Part shown: positions 1-64,000 of the stretch, in pieces
Layout of the letters: every line of letters begins with the position of its first letter
Numbering within the stretch: the stretch's first letter is position 1
NCBI GenBank assembly: GCA_050950505.1
Contig: JBMNHS010000001.1
Span: forward strand, 576,001-640,000
Direction: 5' to 3'
Length of the DNA: 64,000 nucleotides
Source: Candidatus Methanomethylophilaceae archaeon
Lineage (GTDB): Archaea; Thermoplasmatota; Thermoplasmata; Methanomassiliicoccales; Methanomethylophilaceae
Made by a program: the position numbers and the translations under genes
The notes under the pieces: model-generated
Told to the model about the DNA's origin: nothing
The model's database searches: none
What the model saw: only the letters and a program-made list of their open reading frames with translations

Positions 1-1
1 G

Positions 2-811
2 GGCGTCATACCCGGCCTGGGGGTAGTTTTGGTCGGAGAAGACCCGGCATCACAGACTTATGTGCGGATGAAGGGCAAGAAGTGCGAAGAACTCGGCATG
101 CGTTCCGAGACGATAATCCTGCCCGAAGCAACGACCCAGGCAGAATTGTTGGCAAAAGTCCGCGAACTCAACGACGATTCCGGAATCCACGGATTCCTCA
201 TACAGCTTCCTTTGCCGGATCACATAGACGAGCAAGCGGTGATTGACGCAATCGACCCGTCCAAAGACGTTGACTGTTTCCACCCCTCCAATGTAGGAAA
301 AGTCCTGATCGGAGATCCGGAATTCCTTCCGGCGACCCCTGCGGGGGTCCAACAGATGCTGATCAGATCCGGAGTGGAGACCGAAGGCAAACACGTGGTT
401 GTGGTGGGAAGAAGCAACATTGTCGGAAAGCCCATGGCGGCGATGATGGTTCAGAAGGCAAAAGGGGCGAACTCCACCGTAACCGTCGTGCATTCAAGGA
501 CAAAGAATATTGAATCATACACCCTTGAGGCAGATATACTGATTGTCGCAATCGGAAAAGCGGGATTCATAACCGAAGACATGGTCAAGGAAGGTGCCGT
601 GGTCATGGACGTGGGCACCAATCATATTCCTGACCCCTCCCGAAAGAGCGGAACCCGCCTGGTGGGAGACGTGGACTTTGAAAAAGTCAAAGAAAAAGCA
701 TCGGCTATTACCCCCGTTCCGGGCGGAGTCGGACCGATGACTATCTGTATGTTAATGGCAAACACCGTCCATGCGGCGGAAAAAGCCGAAAAAATGAGGT
801 ACAAACAATGA
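2..811 (+). CDS. folD: Bifunctional methylenetetrahydrofolate dehydrogenase/cyclohydrolase (5'-truncated by window edge)
   Basis: Motifs [29 protein letters not shown]; the frame is open to the window start ([14 protein letters not shown]). Confidence 0.96.
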
Positions 812-1500
812 TACGCGAGTGTGAGGAGCACGGATATTTCCGCGATAAGGAATGCCCGCTCTGCGGAGAAGAAGGCAAATTCATAATGAGTGATTTCGAA
901 GTGGAAAAACTCGGAAGGAGAATGGCCGCCGTACTGAGACACGGTAACGGAGATCCCGACATGGACGATCAGGGTTTCGTGGACATCAGGGACATAGTCT
1001 CCATGGTCAGAGGCAACGACCGCAACAAATGGAAGTGGCTGAGGCCTCACCACATAGAGGCCATGGTCGACACCGATCCGAAGGGAAGGTATCAGATTTC
1101 CGGTCCTGACGTAAGGGCGACTTACGGTCATACGATCGAATTGGATCTCAACCTTCCGGAAGATGACGTTCCCGACGAACTTTATTATCCTGCCACCGAC
1201 GAAGAAGTGGACATAATTTTGGAAACCGGATTGATGCCCACCGACAGAGCCATGGTTCACCTGTCCCTGACTTATGACGACGCGGTGACCGCAGGTTCCG
1301 TAAGAAGCGAATGCCCCCTCGTTCTGGCGATTGACGTTCAGGGTTGCGCGGATGAAGGATATCCTGTGGGAAAAGCCGCAAGAACGGTATTTTTGTGTGA
1401 GAGGGTCCCCGCATCCTGTCTGTCTTTGGCCGAAGAGCCGGAATATGATTATGACGACAATCATGACGACGACGACCCGGACGACGGAAGTGATGAATGA
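808..1500 (+). CDS. kptA: RNA 2'-phosphotransferase, Tpt1/KptA family
   Basis: N-terminal CxxHG..CPxC, VLRH, KGRYQ, RATYGH, VHLS motifs; acidic C-tail; ATGA overlap with folD. Confidence 0.88.
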
Positions 1501-2450
1501 TGTCTCTGGTTCTTAAACCGGAAGAAATCAAAGAACGGTGCGGAGAACTTTTCTGCAAAGGATATTACACGATGGTGGATGAAGAAAACGGCATTGCGCA
1601 GATTATCGAAATGTGCATCGCCCGAGGTCCCGCCGAGTGGGATATAGTCAACCGCCGAAGAGCCGGCGGAATCATCACCAACATGGATCTTCAGGGTCAG
1701 ACTCTGATTATGGACACAATCATCGGAAAAAAGAAACTTGAATTCGGCCCTGTGTCGGAAGCCATGGGAGGTCAGGGATTGGAATCCCTGACGGTGGAAG
1801 GGGACAGAGTCCGCACGGTCTGGAAAGGACTGGCGGGGGCATCCGTCGGAGTCGGAGCCTGCATACCCCAGTGCAAAGACGTCATAGAAACCAGATATCC
1901 CGACGGTTTCAAAGTCGGAGGGGCCCACGAGGTCACCGCCGAAATCGTGACTCCGAAGATGGTGAGGCTGGTCATCGGAATCGACGATACGGACACCAAA
2001 GAGGAAGGGGCCACATGGGTGGTCGGCATGAAATTGGGAAGGGAATGTCCTTACGGAAAATTCCTGGGCCACAAGATTGCCCAGCTCAATCCCAAAGTTC
2101 CGAACAAAACCACGAATTGCTGTTCCACCGCCGTGGCTTTTGCCGTGACCGAGGAAGAAATTCCCAAACTTATAGAATTCGCGACGGATTTCATCAGAAA
2201 AGAATCCTATTCCGAGGATGCGGTAATGACCGTTTTCCGGGGCTTGAAGATACCCGATGCCGTGGAAGATTTCGGTTGGAGCGCAAAATCCGTCATTTAC
2301 GAAAAAGAAGACGCAATAAGAATTGCCGAGGAAAACGGAATCCAGATTATTTCCGTCACGGGGATGGGCGGAGTGATCGGCGCCGTTGCGGCGATAGGGT
2401 GTTTTGATTTAGGTCTGCGTTCCGCAGGGGTTCCTGAAGATTTTGAGTGA
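1497..2450 (+). CDS. Methanogenesis marker protein 11 (TiaS-like GIDDTD domain)
   Basis: GLAGASVG, IGIDDTD, QLNP..P.KT.NC motifs typical of marker 11. Confidence 0.8.
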   Translation: MMSLVLKPEEIKERCGELFCKGYYTMVDEENGIAQIIEMCIARGPAEWDIVNRRRAGGIITNMDLQGQTLIMDTIIGKKKLEFGPVSEAMGGQGLESLTVEGDRVRTVWKGLAGASVGVGACIPQCKDVIETRYPDGFKVGGAHEVTAEIVTPKMVRLVIGIDDTDTKEEGATWVVGMKLGRECPYGKFLGHKIAQLNPKVPNKTTNCCSTAVAFAVTEEEIPKLIEFATDFIRKESYSEDAVMTVFRGLKIPDAVEDFGWSAKSVIYEKEDAIRIAEENGIQIISVTGMGGVIGAVAAIGCFDLGLRSAGVPEDFE

Positions 2451-2455
2451 TAAAT

Positions 2456-3232
2456 ATGCCTATTTCCGATCTTCTTACCAACAGGGCATACTCGACATAC
2501 GAGTCCAAACTGAGGAAGGAAGTTTTGGAAAATCCTGTTCCGGAGCATATAGCCATAATAATGGACGGCAACAGAAGATTCGCCGAAGAAAGAGGCGAGG
2601 AAAAGGAAGAGGGGCACCGTCTCGGCAGTGAAAAACTGGAAGAGGTTCTCGAGTGGTGCGTCGAAGACGGAATCAAAATACTGACCGTTTACGCCTTCTC
2701 CGTTGAAAACTTCAACCGGGACACAAACGAAGTGGATTACCTGATGGAGCTGCTTGAAGAATCGCTGATGCGGTTCGCGGACAACGAAACCATTCATGAG
2801 AAAAAAGTGGCCATAAACATTCTCGGTGATGTTTCCATGTTGCCGGACAATGTGAAAAGGGCAATTGATTACGCTTACGAAAGAACTGAAAATTACAACG
2901 ATTACCAACTCAACCTGGCCGTCGCGTACGGAGGGAGGCAGGAAATCACCGCCGCTGTGAAAAGAGTCTCGCAGAAAGTGTTGAACGGAGAATTGGATCC
3001 GGAAGACATAGACGAAGAAATCATTTCAAAACACATGTATACCTCGGACATTCCCGATCCGGATCTGGTTCTGAGGACTTCGGGAGAAGTGAGAATCTCC
3101 AATTTCCTGCTGTGGCAACTGGCATATTCGGAATTGTACTTCACGGATGTGTACTGGCCGGGATTCAGGCACATCGATTTTCTCAGGGCGATCAGAACGT
3201 TCCAACAGCGCGGAAGACGTTACGGGAGATAA
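2456..3232 (+). CDS. uppS: cis-prenyltransferase (undecaprenyl diphosphate synthase family)
   Basis: HIAIIMDGNRR, AFSVENFNR, RTSGEVRISNFLLWQ. Confidence 0.95.
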   Translation: MPISDLLTNRAYSTYESKLRKEVLENPVPEHIAIIMDGNRRFAEERGEEKEEGHRLGSEKLEEVLEWCVEDGIKILTVYAFSVENFNRDTNEVDYLMELLEESLMRFADNETIHEKKVAINILGDVSMLPDNVKRAIDYAYERTENYNDYQLNLAVAYGGRQEITAAVKRVSQKVLNGELDPEDIDEEIISKHMYTSDIPDPDLVLRTSGEVRISNFLLWQLAYSELYFTDVYWPGFRHIDFLRAIRTFQQRGRRYGR

Positions 3233-3235
3233 AGG

Positions 3236-4963
3236 ATGTTCGGTTACGATGCAGTGTTCATACACGCGCCCAGCGTGTATGATTTCAGGAAAAAACCAAT
3301 ATTTTACGGACCCATCAGCGATGTGATACCTTCTTCGCCGGTGTTTGAAATGTATCCCATAGGGTTCATGACCCTGAGTGCGCATCTCCAGCACGCCGGA
3401 TACAGAACCAAGATAGTAAACATGGCCGTCCGTATGCTGATGAGCGAGAAATACGACGTGGAAAAAGTCATCAGAAAAACGGATTCCAAAGTCTTCTTCA
3501 TCGATCTTCACTGGATGCCCCATGCCCACGGCGCATTGGAAATAGCCAAAATCGTAAAAAAATATCACCCTGAATCCAAGGTGGAGCTGGGAGGATTCAC
3601 TTCGTCTTACTTCTGGGAAGAATTGATTCAACGCCCTGAAGTCGACTTTGTCATGCGGGGCGATTCGACGGAAGTCCCTACGGTAAAACTCATGGAAGTC
3701 CTGGAAAAAGAAGGAGACCTCTCCGAGGTTCCGAATCTCATCTGGAAGGACAAGGACGGCAGAGTGCACAACAACGGTGTGACACATGTGCCCGAGACTT
3801 TGGACGATATAATGATCGACTATGGGACTATGATCAAAACCGTCATGAAAACCATGGATGTGAAGAGCGCGCTTCCATGGGCCGGCTGGGACAAAGACCC
3901 GCTGACCATGGCCCTCTCCGTGAGGGGATGTTCCCTGAACTGCACGGAATGCGGAGGTTCCAATTTTGCCAACGAGAAGGTCGTATGCAGAAAGAAACCC
4001 GCTTTCAGGAGTCCGGAAAAACTTGCCGAAGACATCGAATCCATCCAGAGTTACATGAAAGCCCCGGTGTTCGTCGTCGGAGACATAAGGCAACCCGGCA
4101 GCAAATACGCCGAAACATTCCTGAAATCCGTCAAAGAACGGGGGATAGACAACCACGTCGTATTGGAGCTTTTTTACGGCGCGGGCGAAGAATTCTTCAG
4201 ATCCGTCAACAATTCATTCGAAGGCGGTTACACCATAGAGTTCTCTCCGGATTCCCATGACGAAAGCGTCCGAGGACCTCTCGGAAAAGGATATTCCAAC
4301 GAAGAAGTGGAGCGGACGATTCAAAACGCATTCGGCGAAGGATGTTCCAGAATGGATTTGTTTTACATGACCGGACTGCCGTTCCAAACAAAGGAATCTG
4401 CAATCGACAGCGCAAAAGCCTCAAAGAAGCTTTGGTCCCTTGTTGACAAAGACGATCCGCTGTACATTTACAATTCACCCTTTTCTCCTTTCGTGGATCC
4501 CGGAAGCAAGGCCTTCGAGAATCCGGAAAAATGGGGTTACACGTTTTTCGCAAGAACCCTCGAAGAGCACCGCAGACTTTTGGACAGTCCGTCCTGGAAA
4601 CTGACTCTGTCTTACGAAACGGATCTGATGACCCGTGACGATATCGCTGAAGTTTCCTATGATGCGGCGAATGTTCTCGCCCGTTCCGAACACGAAGCGG
4701 GACGGATATCCGAATCAAACATGAACAACCGCATAGAAAGAACCGAAACCGCAAGATCCATCATGCACGAAGTTGACAGAATAATGACCGTTGCCGACGA
4801 GGAAGAACGGGAAAGACAACTTTGGGGGATTAAAGAGAAAGGGATGGAGATGATGAACTCCACCATAGCGGAAAAAGACGACCTGGTATGGAAATCCCGT
4901 TCAATTTGGGCCAATTCCCCGAGAATGCTCAAAGGTCTTCTTTTCCCGGTAAAGCGTTCCTGA
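3236..4963 (+). CDS. B12-binding domain / radical SAM protein (Ta0216-like)
   Basis: N-terminal cobalamin-binding region (YPIGF, LHW, LGG, MRGD) followed by CxxxCxxC (RGCSLNCTECGG). Confidence 0.82.
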   Translation: MFGYDAVFIHAPSVYDFRKKPIFYGPISDVIPSSPVFEMYPIGFMTLSAHLQHAGYRTKIVNMAVRMLMSEKYDVEKVIRKTDSKVFFIDLHWMPHAHGALEIAKIVKKYHPESKVELGGFTSSYFWEELIQRPEVDFVMRGDSTEVPTVKLMEVLEKEGDLSEVPNLIWKDKDGRVHNNGVTHVPETLDDIMIDYGTMIKTVMKTMDVKSALPWAGWDKDPLTMALSVRGCSLNCTECGGSNFANEKVVCRKKPAFRSPEKLAEDIESIQSYMKAPVFVVGDIRQPGSKYAETFLKSVKERGIDNHVVLELFYGAGEEFFRSVNNSFEGGYTIEFSPDSHDESVRGPLGKGYSNEEVERTIQNAFGEGCSRMDLFYMTGLPFQTKESAIDSAKASKKLWSLVDKDDPLYIYNSPFSPFVDPGSKAFENPEKWGYTFFARTLEEHRRLLDSPSWKLTLSYETDLMTRDDIAEVSYDAANVLARSEHEAGRISESNMNNRIERTETARSIMHEVDRIMTVADEEERERQLWGIKEKGMEMMNSTIAEKDDLVWKSRSIWANSPRMLKGLLFPVKRS

Positions 4964-5006
4964 TTCCCATATTACCTTCACATTCGCGCGCGTATATACG
5001 GGAACC

Positions 5007-5813
5007 TTATTCTTCGGACATTTCCACCGAACGTTCTATGCTAGCCTTCACGGCGGCGATGATGATGTTCTTCAGTCCGGATTCTTCCAGGACTTTCACT
5101 CCCTCAATGGTTGTTCCTCCCGGAGAACATACGTTATCGACGAGTTCCTCCGGAGTCATGTCGGTGTTCAGAATCATGCTGGCGGCCCCCAGCATGGATT
5201 GTGCGGATAATTTCAAGGCCTTTTTCCTGGGCATTCCGTACATCTGTCCGACATCCGCCATGGCGTCAAGTATCATGTACATGAAAGCCGGGGAACTTCC
5301 GGACAATCCCGTCACGGCGTCAAGATCCTCTTCCCCCACTTCAACGGCCAATCCCGAAGAATCGAGAATTGCTCTGACTTTTTCCAAGTCTTCTTCGGTC
5401 ACTCCCGGTCCTTTCGAATAACCCGCGGCTCCTGCTCCGACAAGGCAGCAATGATTGGGCATAACTCGCACTATTTTAGCATCTGGCACATAGCCTTGTA
5501 AAGTGGCTATTTTAACCCCTGCAACTATGCTAAGAACGAGATGGGAGGCTCCCAATTCAAGTCCTTCTTCGGTAAAAAGCGAGTCAACCTGCACAGGTTT
5601 TACGCCCAAAACGAGAAAATCGGTCAATTTTGCCACTTCGGCGGCGGATTCGTACATTTTTATCCCGAATTCCGAAGATATCCTGTTCCGGGTGCTCTCG
5701 CTCGGAGCGCAACCTATAATTTCGTCTTTGCCGTAAAGATCGTCGGACAGTATGCCTCCGATAATCGCGGAGGCCATCCTTCCCGTTCCGATGAAACCGA
5801 TTCTGATGCTCAT
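5007..5813 (-). CDS. proC: Pyrroline-5-carboxylate reductase
   Basis: GFIGTGRMA, GVKP, RVMPN, GSSPA, VCSPGGTT. Confidence 0.96.
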   Translation of the reverse strand: MSIRIGFIGTGRMASAIIGGILSDDLYGKDEIIGCAPSESTRNRISSEFGIKMYESAAEVAKLTDFLVLGVKPVQVDSLFTEEGLELGASHLVLSIVAGVKIATLQGYVPDAKIVRVMPNHCCLVGAGAAGYSKGPGVTEEDLEKVRAILDSSGLAVEVGEEDLDAVTGLSGSSPAFMYMILDAMADVGQMYGMPRKKALKLSAQSMLGAASMILNTDMTPEELVDNVCSPGGTTIEGVKVLEESGLKNIIIAAVKASIERSVEMSEE

Positions 5814-5902
5814 GAAACGCAAGAGTTCCGTGACCTAATAATAACTTGTTCCAGCGCATGCGTAATCAACGCGCGCGTACTCACGAAAAAACTGACTCAA
5901 TT

Positions 5903-5912
5903 GTTATATACT
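5903..5912 (+). promoter_or_regulatory. Putative TATA box of the fpo operon
   Basis: gttatatact about 25-30 nt upstream of ATG 5935, consistent with a near-leaderless archaeal transcript. Confidence 0.5.
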
Positions 5913-5934
5913 TTCAAGACTTGGCAAATTGTCA

Positions 5935-6297
5935 ATGTCACTGATACTAGAATACTCTCCGCTGATGGTGCTCGCCATCATCTGTCTCGGATTTGCGCCT
6001 TTGGCGTGGTTTGTATCTAGGTTTATCAGACCAACGAAAACGACGACGTGGATGGAGACGACCTACGAGTGTGGGTCAGAACCTATAGGGGATGCACATG
6101 TCCAATTCAGGTTCCAGCACTATGCATTTGCAATAATTTTCGTGGTCTTTGACCTGGTAGCGACCTTCCTGATGGTATGGACCCTGGGATTCTCGGGTCT
6201 TTCATTAGCCGCTAAAACGTGGATGATGATTTTCCTGATGGTAATGATCCTCGGACTGTGCTATGCACTGAAAAAGGAGGAAAAAATATGGATATGA
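5935..6297 (+). CDS. fpoA: Fpo/complex I-like subunit A
   Basis: YECGSEP motif, three hydrophobic segments; first gene of the operon. Confidence 0.92.
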   Translation: MSLILEYSPLMVLAIICLGFAPLAWFVSRFIRPTKTTTWMETTYECGSEPIGDAHVQFRFQHYAFAIIFVVFDLVATFLMVWTLGFSGLSLAAKTWMMIFLMVMILGLCYALKKEEKIWI

Positions 6298-6851
6298 GTT
6301 TGTACCCGCACGCCATCGCGATGAGTGCGGACGAATTTATGGACTGGTCCACTGCAGTCATCAACGATTTGTTGAGCGCAGGGACAAAGAAAACCGTAGA
6401 CAAACTTACCGGTCCCGTTTGGACCTGGGCAATGAAAAACTCAATGCACCCTCTGCACTGGGGATTGGCCTGCTGCGCTCTGGAAATGGCCGCGGCTTCC
6501 GCACCCAGGCATGATGCCGAGCGTTTGGGAATCATTTACAGATCTTCCCCCAGGCAGACCGATATCCTCCTGCTCAACGGATGGATCGGAAAGAAAGTAC
6601 GTCCGAGCATCAGACGTCTTTACGAACAGATGCCGAATCCCAAATGGGTTATCGCCATGGGCGAATGCGCCATCTCCGGCGGTCCGTGGTATGATTCATA
6701 CAACTGCGTGCAGGGCGGGGACCAGATTGTTCCCGTGGATATATTCATCCCCGGATGTCCGGTCAAGCCTGACGCAATGATTGACGGATTTATGCTCCTG
6801 CAGAACAAGATTGGAGATTACTTCAACAGAGGCGTTTTCATGGAGGACTGA
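6288..6851 (+). CDS. fpoB: Fpo/complex I-like subunit B
   Basis: GLACCALE, SSPRQTD, MGECAISGG, IPGCP; GGAGG RBS. Confidence 0.94.
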   Translation: MDMSLYPHAIAMSADEFMDWSTAVINDLLSAGTKKTVDKLTGPVWTWAMKNSMHPLHWGLACCALEMAAASAPRHDAERLGIIYRSSPRQTDILLLNGWIGKKVRPSIRRLYEQMPNPKWVIAMGECAISGGPWYDSYNCVQGGDQIVPVDIFIPGCPVKPDAMIDGFMLLQNKIGDYFNRGVFMED

Positions 6852-6853
6852 GA

Positions 6854-7330
6854 ATGGATACCGAAGCCGTATATCAAAAACCTACGACCGGTGAAATCAA
6901 AACCCTCCTTGAGTCCAAATTCAAAGGAAACGTAACCGTTAAGCACACAGAGGACGACAGGGTTCTGGCCGATGTCGCGGATAAAAACGCAATTTTTGAA
7001 ATCTGCAATTACATCAGCGAGAATCTGACCTTCGAGCATTGCTCGATTGTCATGGGTTTGGACATGGTTGAACACATGGAAGTCATTTATGTTCTGACCA
7101 ACTATTACACCGGCCTCTGCATCGAGCTCACCGCCAAATTGCCCTTGGACGATCTTCACATACCGTCCGTCGCCCTGGTTTGGGAAGGAGCGAACTGGCA
7201 CGAGAGAGAAACTTACGAATTGTTCGGAATAATATTTGACGGTCACCCCAAGCTCAAGAGGCTGTTGACTCCGGACACTTACAATTTCTATCCGTTCAGG
7301 AAATCTTACAAGTTAAGGGGGCAAGAGTGA
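6854..7330 (+). CDS. fpoC: Fpo/complex I-like subunit C
   Basis: ANWHERETYELFGIIFDGHP, PFRK. Confidence 0.94.
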   Translation: MDTEAVYQKPTTGEIKTLLESKFKGNVTVKHTEDDRVLADVADKNAIFEICNYISENLTFEHCSIVMGLDMVEHMEVIYVLTNYYTGLCIELTAKLPLDDLHIPSVALVWEGANWHERETYELFGIIFDGHPKLKRLLTPDTYNFYPFRKSYKLRGQE

Positions 7331-8496
7331 TGGTAGTCGAAAACACAATCGATACTTTTGATGCACCTCCGGAAGAAAGAATGGGCAAAGAAAGGTTTGA
7401 AACGGACCAGATGTGGATATACATGGGTCCCCAGCACCCCTTCTCCCATGGACTTTGGACTTTGAAAATCAAAGTCGACGGAGAGATAGTCACCGACGCC
7501 GAACCCGTTATAGGGTATCTGCACCGCGGTTGGGAGAAGGAAGCCGAAAACAGGACTTATCCAAAGATAATTCCCATGGCCGACCGTCTCTGTTATTCCG
7601 CGTCGATGACTTACACACACCTTTACTGCAGAACTGTTGAGAAAGCCCTCGGTGTCGAGATACCCGAGAAAGCCGATTACATAAGAGTAGTGGCCGATGA
7701 AATCTGCCGTATCCAATCCCATCTGATGTGGTTGGCGGCAATGGGTACCGATCTCGGTAACCTTACGATTTTCCTATGGGCCATGAGAGAGAGGGAATAT
7801 TGGCTCGATCTCAACGTAAGGCTCTGCGGTCAGAGAATGACAACCAACTATACACGTATAGGGGGAGTCAGAAACGATACGACGGACCTGTTCGACAGAG
7901 ACGTGATCAGAGTCACCGAGCTTTTTGAAAAGAGACTTTGGGACATCATCGACATGATTGATGACAGTTCCATTTACGTTTCAAGAATGAAAGGCGTCGG
8001 TTACCTTTCCCGTGAACAGTGTGCGAACCTCGGTCTGACCGGTCCTGCCATGAGAGGCTGCGGACTGGACTTCGATTTGCGCCGTGACGTGCCTTACAGC
8101 AAATACGGCGAAATGGATTTCGAAGTTCCTGTTCTGCAGGACGGAGACGCATATGCCAGATACAGGGTGAGAATCGAAGAACTGTTCCAGTCCTGTGAAA
8201 TCATAAAACAGGCGATGCGCAAAATCAAAGCCCTCGGAAAGAATGCACCTTACAGGGTAAAGGTACCCTCTAAAGTCCCTGCGGGAAGAACCTTCTGCAA
8301 ATTGGAAGATCCCCGTGGAGAATCCATGATGTACCTGGTATCCGACGGAACCGACAAACCTTACAGGTTGAAAGTCCGCGCACCCCTTTTCACGAACCTC
8401 AGCGCCTCCAGGCCCATGGTTCAGGGATGCAGGGTTGCGGACGTACCGGTCGTGATGGCTATGATAGATGTCTGCATGGGAGAATCCGACAGGTGA
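7327..8496 (+). CDS. fpoD: Fpo/complex I-like subunit D
   Basis: GPQHP, GYLHRG.EK, DRLCY, PRGE, C-terminal GESDR; lacks complete NiFe CxxC pairs. Confidence 0.94.
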   Translation: MMVVENTIDTFDAPPEERMGKERFETDQMWIYMGPQHPFSHGLWTLKIKVDGEIVTDAEPVIGYLHRGWEKEAENRTYPKIIPMADRLCYSASMTYTHLYCRTVEKALGVEIPEKADYIRVVADEICRIQSHLMWLAAMGTDLGNLTIFLWAMREREYWLDLNVRLCGQRMTTNYTRIGGVRNDTTDLFDRDVIRVTELFEKRLWDIIDMIDDSSIYVSRMKGVGYLSREQCANLGLTGPAMRGCGLDFDLRRDVPYSKYGEMDFEVPVLQDGDAYARYRVRIEELFQSCEIIKQAMRKIKALGKNAPYRVKVPSKVPAGRTFCKLEDPRGESMMYLVSDGTDKPYRLKVRAPLFTNLSASRPMVQGCRVADVPVVMAMIDVCMGESDR

Positions 8497-8500
8497 TATT

Positions 8501-9676
8501 ATGGCGTTGAATGATTGGATCAATTATGCCGATTACAGCGATTTGCAGAATTTCGCTTATTACCCCTACGAGACCCACAACATAGTCTACGAGATCGGAT
8601 ACAATCTGTATCAGTTTCTCGGAGGATTGGTTGCCTGGCTCATAGATGTGATATTCCCCGGCAACGGACTGTCCACCTGGCTTATGTCCGGACCCGTTGT
8701 CAATCTGTTTGCCGTAATTATTGTGGCACTTCTGATTTTCTTGATAATATTCACAGGTGTGTTGGTATCACTGTGGCAAGAACGTAAGACGCTGGGAAGG
8801 TTCATGGACAGAAGAGGAACCCAGATTGGTTTGAAAGGGTTCCTTCAGTGTGTCGCCGACGGTTTCAAGACCTTCATGAAGGAAAACACCGTACCCAAGA
8901 AAGTTGACCACATGGCTTACATGTGGACTCTGTCTCTTGTAATCGGTACGTCGGTTCTTGTCGCATGCATGCTGCCTTTGTCCGATAGGTTCTTCATAGT
9001 CAATTATGACTCAGGATTCCTTATTGTGATGGCGATTTACGCACTTGCACCGCTGTTTATTCTCGTGTCCGGTTGGGCGCAGAACAACAAATACTCTCTT
9101 ATCGGAGGTATGAGGGCGGCGCAGTCAATGATATCTTACGAAATACCCATGTTGATCACTGTTTGTGCCGTTGCGATTCTAGCAGGCACGTTCAACATAG
9201 GCGGCGTCGTTGCCGCACAGCACGAATCCACCTGGTTCATCATTCCGTTGTTCCTGGGATTCCTTGTGTTCTTCACATGTTCCTGTGCGGAAGCTGAACG
9301 TACACCCTTTGACCTCGCCGAGTCCGAATCGGAACTCGTTGAGGGTTGGCAGACCGAATACGCAGGTATGAAATGGGGTCTGATCATGCTCGGAGACTAC
9401 CTCAGAGGTTTCGCATCCTGTGCGATGATATCTCTGTTGTTCCTTGGAGGATGGAACATCGCTCCTTTTGTCCCCGACAACATCAACGCCATATTGCCTG
9501 AGGCCGTCCAGCTGCTTAAGGGATGGTTTGTCTTCTTCCTCATGATCTGGGTCAGAGCCGCTCTGCCCCGTGTCAGGATCGACCAGATCCTCAATCTCGG
9601 ATGGAAGGTGCTCACACCCTTGGCAATTGTCAATCTGGGCATTGCCGTGGTTCTTAAGATGGGAGGGTTCTTCTGA
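8501..9676 (+). CDS. fpoH: Fpo/complex I-like subunit H
   Basis: ERK..GRF, KYSLIGGMRAAQ.ISYE, ERTPFDLAESESELVEG, PRVRIDQ. Confidence 0.94.
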   Translation: MALNDWINYADYSDLQNFAYYPYETHNIVYEIGYNLYQFLGGLVAWLIDVIFPGNGLSTWLMSGPVVNLFAVIIVALLIFLIIFTGVLVSLWQERKTLGRFMDRRGTQIGLKGFLQCVADGFKTFMKENTVPKKVDHMAYMWTLSLVIGTSVLVACMLPLSDRFFIVNYDSGFLIVMAIYALAPLFILVSGWAQNNKYSLIGGMRAAQSMISYEIPMLITVCAVAILAGTFNIGGVVAAQHESTWFIIPLFLGFLVFFTCSCAEAERTPFDLAESESELVEGWQTEYAGMKWGLIMLGDYLRGFASCAMISLLFLGGWNIAPFVPDNINAILPEAVQLLKGWFVFFLMIWVRAALPRVRIDQILNLGWKVLTPLAIVNLGIAVVLKMGGFF

Positions 9677-10416
9677 TGGCGATGAAATATTTGGATAAAT
9701 ATCCCAGGAGTACCGCCAAAAGACTGTGGGTGCTCAAACCTCTGTGGAGCACGATTAAATTGTTCTCCAAGACGGCCGTTCGCAGGCCGGTCACCATCCA
9801 GTATCCTTATGAGAAGGAATGGCTGCCCGACAATTACAGGGGCCGTCCCGGTCTGAGATTCGATATGTGCGTCGGATGCGGTGTGTGTGAGCGCGCCTGT
9901 CCGACCCAATGCATCAAAATGATAGAAGTTCCGGACGACAACGGAAACATGGTAATGAGGCCACAGGTCTTCCTGGGAAGATGTGCATTCTGCGGTTACT
10001 GTGCAGAATTCTGCCCGACCAATGCCATGACCGTTACCCCGGAATACGAACTTGCAGAACTCTATAAGAAAAATCTCTTTTGGGGTCCCCGCAGGCTGCA
10101 TTTCGAAGATACCACCCCGGAAATGGAGGTGCACTACGAAGTGACTCTGCAGTCTGACATCGATGCAGGCAACCCTGAAAAGAGGGTAAGGCCCTTCGAA
10201 GTCGACAATCCGGTTGTCGACGAAGGTAAATGCATCGGATGCAAGAAATGTGAAAGAGTTTGTCCGACCGGAGCTGTTACTATGATAGAGAAGGGAGTAA
10301 ATGAGAAAGGAAAGCCGAAACTTGTTCCGGTTTTCAGTCATGACAAATGCATCTGTTGTGAACAGTGCGTCATTGGCTGTCCCAAAGACTGTATCCATAT
10401 TGAGGAGGTTCTCTGA
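9676..10416 (+). CDS. fpoI: Fpo/complex I-like subunit I with an extra C-terminal 2x[4Fe-4S] domain
   Basis: TIQYP..YRG followed by four CxxCxxCxxxCP motifs. Confidence 0.92.
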   Translation: MAMKYLDKYPRSTAKRLWVLKPLWSTIKLFSKTAVRRPVTIQYPYEKEWLPDNYRGRPGLRFDMCVGCGVCERACPTQCIKMIEVPDDNGNMVMRPQVFLGRCAFCGYCAEFCPTNAMTVTPEYELAELYKKNLFWGPRRLHFEDTTPEMEVHYEVTLQSDIDAGNPEKRVRPFEVDNPVVDEGKCIGCKKCERVCPTGAVTMIEKGVNEKGKPKLVPVFSHDKCICCEQCVIGCPKDCIHIEEVL

Positions 10417-10736
10417 TGGGAATATTCGATGGCGTCTGGGATTACTTTTCCTTCCTTCAGTCAAACATAGACTTGGTGATATTCCTCGTGATTGCAGCAA
10501 TAGGCGTGACCGCGGCGCTCTTTGTCGTTGCCGACAAGGAGCCGATGCACAGTGCATTCTATCTTGCCCTGGTGTTCGTCATAGTGGCGGTCATGTTCTT
10601 CCTGCTCGAAGCGGAATTCATGGCTATCGTACAGATGTTCGTCTATGTCGGAGCAATAACGATATTGTTCGCCTTCAGCATCATGCTGACAAGGAGATAT
10701 ATCATGAAACCGGGAGGTGATGAACATGATGACTAA
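10416..10736 (+). CDS. fpoJ: Fpo subunit J, N-terminal part (J1)
   Basis: HSAFYL, AEF.AIVQ..VYVGAI. Confidence 0.9.
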   Translation: MGIFDGVWDYFSFLQSNIDLVIFLVIAAIGVTAALFVVADKEPMHSAFYLALVFVIVAVMFFLLEAEFMAIVQMFVYVGAITILFAFSIMLTRRYIMKPGGDEHDD

Positions 10737-11022
10737 GAGGAAATTGATCGGAGCGGTGGTAGCCGTCTTCGCTCTCACTGTGCTTGCGTCGGCAGTGTTC
10801 GCCACAGGCTGGGGAGACCTTACAGTCAATGATTCTCCTGAGAGGCTTCCGACGTTCGATCCTTACGAGGATGAAAATGAAATCAGCACCGACTCGTTGA
10901 CCTATGTGGTCTTCGAGACCTACGGACCCATGGTGGCTTTGCTGTCTTTGGTCATGTTCGGGGCAATGGTCGGTGCAATATGCGTCGCGAAAGAGGAGGT
11001 GGATGACGATGATACCAATTGA
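10726..11022 (+). CDS. fpoJ: Fpo subunit J, C-terminal part (J2)
   Basis: F..Y...V.LLSLV...AMVGAI pattern of the NuoJ C-terminus; GGAGGTGA RBS. Confidence 0.8.
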   Translation: MMTKRKLIGAVVAVFALTVLASAVFATGWGDLTVNDSPERLPTFDPYEDENEISTDSLTYVVFETYGPMVALLSLVMFGAMVGAICVAKEEVDDDDTN

Positions 11023-11311
11023 ATTCTTCCTCATGTTTGCGGCAATCCTGTTTGTCATAGGCATTTACGGGATTATGACCAAAAACAACGCGATTGTTGT
11101 GTTGATGTGCATCGAGATGGTACTCAACGCAGCCAACATGAACCTGGTTACGTTCGCCGCATACAACGGCGCGATAATGGGACAGGTGTTCGTATTGTTC
11201 ACCGTCGCCGTCGCCGCCTGTGAAGTGGCGGTGGGAATTGCGATAATGCTCAACGTGTACAAGGTGAAAAAGACGACCGTAATAGACGATCTTACGGAAT
11301 TGAGGTGGTAA
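11009..11311 (+). CDS. fpoK: Fpo/complex I-like subunit K
   Basis: LMCIEMVLNAAN, AACEVAVG. Confidence 0.93.
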   Translation: MIPIEFFLMFAAILFVIGIYGIMTKNNAIVVLMCIEMVLNAANMNLVTFAAYNGAIMGQVFVLFTVAVAACEVAVGIAIMLNVYKVKKTTVIDDLTELRW

Positions 11312-11312
11312 G

Positions 11313-13346
11313 ATGTTCATAGAATATACATGGCTTATACCGGCGATTCCGCTGGTGATGTTCGTACTGATCGGTCTCTTTTCGAGAGGCGAGAAAAACT
11401 ACGGAGGTGCGTTTGCCGTATTGGGCGCACTCGCCACCCTGGTAATTTCCGCCCTCGTTGCATACGAGTTCCTTACGGGTGATGCGTACACCACGGTAGG
11501 GTACGTGACCGAATCCGTCAAGTGGTTCTCCATCGGAGGATTTGAAATTACATTGGGTTACTATGTGGACGGACTGACATGTCTGATGTTGATCTTCTCC
11601 ACGCTGATTTCCCTGTTGATTTTCATATACTCTCTGGGTTACATGGATGATCAGGGTAAAAGAAAGAAGAGATACTACGCAGAAATCAGCCTGTTCCTTG
11701 CGGGAATGACCGGACTGGTCATCTCAAACAACTATCTGATGATGTTTGTCTTCTGGGAAGTCATGGGACTGTGTTCGTATCTCCTTATAGGATTCTGGAG
11801 TTTCAAACACCCCGAAGGGGACGAGGCCTCCGACAAAGCCGCATCCGCGGCCAAGAAGGCGTTCATCGTGACCCGTCTCGGAGACGCTTCATTGATGGCG
11901 GGTCTGTTCGTTCTGCTTTATGCGTTCAACACTCTGGACTTCGTCACATTGTTCGATGCTTCCATAATCGAAACCATCGACAAGAATCTGTTAGTGATCG
12001 GAACTCTCCTGCTCTTCGGCGGTGCAATCGGTAAGAGTGCACAGTTCCCGTTGCAGGATTGGTTGCCGGACGCAATGGCCGGTCCGACCACGGTTTCCGC
12101 GTTGATACACGCCGCCACCATGGTCAAGGCAGGTGTTTACCTGGTTGCCAGAAGCTTCCCCCTGTTCACACAGTCCATGGAAGTGATGCTGGTCGTTGGA
12201 TTGATCGGAGGCATAACCGCAATACTTGCGGCATCGATGGCTCTGGTCAACGACAACATCAAACAGGTTCTCGCGTTCTCGACGATTTCGCAGTTGGGAT
12301 ACATGTTCATGGCTCTGGGAGCCGGCGGTTATATGTTTGCTCTCGGTATTGCAGAGAACGACACCGCCCTTGTGGCCCTCGGAGCCCTCGGATACACCGC
12401 AGGTGTGTTCCACATGTTCAACCACGCTTTCTTCAAAGCGCAGCTGTTCTTGGGTTCCGGTTCGGTGATACATTCCACGGGCACAGAAGACATGAGGGAG
12501 ATGGGAGGACTCCGACATAAGATGAAGAGCACGTCAACAACAATGTTGATCGGTTCTCTGTCCATAGCCGGATTCCCCTTCTTCAGCGGATTCTGGTCCA
12601 AAGATCTCGTGCTCGCAAGTGTGCTGGATGCCGGAGCTTACGGCCCCGAAGGATACGTCTTCGCCATAGTATGGATAATGGGAATAATCACGGTCTTCAT
12701 GACTGCGTTCTACATGTTCCGCATGTGGTACATGACCTTCGGCGGTCCCGAGGGACCAAAGACGGAAACCTGTCACGGCGAGTCTCCGAAATCCATGACC
12801 ATACCTCTCTGGGTGCTTGCGATATTCGCGTTTGCATCCGGATTCCTGCTGTTGTTCGGTCTGGACGGTATGATTACCATAGATTCCAACTTCCTGGTGG
12901 GAACCCTCGCGGGAGAAGGTGCGATATACTGGCTTGAACACATGTTCCTCAACCCGTACACCTATCTGTCCATCGTGCTTGCTTTGGGCGGCATATACAT
13001 CGCCTATCTCATGTACGGAAAGTTCGCTGCCAATCCCGGAAGATTCAACAGAGAAGGAACTTCCTGGTTGTACAACGCACTCGAAAAGAGATGGTGGTTC
13101 CCGCAGTTCTACAACTGGCTGTCCTGGACGTTCGGTTACGGCGTGGGCAAAGCTGTCAACAGCTTCGACAAACATGTTGTCGATGGTGCGGTTAACGGTG
13201 TGGCCAGCGTAATCGTCGGATCCGGTGAAGTCGGTAAGCGCGCGCAGACCGGTAATGTAGGAAACTACACATCGGTGATAATGATAGGAATGGCAGTGAT
13301 CGGTGCCACCATCCTGCTATTGGCTCACTTCTTGGGAGGTATGTAA
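11313..13346 (+). CDS. fpoL: Fpo/complex I-like antiporter subunit L
   Basis: KSAQFPL..WLPDAMAGPTTVSALIHAATMV, HAFFKA. Confidence 0.95.
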   Translation: MFIEYTWLIPAIPLVMFVLIGLFSRGEKNYGGAFAVLGALATLVISALVAYEFLTGDAYTTVGYVTESVKWFSIGGFEITLGYYVDGLTCLMLIFSTLISLLIFIYSLGYMDDQGKRKKRYYAEISLFLAGMTGLVISNNYLMMFVFWEVMGLCSYLLIGFWSFKHPEGDEASDKAASAAKKAFIVTRLGDASLMAGLFVLLYAFNTLDFVTLFDASIIETIDKNLLVIGTLLLFGGAIGKSAQFPLQDWLPDAMAGPTTVSALIHAATMVKAGVYLVARSFPLFTQSMEVMLVVGLIGGITAILAASMALVNDNIKQVLAFSTISQLGYMFMALGAGGYMFALGIAENDTALVALGALGYTAGVFHMFNHAFFKAQLFLGSGSVIHSTGTEDMREMGGLRHKMKSTSTTMLIGSLSIAGFPFFSGFWSKDLVLASVLDAGAYGPEGYVFAIVWIMGIITVFMTAFYMFRMWYMTFGGPEGPKTETCHGESPKSMTIPLWVLAIFAFASGFLLLFGLDGMITIDSNFLVGTLAGEGAIYWLEHMFLNPYTYLSIVLALGGIYIAYLMYGKFAANPGRFNREGTSWLYNALEKRWWFPQFYNWLSWTFGYGVGKAVNSFDKHVVDGAVNGVASVIVGSGEVGKRAQTGNVGNYTSVIMIGMAVIGATILLLAHFLGGM

Positions 13347-14912
13347 GTGTTCGATGAAATCCCCATACTCACGCTGATGCTCGTGATTCCTCTGGTAGGA
13401 TCGCTGCTGACGCTGATGATGGGTAAGAGTAAACAAAAATTCGCCAAATATGTGGCCGGAATATTCTCCGGTATAGTCCTCATATTGGCTACTCTCCTCT
13501 TGTTTGAGGAGAACGTGGCGGCACTTGCAGAAAACCATGTGTGGATTGAAGCGGCGAACATCCAGATTTCCTATATACTGGAAATCGACGGAATGAGCAA
13601 ACTGATGGTCTTCCTGACCGCTCTGCTCATCTTCCTTGTGGTGGTGTTCTCCGCAGCTGAAAGTGATAAGCCCAACTACTATCACACGTTGGTCATGTTG
13701 ATGCAGGTCGGTCTCATGGGAGTTTATCTCTCGGCGGACTACTTCCTGTTCTACATAATGTGGGAGGTCACACTGATCCCCATGTACTTCATGATCTCGT
13801 GGTATGGAGGACCGAGGAGGCACTATGCCGCAATCAAGTTCTTCATATACACACACGTGGCGAGCCTGGTGATGCTCATCGGTATATTCGCGATGACATT
13901 CGAGGCTGCCGCATTGACCGGGAGCTCCGTGGTGAGCTTTGCATTCGCGGATGTAGCGGCCGCAGCGTCTCTCTTCGCAAGCGGATTCCAGGCACTGGTG
14001 TTCGGACTGCTGTTCTTCGGATTTGCGGTCAAAATGCCCATGGTGCCGTTCCATACCTGGCTTCCCGATGCCCACGTCGAAGCGCCTACCGGCGGTTCGG
14101 TGCTGTTGGCCGGTGTCATGCTTAAGATGGGAACATACGGTATAATCAGGGTGGCATTGAACGTCTTCCCCGAAGGCGCTCTCTGGTGGGCCGAGGCATT
14201 GATGGTCTTGGCTCTGATATCCATCGTCTACGGCGCGTACGCCTGTATCGCACAGACGGACCTGAAGAAGATGGTGGCATACTCGTCGATCAACCACATG
14301 GGTATGGTCCTGCTCGGTATCGCCGCATCTTTGCTTTACGTGAAGTATACGGATCCGGCCGAAGTCGTAGAAAGCCTCGCATCCCTGGGAATCGTGTTCG
14401 CGGTCTTCCAGATGTTTGCCCACGGTCTCGTTACCGCGGTACTGTTCATGGTCTGCGGTTACACTGGAGATGCCACAGGCACGAGGGAAATGCCGTTGCT
14501 CGGAGGTCTGGCGTCAAAGATGCCCATACTCGCGACGTTCATGATGATAGGATTCATGGCGTCCTTGGGTCTGCCGGGTCTTGTCGGGTTCTGGGGTGAG
14601 TTCGGAGTGATATTCTCCTTCTACGTCGGAGCCAAGGCATACGGCCACGCATGGCTGATAATCTTCTGTCTGCTGTCCATAATGCTGAATGCCGGATTCT
14701 ATATCTGGGCAATGCAGCGTACACTGTTCGGCAGAGAAACGAAGAAGATCGACACGTCCAAACTGCGCGATGTGGGCAAGGCGCAAGGGTTCTCCCTTGC
14801 CGTCCTGTGCATATTCCTTGCACTGTTCGGTATGTGGCCTGACCTGGCGTTGGGAGTGATCGAACCGTTTGCGGACAGCTTTATGCAAATCTTCCAGGGG
14901 GCATTGCCATGA
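13347..14912 (+). CDS. fpoM: Fpo/complex I-like antiporter subunit M
   Basis: KMPMVPFHTWLPDAHVEAPT, LKMGTYG, AYSS..HMG; GTG start. Confidence 0.95.
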   Translation: MFDEIPILTLMLVIPLVGSLLTLMMGKSKQKFAKYVAGIFSGIVLILATLLLFEENVAALAENHVWIEAANIQISYILEIDGMSKLMVFLTALLIFLVVVFSAAESDKPNYYHTLVMLMQVGLMGVYLSADYFLFYIMWEVTLIPMYFMISWYGGPRRHYAAIKFFIYTHVASLVMLIGIFAMTFEAAALTGSSVVSFAFADVAAAASLFASGFQALVFGLLFFGFAVKMPMVPFHTWLPDAHVEAPTGGSVLLAGVMLKMGTYGIIRVALNVFPEGALWWAEALMVLALISIVYGAYACIAQTDLKKMVAYSSINHMGMVLLGIAASLLYVKYTDPAEVVESLASLGIVFAVFQMFAHGLVTAVLFMVCGYTGDATGTREMPLLGGLASKMPILATFMMIGFMASLGLPGLVGFWGEFGVIFSFYVGAKAYGHAWLIIFCLLSIMLNAGFYIWAMQRTLFGRETKKIDTSKLRDVGKAQGFSLAVLCIFLALFGMWPDLALGVIEPFADSFMQIFQGALP

Positions 14913-16417
14913 ATATAGACATAAGTTCACTGACTGAAGCATTCGACAGTATCGCTCCGATCTGGCCGATTGTAGTACTGATAATAGGAGCACTGCTGAT
15001 GCCTGCATTCCAGATTCTCTTCAAGAGAAGAAAAGTGACCGCAGGCGCGGCGTTGATATTCGTGGCCGTATCCGCATGTCTCAACGTGCAGATGTTGATT
15101 GACGGTTATACCGGCAATTACCACGGACTGTTTGATTACGATGCGTTCTCCGGATTGATGATTGTCCTGTTCCAGGCGGTCGCCTTCATTACCATATTGA
15201 TGTCTTCCGTCAGCAGAGAAACCACTGTAAAACACGTCGGCGCGTTCTACGCACTGCTGTTGGTGGCAACTTCCGGTATGTGTTTCGTCGCAACCGCAAC
15301 CGACTTGCTGACAATCTTTGTCGGAGTCGAAATGGTAAGCATACCCTCCTACGCCATGGTGGCCCTCAAGAGAAACGACTCCAGAGCTGCCGAGGCCGCG
15401 GTCAAGTACGTCATTGTCGGAGGCCTGTCCTCCGGTTTGACCGTATACGGTATATCCATGCTGTTCGGACTTGCCGGAACCACCAACATACTGGGAATAG
15501 CGGAACACATTGCCGCCACCGGCATTACCGCTGCTTTCGCCATAGCCCTTGCGACGATGATCGCGGGTTACGGATTCAAGATAGCGGCAGTACCGTTCCA
15601 CATGTGGGCTCCCGATGTTTACGAAGGAGCCGCAACGCCGGTATCCGTGTTCCTGTCCACAGGTTCGAAGAAAATGGGCATAGTGGTGTTCATCAAGATC
15701 TTCTTCGTGATGTTCATCGTGATACAGTCGTCCTACAGCGAATTCACCGAAAGCATGCAGTATCTGTTCGCAATCATTGCGGCGGTTACCATGACCGTAG
15801 GCAACGTTGTGGCGATTGCCCAGACGAACGTGAAAAGGATGCTCGCTTACTCATCCATCGCCCAGGCGGGTTACATGTTAATCGCTTTGGCGGTGCTCAG
15901 TGAGTGGGCGCTCACCGGTGCGGTATTCTACATGTTCGCCCACGTCTTCATGAAGGGCGGGGCGTTCATCATAGTCGGCATACTGATTCACGCAGGTGTC
16001 GGAGAAACACTCAAGGACTACAGAGGACTTGCAAAGAGGGCACCCTTGCTTTCCGCATTGATGCTGATCTTCCTGTTCTCTCTTGCAGGAATACCCCCGT
16101 TGGGAGGTTTCACCGCCAAGTTCTTCCTGTTCTCCGCGGCAGTCGTGACAGAACCTACCGGAGTAGTGTCCTCTCAGTGGATCTGGTTGGCCTTTGTGGC
16201 GGTCATCAACTCTGCGATTTCGCTGTACTATTATGCGAAGGTCGTAAAGGCGATGTACATCGAGAAAGGCTCCACGGAAGAAAGGTTCAAGGCACCTTAT
16301 GCGATGACCTTCGCCGCGATACTTTGTGTGTTGGGCGTAATCATCATGGGTGTTTACCCCGGACCCATACTCGACTACTGTGCCCAGGCAGCGTCTGCAA
16401 TAATGTCACTGCTTTGA
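14909..16417 (+). CDS. fpoN: Fpo/complex I-like antiporter subunit N
   Basis: FKIAAVPFHMWAPDVYEGA, KRMLAYSSI, SLAGIPPLGGF. Confidence 0.95.
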   Translation: MNIDISSLTEAFDSIAPIWPIVVLIIGALLMPAFQILFKRRKVTAGAALIFVAVSACLNVQMLIDGYTGNYHGLFDYDAFSGLMIVLFQAVAFITILMSSVSRETTVKHVGAFYALLLVATSGMCFVATATDLLTIFVGVEMVSIPSYAMVALKRNDSRAAEAAVKYVIVGGLSSGLTVYGISMLFGLAGTTNILGIAEHIAATGITAAFAIALATMIAGYGFKIAAVPFHMWAPDVYEGAATPVSVFLSTGSKKMGIVVFIKIFFVMFIVIQSSYSEFTESMQYLFAIIAAVTMTVGNVVAIAQTNVKRMLAYSSIAQAGYMLIALAVLSEWALTGAVFYMFAHVFMKGGAFIIVGILIHAGVGETLKDYRGLAKRAPLLSALMLIFLFSLAGIPPLGGFTAKFFLFSAAVVTEPTGVVSSQWIWLAFVAVINSAISLYYYAKVVKAMYIEKGSTEERFKAPYAMTFAAILCVLGVIIMGVYPGPILDYCAQAASAIMSLL

Positions 16418-16440
16418 GCGGAAGGAAAAAACCATTTCAT

Positions 16441-16473
16441 ACCGCCCCTCAGGGGGCGGTTTCAATTTTAATT
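16441..16473 (+). terminator. Hairpin plus U-rich tract ending the fpo operon
   Basis: ACCGCCCC-tcag-GGGGCGGT perfect 8-bp stem followed by ttcaattttaatt. Confidence 0.75.
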
Positions 16474-16544
16474 GCCTTGCTTGTACCCAGTTGCCGTTTT
16501 CGTATTGAAAAGCATTAAGTAGATTACACTCTTCACTCAAAACC

Positions 16545-17510
16545 ATGTCAAACCTTTGGCACGATTGCATATCCAATGAATTGGATGAGGTTGAGCGGAT
16601 CATGAAGGAAGTTCTTTCTTCAGAGAACCCCGAACTCACAGAAATGTGCAATTACGTCATCGAAGCAGGCGGAAAGAGAATCAGGCCTGCGGTATGCATT
16701 CTCGCTTATTATGCATCCGGCGGAAAAGATCCGAAAAGGGCAATCGAAATAGGCGCCGCTTACGAAGTGGTTCACAATGCCACCCTCATACATGATGACA
16801 TAAACGATCAAGGCGAACTCAGAAGAGGCCGCAAAGCCCTCTACAAAGAATATTCCATCAGCAAATCAATTATCGCGGGGGATTTCATGTTCGCCATGGG
16901 ATTCAGGCTCATAGGCGCCACTGCCCCGGACATAGTGGACTTCGTCGTCGATGCTTCCGCGGCAATGAGTTCCGGCGAATTCATTCAGAAAAAATTCGAA
17001 AACAAATCAACGGTGACCGAAGAGGATTATTTCGAAATCATCGAAGGCAAAACCGCTTCTTTGATCTCTTCATCGGCAAAGTCGGGATCGTTCCTTGCCG
17101 GTGCGGATCACGACATCATCGATGCATTCGGCGAATACGCCATGGCTCTGGGAAAAGCATTCCAAATCATCGATGACACTTTGGACATCATCGGTGACAC
17201 CGATACCACCGGAAAGATGGTCGGAGTCGACCTGATCGAAGGAAAACCCACCCTTCCGATTATTTACGCCATGCAGAATTCCGAACACGGACAGAAGATT
17301 AAAGATGTGTTCGAAAAAGAAGAAGTCAGCATGAAATCCGTCGATAAAATCATCCAGCTGATAAAGGAAACGGATTCGATAAAAAGGTGCAGATACAAAG
17401 CCATGGAGATTCTCACCGAAGCGAGAGGGCATCTCGAAGTCATAGAGGATTCCGATTACAAGAAGGCCCTTTTGTCTTTGGGAGACTACATCGTAACAAG
17501 GAATCGGTGA
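16545..17510 (+). CDS. trans-polyprenyl diphosphate synthase, probably long-chain type
   Basis: GGKRIRP, FARM HNATLIHDDIND, RRG, SARM FQIIDDTLD, GKPTLP. Confidence 0.9.
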   Translation: MSNLWHDCISNELDEVERIMKEVLSSENPELTEMCNYVIEAGGKRIRPAVCILAYYASGGKDPKRAIEIGAAYEVVHNATLIHDDINDQGELRRGRKALYKEYSISKSIIAGDFMFAMGFRLIGATAPDIVDFVVDASAAMSSGEFIQKKFENKSTVTEEDYFEIIEGKTASLISSSAKSGSFLAGADHDIIDAFGEYAMALGKAFQIIDDTLDIIGDTDTTGKMVGVDLIEGKPTLPIIYAMQNSEHGQKIKDVFEKEEVSMKSVDKIIQLIKETDSIKRCRYKAMEILTEARGHLEVIEDSDYKKALLSLGDYIVTRNR

Positions 17511-17514
17511 TTCC

Positions 17515-18603
17515 GTGATCGAGAAAATTGACGTTCTTGTCGTCGGTGCAGGGCCCGCGGGGAGTGTCGCCGCACGTTATGCCGCCGAGAAAGGCGTTTC
17601 TGTAAAACTCATAGAAAGACGGAAAGAAGTGGGGGTTCCGGTAAGATGCGGGGAACTTATACCCAGTATCGAAGAAACTTTGGGTTCTTTTCCCAAAGTC
17701 GAAGACTTGGAAACCACAATGGAGTTTCCGTCGTCCCTGATTGCCAGGGAAATCGAAGGGATGAGATTCAATTCGCCCAAGGGGAAAATCACCGAATTTC
17801 CCTTCACGGGATGTACCGTGGACCGTGACGGATTCGATCGGTATCTTGCGTCAAAAGCTGTCGATGCCGGAGCGGAACTGGTCACCGGTTGCGGTTTCCT
17901 GAGAATAGAAGACGGCAAAGCGGTTACCGAAGACGGTGTCATAGAATACGGAGTCATAATCGGCGCAGACGGTCCGACTTCGAGAGTTTCCAGGGAACTG
18001 GGACTGCCGGCAAACAGAAACCCCTATCCTGCCGTCACCACCATCGCCGAAGGCGACTTTGAACCTGTGATAGAGATGTTCTTCGGAGGCATTGCACCCG
18101 GGGCATACAGTTGGATAATACCCAAATCCGGATGTGCCAATGTGGGCGTGGGATTTGCACCAAAGTTCTCGCAGGGAAAGCCTACCGAATATTTCAAAAA
18201 TTTTTCGGAAAGAATGGGTTTCAAAATAACCGAAGAGATCAAAGGAAAATTCGTTCCCAGCGAAGGACCCATTTCCAACACCGTCACAGAAAACGGAGCG
18301 CTGGTCGGGGACGCTGCGGGACAGGTTGCTTCCGTTAACGGAGGGGGAATTCCCCAGGCGATGATATCGGCCCGTATCTGCGGCACCGTGGCTGCCGACA
18401 ACGTGCTAAACGGAAGATCCCTTCAGGATTACGACCGGGAGTTCAGAAGAGTTATCGGAGGTCCTCTGAAGACCGCCGCCTTCAACAAGAAACTCGCCGA
18501 TGCGCTGGCATTCAAATCGGACAACAGAACGGATCTCTGCATGTCCATACTCGGAAAAAGAAGAATGGCGAATCTGGTCAGATGCAAACGCATTTTTCCC
18601 TGA
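17515..18603 (+). CDS. Geranylgeranyl reductase family FAD oxidoreductase
   Basis: VVGAGPAGS, VRCGE, GADG, YSWIIPK, VGDAAG, GGGI. Confidence 0.88.
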   Translation: MIEKIDVLVVGAGPAGSVAARYAAEKGVSVKLIERRKEVGVPVRCGELIPSIEETLGSFPKVEDLETTMEFPSSLIAREIEGMRFNSPKGKITEFPFTGCTVDRDGFDRYLASKAVDAGAELVTGCGFLRIEDGKAVTEDGVIEYGVIIGADGPTSRVSRELGLPANRNPYPAVTTIAEGDFEPVIEMFFGGIAPGAYSWIIPKSGCANVGVGFAPKFSQGKPTEYFKNFSERMGFKITEEIKGKFVPSEGPISNTVTENGALVGDAAGQVASVNGGGIPQAMISARICGTVAADNVLNGRSLQDYDREFRRVIGGPLKTAAFNKKLADALAFKSDNRTDLCMSILGKRRMANLVRCKRIFP

Positions 18604-19062
18604 TTATTTTTTTCTGTGAGCCTTTGTTCCGGAACCGCAGATCGGACATTCGTCATAATGTTCTTTGTACCATTTGCCGCATCCGATGCAACGGTAGTTC
18701 CACTTGAATTTTTTTTCAATTCCTTTTGTCCCCACCGGACGGAAGGGAATGCCCATGGATTTTGCGACATTCTGTATGGAATAATCGTCGGAAAGAATCG
18801 TCCCGTTCATGTCCAAAGCCAATGCGAGAACGGATAGGTCCACATCGGACAGCCGCCCGAGATCTCCGGTTCTGCGGGCTTCTTCTTTGACTCTTTTCAT
18901 GGATCCGTCGGTGACGTCCGAGGTTCTCAGCCGATCGTCCCACAACGCGAGTCGGGGATCGTCGTAACGTTTCAGTTCGTCGACCACGCCGGGAGGACAC
19001 AGGAACTCCTCGTCGGGAATCCAATCCATGACAAAGAAGGCGGACGTGTCCAGAATCAACAT
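18604..19062 (-). CDS. nob1: NOB1-family PIN endonuclease with Zn ribbon
   Basis: ILDTSAF, LSDVD, DDYSIQNVA, CIGC...CPICG. Confidence 0.9.
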   Translation of the reverse strand: MLILDTSAFFVMDWIPDEEFLCPPGVVDELKRYDDPRLALWDDRLRTSDVTDGSMKRVKEEARRTGDLGRLSDVDLSVLALALDMNGTILSDDYSIQNVAKSMGIPFRPVGTKGIEKKFKWNYRCIGCGKWYKEHYDECPICGSGTKAHRKK

Positions 19063-19151
19063 GGGTTCTGATTACTCACATAGATTATCTATATTGTCCC
19101 AAATCAAGCAAAGATTAAACAAGGGATACTCAATCCGATTTTTGATATGTT

Positions 19152-19724
19152 ATGGATGCCCGGGGCGTAATCGAAATAATGGTAATAGGATTGTGGGTGT
19201 TTCTTCCCGCGATGTTGCCGAATTCCGCGGCAGTCGTTTTCGGCGGAGGAACCAAAGTCGATTTCGGCAGGTCTTGGAGAGGCAAAAGAATATTCGGAGA
19301 CGGAAAAACATGGAGAGGTCTCTTCGGCGGTGCTTTGTCAGGCATCGTTTTGGGTCTGATTCTGATGGGGATCTCCCATTCTTTCGACCCCAACAACCAC
19401 TGGGGATTCGGTTCTTTCGAACAGGGTGCCCTGATAATCACCACTCTGGCTTTCGGAGCGGTTCTGGGCGATCTTCTGGGCGCGTTCATCAAGAGAAGAA
19501 TGGGTCTCGAGAGAGGGGAAAAGGCACCCTTTCTGGATCAGTACGATTTTGTGTTGGGGGCTTTCCTGCTGACCGCGGTATTCAATCCTCACTGGGTCTA
19601 CGGAACGTATTTTGCCGGATGGCACCTGTCCGCTTTCCTGTTCCTGCTGTTCATAATGTTCGGACTGCACCGCACGGCAAACATAATAGGTTACAAGATG
19701 GGTCTTAAGAAGGAGCCCTGGTGA
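19152..19724 (+). CDS. carS: CDP-archaeol synthase
   Basis: PAMLPNS, GDGKTWRG, GDLLGAFIKRR.G..RG...PFLDQ, C-terminal K.EPW. Confidence 0.92.
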   Translation: MDARGVIEIMVIGLWVFLPAMLPNSAAVVFGGGTKVDFGRSWRGKRIFGDGKTWRGLFGGALSGIVLGLILMGISHSFDPNNHWGFGSFEQGALIITTLAFGAVLGDLLGAFIKRRMGLERGEKAPFLDQYDFVLGAFLLTAVFNPHWVYGTYFAGWHLSAFLFLLFIMFGLHRTANIIGYKMGLKKEPW

Positions 19725-20263
19725 TTCAAATGGAAAAGATATCAAACGCTTTGGCCGAATGCGGCGCACTGAGATTCGGGGATTTCACGTTGGCCTCCGG
19801 CGCAAAAAGTTCGTATTACATAGACATCAAGAAAGCCAGCACAAACCCGGCAGTTCTGAAACTCATCGGAAAGATGATGGCCGGGAAAGTGTCCGAACTC
19901 AATGAAAAGCCGGACCGAATCGCAGGGGTGGTTCTCGGATCAATTCCTTTGGCCACCGCGGTTTCTTTGGAAACCGGAATTCCCTTCATCATGGTGCGAA
20001 AGGAAAAGAAAGATCACGGCACCGGGAAACTGATCGAAGGCGACTTGGAAGAAAACGACAAGGTCCTGGTCGTCGAAGACGTCATCACTACCGCAGGTTC
20101 CGCCGTATCGGCAATCAAACTTATCCGGGAAGCCGGCGGAACCGTCACCGATTTGTTTTCCGTCATAGACCGTCAGAGCGGAGGCGGAGACAACCTTTCG
20201 TCGATAAATGTGAAACTTCATTCCCTCGTAACCGCCGACAAGCTGTTGGAGGGCCGTGAGTGA
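19721..20263 (+). CDS. pyrE: Orotate phosphoribosyltransferase
   Basis: FTLASGAKS.YYID, RKE.KDHG, VVEDVITTAGS. Confidence 0.95.
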   Translation: MIQMEKISNALAECGALRFGDFTLASGAKSSYYIDIKKASTNPAVLKLIGKMMAGKVSELNEKPDRIAGVVLGSIPLATAVSLETGIPFIMVRKEKKDHGTGKLIEGDLEENDKVLVVEDVITTAGSAVSAIKLIREAGGTVTDLFSVIDRQSGGGDNLSSINVKLHSLVTADKLLEGRE

Positions 20264-20799
20264 GACCTCCCGAAGACTGTGACCTTTGCCCGCTCAGCGA
20301 AGGCAGGACCAACATCGTAATGCCTCACGGCGACACGGGTTCGGGAATAGTCTTCGTGGGAGAAGCCCCTGGCGAGAAAGAAGATTTTCTGGGCATTCCC
20401 TTTGTGGGAAGGGCCGGGAAGATACTTGACGGGTACATGGAAGAAGAAGGTCTTCAACGTTCGAAGGTCGTGATAACGAACACCGTGAAATGCCGCCCTC
20501 CGGGCAACAGGGATCCCACCGAAGAGGAAATGAAAGCCTGCAGGAGATTCTTGGACTCCGAACTGTCCCGGGCGCGCCTTGTCATAGGGCTGGGAAAATC
20601 CGCCTGCAAAAATCTTCTGGGATATGAGGGAAAAATGGCCGACATCGTGAACAAAAGGACGGTAATAACCGTGAACGGAAAAGAGATACCCTTCATTCCC
20701 ACTTATCATCCGTCCGCCTGCATTTACAACAAAAACGCACGGACGGTGCTGAAAGAAACCATACGGACCGTGAGGGAAGAACTTGAAACTCTGGAATGA
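20260..20799 (+). CDS. Family-4 uracil-DNA glycosylase
   Basis: CxxC, VGEAPG, PFVGRAG, KCRPP.NR.P, TYHPS. Confidence 0.92.
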   Translation: MRPPEDCDLCPLSEGRTNIVMPHGDTGSGIVFVGEAPGEKEDFLGIPFVGRAGKILDGYMEEEGLQRSKVVITNTVKCRPPGNRDPTEEEMKACRRFLDSELSRARLVIGLGKSACKNLLGYEGKMADIVNKRTVITVNGKEIPFIPTYHPSACIYNKNARTVLKETIRTVREELETLE

Positions 20800-21583
20800 T
20801 GTGTCGGGAGTTCTTCTGGACATGGACGGAACGGTGTATCTGGGAGACAACCCCATAGACGGAGCCGCCGAGTTCATCCGGCGTCTGAAGGATGCGGACA
20901 TCCCTTATGCGTTCATAACGAACAATTCGTCAAACACCCGGAATTACTATTACCAAAGACTGAAAAGAATGGGATTCCCGGCAACCGAAGATTCGGTCAT
21001 AACTTCTGCCGTTGCCGCCGCCGAGTTCATAAAAACCGAACGTGAAAATTCCAAAACATACGTTTTGGCATCTCCGGAAGTGGAAAAGGAACTGATTTCT
21101 TTGGGAGTGGACGTCACCGATGAAAATCCCGATATCGTGCTCCTTACTTTTGACCGGACGATGACTTACGGGAAGCTGAACGACGCGTACCGCATGATTT
21201 CGGACGGGGCGGAATTCATCGCAACCCATCCCGATATGTTCTGTCCGACCGAAGACGGATATGACGTGGACATAGGTCCGTTCATAACGTTGTTGGAATC
21301 GCTGACGGGAACAAAAGCGAAAATAATCGGTAAGCCGGAGCCGCTGATGCTTGAAATGGCATCCCGTTTCCTTAAAATAAATCCGAACAAAGCAGTCATG
21401 ATCGGAGACCGGTTGTACACCGACATAAAAATGGCCGAAGACGCGAACATACGCTCTGTTCTGGTACTGTCCGGAGAGACGTCAAGGGATCAGCTGAACG
21501 GTTCGGATACAAGGTCTACGGCAGTGGCGGATTCCGTTGCCGATATCATGATTCCCGACAAACGGACCTCTGGCCTTTATTAA
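20783..21583 (+). CDS. HAD-IIA (NagD-like) phosphatase
   Basis: DMDGT, TNNS, GKP, GDRLYTD; TTG start. Confidence 0.9.
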   Translation: MKLWNDVSGVLLDMDGTVYLGDNPIDGAAEFIRRLKDADIPYAFITNNSSNTRNYYYQRLKRMGFPATEDSVITSAVAAAEFIKTERENSKTYVLASPEVEKELISLGVDVTDENPDIVLLTFDRTMTYGKLNDAYRMISDGAEFIATHPDMFCPTEDGYDVDIGPFITLLESLTGTKAKIIGKPEPLMLEMASRFLKINPNKAVMIGDRLYTDIKMAEDANIRSVLVLSGETSRDQLNGSDTRSTAVADSVADIMIPDKRTSGLY

Positions 21584-21689
21584 CGGCATAAACGCGTTTA
21601 AATACCACTGAGTCACTTTATTACTGTTCTGCATAAGAACAAGAAGGGATTCAACAGACACCAGTGTCGAAGTTCCGGGATGGGATGGA

Positions 21690-24600
21690 GTGTACTTAAA
21701 GCAAGTTGAAATGGAAAATTTCAAGTCCTTCGGAGGGCGGTTGACCGTACCTTTGATGGAAGGCTATACTGCGATTACAGGACCGAACGGTTCCGGGAAA
21801 TCCAACATAACAGACGCGATTCTTTTTGTTCTCGGCCCCCGCAGTTCCAAAGCGGTGAGGGCAGGCAGACTTACGGATCTTATTTTCGACGGCGGACGTT
21901 CCAAAAACAAAGCCTCCCACATGACCGTTACCCTTGTTTTCGACAACAAGGACCGGCTGATGCCTTGGGATGACGACATCGTGCGACTGACCCGCGTGGT
22001 CAGATACAACGACGCCCGTACGGATTACTATTCTTACTTTTACATCAACGACCGCAAAGCGACCATGACCGATTTCGACAATCTGCTGACCAAAGCGAGG
22101 ATAAGTGCCGACGGTTACAACCTTGTTCAGCAGGGAGACGTTACGAGGATAGTCTCCATGGGTGTTTTGGACCGAAGACGGATCATAGACGGAATATCCG
22201 GAATCGCCAGTTATGACGCGGACATAGACCGGGCCGCAGGCGAGAAAGAGGAAGCGGAAACGAACCTTGACAGAATAAACATAGTCATGGGGGAGTTGGA
22301 ACTTCAGCTGAAACAACTGGAAAAGGACAGGGAAGACGCCAAAAAATATCTCGAAGCACAGAAAGGTTTGGAGATGTCCAAAGTTCAGCTTCTTCACAGA
22401 CATCTTCAGATCAACAGATCCAATCTGGAAAGTTACAACAATCAGATTCAGAAACTCAGAACGGAAATCCAAGAGCTCAGAGAAAGAAAAGAGTCGGTGA
22501 TTCTGAGATATGAGGAAAACGAATCCGCGATCAAAGCGAAAGAGGCCGAAATAACAGAAAAAGTCGGTCCTGCCTATGCCGAACTGAAGAGAGACATCGA
22601 GGAAGCCAAAATCGGCAGGGCGACCTGCATGGACCGCATATCTTCCGCCGAGGAGGACAACGACGGTCAGAGGCTGCACATCGAACAGCTCGAGGAACGC
22701 ATAAAAGAGAACGAAAATACGATAACGGACACGAACACGCTTCTGTCCGAAGTCACCATCCATCTCGACAAAGCCGAGGAAGAACTGACTTCTCTGAAGA
22801 ATGAAGAGAAAGGAATCAACGACAGACTGTCCGAATCCGGAGGCGAACACGCCGACCTTCAGGAAACACTGAACGGCCTGGAAGAGAAGATAGAGAACAA
22901 AAACAACGAAGTGAACGAGGCCAGCGTCAAAGCCACCACTTCAAAGACCAGGGCGGAGGACGGAGCGGTGGCCCTTGCCGGTCTGGAAGAAGAAATCAAA
23001 TCAATTTCCTTCGAAATCGGAGATGCCAAATGGAGTCTCGGTCAGGCGGAGGAAGAAGCCGGACCTTCCGTTCAGGAATATTCCGACAGAATTCTGAAAG
23101 CGAAAGGCCGGGAACAGGAACTGGAAAAACAGGAAAGGGAACTGAACGAAGCAATCCGCAGGCTTGAAACCAGATACGGGGAACTGTCCGCGGAAAAGAA
23201 AGCTTCCGAAAGATACAATCAGGGCGATGCCGCCATATCCGCCATCATGGCCCTCAGGGACCGGAGGGCGATGGACGGCATTCACGGAACGGTTCAGGAA
23301 CTGGCTTCCGTGGATCCGGAATACGAAACGGCAGTATCCGTTGCCGCCGGCGGAAAAATGCGTGCCGTGGTCGTGGAAAACGACCAAGTGGCCGCGGAAG
23401 CCATCGGCTTCCTGAAAAAGAACAACCTCGGCAGAGTCACGTTCCTGCCCCTCACGAAGATGATGGGCGGAAGGCCGAGAGCAAAAGCGATCATGGCCGC
23501 GGACTCCTCGGAAGGATACGCAATAGATCTTCTCAGATTCGATCCGATGTATCAGAACGTGTTCTGGTACGTGATGGGCGACACTCTGGTAATGAAAAAC
23601 CTGGATACCGCACGTTCCTTAATGGGCGGAGTCAGAATGGTCACCAAACAGGGGGAACTCATAGAGGCCTCGGGTGCTATGGTGGGCGGCACAATCAAAC
23701 AGAACGCTTTGCTGAAGTTCGGCTCGGCTTCCGAATCCGAGTTGGAGGAAGTGGGGACAAAGTTGGGGGAAGCCAACGACGCCATGGCCAAACTCAGACA
23801 GACTCTCGAAGAAATCCGTTCGGAAATCCGCAAACTTGACAATTTGATGCGCGAAGCCGCCACGCAGGGCGTGGAGCAGCAATCCGCGGTCGGTGTGCTG
23901 AAAGCCCGCATAGCCGAGCTTCAAAAGAACAAAGCGGCCAAGGACGAAGAGCTCAGGGAAAAGAAGAAAGAGTGCGATGCCCGGGATGCCGAAGCGAAGG
24001 AAGCGGAAGAGAGAAAGACCGAATTGCTGAACGAATTGGAAAAACTCAGGGAAGACCGGGAAGAAGCGAGGGCCCGTCTTAAAGAGATTGCCCCTTCGGA
24101 CCTGTATGCCGTGCTTCAGAAAATCAGAAACAGACAGTCGGAACTCAATGTTCAAGTCACCAAATGTTCCAGTGAAAAATCCACTTATACGGCCGAGATA
24201 AAGGGTCTGGCAAACCAAACCGAATCTTACAGGGAACAGATTTCCGCTACCGAAAAGAAGATTTCCGAAAACGACCGGCGCATAAAGGAACATGAAGAGC
24301 TCAAGAGCGAGGCCGAAGTGAAACTCGGAGCCCTTCGTTCCATGGAAGAGGAAATGGAGAGCGGAATCTCCGAACTCAGAGACGAGAAAGACGCCCTGGT
24401 GGAAAAGAGATATTCCCTTGAAGGGGAAAAAAACACCATACAGAACGACATGGAACTCAAAGGAGGCCTGGAATCCTCCGCCAATGCTTCCGTGATTTCA
24501 CTCAATGGGGAAATTGAAGCTCTGGAAAAAGAAATTTCGGAATCCCGCATGGAAGTCGAAATGCCCATACCTTCCGAGGAAGAGATAAAACGGGCGATCC

Positions 24601-25277
24601 GTTCCTACGAAGGAATCATGTCCAGAATCGGCAACGTGAATCTGCGTGCCATTGAGGACTACGAAGAAATAAAAGAAAGATACGACGAACTCACCGAGGA
24701 AGTCGGAACCTTGGAAGAGTCCATAAAAGAACTTGACGAACTCACCGAAACCCTGAACGGCCAGAAGAAAGGTCTGTTCATGGAATCTTACGAAGCCATA
24801 GGGGACAATTTCAGAAGGATATATGCTCAGTTGTCCGGGGGCGGAGAGGCCTTCATAGATCTCGAAGACGAAGAGAACCCGTTCAACGGGGGCCTTTTGA
24901 TAAACGCCAAACCGAAGAACGGAAAACTTCTGAGACTCGAAGCGCTGTCCGGCGGGGAGAAATCGCTTACGGCGTTGGCTTTCATATTCGCCATTCAGGA
25001 ACATCAACCGTCCCCCTTCTATGTATTGGACGAAGTGGACATGTTCCTGGACGCGGTGAATGCGGAGATGGTCGCCAAGAGAATCGTGGAAAGCTCCGCA
25101 AAGGCGCAGTTCATACAGGTTTCGCTGAGAAAGGTAACCCTGGCTTTGGCGGATCACCTTATAGGAGTCACAAGACCGCCGTCGGGAATAAGCAAAGTTA
25201 TAATGCAACCCGATTTCGCGGAAGTTTCGAAATTGGAAGAAGAAGTGTTGAAGATACAGGATGCAGCAGAGGGATAA
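21690..25277 (+). CDS. smc: Chromosome segregation protein SMC
   Basis: NFKSF, Walker A GPNGSGKS, coiled coils, hinge GRVTFLPL, LSGGEKS, LDEVD. Confidence 0.97.
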   Translation: MYLKQVEMENFKSFGGRLTVPLMEGYTAITGPNGSGKSNITDAILFVLGPRSSKAVRAGRLTDLIFDGGRSKNKASHMTVTLVFDNKDRLMPWDDDIVRLTRVVRYNDARTDYYSYFYINDRKATMTDFDNLLTKARISADGYNLVQQGDVTRIVSMGVLDRRRIIDGISGIASYDADIDRAAGEKEEAETNLDRINIVMGELELQLKQLEKDREDAKKYLEAQKGLEMSKVQLLHRHLQINRSNLESYNNQIQKLRTEIQELRERKESVILRYEENESAIKAKEAEITEKVGPAYAELKRDIEEAKIGRATCMDRISSAEEDNDGQRLHIEQLEERIKENENTITDTNTLLSEVTIHLDKAEEELTSLKNEEKGINDRLSESGGEHADLQETLNGLEEKIENKNNEVNEASVKATTSKTRAEDGAVALAGLEEEIKSISFEIGDAKWSLGQAEEEAGPSVQEYSDRILKAKGREQELEKQERELNEAIRRLETRYGELSAEKKASERYNQGDAAISAIMALRDRRAMDGIHGTVQELASVDPEYETAVSVAAGGKMRAVVVENDQVAAEAIGFLKKNNLGRVTFLPLTKMMGGRPRAKAIMAADSSEGYAIDLLRFDPMYQNVFWYVMGDTLVMKNLDTARSLMGGVRMVTKQGELIEASGAMVGGTIKQNALLKFGSASESELEEVGTKLGEANDAMAKLRQTLEEIRSEIRKLDNLMREAATQGVEQQSAVGVLKARIAELQKNKAAKDEELREKKKECDARDAEAKEAEERKTELLNELEKLREDREEARARLKEIAPSDLYAVLQKIRNRQSELNVQVTKCSSEKSTYTAEIKGLANQTESYREQISATEKKISENDRRIKEHEELKSEAEVKLGALRSMEEEMESGISELRDEKDALVEKRYSLEGEKNTIQNDMELKGGLESSANASVISLNGEIEALEKEISESRMEVEMPIPSEEEIKRAIRSYEGIMSRIGNVNLRAIEDYEEIKERYDELTEEVGTLEESIKELDELTETLNGQKKGLFMESYEAIGDNFRRIYAQLSGGGEAFIDLEDEENPFNGGLLINAKPKNGKLLRLEALSGGEKSLTALAFIFAIQEHQPSPFYVLDEVDMFLDAVNAEMVAKRIVESSAKAQFIQVSLRKVTLALADHLIGVTRPPSGISKVIMQPDFAEVSKLEEEVLKIQDAAEG

Positions 25278-25278
25278 T

Positions 25279-26130
25279 ATGGATGGGACCACAAGATATG
25301 AGGAAATCGAACAGCATCTGCTGTTCCACAAAGCTTTGACGGAAGACGTCGGAAACTTTGAAAGGATAAACGGATACATGAACATCCTCGCCCAGGCAGA
25401 AGGCGGGGAAAGGCTGGAAGATCCGGTGGACGAGTCCATACGGTCGGCGTTCAGCCTGGTGATCGAGAACGGAATCGACCCCTGGGAGATCGATCTGTCG
25501 GAATTCGTCAGAATATACACCGGCAAAGTCGCGGCCGACAGAGTCGACATGATCGTTGCCGGAAAGCTGATGCTGATGGCCTGGAAAATTCTCAGACTGC
25601 AATCGGATGCGACCCGCGGAAAGGTCGAACCCCGGGAGGAAGAGTTGGAAATTCCCGACGACTTCTTCTTTGAGGAGAACGAAGGTCTCTTCGTTCCCCA
25701 GGTTTCGTTCAGGGAAGCCTACGCCAGAGAGCCGGTGAGAAAAGTCACCATGTACGAACTCATCGACGCTTTCGAAGAGGCAAGGGACGAAATCGCAATC
25801 CAGAGGGAACGGGAACGGGTCCGCAGGGCCATACGGGAAAAGGAACCCAGAACCTTCGACAACAAGGCTCACGAAGAAGACGATGAAACCGTGGTTTTCT
25901 CCGTCTGGGAAAAGATAAGAAAATTGGGCACCGGCGAAATCTGCATCAACGAACTTTACGGAAAGGATCTGTTGCACAATCTCACGGTCTTCGTCTCCGT
26001 TCTCCACCTGGTCAGAGACGGATTCCTGGACATCAGACAGGAAGAGATGCCCCTTGGCGAAATATTCATCGAAATGCAGATAGACGCGGTTGACGCCCCT
26101 GCGGGCAGAGCGATGATAGAGGCGATATGA
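25279..26130 (+). CDS. scpA: Kleisin ScpA
   Basis: IDPWEIDL, VTMYELIDA, F...LHL...G..DIRQE; lies between smc and scpB. Confidence 0.88.
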   Translation: MDGTTRYEEIEQHLLFHKALTEDVGNFERINGYMNILAQAEGGERLEDPVDESIRSAFSLVIENGIDPWEIDLSEFVRIYTGKVAADRVDMIVAGKLMLMAWKILRLQSDATRGKVEPREEELEIPDDFFFEENEGLFVPQVSFREAYAREPVRKVTMYELIDAFEEARDEIAIQRERERVRRAIREKEPRTFDNKAHEEDDETVVFSVWEKIRKLGTGEICINELYGKDLLHNLTVFVSVLHLVRDGFLDIRQEEMPLGEIFIEMQIDAVDAPAGRAMIEAI

Positions 26131-26649
26131 TTGAACGTCAAAAGAGCTGTTGAGGCCGCTTTGTTTTCCAGCGCGGAAAACCTCAAACTGTCGGAAATCG
26201 CCGATAAAACGGGAATACCCGTGGACGAAGTCAGATATGCTCTTTTGGATTTGAGAAAAGAATACAACAACCGCGAATCGGCGATAACCATAGCGAAGTT
26301 CGGTTCCGAATACCGCATGATGCTCCGCACCGAGTATGCCGAATACGCCGGAATGTTCTCCAGGGCGGACATGAGCGGAGGTTTGATGAGAACACTGAGC
26401 ACGATAGCCTACAATCAGCCCGTTCTGCAGTCCGAACTCTTCAAATCCCTGGGATCGAGGGTGTACGATGACGTCAAGGATCTGATGGAACGGGGATTCG
26501 TCAACGGCAGGAAACAGGGCCAAACCCTGGAGCTCACCACCACGAGAAAGTTCAAAGAATATTTCGGAATTACCGGAACCGGCAAGGAAGCCATAACCGA
26601 GTGGATCAAAGAACAATCCAGAAACCTGCCGGGCGAAGAAACGGAGTGA
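26131..26649 (+). CDS. scpB: ScpB
   Basis: VEAALF, TLSTIAYNQP, TT..F..YFG. Confidence 0.9.
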   Translation: MNVKRAVEAALFSSAENLKLSEIADKTGIPVDEVRYALLDLRKEYNNRESAITIAKFGSEYRMMLRTEYAEYAGMFSRADMSGGLMRTLSTIAYNQPVLQSELFKSLGSRVYDDVKDLMERGFVNGRKQGQTLELTTTRKFKEYFGITGTGKEAITEWIKEQSRNLPGEETE

Positions 26650-26711
26650 CATCCGTACCGTTTCAAAGCGAATAGGTTAAATCGAAAGATGTGCTAAGAC
26701 CCAGGGATAAC

Positions 26712-26930
26712 ATGGTGTTACCATTGGATTTACTTGAAAAGTCCGTCAACAAGAAGTTGACCCTCAGGCTCAAAGACGGAAAAATCATTGAGGGAAAACT
26801 CACGTCTCTCGACATGTACATGAACATGGGGCTGGAAGACGTTTCCGTCAAAGAGGCCACCGGCGAAGAGAGAAGGATGAATTCAGTCATTCTCCGCGGA
26901 AGCAATGTCGTAAGCATATCACTTGAATGA
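26712..26930 (+). CDS. Sm-like archaeal protein (LSm)
   Basis: G.L...D.YMN..LED and ILRGSNV Sm1/Sm2 motifs. Confidence 0.92.
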   Translation: MVLPLDLLEKSVNKKLTLRLKDGKIIEGKLTSLDMYMNMGLEDVSVKEATGEERRMNSVILRGSNVVSISLE

Positions 26931-28303
26931 ATCAGGGTAAAGACATGACCGCTCCCAAAATGTTCGGAACCAACGGTATCCGGGGCATTGTCAATCAGGA
27001 ACTGACTTCCGAGATGTCCCTCCGGATGGGAAAGGCCATTGGCACGGTCATGAGAGGCACCGTGGCGGTCGCCACGGACACAAGATCGTCCGGTCACATG
27101 ATCCGCGCCGCACTGTCCGCGGGGCTGATGGCCGTCGGAACCGACGTAATCGTTCTTGGAACGGTTCCCACTCCCGCGCTGCAATATTACGTCAAAACCC
27201 ACGACAACGTGGCCGGCGGTGTGATGATTACGGCTTCCCACAACCCTCCGCCCTTCAACGGCATCAAATGTATTTCGGCGGACGGTACCGAAGCCAGCAA
27301 AGAAGAGGAACGGGAAATCGAAGAACTTTATGCCGCAGACATTCCCGTCTGCGGTTGGGACTGCGTCGGCACGATGGAACATGTCAGTGAAGCCGGCAAA
27401 GATTACGTGAACGCGGTTCTGTCCAACGTGGACACCGAAACAATACGGAAGGCTGACCTCACGGTTTGTCTGGACTGCGCCAACGGAGCGGCTTTTGAAA
27501 CCACGCCGTCCATTCTGAAGAGACTTCAAATCAAAACCGTAACTCTGAACTGCAACGCGCAGGGTGAATTTCCCGGACGTCCCAGCGAACCCACGGAAGA
27601 AAATCTTTCCGATCTTATCACTCTCATGAAAAACACCAACGCCTCCCTGGGAATTGCCCATGACGGAGATGCGGACCGTTGTGTGTTCATCACCGAGAAA
27701 GGAGAATTTGTAAGCGGCGATAAAAGTCTGGCATTGTTGGCGAAACTGGAAATTTCCAAAAACAAGGGAGGCAAAGTCGTCACTCCCGTCAGTTCGTCTT
27801 CGTTGGTTGAGGAAGTGGTGAAGGAATCCGGAGGAACCCTGGTTTACACCGCGGTGGGTTCACCGGTGGTCGCCAGAAAGATGAAGGAAACCGGAGCCGT
27901 GTTCGGCGGCGAAGAAAACGGCGGACTCATTTTCCCGGACATGCAGTACTGCAGGGACGGCGCGATGACCGTGGCCAAGATGCTCGAGTGCATCGCACGT
28001 TACGGACCTCTGTCCGAACAGGTCTCGGAACTTCCCGTGTATCACACCCAGAAAAGGAAACTCGACTGTCCGAACAATCTTAAAGAAAATCTTATCCAAT
28101 ACATGAAAGAAACCGTCACCGACGGAAACATCGATGATACCGACGGTCTGAAAATCATTTATGACGACGGTTGGGTGCTGGTGAGACCCTCCGGAACCGA
28201 ACCTATATTCAGAATCTATTCAGAATCGAAAAACGAAAAGGTTTCGGTGAGCCGGGCGGACGAGTACGAAGACACCGTGGCCGAATTCCTCGGCCGGCAG
28301 TGA
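26927..28303 (+). CDS. glmM: Phosphoglucosamine/phosphomannomutase
   Basis: FGTNGIRG, TASHNP, DGDADR, GEENGG, RPSGTEP. Confidence 0.88.
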   Translation: MNQGKDMTAPKMFGTNGIRGIVNQELTSEMSLRMGKAIGTVMRGTVAVATDTRSSGHMIRAALSAGLMAVGTDVIVLGTVPTPALQYYVKTHDNVAGGVMITASHNPPPFNGIKCISADGTEASKEEEREIEELYAADIPVCGWDCVGTMEHVSEAGKDYVNAVLSNVDTETIRKADLTVCLDCANGAAFETTPSILKRLQIKTVTLNCNAQGEFPGRPSEPTEENLSDLITLMKNTNASLGIAHDGDADRCVFITEKGEFVSGDKSLALLAKLEISKNKGGKVVTPVSSSSLVEEVVKESGGTLVYTAVGSPVVARKMKETGAVFGGEENGGLIFPDMQYCRDGAMTVAKMLECIARYGPLSEQVSELPVYHTQKRKLDCPNNLKENLIQYMKETVTDGNIDDTDGLKIIYDDGWVLVRPSGTEPIFRIYSESKNEKVSVSRADEYEDTVAEFLGRQ

Positions 28304-28305
28304 AT

Positions 28306-29163
28306 TCACCCGAGACTTTTGCCGTGGACGGCAATCGCTTCGTTCACCAGTCTTGACGCGAGTATCGAAGTTATGCCGGAAGGATCGTAGGGAGGACAGA
28401 CCTCCATGACGTCGAATCCGCACATCCGGTCCCCGGCCATGTTGATAATTTTCTTCACATCCATGGGGGTCAGTCCGAAAGGTTCCGGCGTGCCGGTTCC
28501 CGGGGCGTAAGCGGGATCGATGCCGTCGATATCCAGAGTAAGGTATATTTTCTCGTTTTTCACGGAATCCAGAACGGTTTTCATAATTTTTTCAATGCCG
28601 GTTTCCATTACTTCGTAGGAACTGAAGAAGGGCATGGGATGTTCGTGTTCCAGTTCTTCCGCCCCCATGGCTCTGGCGCCTATGACGTAAACATTGTCCA
28701 TCCCCACGTGTTCGGCGGCTCTCCTCATAATACAGGCATGACTATGGGGGGTTCCGAGATATTCGTCCCTGGAATCCAGATGGGCGTCTATGGATATGAC
28801 GGAGATGTCCTTCGGAAAGCTCGTTACAATCGGAGCGCTGACGGAATGTTCTCCGCCTATTGCAACAATGAATTTCCCGTCATTTATCGCAGGTTTCACC
28901 GTAAATCCGACTTCGGAAATCATATCTTCGGGCAAGAAGAAATCATCCACGTTCCCGTAGTCATGAATTTCGGGGAAATACTGATCGATCCCGTGTTCGA
29001 AGTGCATTTCCTCGAAATTGTAGGATGCTCTGCGTATGGCATCCGGACCCTCTCTGGCACCGGCTTTGAAACACGCGGTGTGATCGTACCTTGCTCCGAA
29101 AAGAAAAACTTCCGATCCGTCATATTCCGAATCGGCTCCGGCGTAAGAAAGTCCGTAAGACAT
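28306..29163 (-). CDS. speB: Agmatinase
   Basis: GGEHS, DAHLD, SHAC, DIDGIDPAYAPGTGTPEP. Confidence 0.92.
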   Translation of the reverse strand: MSYGLSYAGADSEYDGSEVFLFGARYDHTACFKAGAREGPDAIRRASYNFEEMHFEHGIDQYFPEIHDYGNVDDFFLPEDMISEVGFTVKPAINDGKFIVAIGGEHSVSAPIVTSFPKDISVISIDAHLDSRDEYLGTPHSHACIMRRAAEHVGMDNVYVIGARAMGAEELEHEHPMPFFSSYEVMETGIEKIMKTVLDSVKNEKIYLTLDIDGIDPAYAPGTGTPEPFGLTPMDVKKIINMAGDRMCGFDVMEVCPPYDPSGITSILASRLVNEAIAVHGKSLG

Positions 29164-29173
29164 CCGTATCGCC

Positions 29174-29551
29174 TTACATCAGTTTGTATCGGCCCATGGC
29201 AACAAGATACATTATCTCGTTACCCTCCTCAAGTTTACAGGTATGATCGTCATTTATCGGCAGGTTGAAAGTTTCAAAGGTTTCCAAGTCCATAATCTGA
29301 ACTTCCTCTCCCTGAAGGGTGATGATCTGAGCCTTTCTTTTGTCAATCATAGGCACTTGTATTTTTGAGTTGACGGGCCCGAAATAAGACTTTTTGGCGC
29401 CGGTAAAAATACTTGTGGCCTCTATGTTCGCTTTGGCCGATCCGTGTTTTCCGGGTTTGGACATGGTGATGCTTATGATTTTGCACGGTTCATCCTCGAT
29501 GTTCATGTACCGTCCTTCCTTCAATTCTCTGACTTCTTTAGTTTCCCACAT
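29174..29551 (-). CDS. eif5a: Translation factor aIF5A
   Basis: SKPGKHGSAK hypusination loop; GGAGG RBS upstream. Confidence 0.96.
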   Translation of the reverse strand: MWETKEVRELKEGRYMNIEDEPCKIISITMSKPGKHGSAKANIEATSIFTGAKKSYFGPVNSKIQVPMIDKRKAQIITLQGEEVQIMDLETFETFNLPINDDHTCKLEEGNEIMYLVAMGRYKLM

Positions 29552-29722
29552 TGAAATTCCTCCGTTTTGATCGATGGCCGACACGTCTCATACAACAGCA
29601 CGAAACACGGTTTTCATTCCATCGGCCGATTAATATTCCATTATGAGTGCGAATCCTCTTAATATACTTTTCAAACGTGTTACCTGAGTCAGATATTAAT
29701 CCTGCGGGAATATGTGGTCACA

Positions 29723-30277
29723 ATGAAGAAGATAGGGTACATGGGAATACCCCTTTCAAATTCGGAAAACGCGTCCGGATTGTTCGCCGAGAAGTTCAAC
29801 ATAAAAGCGGAGCACGTTCCGCTAATCAGTGCGGAAGGGGTCGTGAAAGCCTTGCTGACGGGAGAAATTGATTACGGCGTAGTGGCCACAAGAAACATCG
29901 GCGCAGGGGCCGTCGTTGAAACGGACGAGGCTTTGAAACTCGGAAATTTCCGTATGGTTGACGAAATCGGGATTTCCATCCATCACTGCCTGTTCGTCAA
30001 AAAAGAAAATGTGACCGTGGACGGGGTGGCCTCCCACATCCAGGCATTGGCTCAGACCGATAAGAACCTGAACATACTCTTTCCCGACGCCCGGAGAATC
30101 ATTACGGAAGACACTGCTTTGGCCGCCGAAATGCTTGCCGACGGTAGACTGTCCGAAAATACCGCGGTGGTCTGCGGAATGTCCGCGGGCCGGTACCACA
30201 ATCTGATTCTTTTGGAAAGCAACATAGAAGACATCAAGGAAAATATGACTTATTTCGCTTTGATAGAAACCTGTTGA
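29723..30277 (+). CDS. pheA: Prephenate dehydratase catalytic domain (no ACT domain)
   Basis: GYMG...S.SE.A, SHIQALAQ, TA.AA, NIED...N.TYF. Confidence 0.75.
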   Translation: MKKIGYMGIPLSNSENASGLFAEKFNIKAEHVPLISAEGVVKALLTGEIDYGVVATRNIGAGAVVETDEALKLGNFRMVDEIGISIHHCLFVKKENVTVDGVASHIQALAQTDKNLNILFPDARRIITEDTALAAEMLADGRLSENTAVVCGMSAGRYHNLILLESNIEDIKENMTYFALIETC

Positions 30278-30372
30278 CTGCGATAATATTTTTTAAAGGC
30301 AACCGTATGAACGGTGTGGACGGTACCGACATCATATCGGCACCGATATCCGAAACATAGGGATGTGTCAAC

Positions 30373-31371
30373 ATGAAAAAAGAAATCTGGGTCAGAGCGG
30401 ATCTTCCCGACTCCAAAGAAAAGAGAAAGGAAATTCTGATCAATGCCGTGGAGTCCGGAATAACCTCCGCCATTGTACGTCCGGAAGACGACGATATGGC
30501 ATCCCTCGGCAAAATCAAATTTGTCAGTATCGGCGATGATGTCAGATTTGTGGACATAACGTCTCCGAAGGACCAGGAATACGCCATGAATCTTGCGGGA
30601 AAATGTTCCGTTCTGATTCTGTCGTCCAAAGACTGGACGATAATCCCTCTGGAAAACCTCATAGCGAAATTCACCGGAACCGGAACGAGACTGTTCGCCG
30701 TCGCATCCGATGTGGAAAACGCCAGGCTGTATCTCAAAACCATGGAGAAAGGTGTTGACGGAATCGTGATATCCGTATCCGATCCCGGAGAGGTGAGAAA
30801 ATTTTCGGATCTGATGTCCGAATCTTCGGAAGTGGGTTTATCGGAGGTGGAAATCACGGGAATAAGGAACATAGAAATGGGCGACAGGGTCTGCGTGGAT
30901 TCCGTCAGCATGATGGTTCCGGGCGAAGGCATGCTCATAGGTTCTCAGTCCGACTGTCTCTTCCTGGTACAATCCGAAAGTGAGGACAGCGGATATGTGG
31001 CGCCCCGTCCGTTCAGAGTGAATGCCGGCGCCGTGCACGCGTACATCATGGTTCCGGAAGGCAAAACCCGTTATCTGGGGGAACTGAAATCCGGTGAACC
31101 GATTTCCATAGTGGACCGAAACGGAAAGACCAAAACGACGTCAGTGGGAAGATGCAAAATCGAAATCAGACCCATGACGTTGGTCGAAGCCACCGATGGA
31201 AAACGGACATACTCCACGATTCTTCAGAACGCCGAAACCGTCAAACTTGTAACGGAAAACGGGGCAATATCCGTGACGGACCTGAAAATCGGGGACAAGG
31301 TATTGGTCAGACTGGAAGAGGGCGGAAGACATTTCGGCATGAAGGTCGAGGAAACCTATACGGAGATATGA
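30373..31371 (+). CDS. 3-dehydroquinate synthase II (AroB')
   Basis: DWTIIPLENLIA, GDRVCVD, RPFRVNAGAVHAY, LQNAET, GRHFG. Confidence 0.94.
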   Translation: MKKEIWVRADLPDSKEKRKEILINAVESGITSAIVRPEDDDMASLGKIKFVSIGDDVRFVDITSPKDQEYAMNLAGKCSVLILSSKDWTIIPLENLIAKFTGTGTRLFAVASDVENARLYLKTMEKGVDGIVISVSDPGEVRKFSDLMSESSEVGLSEVEITGIRNIEMGDRVCVDSVSMMVPGEGMLIGSQSDCLFLVQSESEDSGYVAPRPFRVNAGAVHAYIMVPEGKTRYLGELKSGEPISIVDRNGKTKTTSVGRCKIEIRPMTLVEATDGKRTYSTILQNAETVKLVTENGAISVTDLKIGDKVLVRLEEGGRHFGMKVEETYTEI

Positions 31372-31372
31372 G

Positions 31373-32677
31373 ATGAAGATCTGCGCCTCTCTCAGCAGAA
31401 TGTCGGATCTTACCAAAGCGATGGAAGCCGACATGATCGAGATAAGGCTGGATCTCGTTGACCGCGTCCCCGATACCGGGGGCAAAGAGACAATCATAAC
31501 CTTCAGGGATAAATTTGACGTATCGGCGATTCCAAAAAATTTTACCGGATTGATCGACATAGGGGAAGAGCGAATTCCCGACGTCCCGTACAGAACAATT
31601 TCTTCCGTCCACGATTATGAAAACACGCCTTCTTCGGAGACCATCGCGGAAACGCTGAATTCGATGACCGCCGACGTTTCCAAAGGAGCTTACACTGTGA
31701 AGGATTTCAAAAATCTTTACGACATTCTGGAAGCTTCGAAGAAAGTAATCGGGAACCGTGTGATTCTGGGTATGGGTGAAATGGGCGAAATCACAAGAAT
31801 CCGTCAGAATGTTCTGGGAAACGAGTTTACTTTTGCATACGTCGGAGAGCCCACCGCCCCCGGACAACTGAGTCTTGATGAAATGAGAGCCCTGGACGAA
31901 GACAGCATAATAACGGGATTGGCGGGAAATCCTCTGGATAAATCGAAATCCGCAGAAATGCACAATGCCGCATTCCTGGAAAGCGGGATTTCCGGAAGAT
32001 TCCTTAAATTTCCCTCTCCCTCTTTGGAATTCATCGGGGAGTGTATTCGGGGATACGGCATACGCGGAATGAACGTTACGATACCGTACAAAGAATCTAT
32101 AATCCCCTATTTGGACGAAATAGACGGAACCGCGGAATCCGTCGGGGCCGTGAACACAATCGTAAACGATAACGGTGTGCTGAAAGGTTACAACACCGAC
32201 GTGGACGGTGTTGATGCGGCATTCAAAAACGCAGATTTCGAAACGAAAGGAAAAAGGATATTGGTGATGGGCTCCGGAGGGGCTTCCCGGGCCTGCATCG
32301 TGGCATCCCTGAACAACAATGCAACGGTAACCGTGACGGGAAGGAACAAAGACGCCGTCAAACGATTGTCTTCCGCATTCGGTACCGAAACCATGACGGA
32401 ACACGAGCCATTGTCAAACTTTGACGCAATCGTCAACGCCACGCCGGTAGGAATGTACGGAACCGGGGAATATCCGGTAAATCTGAACGATTTGGACGTA
32501 AACCATACTGTTTTCGACATGGTCTACGGCATCGAAACCCTTCTTGTGTCGAAAGCGAAAAATCTCGGTTGCAAAATAGCCACGGGGGAAGACATGCTGG
32601 CGATGCAGGGCGCCCGGGCCTTCGAATTGTGGACCGGCGTGAGCGGGATGTTTGGCACAATGCGCTCCTGTCTCTGA
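31373..32677 (+). CDS. aroE: Fused type I dehydroquinate dehydratase / shikimate dehydrogenase
   Basis: IEIRLD, SSVHD, MG..G..TR, APGQ, then SKS..MHN, NVTIPYK, GAVNT, NTD, GSGGA, NATPVG. Confidence 0.9.
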   Translation: MKICASLSRMSDLTKAMEADMIEIRLDLVDRVPDTGGKETIITFRDKFDVSAIPKNFTGLIDIGEERIPDVPYRTISSVHDYENTPSSETIAETLNSMTADVSKGAYTVKDFKNLYDILEASKKVIGNRVILGMGEMGEITRIRQNVLGNEFTFAYVGEPTAPGQLSLDEMRALDEDSIITGLAGNPLDKSKSAEMHNAAFLESGISGRFLKFPSPSLEFIGECIRGYGIRGMNVTIPYKESIIPYLDEIDGTAESVGAVNTIVNDNGVLKGYNTDVDGVDAAFKNADFETKGKRILVMGSGGASRACIVASLNNNATVTVTGRNKDAVKRLSSAFGTETMTEHEPLSNFDAIVNATPVGMYGTGEYPVNLNDLDVNHTVFDMVYGIETLLVSKAKNLGCKIATGEDMLAMQGARAFELWTGVSGMFGTMRSCL

Positions 32678-32770
32678 CCCGTCATCCGGCAACACATCAA
32701 ATGACGTATTTCATTGTTCGGTCATTCAGCAAAATATATACGATATCGGAATATCGTGGATTCGGTTACC

Positions 32771-33565
32771 ATGATATTCGGTAAGAATGTTAGAATGGAG
32801 AGGATAATGGACCGTACCTCGGGCAACTGTGTCATAGTGCCCATGGATCACGGAATATCCATCGGACCCACCGACGGCCTCTACGATATGAAGCAAACCG
32901 TGGATGCAGTGGCCAACGGAGGTGCCACGGCAGTAGTCATGCACAAAGGAGTCGTACGCTTCAGCCACCGTGCCGGGGGCAAGGACATAGGTTTGATTCT
33001 GCACCTGTCCGCTTCTACCGACATGGGCAAAACAAGCAACAGCAAGGTTTTGGTCGCTACTGTCGAGGAAGCTCTCAAGATGGGTGCGGACGCGGTTTCC
33101 ATGCATGTGAACATAGGGGCAGAAACGGAACCCGACATGCTGAGCGATCTGGGTATGGTTTCCGATGAATGCCAGGAATGGGGAGTGCCTCTTCTTGTTA
33201 TGGCCTATCCCCGCGGACCCGGCATTGACAATCCTTTGGACCCCCAGCTTGTCGCTCACAGTGCCAGAGTGGCCACCGAGATAGGCGCCGACATCGTAAA
33301 ATGCAGTTATACCGGAGACGTCGACTCATTCCGCGAAGTTGTCCGCGGAACTTTGGCTCCCGTTGTCATAGCCGGCGGTCCCAAGATCGGTTCCGACGCG
33401 GAAATGCTCAAGATGGTCAAAGACTCCCTGGAAGCCGGCGGTCGCGGTGTATCGATAGGCAGGAATATATTCCAGCATGAAAACGTTGAAGCAATCACCC
33501 GTGCGGTATCCGACATCGTACTCAAGGGCCGCGAAGTGGAAGACGTCCTGAAATATTTGGAATAA
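32771..33565 (+). CDS. 2-amino-3,7-dideoxy-D-threo-hept-6-ulosonate synthase (AroA', class I aldolase)
   Basis: PMDHG, HKG, HLSAST, AYPRG, GADIVK..YTG, AGGPK, GRNIFQ; next to aroB'. Confidence 0.88.
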   Translation: MIFGKNVRMERIMDRTSGNCVIVPMDHGISIGPTDGLYDMKQTVDAVANGGATAVVMHKGVVRFSHRAGGKDIGLILHLSASTDMGKTSNSKVLVATVEEALKMGADAVSMHVNIGAETEPDMLSDLGMVSDECQEWGVPLLVMAYPRGPGIDNPLDPQLVAHSARVATEIGADIVKCSYTGDVDSFREVVRGTLAPVVIAGGPKIGSDAEMLKMVKDSLEAGGRGVSIGRNIFQHENVEAITRAVSDIVLKGREVEDVLKYLE

Positions 33566-33570
33566 TTTCT

Positions 33571-34641
33571 TTACTTCTTTCCCCGGCGTTTTTTTCCGCC
33601 CGGGGATTTCTTCTTCTTCGGCGGGTCCGGATATCTTTTTTTGATGTCCGCCACCCGGTTTTCGAATTCTTCTTTCAGAATGTCTCCCCGGTATTCGCCC
33701 TCAAAGAAATCGATTTTGGCGGCAGTAAGGGTCTTTCCGGCCAGAGATCGGGATATCTTACCTCTTTGCCAGTAGGGGGCCCTGTGCACCGCGGGGTGTT
33801 GGTACAGCACCCCGTGTTTCGGAGGGCGTTTTCCGGAACGGAGGTGTCTGAACATCGCCTTCTCCGCGCCGAGCAACTGAACGGTGGATGAAGGCAGAGA
33901 CGACAATCTCTCCAATCCTCCCGATAAGGAAATCAGTCTTGCTGCCAACGCCCCGCCCAAAAGTTCGCACATGTTGGGGCAGGTTTCCCTGACGATAGAT
34001 TCGATGTACTCTTCCGTCCGTTCCCGTTCGTCGTACATCATCGAAAGATTCTTGGCCAGCAAAATGACGGAGTTCATATCCGCCGAATCGAAATCCGCAC
34101 CCATGGACTCTATGCCCAAATCCAATTTTTTGATGATTCCTCCCCTTTCGCCGTGCTCGGCGATGAGATCGGAGTAGTTTCTGTCCTTTGCAACATCCGA
34201 CAGTTCCGGGAAGTGCATCCCGTACCATTCATGGAGTCTTTCATCAATCAGGTTGCAGGTCTCGTGGAGATTGTCCAGGTACCGTATGGCCTGAACCAGG
34301 TTTCTGTCCCTCGGAACGGGTTCGGAAGTTCGCAGTTTTCCCAGACGGATCATGACGTCATGCATGATTTCGGGAGTGAATCCGTAATCCTCCGGTCTTA
34401 TAAACGAAGAATCATACATTTCCGGACGTCCCAGTTCCGACTGTCTTCTTTCGGAAACCGAAACCTTTCCGGCTTTGGAAACCAAATCCTTTTCTTCCTG
34501 GATCACGCCGCCCTTCTGAATCAGGGCGAGTTTCTGTGCGGTTTCTTCCGGATCGGAAGTCATCAGAATTTTGTCGATTATTCTGTTGCTTTTTTCATCG
34601 CAAAGAAACACTCCGAACCATTTCGTGACCAGGATTGCCAT
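33571..34641 (-). CDS. nop5: Box C/D sRNP protein Nop5/Nop56
   Basis: EWYG.HFPEL, STVQLLGAEKA.FRH, PPKHG, RGKISR; K-rich tail. Confidence 0.93.
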   Translation of the reverse strand: MAILVTKWFGVFLCDEKSNRIIDKILMTSDPEETAQKLALIQKGGVIQEEKDLVSKAGKVSVSERRQSELGRPEMYDSSFIRPEDYGFTPEIMHDVMIRLGKLRTSEPVPRDRNLVQAIRYLDNLHETCNLIDERLHEWYGMHFPELSDVAKDRNYSDLIAEHGERGGIIKKLDLGIESMGADFDSADMNSVILLAKNLSMMYDERERTEEYIESIVRETCPNMCELLGGALAARLISLSGGLERLSSLPSSTVQLLGAEKAMFRHLRSGKRPPKHGVLYQHPAVHRAPYWQRGKISRSLAGKTLTAAKIDFFEGEYRGDILKEEFENRVADIKKRYPDPPKKKKSPGGKKRRGKK

Positions 34642-34647
34642 GACAAA

Positions 34648-35253
34648 TCACATCCGGATGAGTTTTTCGACTTCGGACCAAGGCAAAGAACTGGCTCTTC
34701 CGGTTATCGTCTGCAACTTGGCCTGGAACTCCATTTCTTCCATTCTGTTGAAAGCTTCCTCGATCGAGCGGCCCTGGGTTATCGCGCCGTGACGCGCCAT
34801 CAGCATGGCCTTCGATTCATGGTTGGCGATAATCGCCGCGACGAGTTCTTCGGATCCCGGTGTGTGATAAGGAATCAGAGGAACGTCTCCGAGAAGCATG
34901 ACGCCTTCGGGCGTCAGGTCCGTTCTCAGTTTTCTGTTTTTTGTCGCAACCGCTGTACAGTACAGGGGGTGACAGTGCACCACTGCCTTGGTTTCCGGAT
35001 TGAGGTTGTACAATGCCAGATGTATGCCGGTTTCGATAGAGGGCGTCCCTCCGGAAATGACATCGCCGTCGGTACCGACAAGAACCAAGTCTTCCGGTTT
35101 CAGAAGACCTTTGTTTCTCCCGCTGGGTGTTATGAGGATTTCACTGTCCCCGATCATCATGCTCATATTGCCGCCGGCGGAGAACGTCAATTCCCTGTCG
35201 TACAGCATATTGCAGAATTCGACCAAAACTTCCCGTGCATAATTTTCGTTCAT
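34648..35253 (-). CDS. Class II aldolase/adducin family protein (FucA/MtnB-like)
   Basis: GGN.S, ITPSG, PSIE..IH, VVHCHP, RHG. Confidence 0.88.
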   Translation of the reverse strand: MNENYAREVLVEFCNMLYDRELTFSAGGNMSMMIGDSEILITPSGRNKGLLKPEDLVLVGTDGDVISGGTPSIETGIHLALYNLNPETKAVVHCHPLYCTAVATKNRKLRTDLTPEGVMLLGDVPLIPYHTPGSEELVAAIIANHESKAMLMARHGAITQGRSIEEAFNRMEEMEFQAKLQTITGRASSLPWSEVEKLIRM

Positions 35254-36248
35254 TCCATCACCTTGGATATTTCATCGGGAGCGAATATACCCTTCTCGGT
35301 TATGAACCCTTTAACCAAATCGGCAGGAGTCACATCAAAAGCGGGATTCAGAGCCTTGCTTCCTACAGGAGCAATCCTGATTCCGTTCATTTCCGTGATT
35401 TCGGTTTCATCTCTGTGTTCGATTACGATTTCATCCCCCGTTTCGGCGGAAAAGTCAAAGGTGGATACGGGAGCCGCAACGTAAAACGGAATTCCGTAAT
35501 GCTTTGCGGATATGGCTTTGTCCAAAGTTCCTATTTTATTTGCAAAATCACCGTTGGACACTATTCTGTCCGCACCGGTGATTATCAAATCCACGCCTTT
35601 CGACATGTAATGGGAGGAAGCGCCATCGGGAATTATCGCATGGTCTATGCCTTCCTGAACAAGTTCCCAGGCCGTCAGTTGCATTCCCTGAAGACGTGGA
35701 CGGGTTTCCGAAACGTAAACAAAGAAATTTTTACCTTTGTCTCTTGCCGCGCGCATGGGTGCCAAGGCCGTTCCCACGTCGACAGTGGCCAAAGCGCCCG
35801 CGTTGCAGTGGGTCATCACTTTCGAACCGTCCTTTATAAGAGGCTCCCCGTATTTCCCTATCGCGAGACACTTATCAATCATGGACTGTGCATAAGCATC
35901 CGAAGCGGCAACGGGATCATCGCCGTCTTCGAGAGAAACAATCATGCTGTCCACTGCGTAGAACAAATCATTGGCGGTGGGTCTTGCAGATTTTATCACT
36001 TCTCCCGCTGTTTTTACATCTTCTCCCGCTTCTGCCGCCAGACACATGCCGTAAGCTGCGGCGGCACCTATCGAAGGAGCCCCTCTCACGGTCATGTTCC
36101 TGATGCTTTCAGCAACGTCTCTGTAATTATCAAAAGATACGAATTCTATGTTACCGGGCAGTTTTCTCTGATCGATCATGAAGACCTTTCCGTCTTCGTA
36201 CCAGACGGCCTTTATATCTTCTGTCCCGGAAAGACAATTCACTTTCAT
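35250..36248 (-). CDS. mtnA: Methylthioribose-1-phosphate isomerase
   Basis: IDQRKLP, VRGAP.IG, ARPTA, THCNAG.LAT, ETRP..QG, GADR, ANKIGT, NPAFDVTP. Confidence 0.93.
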   Translation of the reverse strand: MKVNCLSGTEDIKAVWYEDGKVFMIDQRKLPGNIEFVSFDNYRDVAESIRNMTVRGAPSIGAAAAYGMCLAAEAGEDVKTAGEVIKSARPTANDLFYAVDSMIVSLEDGDDPVAASDAYAQSMIDKCLAIGKYGEPLIKDGSKVMTHCNAGALATVDVGTALAPMRAARDKGKNFFVYVSETRPRLQGMQLTAWELVQEGIDHAIIPDGASSHYMSKGVDLIITGADRIVSNGDFANKIGTLDKAISAKHYGIPFYVAAPVSTFDFSAETGDEIVIEHRDETEITEMNGIRIAPVGSKALNPAFDVTPADLVKGFITEKGIFAPDEISKVME

Positions 36249-36356
36249 GTTACCACTGCCGACACATGTCCTGACTATGTTAAATCTGTTGCTGGTATGA
36301 TTCCGGACAACAACCACCAGAAATAAATTATTAGATGAGAGAACATACCGTAAACG

Positions 36357-37100
36357 ATGACAGAGAATAACACAAATGATTTCGTACTGTACTATACAGA
36401 GAAGGGCCTGATTCACGTTTCCAATGAAGTACGCATACAGATTCTGGATGAGCTTACCGAGAGAAGCCTGTCGTTGACCGATCTTGTGAAAATCACAGGC
36501 AAAGCACAATCAACGCTTTCCGTTCATCTGGACAAAATGATGAAAGACGGCATCATCGATGTCAAAGAGGACCCTGAAGACAGCCGCAGAAAAACATACA
36601 GTATCGTTTCTCTCTGTCTTGTGCGCACGACGAAACCCGATCCCGAATCCTTTGAGAAAGCAAAAGAACTTTTCAATGAAATATCCGACGATCCGAAAAG
36701 CGTAGGGGCTCACATGACAAGTCTCATAGTTTTGTCCTTGGATTACCTGGGATTGTCGGTTATGCCTTTGGCCGAAACTCTGGGCAAGATTCACGCCCAG
36801 GTGTTGCATGAGAGCATGACGAAAGGTCCGGTGGACGACGTGATCGACAATCTCATCGACATGTACTCTTACGCCAACTTGGGAGAAGTCACGGTATTCA
36901 AACGCAACCCGTTGACACTTGTCGTAAAATCCGATATGAGAGTAAGCAAAGGCGCGGCAAAGTCCTTCGGTATGTACGCCAGAGGTTTCTTTATCCAGGC
37001 CCTGAACATAATATACGGAGTGGAAGCGGAAGTCCCCCGTTGGGAAGTTTTCGGTGCCGACAACAATTATTACAAATTCGAATTGGACGTCAGGCAGTGA
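36357..37100 (+). CDS. ArsR-type HTH plus V4R-like domain transcriptional regulator
   Basis: R..IL..L, KAQSTLSVHL..M...G, D.R.K.Y; C-terminal V4R-like pattern. Confidence 0.78.
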   Translation: MTENNTNDFVLYYTEKGLIHVSNEVRIQILDELTERSLSLTDLVKITGKAQSTLSVHLDKMMKDGIIDVKEDPEDSRRKTYSIVSLCLVRTTKPDPESFEKAKELFNEISDDPKSVGAHMTSLIVLSLDYLGLSVMPLAETLGKIHAQVLHESMTKGPVDDVIDNLIDMYSYANLGEVTVFKRNPLTLVVKSDMRVSKGAAKSFGMYARGFFIQALNIIYGVEAEVPRWEVFGADNNYYKFELDVRQ

Positions 37101-37103
37101 AAT

Positions 37104-37733
37104 TCACCTGAGGACGGCAAATTCCAAAAGCACGCCGTCCCCCAATTTTTCAAAATTAATCAGTTCAAGTTTTATTCCGTTGTCGGCCGACAGGCCGTCG
37201 CCGTCCACAGGTGTCGGGGCATCCCTTCCGCCGATGATGAGACTTCCCACGAACACCGAGTAACGGTCAACCAGTCCCGCATTGAAAAAATGCGAAATGG
37301 TTTCCCCTCCGCCCTCTACCATCAATTTTTTGATGCCCTCGGAATACAGACGGCCCACAAGGTCCTCCAAATTTATGGTGCACTTTCCCGTGCGCATGAC
37401 CGTCGCGCCTTTCCAGGTTTTTTCGCAAGTTTCCAAAGTGACGATGACGGTGGGTGCCCGGTCATCCAAAACCAAAGCGTCTTCAGGAGTCCTCCCGTGG
37501 GGATCCAAAACGATTCTGACGGGATTTTCATCATAACCGAGACCTTTGACCGTAAGATGAGGGTCGTCGGAGACGACGGTTCCGACACCCACCAGGATTC
37601 CGTCGTTGTCCCGTCTCATCCTTTTGACCCTGTCTTTGTCTTCGCGGGAGGATATGGAAATCTGAGTTCTGTCTTTTCCGGCGATTTTTCCGTCAGCCGA
37701 CATTGCACAGTTAACTTGAATGAACGGTCTCAT
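37104..37733 (-). CDS. 2,5-diamino-6-ribosylamino-pyrimidinone 5'-phosphate reductase (RibD C-terminal/ArfC)
   Basis: AMSADGKIA, VG.GTV..DDP.LTV, MVEGGG, LVD. Confidence 0.9.
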   Translation of the reverse strand: MRPFIQVNCAMSADGKIAGKDRTQISISSREDKDRVKRMRRDNDGILVGVGTVVSDDPHLTVKGLGYDENPVRIVLDPHGRTPEDALVLDDRAPTVIVTLETCEKTWKGATVMRTGKCTINLEDLVGRLYSEGIKKLMVEGGGETISHFFNAGLVDRYSVFVGSLIIGGRDAPTPVDGDGLSADNGIKLELINFEKLGDGVLLEFAVLR

Positions 37734-38760
37734 TTGTAGTCCCCGGATTTACGCTGAAATGATACCCGTCATCTTTGCGTTCGACACCGAACCTCACGTC
37801 CAGAAACGTTTCCAACGTGTCCATTTGACTGAGAAGGTGTCTGCTGATGTTGGAAACCTTGAAAGCGCTTTTGCCCTCGGCCATGGCCATGTACGGCAAA
37901 AGTTGGTCTGCGGTGTGCACATCGATGGTGGAACCGCTTGTCATTTCTTCAATCAAATCCCTGGCGGCATCCTCGCCGGTCTTTTCCGCCGAGTATTCCC
38001 GGGTGGTCAATCCGTTGCTTCCGAGTTTTCCGTTTTCGAAATCGGCAACAAGGGATATTCCGGCCCCCCGGGAATTTCCCTGGGACGTCTGAATGTCAAT
38101 TTCTGCGTCCGCATAAGGTTTCATGACTTTGACGCAGGACCGGACGATGTCCCGGCCTATTCTGTCGGACAGATTCTGAGTGAAACAAATTCCTCGGACT
38201 GCAACAAGATCCCCAAGTTCCGAAAGATCCAGAGGTTTGATTGTCTTAATCGGTTTCTGTGTTGCAATGACATGACCGCCTCCGCGGGGATAGAATCCTC
38301 TTTCCAGGATTTCGGCTTCGGTTTCGATTCCCATCCTGCCCATCAACGGGTACAGAATCTGTTGATAGCTGTCGATCGGCGGAGCCCAAAGGACGTTGGT
38401 GCCTCCCCGGATATCCACGGTAAGTCCGTTTTCATGATTGCGCGCGGCAAGCATAAGTGCCTGCAAAACAAGAGAAATGCTTCCTGCGGTGCCTATGTTC
38501 AGTTCAATATGATTGTTCTGTTCGGTTCCGGGGCGGAACATAAGTTCGGAAGAACCGGTGAAATTACCCTCAACCTGCGAACCGGTTATTTCGGCGACGG
38601 CACCGACAGCGGCACAATGCTGTCTAGACAATCCGTTCGTGGGCCGGTTTTCTCTTATTCGGGTAAGGTGTGTGGGCATGCCTGTCAGGACCGAAAGAGC
38701 CACGGATGTGCGGACCATCTGTCCTCCGCCTTCTCCCCTAGAACTATCGATCTCCAACAT
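37711..38760 (-). CDS. rtcA: RNA 3'-terminal phosphate cyclase
   Basis: GEGGGQMVR, IR.NRP..GL..QH, GS..L..Q, GGT, RGFYP.GGG, D.H.ADQL. Confidence 0.93.
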   Translation of the reverse strand: MLEIDSSRGEGGGQMVRTSVALSVLTGMPTHLTRIRENRPTNGLSRQHCAAVGAVAEITGSQVEGNFTGSSELMFRPGTEQNNHIELNIGTAGSISLVLQALMLAARNHENGLTVDIRGGTNVLWAPPIDSYQQILYPLMGRMGIETEAEILERGFYPRGGGHVIATQKPIKTIKPLDLSELGDLVAVRGICFTQNLSDRIGRDIVRSCVKVMKPYADAEIDIQTSQGNSRGAGISLVADFENGKLGSNGLTTREYSAEKTGEDAARDLIEEMTSGSTIDVHTADQLLPYMAMAEGKSAFKVSNISRHLLSQMDTLETFLDVRFGVERKDDGYHFSVNPGTTNETVHSS

Positions 38761-38822
38761 AATAATCAGAAGTGTATGTTGAGTGGTCGATATAGATTTA
38801 ACCCTGCGGGTGAGTTCATAAG

Positions 38823-38894
38823 TGCGACCGCCGGGATTCGAACCCGGGTCGGAGGCTTGGGAAGCCCCTATCCTAACCACTGGACTACGATCGC
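38823..38894 (-). tRNA. tRNA-Gly(CCC)
   Basis: Cloverleaf GCGATCG...GGGGC-TT-CCC-AA-GCCTC...TTCGAAT...CGGTCGC-A; no encoded CCA, no intron. Confidence 0.93.
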
Positions 38895-38981
38895 GCAATA
38901 GGGGGTAAACGTTCGGTTCTATTAAAGATAAGGGTGTCTTTCCGCGTTGTTTTAATACTACCGCAGTGTTGCATGTCGCAC

Positions 38982-39057
38982 GGGCCCGTGGTCTAGTGGT
39001 TATGACGTCGCCCTTACAAGGCGAAGATCGTTGGTTCAATCCCGACCGGGCCCACCA
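38982..39057 (+). tRNA. tRNA-Val(TAC)
   Basis: GGGCCCG...TCGCC-CT-TAC-AA-GGCGA...CGGGCCC-A-CCA. Confidence 0.94.
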
Positions 39058-39099
39058 CGTTGTTTCTGGACGTCTTCGAATCTTTGCATCTGTTCTAAA

Positions 39100-39120
39100 A
39101 TGGATGGATGACATCTCCAT
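39100..39120. repeat. 21-bp palindromic motif, copy 1
   Basis: ATGGATGGATGACATCTCCAT. Confidence 0.85.
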
Positions 39121-39222
39121 ATGCGGAGATTTATCGATTTTCGCTTGAATTTCGCGATTTTTATCATCAGATTTTTCAGGATATTTTCTGCGTGTACAAT
39201 ACAATTATATATTAAGTGATAG

Positions 39223-39243
39223 ATGGATGGATGATATGTCCAT
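39223..39243. repeat. 21-bp palindromic motif, copy 2
   Basis: ATGGATGGATGATATGTCCAT, 10 nt after TTATATAT. Confidence 0.85.
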
Positions 39244-39310
39244 GAATAGGGCATAGCCGGGAGCCAACTGTTTCGGTTTCTCCTCCTTCCGACTCCCGGT
39301 TAAATCTTTA
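39236..39310 (+). ncRNA. Putative small RNA 1 (ends approximate)
   Basis: TATA at 39205-39212; stem 39254-39263/39293-39302; CU-rich loop; T-rich downstream. Confidence 0.4.
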
Positions 39311-39369
39311 TCATGTTTATTTTGACGCGATTTGAACTGTCAGTTTAAAAACTTATAAATAGTCAGAAA

Positions 39370-39390
39370 ATGGATGGATGATACGTCCAT
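39370..39390. repeat. 21-bp palindromic motif, copy 3
   Basis: ATGGATGGATGATACGTCCAT, 9 nt after TTATAAAT. Confidence 0.85.
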
Positions 39391-39478
39391 AAAAGATGCC
39401 GCCGAGGATATATCGCTCACCAAATTTCTACTCTTAACCCTCGGCGGCTGTATATTGGGCGAAGGCAATGAATTTTTT
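39384..39478 (+). ncRNA. Putative small RNA 2 (ends approximate)
   Basis: TATA at 39353-39360; perfect stem GCCGCCGAGG/CCTCGGCGGC (39398-39407/39439-39448); T6 tract near 39473. Confidence 0.4.
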
Positions 39479-39522
39479 CGATGAAAATCATACAGTATTT
39501 CCAGTGTACGAACGGAATAAAA

Positions 39523-39599
39523 TGGTGGACCCGGCCGGATTTGAACCGGCGACCTTCGCCGTGTGAAGGCGACGTCATAACCAACTAGACCACGAGTCC
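39523..39599 (-). tRNA. tRNA-Val(CAC)
   Basis: GGACTCG...TCGCC-TT-CAC-AC-GGCGA...TTCAAAT...CGGGTCC-A-CCA. Confidence 0.94.
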
Positions 39600-39683
39600 T
39601 GTACCGTAGCAATATAATGACTGTATTTAACGCTCGCGCATACCAGGAACAAAGATTAACATAAGCAACCCCTTACCGCGGAT

Positions 39684-41075
39684 ATGCCCGAATCCGACCG
39701 CATTCAGCAGAATGCCGAAAATAAGAAACTCTTCTCCAGAGAGTTCGATGTGATTTTGTCCACAGAGAAAACGGGATACCCGAGCTTCATCGGCGGCCTC
39801 CAAGTGGCCTCAGGCATGGATTATCAATTATCCAGTCCGATAGACGAAAGTATAATTTTCGGCAAATTCCAACGTCCTGAGGAAGGAACCGCCGCATATG
39901 CGGTCGAGGCGGCCAAGAAAGCCTTTGAGGTTTGGTCCGCAACGGAACCTTCGGAACGTGCAGCGATATTTGAAAACGTCCTTGAAAGGGTAAAGGCCAG
40001 AAAATTCAGGCTTGCGGCCTGCATTGCAATCAGCACGGGAATGGTAATGGAAGACTGTATCAACGAATCCGATCGGCTGATTGAGATAATCGAAGATGCC
40101 TGTGCCACTGCGGAACGTACCGAGCCTCTCGGAGTCTGGGGGATAATCTCCGAACACAATTCATCTCTGGCGTCCCCTGCCGGTGCGGCGGTTTACGCCA
40201 TGCTTGCCGGAAACACCGTTGTCGCGCTTCCCGCCAAGGGCTGCCCCATGCCCATGTTCATGTTCAGTGATATTCTCCGCGCCGTCGGAGTGCCCGACGG
40301 AGTATTCAACATACTGACTTCGGAAAGTCATGAAACGGACATGGAAATCAGCGAAGATCCGATTGTCAGGGGAATCGCCGTCTCCGGGGGCGGAGACAGA
40401 ATAGACGAACTTATGTTCCTTCCCGTGGATCATGAACTCAGGTTCGTAAGCGAAATAAAAGGAATGAATCCGATTCTCGTTCATAAAACCGGAAATATGG
40501 AAGCAGTTGCAGACAGCATAGCCGAATCCGCGTTCAGAAGCGCGGGTCAGAGACTGTATTCCTGTTCCAAAGTCATTGTAATCGAATCCGAAAAAAGAAA
40601 TCTTCTTTCCGCTTTGAAAGAATCCGTCAAATCCCTTGTGGTCGGTGATCCCGCGGAACTGGAAGCGGACGTGGGTCCGCTGATGTCAAAAACCGATCTT
40701 CTCAGATTCCAGAAACTTATGGAAAATCATTCCGATATGGTTATTCTTGGAGGAAAGAGGGTGCGGGGAGAATTCCTTGATGGGGGCAGTTATGTGGAAC
40801 CCGCCGTTGTGGAGGTGTCTTACGCCGAATGCGAACTTGGAAGTTATGACATGGGATTGCCGATTCTGGCAATTGTATCTGTTTCCGACGAAGATGAAAT
40901 GTTCGAAGAATTGCTGAGCACCGAATGCGGACTGTCCGCTTCCCTGTTCACCGATGACGGCAAACTCATCGAAAGATTCAAAGAAGAAGCGGAAGCCACC
41001 GTCCTCAATATTAACAAAGGGACGGAAAACACGCTTCCGGCATCCACTCTGAGCATAGAGAAATTCAGTGCCTGA
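39684..41075 (+). CDS. Aldehyde dehydrogenase family protein (P5C-dehydrogenase-like, divergent)
   Basis: AV.AA..AF..W, PLGVWGII, AGNTVV, P.GVFN, SAF..AGQ, GLSASLFT; active-site motifs degenerate. Confidence 0.75.
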   Translation: MPESDRIQQNAENKKLFSREFDVILSTEKTGYPSFIGGLQVASGMDYQLSSPIDESIIFGKFQRPEEGTAAYAVEAAKKAFEVWSATEPSERAAIFENVLERVKARKFRLAACIAISTGMVMEDCINESDRLIEIIEDACATAERTEPLGVWGIISEHNSSLASPAGAAVYAMLAGNTVVALPAKGCPMPMFMFSDILRAVGVPDGVFNILTSESHETDMEISEDPIVRGIAVSGGGDRIDELMFLPVDHELRFVSEIKGMNPILVHKTGNMEAVADSIAESAFRSAGQRLYSCSKVIVIESEKRNLLSALKESVKSLVVGDPAELEADVGPLMSKTDLLRFQKLMENHSDMVILGGKRVRGEFLDGGSYVEPAVVEVSYAECELGSYDMGLPILAIVSVSDEDEMFEELLSTECGLSASLFTDDGKLIERFKEEAEATVLNINKGTENTLPASTLSIEKFSA

Positions 41076-41771
41076 TCAGATTCCCCGGGTCACAACCTTT
41101 TTCACGAAAGGCTTTGCCCCGTCATACATTTCCCTGATTGTTTTGACGGGATAAGGCTGAACCTTCCCCGCTTCCGCGGACATGGTCACTCCGGGACGGA
41201 ATTGTTGGATGCAGTAACAATCGGCACCTCTCAGATGTTTCGCTATCTCAATCACATCTTCGACGGACACGGCCGGGGGGTAAACCGTCGTCCGGAATTC
41301 ATGTTCCGCGCCTGACTCTTTGATGATTCGGATACTTTCGGCAATCTTGTCCAAGTCCACCTCGATGCCCGCGGCATTGCTGTATTTTTCTTTGTCGAGA
41401 GCCGTCTTGACGTCCATGGCCACGTAATCAATCATTTTGGCTCCGATCAAATCGTCCAAAATTTCGGGACGGCTTCCATTGGTATCCAATTTCACTCCGA
41501 GACCCAGTTTTTTAATCTCTTTGAGAAATCCGTACAAACCGTTCTGCAAGGTCGGTTCTCCGCCGGATATGACCACGCCGTTGAGGAAATCGCTGTTTTC
41601 CCGAATGTATTCCAATACTTCTTTTTCATCAACGGAATCCGCGTTTCCTTTGACAAGTTCGGGATTGTGACAAAACGGGCATGAGAAATTGCAACCGGGC
41701 GTGAATATCAGACAGGCGACCTTCCCGTCCCAATCGGAAAGTGTCGTCTTTATAAAACCGCCTATTTTCAT
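41076..41771 (-). CDS. nrdG: Anaerobic ribonucleotide reductase activating enzyme (radical SAM)
   Basis: GCNFSCPFCHN, SGGEPT, KLDTNG, AMDVK, EFRTT. Confidence 0.82.
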   Translation of the reverse strand: MKIGGFIKTTLSDWDGKVACLIFTPGCNFSCPFCHNPELVKGNADSVDEKEVLEYIRENSDFLNGVVISGGEPTLQNGLYGFLKEIKKLGLGVKLDTNGSRPEILDDLIGAKMIDYVAMDVKTALDKEKYSNAAGIEVDLDKIAESIRIIKESGAEHEFRTTVYPPAVSVEDVIEIAKHLRGADCYCIQQFRPGVTMSAEAGKVQPYPVKTIREMYDGAKPFVKKVVTRGI

Positions 41772-41843
41772 GTTCGGCATATGGTTGCATCCGATATTAT
41801 CAGTTTTGCAGTATGATTAATAACAACATCACAATATTCCCGC

Positions 41844-43391
41844 ATGACTAAAATGACTGTCCGTTTCTTCCCTGCCGGGAAAGTTGTGGAGTTGGACGAA
41901 GTTCGCAAAATTTCTCAGGCGGCGGAGTTGGCAGGTGTTAAAATAACGTTGCCCTGCAACGGCAGAGGCCGTTGCGGACGTTGCGGAGTATACATCACAC
42001 AAACACCGGAGGACGGCAGTGAACCGAACCTCACGGGCATGGAGAGAGTGCTGGCATGCAGGCACGACATCACCGGAGACATCGACGTTTTCGTCCCCTT
42101 GGATGAATATGGCCGCATAGTCGCCGGAGAAGATCAAAGAAAAGTCTATGACGGCGAGATAGTGCCCATAGTAAAAGCGAAAGGCAAGACCCAGCTGGGA
42201 CTCGCCGTCGATTTGGGAACCGCCGCAATCGCGGTCAGTATCCTGGATCTCAAAACCGGATTCGAATTGTATTCAACGGTGGGGGACAATCCGCAGTCCT
42301 TCGCGGGTGACGATCTCGAATCCAGAAAAGCATATGCCGATGAGAAAGGCGGAGACATCCTCAGAAAAGCGGCCATAGACAAAATCAATGATCTGATGTA
42401 CACCTTTGTCGGAGACCCGGACAATGTGAAAACCGCGGTTATTTCCGGTAAGCCCTATCTGATGGCGTCTCTGACCGAAGTTTGCAGCATGACCGGAGGT
42501 CCATTCTGCCTCGGCGGTTCCGAACTGGGTCTCGACATGGCCGAAGACGCCCCCACATTCTGTGTGAAAGAACTGTCCGAAGAAGTGGGCGGGGATTTGA
42601 TAGGCGGGATTCTCGCATGCGACATGGACTCCGCGGATGAAACGATTCTTCTGATCGATATCGGTTCAACGGTTCAACTGGCTCTCGGAAACAAAGAATC
42701 AATTCTGGTATGTTCGTCCGAATCCGGACCCGCTTTGGAAGGAGGTAACGTGATTTTTGGAATGACGCCCTCTATCGGAGCCATAGACAGCGTTCAGTTC
42801 AAACGCGGACGCATGAGTTATACCGTGATAGGCGGGACATCCCCGGCCGGAATCTGCGGTTCCGGGCTCATAGATTTGGTATCCGGGCTTTATGCAAGCG
42901 GTTTCATCGACATTGAAGGAAAATTCACCAAGAAAGCGAAAATCTTCGAATCCGAAAATGGAAAGGCCTTCGGAATAACTGACAGGATTTACGTTACCGA
43001 GGCGGACGTCGCCGCGGTCATGAGGGCCAAAGCCGCGGTATGTGCCGGAATCCTGACGTTGCTGAATGAAAGGGAAATGGTCATGGACGACATTTCGCGC
43101 ATAGTCCTGTCCGGAAGTTTCGGAATATTCATCAACGTGGACAACGCAATCGCTTTGGGCATGTTGCCGGAGATGGATCGGGACAGGTTCAACTTCCTGG
43201 GCAATGCTTCGATGACATATGCCAGAAACGCAATGCTTTCCGAAAATATAAGGGACAGGGCAGAAGCGGTCCGCGGCATAATCAATCCGATAAATTTCAG
43301 GGACGGCTCTTACGATGACGAATTCAAACTTGTGTATCCCATACCGGAAGACGGATCCTTCATTTCCAAGCTGAAGAGGAGGCTGCTTTAA
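41844..43391 (+). CDS. ASKHA-type reductive activator of corrinoid proteins (RACo/AcsV-like) with N-terminal [2Fe-2S]
   Basis: PCNGRGRCGRC...LAC, VDLGT, VGGD, DIG, GPALEG, GICGSG.ID, AKAA, G.FG, GNAS. Confidence 0.85.
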   Translation: MTKMTVRFFPAGKVVELDEVRKISQAAELAGVKITLPCNGRGRCGRCGVYITQTPEDGSEPNLTGMERVLACRHDITGDIDVFVPLDEYGRIVAGEDQRKVYDGEIVPIVKAKGKTQLGLAVDLGTAAIAVSILDLKTGFELYSTVGDNPQSFAGDDLESRKAYADEKGGDILRKAAIDKINDLMYTFVGDPDNVKTAVISGKPYLMASLTEVCSMTGGPFCLGGSELGLDMAEDAPTFCVKELSEEVGGDLIGGILACDMDSADETILLIDIGSTVQLALGNKESILVCSSESGPALEGGNVIFGMTPSIGAIDSVQFKRGRMSYTVIGGTSPAGICGSGLIDLVSGLYASGFIDIEGKFTKKAKIFESENGKAFGITDRIYVTEADVAAVMRAKAAVCAGILTLLNEREMVMDDISRIVLSGSFGIFINVDNAIALGMLPEMDRDRFNFLGNASMTYARNAMLSENIRDRAEAVRGIINPINFRDGSYDDEFKLVYPIPEDGSFISKLKRRLL

Positions 43392-43395
43392 AAAA

Positions 43396-44136
43396 ATGAC
43401 CGTCATAGCGCTGGTCGGCAAAGGCGGAGTGGGCAAAAGTACGATAGCTTCCCAAATCGTGAGACGACTGTCGAAAACCGACACTGTTCTCGCTGTGGAC
43501 GCGGATCCCAATTCCAATCTCTGCGATAAACTGGGTATTGAAGTAAAAGGCTCCATCGGAGAACTCAGGGACGAGATAATCGCGGACCCCGCAAAGGTTC
43601 CCGAGGGGTTGAGCAAACAACAGTATGTGAGCGAAAGAGTGGAACGTGCGATATCCGAAACGGATTCCGTGGATCTTCTTGTCATGGGGAGGCCGGAAGG
43701 CGAAGGATGCTACTGTTTTATTAACACCGCACTGAAAGAAAGTTTTGTCAGACTGATACCCGGTTACGGATACACAGTGGTGGACAACGAAGCGGGGATG
43801 GAGCACATGTCCCGCAAAGTCCTGCCTCATGCGGACGTGTTCATTTTTGTTTCCGATCCGACGGTTACGGGAATCAAAACCGCAGAACGGCTTTCTGACT
43901 TGGCCGATGATGTGGGAATAGTGATGGACAGAAAAATACTGATTCTCAACAACGTTTCGTCAAAACTTTCGGACAAACTGAACCGGGCCGCGAAAGAATC
44001 GGGATTCTCCGAGGTAATGACATTCCCTTATGAAGAATATATTTCCGAATCTGCGATGGAATCCGAAGAACTCGACGTTCCGGAAGACACGGGGTTCGGC
44101 AAAGCCCTCACAGAGCTGTTGAAGGTCATAATTTAA
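43396..44136 (+). CDS. CooC/AcsF-type nickel-insertion ATPase
   Basis: GKGGVGKST, VDADP..NL, GEGCYC, DNEAGMEH. Confidence 0.88.
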   Translation: MTVIALVGKGGVGKSTIASQIVRRLSKTDTVLAVDADPNSNLCDKLGIEVKGSIGELRDEIIADPAKVPEGLSKQQYVSERVERAISETDSVDLLVMGRPEGEGCYCFINTALKESFVRLIPGYGYTVVDNEAGMEHMSRKVLPHADVFIFVSDPTVTGIKTAERLSDLADDVGIVMDRKILILNNVSSKLSDKLNRAAKESGFSEVMTFPYEEYISESAMESEELDVPEDTGFGKALTELLKVII

Positions 44137-46171
44137 GTAAATCCATATTTTCAGAAGGATGGTTCCTTTCCGATATCCACGCGATTAGCGATTCGTTGTC
44201 CGTGACTGCGTCTCCGTCCGCTATCTTGCCGTAGAGCTCCGAATCCCCTGAGGATTCACAGGCCTTTTTCAATGAATCCCCAAGCATGGATTTGAGACGG
44301 GAACTCATCCAGGATACCCGTTTCAATCCCCCGTCTCCTTTCAGGAAACCTTCGGACAGGACGTAACGTCTGCCGAGCCCCATATACCCGGGACGTTGGG
44401 AACCTCTTCCGACCATTGCGGATATTTCCGAATATGACATTCCGGACGGATTGTTTCCCATTTCCGAACGGTCAACGAGAATCACGGAACGACGGTCGTC
44501 CGATATCGCAGCCACGACTTCCATGCAACTGCAGGCGGTCATCGGCGAATCTGCGATACTGTGAACGCAGACTCTCGTCACCGAACCCATGGACGTCTTC
44601 GAAACGATATCGTTCACCCCCGACCAAACTCCTTTTTTCGAATCGATGCATTTCCCCTTTGAGAAAGGCCTCTGTCGGCCCTCGGGATCTATTTCGCTTC
44701 CCACTTTGGCATCGACCCATGTGACGGAACCGCAAACGCTGGACCGCTCCGGTGTAATTATGCAGATGTGTCCCGGTGCATAAGTCTGGCATATTGTGCA
44801 GGTGTAGAATTCAGGTACGTCTTCGTCGGTCAATCCGGAGATTTCGGCGTCTCTTGACAAGAAATGTTTTCTCGCTTTTTCCAATCCTATGGAAACAACG
44901 GAAGGTTCGACCGAGAACGTGACATCGACGGAATCCACGGCAGAGCCGAAGTTCTCTTTGATGTCCGATATGATATTGTCTCCCAAATCTGTGAATCCGA
45001 TTCCTTTTTTAACGGCGGAATCACTTACTCGGATCCAACACGTATCTCTCTGTCCGTTATGCCAGACGCCTTCCATACGACTCAAGGCAAAGTGAATCCT
45101 TCGTTCTATGGCCTGTTCCATGACGGATTCGACTCTTCCCGAAACCCTGACTTCCAGCGACAGGGGGTAATCGCCCCTCTCCAATTTTGGAAGATCCTTT
45201 CCGATTACGAAAGTTCTGCCGTCCTCGGTCTGTTCGTTGATTCTGACGATTTCATAGGAAGGCGCCTCATCGTTGCCTCCGAATTCAAAGAAAGCATCGA
45301 CTTTCCGTATACGTTCATTCTCAAAAGAAGAATCTGAACGAATTTTCCCTCCCTTTTTGAAAGTGATTCCCCGTTCGGCCACAGCTCCGGAAACAAGATT
45401 GATTTTTCTGTATCCGGAGAATCTGGGTATTTCAGGGAATACGGAGTTTACGACGGTATATGACCCCACGGCCGCCGCGGAAAATATCGTGAGAACATCC
45501 AAAACGGTCAGCGTACCGGTGTGCACCGTAATCAGTTTAGGTCTCTTTTTGAGATATTTGGCGACAGAAACCCGGTCTCCGGCTTTGACGTTGCCGTACA
45601 TTATCGCGGTTCTGGCCAAAAATCCGTTGACTTCCAGAGATCGGTTTCCGCCGAGTCTGAGAACATCGCAATTAACATCAAAATCGGAATAACCTCCCGC
45701 AAGAACAATAATCAGGCCTCTTTCCGAGCAATACCGAATTTCATCCGCCGAACTGTCATCGGGTTCCCCGATGAACAGAACAATCCCGGGAACGGTGCCG
45801 TCAATAAGATCGGTGCCGTAATCGGCGATAAAAGAATCGGACACCAGTTCTCTGTCATAAATCGACCTGAGAATCTCGTGGGCTATGGACGCCTCGATTC
45901 CCGCTGCAAGCCCTCCTTCCGTTCCTTCGTGAAATTCATCGGAAAATAAATTCCGCAGGTCGGACACTTTCAGCCCCTCAATCCCCGTCCAGGAATAAAC
46001 CGTGGGAATCCCCCGTCCGGTGCTTCCGGATTTCAACACAACGTCTTCAGACAAATCCGATATGCCATTCAATGCTTCTCCGACAAGGTGCTCAAGCCCG
46101 TCATCCAAGGCCTTCCGGACACCGTCCCCGGAATTCACGACTCTGTTCAAAACCATGTCAGCTGAGCTCAT
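44126..46171 (-). CDS. acsB: Acetyl-CoA synthase subunit (AcsB/CdhC-like, long N-terminal domain)
   Basis: FENERIRK, EFGG, IERR.H, QRD..WIR, FYTCTICQ..AP.H.C..TPER..CG, PMTACSC; alternative start at 46156. Confidence 0.85.
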   Translation of the reverse strand: MSSADMVLNRVVNSGDGVRKALDDGLEHLVGEALNGISDLSEDVVLKSGSTGRGIPTVYSWTGIEGLKVSDLRNLFSDEFHEGTEGGLAAGIEASIAHEILRSIYDRELVSDSFIADYGTDLIDGTVPGIVLFIGEPDDSSADEIRYCSERGLIIVLAGGYSDFDVNCDVLRLGGNRSLEVNGFLARTAIMYGNVKAGDRVSVAKYLKKRPKLITVHTGTLTVLDVLTIFSAAAVGSYTVVNSVFPEIPRFSGYRKINLVSGAVAERGITFKKGGKIRSDSSFENERIRKVDAFFEFGGNDEAPSYEIVRINEQTEDGRTFVIGKDLPKLERGDYPLSLEVRVSGRVESVMEQAIERRIHFALSRMEGVWHNGQRDTCWIRVSDSAVKKGIGFTDLGDNIISDIKENFGSAVDSVDVTFSVEPSVVSIGLEKARKHFLSRDAEISGLTDEDVPEFYTCTICQTYAPGHICIITPERSSVCGSVTWVDAKVGSEIDPEGRQRPFSKGKCIDSKKGVWSGVNDIVSKTSMGSVTRVCVHSIADSPMTACSCMEVVAAISDDRRSVILVDRSEMGNNPSGMSYSEISAMVGRGSQRPGYMGLGRRYVLSEGFLKGDGGLKRVSWMSSRLKSMLGDSLKKACESSGDSELYGKIADGDAVTDNESLIAWISERNHPSENMDLLKL

Positions 46172-47066
46172 TTAATTTTTCAAGAGTGAATATACCGTTC
46201 AATTTTTCCAGTTCCTTCGGCAAAACATCCCGGAGTTTCTGAGCGGATGTGTCACTGTGTCCGACATCGGCCACAAGTTCGACCATCATTCTCTGATAAC
46301 ATATTTTCACTTTGCTGAAAACTGAAATCAGGTTGAGATTCTTTCGTGCCAGCAAATCAAAAATCTGTTGAAGCGCACCCGGGTTATCCGGTACTTCAAA
46401 CACAAGGTTGACGAGATGGGTATCGGGTTTGAAGAAAATAATCGACAGCACCCATGATTCTGCGTCGGAAACAAGCATCACGTCACGACCGTTTGCATTT
46501 TTGAGAATGTCTCCGTATCCCGGGGCTATGTCGAAGGTTCCGTCTTCGAAAGTGCAGGGTTCGGCACGTTTGATTTCTTCTTTGGTGTGGTATTCCGGAT
46601 CCGATCTGAACATCCTGCCTATTTCAGCGGGCGTTATCAGGATGTGGTCGATGAAAGAAACCGAGGGATCTTCCGCTGTCTTTCTTTTTTCAAGTTCTTC
46701 CAAAAGCAAATCCGCTTCTCCGGCGAAACTGAGATCGGCCATCAGTTTCCAGATTATGACGGTGTCAGATATACCGTTGAGGGAAACCGAATTCAGAATG
46801 TTTATCTCACGGTCGGACAGAAACTTCGATGCCTGGGCACTTGAGCCGGGGACATCCTTCATGTAAAACGTGATGTACGTCAGCGTATGATAATTCTCCT
46901 GGGGGAACATGGACAGTATTATTTCAAAGTCCTTGGGCCCTCCGCCGGTGTGTTTGAACAATGTACTGTAAACACACCCGCCGTTCATCAAACCCATCGT
47001 ATCGGACAGCCAACGGTCGATTTCGATCTTTGTGTTTTTGACCTTTGTGAATTCCCAGAATTTCAT
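46158..47066 (-). CDS. Protein with two ACT-like domains
   Basis: MKDVPGSSAQ....L....INIL and VPDNPGALQQ....L....LNLIS repeats. Confidence 0.65.
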   Translation of the reverse strand: MKFWEFTKVKNTKIEIDRWLSDTMGLMNGGCVYSTLFKHTGGGPKDFEIILSMFPQENYHTLTYITFYMKDVPGSSAQASKFLSDREINILNSVSLNGISDTVIIWKLMADLSFAGEADLLLEELEKRKTAEDPSVSFIDHILITPAEIGRMFRSDPEYHTKEEIKRAEPCTFEDGTFDIAPGYGDILKNANGRDVMLVSDAESWVLSIIFFKPDTHLVNLVFEVPDNPGALQQIFDLLARKNLNLISVFSKVKICYQRMMVELVADVGHSDTSAQKLRDVLPKELEKLNGIFTLEKLNELS

Positions 47067-47097
47067 AGGAGACCCTTTGTTTGATTGTAAGCAACAA

Positions 47098-47364
47098 TCA
47101 TATATTTTTCCCGTCAAAGTATTTCACGGACGCAAAGGGACGGGTCCAACAGGGATCGTCGTTGACCGATCCGATGTCCGCAATGATATTCGGAATGCTG
47201 CCCGCATCGTCACGGGACGAAGAGCAATGTTCCAGCGCATCCAGAAGATCCTTCCCGCGGGCGGTCATTCCGGACATGTGCAATGCGTCCTCAATGAGGA
47301 CTGAAGCCTCTTCCAACAATTTGTGCGCTCTCCGAAGCTTCTCTATGGACTCTTTAGCATCCAT
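47098..47364 (-). CDS. Hypothetical protein (88 aa)
   Basis: GGAGA RBS-like site; fills the gap in the minus-strand operon. Confidence 0.6.
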   Translation of the reverse strand: MDAKESIEKLRRAHKLLEEASVLIEDALHMSGMTARGKDLLDALEHCSSSRDDAGSIPNIIADIGSVNDDPCWTRPFASVKYFDGKNI

Positions 47365-47366
47365 AT

Positions 47367-47759
47367 TTATCTCCTTTTGGTGAAGTGGTATCTTCCGGGC
47401 ACAACGGATTCCGGCCCTGTGGTAAACTTGCACAAATCACATCTTCTTCTGACTTCGATTATTCCGCCGTCCAAAGTTCTGTTTTTGACGGAAACCATCT
47501 GATTTCTGCAAACAGGACAGATTTCGGGCAATTCTTTGTCTTTGGCGGTGCTGTACTCTATGTTCACACGGATAATTCCCTTATTGAGACCGATTCTGCG
47601 AATCCTCTCTCCGCTGATTCTGTAATCCTCATCGAGACGGGATAACTGTGTACTGACCAATCCGACCAATTCCCTTTGCGATCGGACCTGCGGATTTTTA
47701 TGCATCACTATCAGTAACGCATCCGCGACGTCATTCTCGCGAGGGATTTTATACGCCAT
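47367..47759 (-). CDS. Hypothetical winged-helix-like protein with Zn ribbon
   Basis: SQREL, S.ERIRR, CPVC...CDLC, PGRYHF. Confidence 0.7.
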   Translation of the reverse strand: MAYKIPRENDVADALLIVMHKNPQVRSQRELVGLVSTQLSRLDEDYRISGERIRRIGLNKGIIRVNIEYSTAKDKELPEICPVCRNQMVSVKNRTLDGGIIEVRRRCDLCKFTTGPESVVPGRYHFTKRR

Positions 47760-47844
47760 CAATACTGGGTATGTGGTCTACAACTATATGGTTTAATTGA
47801 AACACTAGGTAGTTTAATTAAGAATAACTGATTACGGAATCCGA

Positions 47845-47930
47845 GCGGGGGTAGCCAAGAGGACAACGGCATAGGACTTAAGATCCTAGACTTTAGGGTT
47901 TCGTGGGTTCGAATCCCATCCCCCGCACCA
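47845..47930 (+). tRNA. tRNA-Leu(TAA)
   Basis: GCGGGGG...TAGGA-CT-TAA-GA-TCCTA, long variable arm, TTCGAAT, CCCCCGC-A-CCA. Confidence 0.94.
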
Positions 47931-48125
47931 CCTTTTCTTTTTCGAATTCACCCTGTAAATATTTTTACGGATCCAATCAAATCAAAGCATACCCAACCGG
48001 CTGCGGAGACCATGACTCATTGCGGATTGCAGGCAGAATACTCTTTCGAAGCGCATTCTTCCCGAATTATAAAATACACCGCATTCCAGTATCCTTTTGG
48101 GCTTATGTGCCCGGGGAGTTTCCCA

Positions 48126-48428
48126 ATGACAGAAAAAGCACAGAAAAGAAAAGAGAACAGGAACGAATTCAGAGTGGAGGTGCTTGAGGCATTCGCGGCG
48201 TTGATTACCGCTGCATTCGGACTTGTTGCGGCACTTGCTTGGAACGAGGCAATCAAAACGACTATCGATAACTTCTTCGACAAAAGTCTAGAGGTGACTC
48301 TGGGACAGTTCGGGGCACTGTATTTCTATGCCATAATCGTGACGCTCATCGCCGTTCTGTTCACTATTTGGATAGCCAGAGCCTCCAAGAAGGCAAAGTT
48401 GTTGTTGGTTGATGAAGAAAACGAGTGA
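48126..48428 (+). CDS. Small membrane protein, DUF5654-like
   Basis: LITAAFGLVAALAWNEAIK and YAIIVT..AV motifs. Confidence 0.78.
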   Translation: MTEKAQKRKENRNEFRVEVLEAFAALITAAFGLVAALAWNEAIKTTIDNFFDKSLEVTLGQFGALYFYAIIVTLIAVLFTIWIARASKKAKLLLVDEENE

Positions 48429-48440
48429 ACGATTTTTCAA

Positions 48441-48480
48441 GGCTCCTCACCGAGCCACAAACCCTTTATTTTCCGTTTTT
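48441..48480 (+). terminator. Weak hairpin plus T-tracts
   Basis: GGCTC-ctcacc-GAGCC followed by tttattttccgttttt. Confidence 0.4.
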
Positions 48481-48593
48481 GTTTATTTAAGGGCTTCTGA
48501 TTAACCAATTAGCCAGAAGTGAAATCCAGTTAAATCCGGGAATAGGTTATATTTATATAATATGACTCAGTAGTTTGTCGCGGAGTTATATTC

Positions 48594-49019
48594 TTGGTCA
48601 AAACAGACAAAGGGCCCGGTACGGGAGGTCAAGGTACAAAACCGACCTCAGGTGCCGGCGGAAACAGAAGGACAACAAGTCCCGGCGGAAACAGACCTGC
48701 GAACACAGGCGGTGCCGCCGCACCCAACAACAGAAGAAGGTTCAAGCCCAAAGTCAAAACCACTTCTAAAAAACAGCCCATGCTGAATATGCACAAAATA
48801 AAATCATTCAAATATGATATGAATGCGGTTCTGTCCGAATCCACCATGGACGAAGACAAAGCATCATCGTTTTTGGCAACCATAATCGCAAAAGCTTCTA
48901 GAAATTCGACGAAGGAAGCAAAAATCCATGTCAAAACCTTTTTGGATGAAGGCGATCTGATGAAAAAGGAGCATGATGAGATTATTAAGCTCCTTGATAA
49001 ATACAGCAGATACCGCTGA
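48594..49019 (+). CDS. Hypothetical protein with disordered G/R/T-rich N-terminus
   Basis: TTG start after TATA (tttatata near 48552); helical C-terminal domain. Confidence 0.65.
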   Translation: MVKTDKGPGTGGQGTKPTSGAGGNRRTTSPGGNRPANTGGAAAPNNRRRFKPKVKTTSKKQPMLNMHKIKSFKYDMNAVLSESTMDEDKASSFLATIIAKASRNSTKEAKIHVKTFLDEGDLMKKEHDEIIKLLDKYSRYR

Positions 49020-49025
49020 TACCTT

Positions 49026-49472
49026 ATGAAGTATGCAGAGATGCAACCGGGACGTATATTCGTCCTAAGCCTCGAGCCCGGTGAAATAATACGGGAAGAG
49101 GTGGAAAAGTTTTCTAAAATACAAGATATCCGTTATGCCACAGTATCTGTGGTAGGCGGAGTGGATAAAGGGTCAAGATTGATTGTGGGTCCGAAATATC
49201 CCATAGAGGGTTGTATTGAGCCCTTGACCAGTGATTTGGATGCACCATGTGAAGTCACAGGGTTCGGTACGCTGTTTCCCGATGCTTCCGGCAATCCCGT
49301 TCTGCATATGCACGGAACCGCGGGCAGAGACGGCAAATCAGCCACGGGATGTTTCCGTGACGGCGTCATAGCATGGTTCGTCACCGAAGTGGTGATAACC
49401 GAAATGATCGGAAAGGGGCCCGTGAGAAAAATCGTCGGGAATTCCGGTCTGGAAGCGATGACAATCGAGTGA
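49026..49472 (+). CDS. PPC/DUF296 domain protein
   Basis: L..GE, E..G.GTL, P.LHMH, TEV. Confidence 0.82.
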   Translation: MKYAEMQPGRIFVLSLEPGEIIREEVEKFSKIQDIRYATVSVVGGVDKGSRLIVGPKYPIEGCIEPLTSDLDAPCEVTGFGTLFPDASGNPVLHMHGTAGRDGKSATGCFRDGVIAWFVTEVVITEMIGKGPVRKIVGNSGLEAMTIE

Positions 49473-49473
49473 T

Positions 49474-49815
49474 TCAACGCCTTACGATTCCGTAACTGTC
49501 CATCCAGTTGTCGAAAACACCGTCGGCATACGTGTTCATATGCACGGCGTCCTCTTTCTCAGGAACAATGAATCCTGCGAGAGGAAATTCATTGTCGCAG
49601 TGAGGGCATCTGATATTTGGACAATTCTGGTTCGCCTGAGGACATGCCATACAGGCGATTGCCCGGGATTGAAACAGACTGAATTCTTTATGGCACACAG
49701 GACAAAGGAACCTGCGGGCCGCCACTTTAAGATCTTTGGTAATTCCCGCGCTCCGTTCTTCCGGTGTGAGATACATCGGACCAAACGGAGACACAGGTGC
49801 TTGATTCGGATTCAT
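49474..49815 (-). CDS. Cys-rich Zn-finger hypothetical protein
   Basis: CPVC, CMAC....NC, CPHC; ATGA-coupled to GGGP synthase. Confidence 0.72.
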   Translation of the reverse strand: MNPNQAPVSPFGPMYLTPEERSAGITKDLKVAARRFLCPVCHKEFSLFQSRAIACMACPQANQNCPNIRCPHCDNEFPLAGFIVPEKEDAVHMNTYADGVFDNWMDSYGIVRR

Positions 49816-50552
49816 TTTTCTCCTCTGGACGCTTCGACGACTTCCTTCAAACGTCCGATGTCGGAACATTCTTCGATGAAAGTTCCTGTAACTATCGCAT
49901 CGGCGCCCGCTTTTCGGGCGGCTTCGGCAACTTCGGGAGTCCTGATCCCTCCTCCGACAATCAGGGGAATGGATATCGAACTCTTGACTGCGGATATCAT
50001 TTTTGCCGGAACGGGCACGTCGGCACCGCTTCCGGCTTCAAGATAAACGTAATCCATGCCGTACATTTCACAGGCAATCGCGTATCCGACAGCCTTATCG
50101 ACTTCCGAGTGTTTAATCAATTCTGCTTTACCGACCTCGCCCACCTTCATGCCGGGTTCAATAAGCAAATATCCCATCGGAATTGTTTCGATTCCCAATT
50201 TTTTGATATAAGGTGCGGCATAAGCCTGTGCTCCGAAAATCCAAGCGGGATCGGAGCTGTTTACAAGGCTCATAAAAAAAAGGGCGTCGACTTCAGGGGA
50301 AAGTTCATTGGGCCCCCCGGGAAAGTGTATGCTCGGAAGTCCGGACATCTCGCGGATGGCTTTCGCGGTTTCGCCGAGATTTTTGGAAGTGACTCCGGTG
50401 GATCCCCCAATCATGATCGCGTCGGTGCCTGCGTCCTTTGCAAGTGCTGCCAATTTTCCTGCTTCTTCGGGACTTTGTTTATCGGGGTCCAGAAGGGCCA
50501 TGTGAATGGTGCCTTGTCCGATTTTATCCTGAAGATACTGTTTGACATTCAT
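49812..50552 (-). CDS. Geranylgeranylglyceryl phosphate (GGGP) synthase
   Basis: LLDPDK, IMIGGSTG, FPG, SLVNS, YLEAGSGA, VGGGIR, IVTG. Confidence 0.94.
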   Translation of the reverse strand: MNVKQYLQDKIGQGTIHMALLDPDKQSPEEAGKLAALAKDAGTDAIMIGGSTGVTSKNLGETAKAIREMSGLPSIHFPGGPNELSPEVDALFFMSLVNSSDPAWIFGAQAYAAPYIKKLGIETIPMGYLLIEPGMKVGEVGKAELIKHSEVDKAVGYAIACEMYGMDYVYLEAGSGADVPVPAKMISAVKSSISIPLIVGGGIRTPEVAEAARKAGADAIVTGTFIEECSDIGRLKEVVEASRGEK

Positions 50553-51397
50553 TATATCACGCCGATGACAAAGGCAAGCAAAGCGAACAACATAGCGTAC
50601 TTTGTCGTTCTCTGAGCTTCATATGCACTTTTAAAAACAATAAACGCAGAATATATAAACATTGCATCTGCGACCAATATAATGCTGTAGAAGACATTCA
50701 TTGAACCATTCAATAACGGAAGTATGCTGAGACCGATTCCAATCAGGAATGCGGAACCTGCGACATAAGAGGCGTTCCGGTCTCCGATTTTCATCGGTAA
50801 CGTGGTTCTGCCCTCGTCGGATTCCCGGTCTTCTATGTCTTTGGCCAACTCTCTTCCCAAGTTTGCAAATATCGACATGGCGGCCATCGGGAGAACAGGA
50901 ATGATGTTTCCGCAGACGGCACCTCCGAGAAGGAATAACATTCCGGACAATACGGCAATCGTGATGTTTCCGATGAATCCTTTCTTTTTGAGGAAAATTT
51001 CATACGACAGCATCAGAACTGCCGCAACAATGACTATAACGGTGGAGATGTAGCTCCAGAATACGAATCCCATGTAATATGATGCAATGTGCGTCACTAT
51101 CCCGACAATCACGGCTAGTGCCATCAGGAACATACCGGAACACTATGCGGCTCTCGGGGTAATTTTCCCCTGCGGTATCGGTCTTTCTGGGTGTGCGTTG
51201 ATGTCTATGTCACGGTCCACGTAATCATTGAGGGCATTTCCGCCTGCCATGAACATGAATACGATGATACAGGAAATGGTGATACTTACCCAATAATCCA
51301 AAATATTCAGGCCGGAGGCTATGAAGGCACCTACTATGACGCCCACGATACCCATTACGTTATTTTCGAATCTGAACAATTTGAAATATCTGTTCAC
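50552..51397 (-). CDS. Digeranylgeranylglyceryl phosphate (DGGGP) synthase, UbiA family, 281 aa with in-frame TAG at codon 85 (predicted pyrrolysine)
   Basis: The two track ORFs (51143-51397, 50552-51133) are one frame: ...RPIPQGKITPRAA-TAG-CSGMFLM...; NDYVDRDID before and KDIEDRESD after the TAG; upstream of GGGP synthase. Confidence 0.88.
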
Positions 51398-51431
51398 GAA
51401 CAGCGGATATCCTGGGTATTAAAATAGTTAA

Positions 51432-52424
51432 TTACTTCCTGAACACATGGTAATATCTGGTTAACGATCCATGCACCCTCTGGGGAAGCATTCTTTCCAG
51501 AGTCATACATTCGGTGGATACTTCTTTGGGAAATATGATTCCCGCCGCTCCCCCGGGGCGGAGTATTTTTGAAACGGATTTCAAAGTTCTGGCATACATT
51601 TCGGAAAGGTTTTCTCCGCCGGTTTTTGTGGAACGGCCGTAGGGAGGATCGGTAACGACGATATCCACATCCGGCCATTTTTCGGCAATGTCCCCGATAT
51701 CCAGAATCTGACTGTCATACAGTTTCAAACCGTAGAACTGCATATTTTCCTCGGTGCCCGCAATCATATGGGGATCAAAGTCGGAAACAATCACCCTCAT
51801 TCCCATTTCCGCGGCTTCAATGGCTATCCCCCCGGTTCCGCAGAACGGGTCCAAAACAGTGGATCCCCTCGCCGCCCCGGTCAGATTTATCAGGGCCCGG
51901 GCATATTTGGGATGCAACGAAATCGGTGAAAAGAACGGACGTTCACCAACCTTTCTTTTTTCGAAAAGATCCGTGACCGGTTTGTATTCTTCGATAAAAA
52001 AGTGAATTTTATCGCTCATGAACATTCTGACGACGATATCGGGTTCGTCCAAATCCACAGGGTTGCGCTTCGAGAAGACGTTCCCTACCTTTCTTATGAT
52101 TTTCTGGGAATCTACGGAACCCATCATCCCTCTGAATCTTTTGGCACGGATTGCAAAAGTTCCTTCGGGGAGTTCTTCAGGCCTGAAGAGATCAACGTCC
52201 TCCGGAGCAAAAGATCCGAGATATTTTCCTATGCCCCGGGTCAATGCCAGTCTGTCGGAAATAAATGATAAACTGTCGGAGGGAAGTCTCAGTATGACGT
52301 ATCCGGGTCCATGGGCGACCATTTCGGCGTTTCCCATTGTTTCCGCATACGCACAGCTTACGGCTTCCTCGCGGGGCATGTCCCCTGCTTCACCCGACAG
52401 TTCAAAGAAATAAATGGGGTTCAC
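51432..52424 (-). CDS. tRNA (guanine10-N2) methyltransferase, THUMP + MTase (Trm11/TrmG10)
   Basis: FELSGE, RPFFSP.SL.P..ARA..NL, LDPFCGTGG, TDPPYG, VH.SLTR. Confidence 0.88.
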   Translation of the reverse strand: MNPIYFFELSGEAGDMPREEAVSCAYAETMGNAEMVAHGPGYVILRLPSDSLSFISDRLALTRGIGKYLGSFAPEDVDLFRPEELPEGTFAIRAKRFRGMMGSVDSQKIIRKVGNVFSKRNPVDLDEPDIVVRMFMSDKIHFFIEEYKPVTDLFEKRKVGERPFFSPISLHPKYARALINLTGAARGSTVLDPFCGTGGIAIEAAEMGMRVIVSDFDPHMIAGTEENMQFYGLKLYDSQILDIGDIAEKWPDVDIVVTDPPYGRSTKTGGENLSEMYARTLKSVSKILRPGGAAGIIFPKEVSTECMTLERMLPQRVHGSLTRYYHVFRK

Positions 52425-52440
52425 CGAACCCCGATTGGTT

Positions 52441-53382
52441 TCAGTCCTTAATACCGTCTTCGGTTACCATGAAGACCGCTTCCCCTTCGGGAAGGCTCGG
52501 CGAATCAACAAGTCTTGCGATTCTCTTTCCAGCTTTGCCCTTTCTGAGGTATATGCGGAAGGTGGCAGTGTGACCGACAATGTGCCCTCCGATGGGTCTT
52601 GTGGGGTCTCCGAAGAACGCATCCGGCTTTGCCGACACCTGATTGGTGACCGCAATGACGGCATTGTTCACGGTGGCGAAGTTCAGCAGTTCGTGCATGT
52701 GACGGTTAAGAATCTGCTGTCTCTCGGACAGGGTTCCTCTTCCGATGTATTCGGCTCTGAAATGCGATGTCAAAGAATCAACAATCAGGAGCTTTACCTT
52801 AAGTTCCTTCGCAAGTTCCATGGCTTTTCCCACGAGGAGCACCTGATGCTGGGAGTTGTATGCCCTGGCAACATGAATTCTCTTCAATGTCTCGTCGGGA
52901 TCCAATCCGAGATAGGTGGCCATCTGAATGATCCTCTCAGGTCTGAATGTGTTTTCCGTGTCGATTATGATGACGTCGGAGTCCAATCCCCCTCTTTCTT
53001 CGGGCATTGTGGCATTAACGGCGAGCTGGAAGCAAATCTGTGATTTGCTGCTGCCGAACTCTCCGTAAAATTCGACTATGGATTGGCTTTCCAATCCGCC
53101 GCCGAGCAGTTCGTTTATGGCCTGAGATCCGGTTGTGAGCTTTGTCACAAGCTTGCGTCTCTCAAGAATTTCGTCTCCGGTTTCAAACCCACCGAGATCG
53201 GCGCACATCTTTGCGCCTTCGATGATGTCTGCGGCTTTTTTATCGCCGAGCTCGCAGTCTTCTGCGAGTTGTTTTGCCGGGGCTACTGCAATGTCCATCA
53301 GAGTTGTGTATCCTGCTTCGCGGAGTTTTTCTGATATGGCTGGTCCGACTCCTGGTATGTCTTCTAATGATTTATTGTCCAT
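52441..53382 (-). CDS. radA: DNA recombinase RadA
   Basis: Hh[46 protein letters not shown]. Confidence 0.96.
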
Positions 53383-53508
53383 TGTTAACCTCCAAACCGT
53401 AACAGAGCATCATCTGTATTTAACCGAAAGTATGGGAGGTCGCCGAAAATGCCGAAAGTGTTCCTGCTGCATAAACGTTTATATGTAAGCTCTAGGATAA
53501 GTAGCCAA

Positions 53509-53874
53509 ATGGCCAAGAAAAAAAGAAGAATAAAAGAGGAGCCGAAAGAATCCTATGAGTTCACTCCCACAGAGTTCGATGAGCGGGAGTTCATACTCAA
53601 AGAACTTTTTGAGACCAAAGTGTTCTTTGTTGTGATTTTGTTCTCTTTGTTGGCCGGAGTGCAATGGGCGATTTTTTACCGCCTCGGCAACTATCTCTGG
53701 ATAATCGGTTTTTTGGTCTGTATTCTTCTTATCGTCAAAATGAAAGACATTCTCCGTTTGTTGGGCATAAGAATGGAAATGATGGCAGGCAAATCCATGG
53801 CAGGCAATTACATAATGTTCATGTTGCTGGCTACCGGATTGGCCATTCTTCTGATCAACGCCCCCTTCTACTGA
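53509..53874 (+). CDS. Hypothetical membrane protein
   Basis: Basic N-terminus, P.EFDEREF, three hydrophobic segments. Confidence 0.7.
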   Translation: MAKKKRRIKEEPKESYEFTPTEFDEREFILKELFETKVFFVVILFSLLAGVQWAIFYRLGNYLWIIGFLVCILLIVKMKDILRLLGIRMEMMAGKSMAGNYIMFMLLATGLAILLINAPFY

Positions 53875-53876
53875 AA

Positions 53877-55229
53877 TCAGATTTCCCAGCTTAACCTGGG
53901 GTCCAAAAGTTCAGTGAGGAGTTCGGGAGAAACATCCCTCAGCGTTTCTTCGTGATTCAGAACCTTCATCGAAACGGGATCGAGTTCTCTTCCAATTCCG
54001 GAAATCGCGGCCTCTTCGCATATCATATCCTTTGCGCAAATGTACGGTCTGTCGGCGATTATGTTCCATTTTCCGTCTTCGATGAAAGGTTTGCCGTTTT
54101 CGTTGTCTTTCCATCTTTCAAGGAAACGTTCCGAATGTTTTACCCACACCGGCGGTCCGGTGTGCTTGAAGGTTTTGGACAAAATATCCTGTTCCAATTC
54201 AAATACGATTCTGAGTTCGGAACCCGCTTCGTGCACCGCTCTGAGAACCCCAAATCCGAAATCGTTGAGTCTTTTTGCCAATGCATACTGGGTTCTCCAC
54301 AGTTGAGCCGATATGTTTTCCTCAATGACGTCGGGGCGTTCAAAAATAACCGTAAGCAACCCGGTTCCGTCGAGATTCGTTTTACGCTCCAGTTCTTCCG
54401 ACGGCAGCGGGGTTCTGGGGACCGGGAAGAAAAATCTCTCCGAAGGTTCTTCCAAGTATGCTTTGGATGCGACGATGAACCTGGAAAGAGTATCCAAGTG
54501 AACCGCGGATGCGGCGTTCCTTCTCGGATCCACGGGGTCGTACACGGTTAAAGGCGCACCGGTGCCAGGTCCCCTTCCTTCGATTTCAACCACGGTGCCT
54601 TCTTTCCAATCCGAAACGGCTTCGATCGCTTTACCGAACCCGCCGTATTTTATAATCATCAATTCACAGAGATACCCGGAAAAACCGCGTACATCGGGTT
54701 CGGCCCCGTAAACGGATATGCCTTTCATGAATTTCTTCAGCAAACGGATGTGGGTCCGGTCCTCAGGCCCGAGACGTGACAGCACGTATTCCGTGTGAAG
54801 CGGAGTCCGATCAACGGAAGTTTTCAGTTTTTTCGCGTCTTCCAGAATATAACAGGGGACCATATCTACTTCGTGACCTTCGAAGAAACCCCTGGTGTAC
54901 GGGTGTTCGGCGTACAGCCTCTCCCCGTCCAGAATCTTCTCGCCGACAAGAAGTCCTTCCTGCTCGAGCTGTTTTCTCGGAATATCGGGGGAAAACATCA
55001 GAAACAAATCCAAATCCGGGTCGGACAGGTATGTGCCTTTGGCATAAGAACCGACGAATCTGATTTCGGAAACGGAGAGATTTTCCTTGTCGACGAATTC
55101 CTTTGTGCAGGCTTCCAGTCTTTTTGCGGATGCCTCCAAAGCCTTTATCTCCCGTTCATCGGGAGTAATTTTTTCGATGATTTCGGATTCAAGTTCCGAA
55201 AACCCTCTGCCGTCAGTCGTGTCCCCCAT
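53877..55229 (-). CDS. cca: Class I CCA-adding enzyme
   Basis: VGSYAKGT.L...DLDLF, YAEHPY, VDRTP.H, GFSGYLCE, DPVD..RN. Confidence 0.95.
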   Translation of the reverse strand: MGDTTDGRGFSELESEIIEKITPDEREIKALEASAKRLEACTKEFVDKENLSVSEIRFVGSYAKGTYLSDPDLDLFLMFSPDIPRKQLEQEGLLVGEKILDGERLYAEHPYTRGFFEGHEVDMVPCYILEDAKKLKTSVDRTPLHTEYVLSRLGPEDRTHIRLLKKFMKGISVYGAEPDVRGFSGYLCELMIIKYGGFGKAIEAVSDWKEGTVVEIEGRGPGTGAPLTVYDPVDPRRNAASAVHLDTLSRFIVASKAYLEEPSERFFFPVPRTPLPSEELERKTNLDGTGLLTVIFERPDVIEENISAQLWRTQYALAKRLNDFGFGVLRAVHEAGSELRIVFELEQDILSKTFKHTGPPVWVKHSERFLERWKDNENGKPFIEDGKWNIIADRPYICAKDMICEEAAISGIGRELDPVSMKVLNHEETLRDVSPELLTELLDPRLSWEI

Positions 55230-55294
55230 CAGATTGCACCGATACGAAGGTATTGACTCTCTATGTTAAATATAGGCGTCTCCAATTGTCAGAC

Positions 55295-56731
55295 ATGCGC
55301 TGTCCGGTATGCAATTATCCTATAACAGAAGGTTTCAATTTCTGTGTCCGTTGCGGTGCAAAACTTGATCAGGTTCAACCGAACGGTTCCGAGCATACCG
55401 ATAAAACACAGTTTCAAGGATCGGCCCCGGATCAGATTTATCCTCCGCATTCCGGTTACATTCCGACGGAATATTCAGGGCAACCGCACCCTTATCCGGA
55501 ACCGCAGAAAAAAGACGGGAAGGCTCTGAAGGCAATCGTCATTGCCATGATTCTGTTGGCAGTGTCCGTTTCGGGCATATTTTACATAATGCCGTTCAAC
55601 TGCGGTTCATTCGAACCCGACGAGTACGTCATCTACGGAAGCGGCGCTGTGTACTCCGGAGTAATCAAAGTCGAATCGGACCCCGAGGATTTGGATCCCT
55701 ATGACGGAGAAGCATCGGTCATTCTGACTTCATGTCCGGATTCCGTGAGCGGTTATCAATGGAAGGTCACTCCCGTTGATTACCTGAGATACGGGAACGG
55801 CAGCAGTGTGTCCCCGTCAATAATATCCACATCGTCCAGCGGCAAAACCCTGAGTTGTGCGCTGGAACCCGGTCTTTACAAAGTGGATCTCAAAGTCAAC
55901 GGACGAACCCATACGGGTACCTTCGCCCTTGAAGGGGAAGTGTCCAGGGAATATTCCTGGGACTATTATCAAATCGTTGACGGCGTCGGGAACACGTATA
56001 AACCATCCATAAAGCATGAATTTCAAACCGAATTCAGTTTTCTTTACGGAGAATGCGTGACTTCACTTGATTATGACGGGCGGAGGGGATACATTCTGTT
56101 CAAGGATGCGGAAGAGATAATGAACGTCTTCGTTTCCGACAGCAAAACCATAACCGTCAGATTGGAATCGATGCTGAGGGAGGCCTTCGACGATAAGGGA
56201 ATACCTTATGATTTCAAAGATTCCGAAGGGTTCCATTACGCGTCTTATCTATTGGCGTTTGTGCAGCAGGCCATAAAGTACGAATCCGATTCGAACTTGT
56301 ACTGGACGGAAGAATACTGGGCCTTTCCCGCCGAGACGATAATGCGCGGCCAGGGAGACTGTGAGGATACATCGTTCCTGTGCGCGGCATTGTTCAAGGC
56401 GGCGGGATTCGACACTGTCACAGGATTGCTTCCCGGCCATGCGATGGCAGGAATAAGCCTGTCGGGAGGGGTTGTGGAAGACAGAACCAATTCTTACACT
56501 GAGGTCTTGCCCAACAATTACCTCATTTACGAAGATATCGGCGGAAAAAGATTCTACGCCTGCGAAACCACATATTCCTCGCAGTTCGTCATCGGATACA
56601 CCAACATCACCCACACGGAAGTCGGCGAGGGCGGAGAAACCAAGGAAGGCGGGCTCAACAAATGGCTTCCGGGAAACGAATACGCATCTGAGACCAAGAC
56701 ATACGGATTCTACGAAGTGGCCGCTTTTTAA
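55295..56731 (+). CDS. Zn-ribbon / single-TM / transglutaminase-like domain protein
   Basis: CPVC...CVRCG, Pro-rich linker, TM segment, LAFVQ..I.Y..D, EYW..P.ET, GDCED, PGH, ETT. Confidence 0.8.
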   Translation: MRCPVCNYPITEGFNFCVRCGAKLDQVQPNGSEHTDKTQFQGSAPDQIYPPHSGYIPTEYSGQPHPYPEPQKKDGKALKAIVIAMILLAVSVSGIFYIMPFNCGSFEPDEYVIYGSGAVYSGVIKVESDPEDLDPYDGEASVILTSCPDSVSGYQWKVTPVDYLRYGNGSSVSPSIISTSSSGKTLSCALEPGLYKVDLKVNGRTHTGTFALEGEVSREYSWDYYQIVDGVGNTYKPSIKHEFQTEFSFLYGECVTSLDYDGRRGYILFKDAEEIMNVFVSDSKTITVRLESMLREAFDDKGIPYDFKDSEGFHYASYLLAFVQQAIKYESDSNLYWTEEYWAFPAETIMRGQGDCEDTSFLCAALFKAAGFDTVTGLLPGHAMAGISLSGGVVEDRTNSYTEVLPNNYLIYEDIGGKRFYACETTYSSQFVIGYTNITHTEVGEGGETKEGGLNKWLPGNEYASETKTYGFYEVAAF

Positions 56732-57561
56732 GGGGAGGTATCGGGAATCCACCCTTGGCCGTGGGACTCCAAATCCGAAAATATTATTTCTTCGCCGACA
56801 TCAACGGCCATCCGGTCCCTTCCGGCAACGGTTTTGATACCGGTGGCTTTCTCTGCGATCCCTGCCTGTTTTTCGGGGCCGTAACGTATCATCACGACTC
56901 CCAAATGAATGAAAATAACAACTTCCGGTCTGACGATATTGATGAAATCAACGGAATCCTCGGTGCACATATGACCTTTGATTCTCATGTCTTCGGGAAC
57001 GGTTATGGGCAGCATCAACACTCTTGAGCCGATGTACTGTTTCGCAATTTCTTCGGTATAGTCCGTATCACTGACGTAAGAAACGATTCCTCCGTCCGTA
57101 TGAAATTTCAGTCCCACGTTGGTGGGGTCTCCGTGACTCGATTTGCAAACTTCCGTTTCCATTCCTCCGATGACCAATCGGTCACCGGGCACTATCACGT
57201 TGCACTCTTCGGCTATGTTTTGGTGATAACGGGATATACAGGGCCCCAGTCCGTCCAGTCCCTTTATCGCGGTGACGCTGCCGTAAATACGGCCTCTTTT
57301 CCGCCACCCTCCGAAGGAACAGCCTTCGATGACGGATTCCGCATCGGCATAATGGTCGGGATGGGCGTGGGAAACCACCACGGACCCCGTCCGGGTAAGG
57401 TCATAACGTATGTTCTGCATCTGGGTAAGGGCGCCCGGCCCGGGGTCCACATGAACGACCTCGTCATTGTTCATGAGAAGAAATCCGCCGGTGCTGCGGG
57501 TTTGATACATCGTTGTATGCCGACCGCCTCCGGTCCCGAGAAATATAATGCGTGCCGACAT
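56728..57561 (-). CDS. Metallo-beta-lactamase fold hydrolase
   Basis: FLGTGGGR, DPGPG, SHAHPDH, H.D, SDT, H. Confidence 0.88.
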   Translation of the reverse strand: MSARIIFLGTGGGRHTTMYQTRSTGGFLLMNNDEVVHVDPGPGALTQMQNIRYDLTRTGSVVVSHAHPDHYADAESVIEGCSFGGWRKRGRIYGSVTAIKGLDGLGPCISRYHQNIAEECNVIVPGDRLVIGGMETEVCKSSHGDPTNVGLKFHTDGGIVSYVSDTDYTEEIAKQYIGSRVLMLPITVPEDMRIKGHMCTEDSVDFINIVRPEVVIFIHLGVVMIRYGPEKQAGIAEKATGIKTVAGRDRMAVDVGEEIIFSDLESHGQGWIPDTSP

Positions 57562-57641
57562 GGTATAATACAACACATTGATGATATATGCGTTTTTTGA
57601 AATTCGGAAATGTTATACGCAGTCAAAAGATTACAGCGGGC

Positions 57642-58931
57642 ATGATAACGGTATTCCGCGGCGGATGGATTGTAACCCAAAATCCGACCCGAGAAGTTTT
57701 GAAAGGCGACGTTGCCGTCGACGGTGAGAAAATAATCTACGTTGGACCGAACTACAAAGATTCCGCGGAAAGGGAAATCGATGTTTCGGGAGACATCGTG
57801 ATGCCCGGAATGATCAATACCCACACCCACGTGGCAATGTCGGTCATGAAAGGTTCTTTGGACGATCTGCTTTTTCCTGATTTCCTTGAAGCGAGTTTCA
57901 AAGTGGATGCCGACCGAACCGATTATGATTTGGAGACGGGCACGAAACTCGGTTGCATGGAAATGATCCGCGGAGGCACCACAACCTTCATGGATCTCTA
58001 TTATTCCGAGGATGTGATTGCAAAAGCGACCAAAGAAGCGGGAATCCGGGGGGTTCTGTGCTGGTGCGTTCTCGATGAAGACAAAACCACTCAAACCGGC
58101 AATCCGTTGAAAAATTGCATAAAATTCCACGAAACTCACAGGAATGAAAGAAAAATCGTTCCCGGGGTGGGATTGCAGGGAGTATACGCCTGCAACGAAG
58201 AAACCTGTATCGGAGCCAAAGAATATTCCGACAAAGAAAATCTTCCGATGAACTTCCATCTCTCCGAAACAAGGGGGGAAGTGAACCAGCACCGCAGATC
58301 CACCGGCAAAAGGCCCGGCGAATGGATGGCCGATTTGGATATATTCGGCCCCCGGGGAGTCGCCGCGCACTCCGCTTACCTGACCCTCAACGAAGTCAGA
58401 TTGATGGGTAAAGCGGGAATGTCGATTTCCACATGTCCCGTTTCCAATATGAAATTGGCAACCGGGGGAGTGGCACCCGTGCCGGAATTCATATCCGCCG
58501 GAGTGAACGTATCCATAGGAACCGACGGAAATACCACGAACAATTCCCTGGACATGTTCTCGGAAATGAAAATTCTGGGTCTTCTTCAGAAAGCCAGCAG
58601 GTGGGACGCAACCGTCGCCAAAGCCCAGGAACTCTTGGATTTCGCAACCGTAAACGGAGCAAAAGCCGTCGGCATGGAAGACAGAATCGGTTCTGTAGAA
58701 GTCGGAAAGTACGCAGACATCATCGTTCTTGACGGAAAGGATCCGAACCTCAGGCCTCTTCTTCCGGAGAACATCATCGGCAACATTGCATATTCGTCTT
58801 CAAGCCTCAACGTAAAGCATACAATGTGCCAAGGCGATATGGTGATGGAAAACCGCGAAATACTCACAATGGACACCGACAAAGTATTGTCCGGGTCGGA
58901 GGACGTGTGGAGGCAGCTCTGTTTAAGATGA
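57642..58931 (+). CDS. Amidohydrolase, MTA/SAH/5'-deoxyadenosine deaminase-like
   Basis: PGMINTHTH, GTTTF.D.Y, HLSET, AAH, CP.SNMKL, GTDG..TNN.LD, G.YAD. Confidence 0.82.
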   Translation: MITVFRGGWIVTQNPTREVLKGDVAVDGEKIIYVGPNYKDSAEREIDVSGDIVMPGMINTHTHVAMSVMKGSLDDLLFPDFLEASFKVDADRTDYDLETGTKLGCMEMIRGGTTTFMDLYYSEDVIAKATKEAGIRGVLCWCVLDEDKTTQTGNPLKNCIKFHETHRNERKIVPGVGLQGVYACNEETCIGAKEYSDKENLPMNFHLSETRGEVNQHRRSTGKRPGEWMADLDIFGPRGVAAHSAYLTLNEVRLMGKAGMSISTCPVSNMKLATGGVAPVPEFISAGVNVSIGTDGNTTNNSLDMFSEMKILGLLQKASRWDATVAKAQELLDFATVNGAKAVGMEDRIGSVEVGKYADIIVLDGKDPNLRPLLPENIIGNIAYSSSSLNVKHTMCQGDMVMENREILTMDTDKVLSGSEDVWRQLCLR

Positions 58932-59836
58932 ACGGCAGAATAAGTTTTGAAAAACCCGACATAGAGAGACTGAGGTCGGAAGGCCTCACCTGTGTGGATA
59001 TGCACTTTCATACTTGTTATTCGGACAGTTACACCAGGCCGGAGGACGCCGTCAAACTTGCCGAAACGCTGAATATGGGGGTTGCGATAACCGATCACAA
59101 CCAAGTGGGCGGCGTCATCGACGCAATGGAATCCGGCACCGATGTGCCGATAGTGCCGGGAATCGAACTCAGCGCTTCCGACGGACCTCATATCCTGGCC
59201 TATTTCTATGATTGGAAGGATCTGAAATCATTCTGGGACCTGAACATAAAAGACAACATCCGATGGTGCCAATGGATAGCTCTCAAAAATATGCCCACCC
59301 CAAAAATGCTGGATCTTCTTGAAAAGGAGAACTGTGTGATATCCGCCGCCCATCCCATGGGGTATTTGGGGTCAAACAAAGGTCTGGAAGTGTGTATCCG
59401 CAAAAACTACATACATAAGAGCGAAGCGAAAAGATTTGACGCTTTTGAAGTTATCAGCGGAGGTCTGTTCAGGGACGGAAACGTCAGAGCTTCAGAAATC
59501 GCCGAAAAATACAATTTCGGGATAACCGGTGGAACCGACGGACATCTGCTCACGGAACTGGGGGATGTCGTCACGGTGTCCGAAGCGGACGATATCGACG
59601 CCTTCCTTGACAACATAGTAAAAAGGCGCAACAGGGTCATCGGCAAGGAGAAGAATCTTCTTACCAAGGCCTTCATGGGTCTGGCATCCCTGACCGAATT
59701 CTGCAGGCATACCCCTTCCGTGGGATTTGTGCAGTTGGACCAAACCATAATGAATGCCAGACGGAAAATCAATCCGCCTGTGAAAAACTCTTCAGAGCTG
59801 GCTGGCGGTGAGTCTGCAGAAAGAGACCTTGAATGA
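58928..59836 (+). CDS. PHP domain phosphoesterase
   Basis: DMHFHT..SD, AITDHN, PGIE, H, AHP, GGTDGH. Confidence 0.85.
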   Translation: MNGRISFEKPDIERLRSEGLTCVDMHFHTCYSDSYTRPEDAVKLAETLNMGVAITDHNQVGGVIDAMESGTDVPIVPGIELSASDGPHILAYFYDWKDLKSFWDLNIKDNIRWCQWIALKNMPTPKMLDLLEKENCVISAAHPMGYLGSNKGLEVCIRKNYIHKSEAKRFDAFEVISGGLFRDGNVRASEIAEKYNFGITGGTDGHLLTELGDVVTVSEADDIDAFLDNIVKRRNRVIGKEKNLLTKAFMGLASLTEFCRHTPSVGFVQLDQTIMNARRKINPPVKNSSELAGGESAERDLE

Positions 59837-61267
59837 GTCCCTGAAACCCATATTTTCGTATTTCTCCATGCTGTATTCCTCGCAGTCTTCCAAATCTTTC
59901 AGGAACACTTCCATCAGTTCGTTTCCGACTTCGTGGGAATAAATCATGGCATTGGTTTCAAAATTCAGTTTCATGCTTCTTTCGTCCAGATTCGCAGAAC
60001 CGACGGAGCAATAGTAGGAATCGGCGACTATCGTTTTTGCATGCACGAAACCGTTTTTGTAATGATATATTCTGATGCCAGAATCCATAAGTCTGCTGGC
60101 ATAATACAGGTTGGCCCAATATACGAAGGGATGATCCGGCTTGTCGGGAATCATGATTCGGACGTCAACACCGGACACCGAAGCCAATTTCAGAACTGCC
60201 AGGGAAGCTTCGTCCGGAACAAGATACGGAGTCTGTATGTACAGCGTCTCCCTGCACCGGGTGAACAGCATCATGTACTGAGCGTGAACGGGGCTCTGTT
60301 CCAATACGTCGGGCCCCCCGGATATGATCTGAACCACTTTGTCGCCGTAACCCCTGATTCCTTTGTAGAACTTTTCCTCGGCGGTCAGATCCTCCCTTGT
60401 CGCGTACCTCCAATCCGTCAGGAATCTGACCTGAAGACCTTCCACGGCGCTTCCTATGATTCTTACGCTGGCATCTCTCCAGTGGCCCAGAGGACCAAGT
60501 CCCTGGTATTCGTTTCCTATGTTGTGGCCGCCGGTCCATCCGATTTTGCCGTCGACCGTCATTATTTTACGGTGATTTCTGTTGTTTTTACGGGGAGAAA
60601 GCAGACAAGTGGCACGGCTGTGGAACAGAGTGAAGTAACCTCCCGCTTCAACAAATCTGTTGACCGCTTTTTTTGGTCCTTTCCCAAAACCCAAGGCATC
60701 GCACATGAATCGGACTTCCACCCCCTCTTTCACTTTCTGGGTCATCAGATCTACAAGGGATTCCCCGATTTCATCATCCCGTATGATGTAAAATTCAAAG
60801 TTGATTGTTTCTTTCGCGTTCCGGATGTCTTCGAACAGAGCCTCGAAATATTCCCGCCCGTCTGTGAAAACTTTGATGTCGTTGTCATCGGTGTAACTGT
60901 GGCACATATTCCGCATGGTATGGGCGAATTCACTGCTCCCGGGTTTTTCTCTTTCAAGTTCCGCAGTGCTTTTTCTGAGGGTCATTTCCTGTTCTTTCAG
61001 AATATTTCTCAGTCTCATGTCGTCCTGGGCTTTGGTTCTGAAAGCATACTTGGAATAGAATGTCTGGCCGAAGAACAGATACAGAATGAAACCTGCGGGA
61101 GGGAACACCAGCATCACCAACAGCCAAAGCAATGTGCTCTGGGGGTTCGAGCGTTCCCAGAAAATCATCGCGAACACCAAAAGGAGATTTATGGGAACGA
61201 GGAACAACATGATGTCCCCTGTGAACGTTCCCGTGATGAAATCCCCAGGAACGCTCAGTGAGACCAT
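59792..61267 (-). CDS. cls: Cardiolipin synthase (ClsA type)
   Basis: N-terminal TM pair, two HKD motifs (NHRKIMTVDG, HAKTIVAD), GSANLD.RS..LNFE. Confidence 0.92.
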   Translation of the reverse strand: MVSLSVPGDFITGTFTGDIMLFLVPINLLLVFAMIFWERSNPQSTLLWLLVMLVFPPAGFILYLFFGQTFYSKYAFRTKAQDDMRLRNILKEQEMTLRKSTAELEREKPGSSEFAHTMRNMCHSYTDDNDIKVFTDGREYFEALFEDIRNAKETINFEFYIIRDDEIGESLVDLMTQKVKEGVEVRFMCDALGFGKGPKKAVNRFVEAGGYFTLFHSRATCLLSPRKNNRNHRKIMTVDGKIGWTGGHNIGNEYQGLGPLGHWRDASVRIIGSAVEGLQVRFLTDWRYATREDLTAEEKFYKGIRGYGDKVVQIISGGPDVLEQSPVHAQYMMLFTRCRETLYIQTPYLVPDEASLAVLKLASVSGVDVRIMIPDKPDHPFVYWANLYYASRLMDSGIRIYHYKNGFVHAKTIVADSYYCSVGSANLDERSMKLNFETNAMIYSHEVGNELMEVFLKDLEDCEEYSMEKYENMGFRDSFKVSFCRLTASQL

Positions 61268-61854
61268 TATTCACCCCTTATGATTTTCGCGGGATTTCCC
61301 GCGACGGCGACACCGGGAGGCACGTTTTTCGTAACCACGGAGCCTGCTCCGACGACGGAACCCCTTCCCACGGTGACTCCGGGCAGAATGATCGCTCCCG
61401 CCCCGATCCACGCGTCGTCTTCAATAATCACAGGTTCGGATACGGTGCCCAATCTCCTTCTTCCTTCGGGATCTTTCGAATGGTTGGGCGTCACTATCGT
61501 AACGTTGGGTCCGATCATGACATAATCTCCGATGGAAACCGTGTTGGAATCCAGAAAGAAACAGTTGCAGTTGATCATGACGTTTTTTCCCAAATGTACG
61601 TTGAATCCGAGATCGCACCGGAACGGGGGGTTGACAACGGTCATCTCATCAACTTCGCTAAGCAGGATTTTTTCAAGAATATTTCTCAGTTCCTCATCGG
61701 TTCTGACTTTCGGTTCGTTGTATTCCATGCACAGTTTCTTCGCACGTTCCAAAGCCTTGACGAATTCCTCGTGTCCCGGCTCATCGTTATACACTTCTTC
61801 GCAGGCATACACTCTTTCAAAGAAAGTATTCAGTCCGAGGTCTTCGCGTTTCAT
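61267..61854 (-). CDS. Sugar O-acetyltransferase (Maa/LacA hexapeptide family)
   Basis: PPF.CD.G.N, IGPNV, WIGAGA.ILPGV.VG, VAGNPA. Confidence 0.88.
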   Translation of the reverse strand: MKREDLGLNTFFERVYACEEVYNDEPGHEEFVKALERAKKLCMEYNEPKVRTDEELRNILEKILLSEVDEMTVVNPPFRCDLGFNVHLGKNVMINCNCFFLDSNTVSIGDYVMIGPNVTIVTPNHSKDPEGRRRLGTVSEPVIIEDDAWIGAGAIILPGVTVGRGSVVGAGSVVTKNVPPGVAVAGNPAKIIRGE

Positions 61855-61964
61855 GTTATCAGCGCTCTTTGATTTACCGTTCTGTTATAATACGGTTCCA
61901 ATGTATTTATCGATGATAATGATTTAAAAGAATCCGATGATACCGATGAAGGACGGCGGTATTC

Positions 61965-62897
61965 ATCAGCGAACCAATCGAAATACATAATCTCGTTAAA
62001 AAATACGGTTCATTTCATGCGGTGAACAATCTCACTCTGAAAATAAAAAGAGGCAGTTTCACCGGACTCCTGGGCCCCAACGGAGCAGGCAAAAGCACGA
62101 CGCTGAAGATGCTCACCCATCTGATAAAGGCCACATCCGGGGAGGCTTACATAAACGGAGTTGACGTGACCAAAGATCCGAAAGCCGCATTGACGGGAGT
62201 GGGAACCGTCGTGGAAACTCCGGAATTCTACACGTATCTGACTCCTGTGGAAACTTTCAAACTGATCGGGCAGGTCATAGGAATGAATCCCGAATCCATC
62301 TCCGCCGAAACCTCATCGATTCTGGAAACCGTCAAAATGGCGGAATGGCAGGACAAGAAAATAGGAACCTTTTCAAAAGGCATGAGACAAAGAATAGCGC
62401 TGGGTCAGGCATTTCTTGGAGATCCCAACGTAATAATTCTGGACGAACCCACTTCCGGTCTGGATCCGAGGGGAATGGCCGAAATACGGCAGGTTCTCAA
62501 GAACATACGGTCAGGCAGGGACGTCACCGTCGTCATGAGTTCCCACATGTTGCATGAAGTCAGCGACCTCTGCGACAGAGTCGCAATCCTGGATCACGGC
62601 AAACTCGTGTTTGAGGACAGCACCGATGCGGTGTCTTCCGTCACCGGGGCGAGACAGCTCATAATCAAAACAAACAGACAGATCACCGATGCCGAGATCT
62701 CCAGAATATCCGGCTTGTCGGGTGTGTTGAACGCCGTCGGGAACGGAGCGGAAATCAATCTGACCGTGGAATCCGGTTCATTCAGAAATCCGGAATTCTT
62801 CAGAAAGGTCGGGGAATTGGACATCGGGGCATACGGGATGCGGGAAGGCGCTTCGCTGGAATCCACCTATCTCAGTCTTGTGAAGGAGTCGAGATGA
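61965..62897 (+). CDS. ABC-2 type exporter ATP-binding protein (start uncertain, apparent ATC)
   Basis: IEIHNLVKKYG..HAV, GPNGAGKST, FSKGMRQR, LDEPTSGLDP, SSH. Confidence 0.88.
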   Translation: MSEPIEIHNLVKKYGSFHAVNNLTLKIKRGSFTGLLGPNGAGKSTTLKMLTHLIKATSGEAYINGVDVTKDPKAALTGVGTVVETPEFYTYLTPVETFKLIGQVIGMNPESISAETSSILETVKMAEWQDKKIGTFSKGMRQRIALGQAFLGDPNVIILDEPTSGLDPRGMAEIRQVLKNIRSGRDVTVVMSSHMLHEVSDLCDRVAILDHGKLVFEDSTDAVSSVTGARQLIIKTNRQITDAEISRISGLSGVLNAVGNGAEINLTVESGSFRNPEFFRKVGELDIGAYGMREGASLESTYLSLVKESR

Positions 62898-63697
62898 TGT
62901 ACGTAACGGTCGATGATTTCAGACAGGTCGGCGTAATCGCCAAAAACGAATTCCGCAAATTCGTGAGGGGAAGAAAGATTCTGCTTTACATTCTCCTTGT
63001 CGGTTTGATTGTCGCGCTCAACGTCTACTTCCTGAACGGATCTGTTATTTTGGAATATTTCGAATCCATGGACAAAAGCGATTTGGTGCTGTATCTGCAC
63101 ACTTCCAGCGTATCGTTCCTGGTATTGATCGGAGCCGTTCTCTTCGCTTCATACACCATAGTGTCCGAATTCGAAGAAAGAACATACCTTCTTCTGTTCA
63201 CGAGGCCGGTGAAGAAAACGTCGATTTTCGTGGGTAAATTCCTGGCATGTTATGCAATCGTGACAATCATGGTTTTGATATACTACGGAATATCCGCGTT
63301 GCATTCCTTCGCGGTCGCAGGGGCCGTTTCTTCTGCGATGGGATACACGCTGTTTCTGACGCTGATTGATATATTCGCATTGTCCGGCATGGCGATGCTG
63401 TTCAGTACCTTGGTAAAAAGAGGAAGCGTATCCGCACTGATGACTTTCTTTGTGATTCTGATGGTGCCGAGCATAATCCTGGCTCTTATGATATTCAAAG
63501 ATCCTCTGTTGATATCGGAAGGTACTGCGTACCAGTTGGAAAATTACTGGTATCTGATTAACGTTGCCGAATCCGCCATTCCGGAAGTGGTGATGAACAT
63601 CAACCTCAGTCTTGCGATGCCCATACTTTCGATGTTCCTTTGGGGCGCCATTCCGTTGACGGCAGCCTGGGCGGTTTTCCTCAATAAGGAAGTGTGA
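62894..63697 (+). CDS. ABC-2 type permease
   Basis: About 6 TM segments, E.E.RT..LL.TRP.....F.GKF. Confidence 0.85.
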   Translation: MMYVTVDDFRQVGVIAKNEFRKFVRGRKILLYILLVGLIVALNVYFLNGSVILEYFESMDKSDLVLYLHTSSVSFLVLIGAVLFASYTIVSEFEERTYLLLFTRPVKKTSIFVGKFLACYAIVTIMVLIYYGISALHSFAVAGAVSSAMGYTLFLTLIDIFALSGMAMLFSTLVKRGSVSALMTFFVILMVPSIILALMIFKDPLLISEGTAYQLENYWYLINVAESAIPEVVMNINLSLAMPILSMFLWGAIPLTAAWAVFLNKEV

Positions 63698-63789
63698 CAG
63701 TCTAGATCGGAATCCGCACCGCGAACTTCCATGGAAAAAATCGTAAGGTTATTCAATGAAAAACAATATTGACTGTTTGCGGCCGATTG

Positions 63790-64000
63790 ATGCGGCCGGT
63801 ATTGGAGAACGAAGAGTTGTCTAAGATTCTTATAGCGACCGACGGCAGCAAGGTCAGTGAAGAGATGGTGGATTACGCCCTCGATCTGGCATCCGCCTTG
63901 GAATTCGAAGTTTTTATAGTGTACGTCACCGACGAACCCCTCAGGGAGGACGGCAACGGACAGGATATCGGCAATGACGCAATCCGGTACGCCGTCGAAG
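63790..64000 (+). CDS. Universal stress protein (3'-truncated; not in ORF track)
   Basis: KILIATDGS..SE....YA..LA......IVYV reading from ATG 63790; true start may be TTG 63802 or 63817. Confidence 0.8.
   Translation, partial: MRPVLENEELSKILIATDGSKVSEEMVDYALDLASALEFEVFIVYVTDEPLREDGNGQDIGNDAIRYAVE

Follow-up and report, generated by a model that had tools for sequence, protein, structure and literature searches.

A 21-bp inverted-repeat motif as candidate operator of tandem small-RNA genes and of methyl-transfer and cofactor genes in the Methanomassiliicoccales

Introduction

For archaeal regulators such as TrmBL1, SurR and Tgr, the effect exerted on a promoter is set by the position of the binding site relative to the BRE/TATA element, and a site just upstream of the TATA box is the activating position in other archaeal regulators. 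The Msr proteins of Methanosarcina acetivorans are dedicated regulators of the mtaCB operons, which encode the methanol methyltransferase and its corrinoid protein. Small RNAs of methanogens include sRNA41 and sRNA154 of Methanosarcina mazei, which are described as intergenic small RNAs that mask ribosome-binding sites (PMC5867862).

For methanogenesis genes of the Methanomassiliicoccales, our literature search found no regulator or operator, and it found nothing on transcription start sites and promoters of the order or on the protein domains DUF2111 and DUF4443. In the accessible text of an expression paper on M. luminyensis the regulatory network is just "assumed", and the word "promoter" is absent from that text.

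Here we analyse a locus between two tRNA-Val genes at which three copies of a 21-bp repeat probably form the operator of a DUF2111-domain regulator, set over the predicted starts of tandem small-RNA genes. Like TrmBL1, SurR and Tgr, the proposed regulator would use one palindromic site whose place changes from promoter to promoter, sometimes preceding the TATA box and sometimes covering or following it; unlike them, it comes from another protein family, and its activity here is predicted. The proposed control of methanol methyltransferase/corrinoid-protein operons is reminiscent of Msr, whose protein family we take to be different from that of the candidate regulator. The predicted RNAs resemble sRNA41 and sRNA154 in being methanogen small RNAs that have a promoter to themselves and expose anti-ribosome-binding-site letters in a loop, and in a proposed block on the translation of central-metabolism mRNAs (PMC5867862). 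They differ from these in showing no sequence or Rfam relation to them, in having the 16S anti-Shine-Dalgarno core as the loop, and in the arrangement of their genes, a tandem set flanked by tRNA genes and linked to a specific operator. The two kinds of element involved, a transcription-factor operator and trans-acting small RNAs, are both already known; what our comparisons support is a predicted regulon that was previously undescribed, together with a candidate regulator and a putative small-RNA family.

Results

Three direct copies of a 21-bp motif lie between convergent tRNA-Val genes

The window (the whole stretch of DNA that was analysed, 64,000 nt) contains three copies of a 21-bp motif of the form ATGGATGGATGA-N4-TCCAT, all on the plus strand and all enclosed by a convergent pair of tRNA-Val genes (Table 1). 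The coordinates given in a sequence-only reading of this DNA for the three motif copies, two TATA boxes and two GC-rich stems proved correct to the base. The degenerate 21-mer has three matches in the window against 0.02 expected, a count that 0 of 100 shuffles attain, and a chance origin of the three copies is excluded. Across the whole 1.33-Mb genome the 12-mer ATGGATGGATGA occurs four times and its reversed control not at all, and the 21-mer, when up to three mismatches are allowed over its 17 specified positions, has 19 matches as against none for the reversed pattern (73 against 2 at up to four mismatches). The inverted arms are likewise over-represented in the genome, with nine sites for ATGGA-N11-TCCAT and ten for TGGAT-N5-ATCCA, each against zero in the control. 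A literature search with the 12-mer returned unrelated papers only.

Table 1 Features of the locus between the two tRNA-Val genes, in window coordinates.
Feature	Position	Strand	Evidence or remark
tRNA-Val(TAC)	38982-39057	+	ARAGORN; Rfam tRNA 68.7 bits; left border
Operator copy 1 (candidate)	39100-39120	+	exact match to degenerate 21-mer
TATA box of small RNA 2	39205-39212	+	read directly in sequence; 10 nt before motif
Operator copy 2 (candidate)	39223-39243	+	about -11 to +10 of predicted start 39233-39236
Small RNA 2 (predicted)	39234-39323	+	model R1 73.8 bits over 39234-39309; covariation; fold
P1 hairpin of small RNA 2	39236-41/39249-54		uses right half of operator
GC stem of copy 2 module	39254-63/39293-302		10 bp, 29-nt loop
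P2 (GC stem) of small RNA 2	39255-63/39293-301		
P3 of small RNA 2	39273-76/39289-92		12-nt loop with CCUCC at 39282-86
T-run of small RNA 2	39320-23		
TATA box of small RNA 3	39353-39360	+	read directly in sequence; 9 nt before motif
Operator copy 3 (candidate)	39370-39390	+	covers predicted start 39381-39385
Small RNA 3 (predicted), diverged paralogue	39381-39478	+	model R1 18.3 bits; fold
Outer pairing of small RNA 3	39384-89/39456-61		
GC stem of copy 3 module	39398-407/39439-48		10 bp, 31-nt loop
T-run of small RNA 3	39473-78		
tRNA-Val(CAC)	39523-39599	-	ARAGORN; Rfam tRNA 67.4 bits; right border

Copy 1 has no GC stem downstream and just a weak TATA-like run immediately 5' of it; the RNA model described below scores 7.6 bits over 39111-39164 (E 0.057) in this region, with a fold z of -1.3. 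Copy 1 is either a decayed remnant of a module or an auxiliary (helper) site. The second of these was the role first assigned to it.

The position of the locus between tRNA genes, and a spacer sequence that is poorly conserved beyond the genus, would also fit a mobile element that inserted at a tRNA gene and left its ends or attachment remnants as the repeats. This origin is very improbable, given that the gap contains no integrase or transposase ORF, that the copies are direct repeats within promoters, and that unrelated chromosomal promoters in 21 of 40 genera also carry the motif. We also rejected a replication origin (the copies are all direct, a fourth copy lies 400 kb off and the contexts are promoters) and the possibility that the motif encodes protein (ATG GAT GGA TGA or longer frames), as the downstream frames vary in length and sequence among copies. 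The promoters of both flanking tRNA genes are free of the motif.

The motif lies over the predicted starts of two putative small-RNA genes

TATA-like hexamers in this genome are most frequent 31-28 nt ahead of the ATG of long ORFs, and GGAGG occupies the Shine-Dalgarno position in just 80 of 1,531 long ORFs, which together indicate that most genes are leaderless. Starts for the two modules were predicted from the TATA spacing of these leaderless genes and fall at motif positions 11-14 (Table 1), in agreement with the starts near 39236 and 39384 that had been predicted for copies 2 and 3 before. In the genus, the TATA-like cores of all 20 small-RNA promoters read (13 by regular expression, the remainder by eye) fall into one set of alignment columns, 18 to 12 nt ahead of the motif. 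A protein bound to an operator over the predicted start should block initiation.

Copy 2 is followed by a predicted structured RNA that covaries within the genus

RNAfold gives -26.2 kcal/mol (z -2.84) for 39235-39323 and -30.1 kcal/mol (z -2.99) for 39383-39480, and recovers the GC stem in both. A covariance model (R1) was built from the copy 2 family from motif position 12 on, with the 12-mer not included. The model finds one to three copies in 13 of the 15 genomes of the genus, the two misses being genomes that are 76% and 72% complete, and gives a single weak match across 18 other genera. The exact 11-mer precedes 18 of the 21 readable model matches, and a one-mismatch variant of it precedes the other three.

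The covariation figures come from an alignment (A3) that had been fitted to the structure of the model. Pairing holds in 90.7% of its cells, compared with 30-53% when partners are slid, and changes on both sides are seen in 6 of 19 pairs, five of the six in the GC stem. Neither the observed count of double-change cells nor the covariation score is attained in any of 500 shuffles, and a model-free alignment yields compensatory change in 5 of 12 pairs. The proposal that copy 2 is followed by a structured RNA, for which covariation had been named as a check, is supported by compensatory changes in its family. Apart from the tRNAs, nothing in 38700-39900 scores above the Rfam gathering score (E-value limit up to 10), and four related loci likewise match nothing in Rfam except tRNAs, with no cobalamin riboswitch or C/D-box match. 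A C/D-box sRNA was considered separately and rejected, as small RNA 2 has no CUGA D-box.

The sequence-only reading had held copies 2 and 3 to be otherwise unrelated. This does not stand, as the covariance model from the copy 2 family also matches copy 3 (18.3 bits, E 1e-4 in an 801-nt search), and by this match small RNA 3 is a predicted diverged paralogue of small RNA 2. The CCUCC hairpin is absent from small RNA 3, and copy 3 of the window is the only one that differs in this respect; the CCUCC loop is identical in all 20 distinct full-length copies read from the genus. In 16 of these 20 copies the stem is followed by four or more consecutive T, which supports transcription of the plus strand, and the length of short ORFs is not conserved among the small-RNA copies. 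On the strength of model, fold and covariation, the copy 2 RNA is a new predicted family of structured small RNAs of about 75-90 nt, conserved in the genus and carrying a ribosome-like anti-Shine-Dalgarno loop. Two other genera have RNAs that share the operator and a CCUCC stretch yet fold differently.

The P3 loop exposes CCUCCUU, the same letters as the anti-Shine-Dalgarno sequence at the 3' end of 16S rRNA, which in this genome ends in CACCUCCU. We tentatively guess at a role in masking Shine-Dalgarno sites, in parallel to sRNA41 and sRNA154 of Methanosarcina mazei. An RNAduplex scan of 4,154 Shine-Dalgarno-bearing candidate starts was dominated by false ORF starts and lent this role no support; in this noisy scan the best lead, the ribosome site of mtaC, reached -20.6 kcal/mol against a background of -14.1 (sd 3.7), about 1.8 sd better than the mean, and the other genes of the predicted regulon were unremarkable. 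Some RNA-sequencing runs contain 4-6% of the words of the stretch, and the contigs of four such runs cover just the two tRNA genes; the flanks of these contigs are unlike the window, which indicates that the contigs stem from other organisms, and reads of the present organism are not evident in these runs.

The motif recurs at promoters of methyl-transfer and cofactor genes

Besides the three window copies, strong sites in this genome lie in the mtaC-mtaB/ramA divergent region (identified through the Pfam families MtaB and RACo), in the interval that separates a CobD-like gene from one for an ABC ATPase, in the promoter of the gene for a winged-helix/DUF4443/DUF2111 protein (see below) and in the promoter of a gene for an unknown 196-aa protein. 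Weaker or purely palindromic sites precede further corrinoid-protein genes, cbiD and a corrin methylase gene, as well as BtuC-like permease, cobaltochelatase-like and CfbC/NifH-like genes, these last three names being best NCBIfam matches below the curated cut-offs. Five of the eight corrinoid-protein genes of the genome have a site no more than 250 nt upstream, and a clear operator was not found in the promoter of mcrB in this genome. The common theme of the predicted regulon is the methyl-transfer and cofactor apparatus of methanogenesis.

Same-genus relatives carry the motif between the same two tRNA-Val genes, and beyond the genus the pattern extends across the order. The 12-mer is present in 30 of the 41 nearest genomes (52 matches, 3 in the control), and a 20-nt pattern is present in 67 of 261 genomes of the order, representing 21 of 40 genera (80 matches, 2 for the reversed control), counts that overstate independence because the genomes are kin. 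In a sample spanning the class, 8 of the 22 genomes from DUF2111-bearing families contain the 20-nt pattern and none of the 129 other genomes does.

We collected 77 distinct contexts of the motif across the order, in which Pfam and NCBIfam served to identify the adjacent genes. In 29 contexts the motif has a corrinoid-protein gene (B12-binding plus B12-binding_2) next to it, and 23 are small-RNA-like. In six contexts mcrB lies within about 170 nt, four times on one side of the motif and twice on the other; the motif stands directly before a winged-helix (PH0730-like/CggR-like)/DUF4443/DUF2111 gene in four, before the gene for an unknown 344-aa protein in two and before a CobD-like gene in one. 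The remaining 12 contexts are unclassified; two of them are window copies 1 and 3, and four more look, from ORF listings and an upstream read of locus L081, like mis-parsed corrinoid or regulator contexts.

The position of the site relative to the TATA box differs between these classes of promoter. Of 32 corrinoid contexts, 25 have the site upstream, with a spacer of 5-7 nt between its end and the TATA box, and at mtaC here and mcrB in other genera it likewise lies upstream; at regulator promoters it abuts the TATA box; and at small-RNA promoters it lies 10-11 nt downstream of the TATA core. This variation bears on the possibility that the motif is a core-promoter element for the basal machinery (read by a TFB or TBP paralogue, or acting as a strong initiator) with no dedicated regulator. 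Such an element would account for the finding that the motif is never more than about 25 nt from a TATA box and that it marks genes expected to be highly expressed, such as mcr and the corrinoid-protein genes. We nevertheless consider it unlikely, as the position of the motif relative to the TATA box varies in this way, as the motif is an inverted repeat of the kind expected of a dimeric factor, as a DNA-binding protein gene has retained the palindrome in its promoter in 61 of 75 genomes, and as the neighbouring tRNA promoters do without it.

The core of the candidate operator is the inverted repeat TGGAT-N5-ATCCA, extended to the left by a second GGAT unit (a 4-nt repeat). Regulator genes of other families in the order have a perfect 8-bp inverted repeat as their site, with 5 nt between the arms; the 21-mer of the window comprises its full left arm and the inner portion of its right arm. 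Two observations sit less easily with a symmetric site. The left half of the motif is conserved more than a simple palindrome requires, which counts against the symmetric-operator reading, and the orientation of the motif is identical in all 29 corrinoid contexts, which is odd for a symmetric dimer site, the orientation count having come from an asymmetric search pattern.

The sequence-only reading had offered as its own alternative an RNA array of constant handle and variable guide. In such an array the motif would be transcribed as a 5' hairpin AUGGA...UCCAU, a handle for an RNA-binding or processing protein, and the stem-loop behind it would be the guide. The motif can indeed form a hairpin of 5-7 bp, the minimum free energy structure of 39370-39480 pairs it, its right half takes part in P1, and the loops of copies 2 and 3 differ. 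The predicted start at motif positions 11-14, on the other hand, would leave most of the 12-mer upstream of the RNA and untranscribed. The motif also occurs in both orientations beside mcrB and directly between the TATA box and the ATG of leaderless protein genes, and the constancy of the CCUCC loop in the 20 distinct full-length genus copies read means that there is no guide variation among them. These findings make an RNA handle improbable, and we set that alternative aside in favour of a DNA operator. Support for two small RNAs of like architecture that share a start-covering operator, as first proposed, is comparative and comes from the promoter palindrome found order-wide, the TATA spacing and the covarying RNA.

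A winged-helix/DUF4443/DUF2111 protein is the most likely reader of the operator

The candidate regulator is a protein of 320 aa encoded on the minus strand of contig 1 (789046-790008), with winged helix-turn-helix, DUF4443 and DUF2111 domains (Pfam assigns PH0730-like_N, DUF4443 and DUF2111 to an orthologue). Its promoter in this genome consists of a TATA box, a single base, a variant of the 21-bp motif with two mismatches, and then the ATG, an arrangement that matches a leaderless gene in which the site separates the TATA box from the start. An orthologue is present in 107 of 111 genomes of the order. Of 75 regulator promoters read, 61 have a strict palindrome, TGGAT-N5-ATCCA or TGGAT-N9-ATCCA, whose end lies 1-9 nt ahead of the ATG, as against 15 of 20,000 random 85-nt windows of this genome, and the TATA core in regulator promoters lies 28-29 nt before the ATG. 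In all 30 loci of the family the regulator gene is divergent from atwA, which encodes methyl-coenzyme M reductase component A2 (712.8 bits on TIGR03269); 29 of these loci have a gene for an unknown 188-aa protein after the regulator gene, and 26 have a DUF6951 gene there.

The best solved relative of the protein is PH0730 of Pyrococcus horikoshii (PDB 2p8t; E 2.9e-9 over regulator residues 31-191), which is itself a "hypothetical protein" and, unlike the candidate regulator, has no DUF2111 domain. Matches to the N-terminal domains of CggR (CggR/SorC) have E values of 4.5e-4 to 1.5e-3. An NCBIfam search returned no name for the regulator, and its public labels are just "DUF2111 domain-containing protein" or "predicted transcriptional regulator". 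All 22 genomes sampled from the methanogen families of the class have DUF2111, and none of the 129 from the other families does; in 14 control genomes it occurs only in Methanocaldococcus jannaschii and Methanosarcina acetivorans.

On this evidence the winged-helix/DUF4443/DUF2111 protein is most likely the autoregulated reader of the operator. The genome also encodes two shorter winged-helix/DUF4443 paralogues with the same DNA-binding domain and no DUF2111, and our choice among the three proteins was made because of autoregulation only; either short paralogue could be the actual binder instead. If the operator were read by one or both of these, or by all three proteins, the sites would define a regulon of a B12-type cofactor in which the DUF2111 gene is merely a target. 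The perfect TGGAT-N5-ATCCA sites at cbiD/corrin methylase, a BtuC-like permease gene, a cobaltochelatase-like gene and ABC transporter genes speak for such a regulon. The motif is absent from the promoters of both short paralogues, whereas the DUF2111 gene keeps it order-wide, and we regard this arrangement as having little likelihood compared with binding by the DUF2111 protein.

A proposed mechanism with opposite effects at two kinds of promoter

We propose that the 21-bp repeat is a protein-binding DNA operator rather than an RNA handle, and that the winged-helix/DUF4443/DUF2111 protein would bind it at its targets and at its own promoter. On the window operators the regulator would be expected to shut off the small-RNA genes, and at the corrinoid-protein, mtaCB and mcrB promoters of the order, where 5-7 nt separate the operator from the TATA box that follows it, binding may lead to activation. 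With the site upstream of the TATA box at methyl-transfer genes and over the starts of the small RNAs, one regulator would move both in opposite directions. When not shut off, copy 2 would drive an RNA of about 75-90 nt composed of a 5' hairpin, the GC stem and an inner hairpin exposing CCUCCUU, and copy 3 would drive its diverged paralogue. Small RNA 2 might conceivably pair with the Shine-Dalgarno sites of the minority of leadered mRNAs and so block their translation.

The predicted regulon comprises corrinoid-protein genes, mtaCB, ramA, mcrB (in several genera), cobalamin genes and the regulator gene itself. With the operator defined to 21 bp, a candidate protein named and this regulon predicted, the control of methyl-transfer and cofactor genes becomes directly testable, and the three together would provide a first functional handle on DUF2111 and DUF4443.

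More tentatively, and with greater doubt than attaches to the operator itself, the DUF2111 protein might be a cofactor-sensing (corrinoid or related) master regulator of methyl-reducing methanogenesis in the Methanomassiliicoccales, with the small RNAs as its post-transcriptional arm. If so, the targets of the master regulator would be MCR and its activator A2, the supply of F430 and cobalamin, and the corrinoid proteins and their activase, and the small RNAs would mimic the 16S anti-Shine-Dalgarno tail to gate the few leadered mRNAs of a mostly leaderless archaeon. As the control genomes with DUF2111 are all from methanogens, this class of regulator may control methanogenesis genes in other methanogen orders. 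Record titles describe the relatives within the Methanomassiliicoccales as methyl-reducing methanogens of guts, rumens and digesters.

Gene neighbourhoods of the candidate regulator and of loci with the proposed operator

The gene for the candidate regulator, a 320-aa winged-helix/DUF4443/DUF2111 protein, was read together with its neighbours at 30 family loci (L106–L135). At all 30 loci atwA, which encodes MCR component A2, is divergent from the regulator gene, and the genes that come after the regulator gene are a DUF6951 gene, found there at 26 loci, and a 188-aa gene with no assigned identity, present at 29.

Four near-identical perfect palindromes of the operator core (TGGAT-N5-ATCCA) lie within 12 kb elsewhere in the source genome, and their neighbours include ABC transporters, a cobaltochelatase-like gene and a BtuC-like permease. 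The region resembles a gene cluster for taking up and salvaging corrinoids. In another genus, the operator sits between the TATA box and the ATG of a gene (L056, L069) whose protein family had no match in Pfam or NCBIfam. The source genome holds a 196-aa paralogue of this family, with the operator preceding its gene, and a further homologue that was matched as two adjacent pieces, which might reflect an in-frame stop.

Locations of features discussed in the text
Feature	Location	Strand	Remark
Candidate regulator/atwA neighbourhood	source genome contig 1, 788141–791787		outside the window
Perfect palindromes	source genome contig 1, 863–875 kb		
Unassigned-family gene, another genus	L056:1527–2543		
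196-aa paralogue	source genome contig 1, 863173–863763		
Two-piece homologue	source genome contig 1, 844634–845597		
Hairpins behind mtaC/ramA operator	L004:1300–1520	-	
Hairpins behind mtaC/ramA operator	source genome contig 1, near 1022700–1022950		
16S rRNA 3′ end	source genome contig 1, about 698795–698850		
Aldehyde dehydrogenase family protein gene, 463 aa	window 39684–41075	+	next after right-hand tRNA-Val

Predicted structured RNAs and additional elements near the proposed operator

At loci L054–L062, from another genus, the operator is followed, directly after the TATA box, by a predicted structured RNA of ~110 nt in which a CCUCCUCC stretch precedes a terminator-like hairpin. This RNA lies ~55 nt upstream of a gene that, judged from its translation alone, looks like a ribose-phosphate pyrophosphokinase gene, and it could be a leader instead of a free small RNA. 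More hairpins lie behind the operator of the divergent mtaC-mtaB/ramA region; one of these has a loop containing AUUCCAAC, which is seen again behind the operator in a distant family (L021), and this hairpin may represent a further small RNA.

Other genera (L086–L098, L083–L084 and L063–L066) carry a second conserved element 10–45 nt from the operator, with the consensus forms ACTATCGTTAA and CGTTAAGG-N3-GTTTAA. Among these loci, one genus has a degenerate second copy of the operator 11–12 nt after the first.

16S rRNA end, apparently leaderless genes and the right flank

The 3′ end of 16S rRNA in the source genome, GAUGGAUCACCUCCU, is similar both to GATGGATGA of the operator and to the loop of the predicted small RNA behind operator copy 2, a likeness that is possibly coincidental. 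TATA-like hexamers across the whole genome peak 31–28 nt before ATG codons, GGAGG occupies the Shine-Dalgarno position in only 80 of 1531 long ORFs, and the genome looks mostly leaderless. On the right flank of the window locus, synteny of the aldehyde dehydrogenase family gene is kept in same-genus relatives.

Follow-up and report, generated by a model that had tools for sequence, protein, structure and literature searches.

The sole predicted DGGGP synthase gene of a Candidatus Methanomethylophilaceae archaeon carries an in-frame TAG at codon 85, and the sequence comparisons described below make it very probable that this codon (TAG85) is translated as pyrrolysine (Pyl), at a permissive site, close to where the third transmembrane helix (TM3) begins, that has drifted from Lys to TAG. 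DGGGP synthase forms the second ether bond in archaeal lipids. The gene lies in a stretch of 64,000 nt that was analyzed as a whole (the window; GCA_050950505.1, contig JBMNHS010000001.1, positions 576,001-640,000 of the forward strand). Coordinates of the lipid genes are window positions, and the present genome is termed G000 where it is compared with its relatives.

The DGGGP synthase gene and its amber codon

The UbiA prenyltransferase gene of the DGGGP synthase type occupies positions 50552-51397 of the minus strand, with a GTG start, 281 sense codons, a terminal TAA and a single in-frame TAG. The initial annotation had proposed this TAG as a pyrrolysine codon that joins two fragments into one 281-residue UbiA protein. 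The minus-strand sequence confirms the codon at 51143-51145 (context AGA GCC GCA TAG TGT TCC GGT ATG TTC), its number was re-checked by script, and the frame contains neither a frameshift nor a second internal stop. Reading with code 11 splits the gene, as had been expected, into an 84-aa ORF (51143-51397) and a 193-aa ORF (50552-51133). The GTG start recurs in 15 of 16 congener loci, the sixteenth match starting one codon inside.

Because the curated equivalog cut-offs were missed, the assignment to DGGGP synthase rests on motifs, fold and gene context. The read-through product matched the NCBIfam models PRK12884 (residues 2-280, E 4.5e-60, 203.2 bits with a cut-off of 269) and PRK12882 (residues 3-280, E 4.5e-56, 190.1 bits with a cut-off of 296), and its Pfam UbiA match of 114 bits was above the cut-off of 34.2. 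It aligned over residues 3-281 with the Methanocaldococcus jannaschii DGGGP synthase 6m31 (E 3.8e-29), and 6m31_A and 7bpu_A were the best Foldseek matches of its AlphaFold model, with TM-scores of 0.84-0.85 as compared to 0.64-0.71 for other UbiA structures. Three motifs, the first two following the definitions in passages of a review (PMC9385802), are invariant among 31 sequences. Motif 1, the first Asp-rich motif (N57-x3-D61-x3-D65, 51203-51229, minus strand), lies upstream of the TAG and aligns to N62/D66/D70 of the M. jannaschii enzyme when the 6m31 alignment is read by eye. Downstream of the TAG are motif 2 (Y132...K137, 50987-51004, minus strand), in which Y132, E133 and K137 are the invariant residues and Y132/K137 align with the Y and K of 6m31 (Mj Y125, K130), and motif 3, the second Asp-rich motif (D187-x2-D190-x3-D194, 50816-50839, minus strand), which aligns with the KDFEDMEGD stretch in 6m31. 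The two Asp-rich motifs thus flank the TAG, which is what the initial annotation had described. By motifs, fold and context, the gene is a predicted DGGGP synthase that would catalyze the reaction GGGP + GGPP -> DGGGP.

In the AlphaFold model (mean pLDDT 91.6, pTM 0.88), a helix spans residues 81-109, with residue 85 at its fifth position, and the alignment column of residue 85 is variable. The earlier placement of the TAG at a non-catalytic position at the start of a transmembrane helix, TM3, therefore holds in the model. Rfam at gathering threshold returned only four ordinary tRNAs in the window and no PYLIS-like element 3' of the TAG. Likewise, the 110 nt from TAG85 folded no better than shuffles (z 0.16), and no conserved context was seen beyond the coding sequence. 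According to passages of Kivenson et al. (2024) and Shalvarjian et al. (2025; PMC12626013), a PYLIS element is not needed for Pyl decoding.

The GGGP synthase gene (49812-50552, minus strand; TIGR01769, 241.5 bits with a cut-off of 161.55; NF003198, 298.9 bits with a cut-off of 247) follows directly, its ATG sharing one base with the DGGGP synthase TAA, the last A, in agreement with the gene order first noted. A TAATG or TGATG junction links the two genes in 16 of 16 congener loci, and they likely form one translationally coupled operon. The suggestion that membrane synthesis might depend on amber decoding had been tied to there being no paralogue. Indeed, the 99.6% complete genome of 1.33 Mb contains no second DGGGP-synthase-like gene, its other UbiA gene being MenA-like with 23% identity to DGGGP synthase.

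Conservation of codon 85

TAG85 is kept in independent assemblies, which argues against a sequencing error. Three DNA runs that belong to other studies (X4, X5 and X13) yielded contigs with this codon, as did an RNA-labelled run (X20) with a 262-nt contig, although a contig of the latter kind is not proof of transcription. Across these four runs from four studies, no differing letter was seen at the TAG85 site, and strain variants around the retained codon comprised R82G, F90L, S115N and four synonymous changes nearby. The codon is also kept in a metagenome contig (L095) with 99.3% nucleotide identity, the sole close relative to emerge from the metagenome scan, which did not increase the depth of the clade.

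A second species of the same genus that has PylS (G007) carries TAG at the identical codon. G000 and G007 are sisters (support 100/99) with 82% amino-acid and 81.5% nucleotide identity in this protein and gene. Their dN/dS ratio (Nei-Gojobori) was 0.106 for codons 1-84 (dS 1.02) and 0.110 for codons 86-281 (dS 0.81), indicating that both halves flanking TAG85 are probably translated and constrained by purifying selection. By itself, a single codon shared by two species at a dS of about 0.9 carries no great statistical weight.

TAG85 is limited to these 2 of the 16 species of the genus. The 14 congeners without it encode Lys (AAA/AAG, 7 species), Arg (AGG, 6) or Leu (CTC, 1) at this position, and the wider set of homologues has Lys, Arg, Leu or Gln, with Lys in the M. 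jannaschii enzyme; the residue whose identity the initial annotation had left to an alignment is hence a variable one. In other genera, the DGGGP synthase gene bears TAGs at aligned position 169 (G094) or at both 35 and 99 (G200), and the one-contig genome of a further genus (G021) has the gene without any TAG. Independent TAGs at 85, 169, 35 and 99 are accounted for by read-through and not by gene splitting.

Pyrrolysine machinery and genome-wide use of TAG

The genome encodes the enzymes for making and using Pyl, a point on which the initial annotation had relied only from knowledge of the order. With curated NCBIfam models, PylS scored 267 bits (cut-off 178), PylD 217 (150), PylB 436 (348) and PylC 316 (248), and pylS, pylB, pylC and pylD are clustered at C1:4818-8681. 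The PylRS is N-terminally truncated. Across the genus, PylB was found in all 16 genomes and PylS in 15; the one genome without a PylS match is 76% complete.

A candidate tRNA-Pyl was found by reading the sequence immediately upstream of pylS, where 71 nt can be arranged as a cloverleaf whose anticodon loop contains CUA. It is retained with at least 90% identity in 13 of 16 congener loci, and a consensus of 11 sequences places CUA centrally in a 7-nt loop and contains 22 pairs, one of them compensatory. Standard searches did not retrieve it: ARAGORN listed 41 tRNAs in the whole genome, none with a CUA anticodon, and 0 tRNAs in the pyl region, where the Rfam tRNA model gave no match at E up to 1; the single-sequence fold was not better than shuffles (z -0.10). 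Canonical Pyl genes are present as well. In mtbB, a PYLIS_2 match of 83.5 bits begins at the in-frame TAG; in mtmB, a PYLIS_1 match of 39.5 bits, which is below gathering, does the same; and in mttB, the Pfam MTTB match (residues 37-514) runs across TAG361. A single aRF1 is present in the genome.

TAG is a rare stop, terminating 24 (2.4%) of 997 ORFs of at least 150 aa, as compared to 727 for TGA and 246 for TAA, and several of the 24 TAG "terminators" are actually internal TAGs. Neither the length of the read-through extension nor the presence of a "back-up" stop within 3 codons (TAG 5/24, TGA 103/727, TAA 36/246) set TAG apart from other stops. In a Pfam screen of 39 TAG-containing ORFs, chosen by eye from 131, a domain extended across the TAG in five: a DUF4143 ATPase with 2 TAGs, a KAP NTPase, Cas3, a DUF3427 helicase and MttB. 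Another 29 had no Pfam match and look like antisense shadows, while four had domains solely 3' of the TAG, suggesting false N-terminal extensions. Separately, one of the screened ORFs encodes an Fe-S protein of ambiguous status.

Of note, each of the 16 genomes of the genus has TAG as the first in-frame stop of pylB, 1 nt ahead of the ATG of pylC. The read-through extension would run into pylC in another frame, over about 60-90 nt in the genus and about 89 nt in the present genome. The passages of Kivenson et al. (2024) that define Code 34 ask for many internal TAGs and very few or no TAGs with an out-of-frame read-through overlap above 60 nt; by this criterion, the pylB overlap argues against complete reassignment. 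Given that TAG seems to terminate at the pylB/pylC junction in every genome of the genus, UAG termination is probably not abolished, and some translation may still end at TAG. Our literature search returned no report on an amber codon at the end of pylB in this order, and "TAG" occurs 0 times in the Borrel 2014 paper in Archaea.

Readings of UAG85 and comparison with known systems

The sequence data establish the gene and its TAG, the conservation of this codon, the purifying selection acting on either side of it, and the presence of the pyl genes and of the tRNA. From these we infer the identity of the inserted residue as Pyl, the efficiency of its insertion and the essentiality of the enzyme. 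In the mechanism that we favor, the N-terminally truncated PylRS would charge tRNA(CUA), which would read UAG85 and so yield one full-length, active DGGGP synthase of 281 residues. TAG85 should have arisen once, from AAG (Lys), on the stem of the two-species clade. With TAG nearly gone as a terminator and Pyl-tRNA presumably always present in these organisms, a change from Lys to TAG would be an ordinary, near-neutral missense mutation at a site that tolerates Lys, Arg or Leu. As the sole DGGGP synthase gene carries TAG85, membrane synthesis should now need the Pyl machinery.

It is possible, if unlikely, that TAG85 is kept by selection. In this case, the codon would tie lipid output, together with that of the coupled GGGP synthase, to the supply of Pyl-tRNA and, with the TAG at pylB/pylC, would form a Pyl-sensing circuit; or else Pyl85 itself would be favored, e.g. 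because a long side chain resembling Lys suits the cytoplasmic membrane interface where TM3 starts. If true, a selected circuit would make loss of the Pyl code lethal, representing a genetic-code "addiction" step in a young two-species clade.

A related and quite improbable reading is dual decoding as a means of control, in which some ribosomes would stop at UAG85 while others insert Pyl, the yield of full-length enzyme would track Pyl-tRNA, and selection rather than drift would keep the TAG. UAG is indeed read both ways in M. acetivorans, as described in passages of Shalvarjian et al. (2025; PMC12626013), and such a reading fits with the single aRF1 and with a TAG that seems to end pylB ahead of pylC in each of the 16 genomes. 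Moreover, the one-base overlap would hand a reduced ribosome flux on to GGGP synthase, and TAG85 is maintained in two species and all strain variants seen. However, merely 2 of 16 species carry the codon while 14 thrive with Lys, Arg or Leu, the TAGs of other genera sit at unrelated positions, as expected under drift, and neither structure nor conserved context extends 3' of the TAG beyond the coding sequence. A throttled sole lipid synthase would, in addition, carry a cost.

Should TAG85 be a real stop, the 84-residue N-fragment (TM1-2 and motif 1) and a C-fragment starting from Met89 or Met92 would have to form a two-piece enzyme, which we consider very improbable. Purifying selection on both halves would equally fit two expressed pieces, and ATGs do occur 4 and 7 codons past the TAG in G000 and 7 codons past it in G007. 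Inspected by eye, these ATGs are preceded by no Shine-Dalgarno-like sequence in either species, and Met92 is also found in the nearest TAG-free congener and thus is not a new start signal. The break would fall within predicted helix 81-109; the G200 gene would require three pieces and that of G094 a cut at 169; and TAG stops are avoided in this genome, which is fully equipped to decode UAG. To our knowledge, no split UbiA-family enzyme has been described.

Read-through of UAG85 by a near-cognate canonical tRNA (e.g. Gln, Lys, Tyr or Trp) instead of Pyl-tRNA is extremely improbable. Homologues tolerate Lys, Arg, Leu and Gln at position 85, so any of these would probably yield an active enzyme, but the genome encodes a dedicated tRNA for UAG, with the anticodon CUA, together with the matching synthetase, both of them conserved, and cognate decoding should win. 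Proteomics in a related genus, as presented in parts of Kivenson et al. (2024; 10.1101/2024.09.30.615893), found Pyl at TAG codons.

Finally, decaying pseudogenes as well as sequencing or assembly errors usually first show up as a single in-frame stop. For TAG85, either reading is refuted as far as the sequence data reach by the recurrence of the codon in a second species, in L095 and in one run of each of four studies, by the dN/dS of 0.11 on either side, by a frame free of frameshifts and of second stops with its catalytic motifs intact, and by the lack of a replacement gene in the 99.6% complete genome.

The predicted decoding of TAG85 as Pyl is not new in kind. The initial annotation had cautioned that the phenomenon may not be new, and Borrel et al. 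(2014; BMC Genomics, PMC4153887) do list, in their Table 7, Ca. Methanomethylophilus alvus with a DGGGP synthase predicted to contain Pyl (AGI85009.1, 270 aa). The essentiality argument is likewise found there, as the relevant passages report a TAG stop usage of 1.6% in Ca. M. alvus and argue that an in-frame amber in this enzyme makes Pyl decoding essential. With the enzyme flagged in 2014, our data open no new question. They provide instead a clean, well-controlled natural case in which a core cell function should have come to depend entirely on Pyl decoding, and back the proposal, already published, that a lineage can no longer leave an expanded code once TAGs have landed in its essential genes. 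In practical terms, code-11 pipelines will call two fragments and report such genomes as lacking an intact DGGGP synthase, which can skew pathway-completeness and lipid-biosynthesis surveys of Methanomassiliicoccales.

Ca. M. alvus is the closest parallel, sharing the enzyme, the methanogen order, the in-frame amber codon and the rarity of TAG stops (1.6% vs 2.4% of long ORFs here). Our case differs in belonging to another genus and in being, in all likelihood, an independent event, in a gene of 281 codons with TAG85. It also adds a TAG shared by two species and a dN/dS test, the latter absent from the passages of PMC4153887 on this enzyme.

Kivenson et al. (2024; bioRxiv) describe "Genetic Code 34", in which all TAGs encode Pyl in some archaea, and passages of their text attribute singleton Pyl positions, limited to one genome or one genus, to neutral mutation. 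The present archaeon resembles the Code 34 archaea in its Pyl machinery, its few TAGs and its internal TAGs across many families, Cas3 and helicases being common to both. Unlike them, it has a genus-wide pylB TAG whose read-through would overlap pylC by more than 60 nt, and full reassignment is not claimable. The main text of Kivenson et al. mentions no lipid, geranylgeranyl, UbiA or prenyltransferase, while the 1903 predicted Pyl proteins of its supplement may include the family.

The Methanosarcina tRNA-His guanylyltransferase, in which Pyl has been confirmed experimentally and ascribed to neutral evolution (as related in passages of Kivenson et al., 2024, and Shalvarjian et al., 2025), likewise has a non-catalytic, replaceable Pyl site in a housekeeping enzyme outside methylamine metabolism. 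That protein is a soluble RNA enzyme with confirmed Pyl, whereas ours is a sole-copy membrane enzyme known from its sequence.

The M. jannaschii DGGGP synthase (6m31/7bpu; Ren et al., 2020, as described in passages of the review PMC9385802) shares with our modeled protein the nine-TM UbiA fold (TM-score 0.84-0.85), 30% identity and motifs 1-3. It has Lys at the TAG85 site and lacks the genus-specific insertion of about 11 residues that follows TM3 in the present archaeon and its congeners.

M. acetivorans, for which passages of Shalvarjian et al. (2025; PNAS, PMC12626013) describe ambiguous decoding of UAG as stop or Pyl, is likewise a Pyl-encoding methanogen with UAG in genes other than those of methyltransferases and raises the same question of what share of ribosomes terminates. 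Its pyl deletion mutants grow on methanol, making Pyl dispensable, whereas here the sole-copy lipid synthase should depend on read-through. We thus predict that, unlike in Methanosarcina, pyl loss would be lethal in this archaeon on any substrate, even methanol.

The DGGGP synthase gene and its in-frame TAG

The UbiA-type DGGGP synthase gene occupies a single frame on the minus strand of the window, running from a GTG at 51397 to a TAA at 50554..50552, with one in-frame TAG at codon 85 (51145..51143) as its sole interruption. Under the standard code it falls into two ORFs of 84 and 193 aa, the split that the initial annotation had expected of code 11, and reading through the TAG gives, without a frameshift, the 281-residue product proposed there. 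Matches to DGGGP-synthase-type models cover the entire length of this product (NCBIfam PRK12884, residues 2–280, E 4.5e-60; PRK12882, E 4.5e-56), with scores for both below the curated equivalog cut-offs, and the solved M. jannaschii enzyme (6m31) was matched across residues 3–281 (E 3.8e-29). An AlphaFold model built with 31 homologues as input reached a mean pLDDT of 91.6 and was closest to the M. jannaschii structures 6m31 and 7bpu (TM-score 0.84–0.85), other UbiA structures scoring 0.64–0.71. The three family motifs defined in a review (PMC9385802) are invariant in 31/31 sequences: N57-D61-D65 lies upstream of the TAG, and Y132...K137 and D187-D190-D194 downstream, which places the two Asp-rich motifs on opposite sides as originally described. 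In the model, residue 85 is the fifth of helix 81–109 and its alignment column varies, in agreement with the suggested non-catalytic position for pyrrolysine (Pyl) at the start of a TM helix.

The gene lies, as noted initially, directly upstream of that for GGGP synthase, which scores above its cut-offs; the stop codon and the ATG overlap by one base, and a TAATG or TGATG junction recurs in 16/16 loci of the genus. In 15/16 genomes of the genus, the exception being G001 (L026), ~11 residues are inserted beyond the start of TM3 (codons about 100–112, in the region of window 51036-51100); the insertion is missing from other genera and from the M. jannaschii enzyme. The ~27 nt just 5' of the GTG (window 51398-51431, minus strand; L012 1470-1500) are identical between the source genome and its sister species G007, in contrast to 81.5% identity for the coding sequence. 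This stretch shows no Shine-Dalgarno-like motif and may act as a promoter or leader; more distant congeners differ there, except for a common AT-rich stretch further upstream. The window also holds ordinary tRNA genes for Gly-CCC, Val-TAC, Val-CAC and Leu-TAA (38823-39599 and 47845-47927).

Pyl-decoding genes and the use of TAG

The source genome carries pylD, pylC, pylB and pylS in one cluster outside the window (C1:4818-8766), all four above curated cut-offs and pylS short at its N-terminus. Directly upstream of pylS, a 71-nt gene gives a cloverleaf fold whose anticodon loop has CUA at its centre. ARAGORN and Rfam did not call this tRNA; it is retained at 90–100% identity in 13/16 loci of the genus, and its consensus structure has 22 pairs, one with a compensatory change. 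Adjoining the cluster, mtbB and mtmB each contain an in-frame TAG at which a PYLIS match begins (83.5 bits, and 39.5 bits, below gathering, respectively), and mttB, elsewhere in the genome, has TAG361.

Among 997 non-overlapping ORFs of ≥150 aa, TAG is the stop in 24, TGA in 727 and TAA in 246, and back-up stops are not enriched after TAG. We screened against Pfam 39 TAG-containing ORFs chosen by eye among 131. A domain runs across the TAG in five: a DUF4143 ATPase with two TAGs (C1:223352-224713), a KAP NTPase (C1:255191-257419), Cas3 (C1:898859-901660), a DUF3427 helicase (C1:1138060-1140903) and MttB. Another 29 had no Pfam match and look like shadow ORFs. The Cas3 TAG, codon 53, lies in the HD domain; less surely, a TAG stands between the two parts of a small Fe-S protein (C1:1017040-1017732). 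DGGGP synthase is the only core housekeeping gene among the screened ORFs.

TAG is mostly a sense codon in this genome, though perhaps not wholly. In 16/16 genomes of the genus, the first in-frame stop of pylB is a TAG separated from the pylC ATG by 1 nt (C1:6786-6788, outside the window; L008 6696-7835; loci L116–L131). It is preceded by a GGAGG-like stretch, and read-through would add 20–30 residues, overlapping the pylC start out of frame by about 60–90 nt. This arrangement counts against complete reassignment of TAG and suggests that termination at UAG still happens in the genus. In a genome avoiding TAG stops, the junction is a possible feedback on Pyl synthesis, in which low Pyl-tRNA would lead to termination and re-initiation, and high Pyl-tRNA to read-through. 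Kivenson et al. (2024) mention that Pyl in PylB has been confirmed experimentally elsewhere, and we found no statement on the junction in the literature searched.

For codon 85, we hold it very probable that Pyl-tRNA decodes the UAG, which would give a single full-length DGGGP synthase in which Pyl replaces Lys and is tolerated. Some ribosomes may still terminate there, given the dual UAG reading shown in M. acetivorans (Shalvarjian et al., 2025) and the persistence of termination suggested by pylB. Selection for a regulatory role could instead have kept the TAG; none of our data specifically supports such a role, and we regard it as unlikely.

Conservation of the interrupted gene

A six-frame search located the gene in 41/41 related genomes, with an internal stop only in the source genome and G007, where the TAG occupies the same codon. 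The two genes are sisters (support 100/99) with 82% protein identity, and G007 also has PylS. Because dN/dS is 0.106 upstream of the TAG (dS 1.02) and 0.110 downstream (dS 0.81), both halves have remained translated and under constraint since the two species diverged. At position 85, Lys is encoded in 7 of the other 14 species of the genus (AAA or AAG), Arg in 6 (AGG) and Leu in 1; more distant relatives have Leu, Lys, Arg or Gln there, and Lys is also the residue in the M. jannaschii enzyme. The TAG likely arose from AAG.

In an order-wide search (261 genomes examined, 248 with a match), the 150 of 267 matches listed include at least two further TAG-carrying genomes, both from other genera: G094 at aligned position 169, and G200 at positions 35 and 99. 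Such independent TAGs at unrelated positions are consistent with drift in lineages that read TAG, and a functional gene split would hardly account for them. A two-piece enzyme fits the data poorly and is improbable. Near-cognate read-through of UAG85 fits the data poorly and is more improbable still.

Three DNA runs of other studies (X4, X5, X13; bioreactor, landfill and manure) and one RNA-labelled wastewater run (X20) have contigs across the TAG85 site, none with an alternative letter. By scripted comparison, these contigs differ from the gene at nearby sites, by R82G, F90L, S115N, I142V, A216T, I281V and by four changes that are synonymous. The TAG is likewise at codon 85 in a JGI metagenome contig of 99.3% nucleotide identity (L095). 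Runs from 14 studies contain DNA near-identical to window 50400-51600; their labels are those of anaerobic digester, bioreactor, landfill, wastewater and manure metagenomes. The source genome (1,326,829 bases, two contigs) is 99.63% complete, and its only other UbiA-family gene is MenA-like and 23% identical to the DGGGP synthase protein; therefore, there is no spare DGGGP synthase. The MenA-like gene, of the 1,4-dihydroxy-2-naphthoate prenyltransferase type, is followed by a UbiE/MenG-like methyltransferase gene outside the window (C1:853662-855349; L010 1411-3098), a pair suggesting that this methanogen may have a prenylated quinone-type cofactor. TAG85 is neither an error nor a sign of a decaying copy, and a pseudogene or sequencing error, a poor fit to the data, is the least credible explanation of all.

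Comparison with known systems

The finding is real, and its initial interpretation as Pyl is supported. The suspicion that the phenomenon might already be known was also justified: for Ca. M. alvus, where TAG makes up 1.6% of stops, Borrel et al. (2014; PMC4153887) predicted 16 Pyl proteins other than methyltransferases, one of them a DGGGP synthase of 270 aa (Table 7), and proposed that Pyl decoding may have become essential through such insertions. Kivenson et al. (2024, bioRxiv) give proteomic support for all TAGs being read as Pyl in several genera, and describe non-methyltransferase Pyl positions as mostly singletons, confined to one genome or genus. The main text of that preprint, the only literature found for 'Code 34' with pyrrolysine, has zero mentions of lipid, geranylgeranyl, UbiA or prenyltransferase. 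A published argument ties TAG loss to gut life; in contrast, the TAG85 clade, with its TAG in a presumably essential gene, is seen in engineered anaerobic systems. In the light of the precedents of Borrel et al. and Kivenson et al., TAG85 is thus an independent new example of a described phenomenon, to which it adds a test of conservation across two species and proof that the gene has no paralogue.
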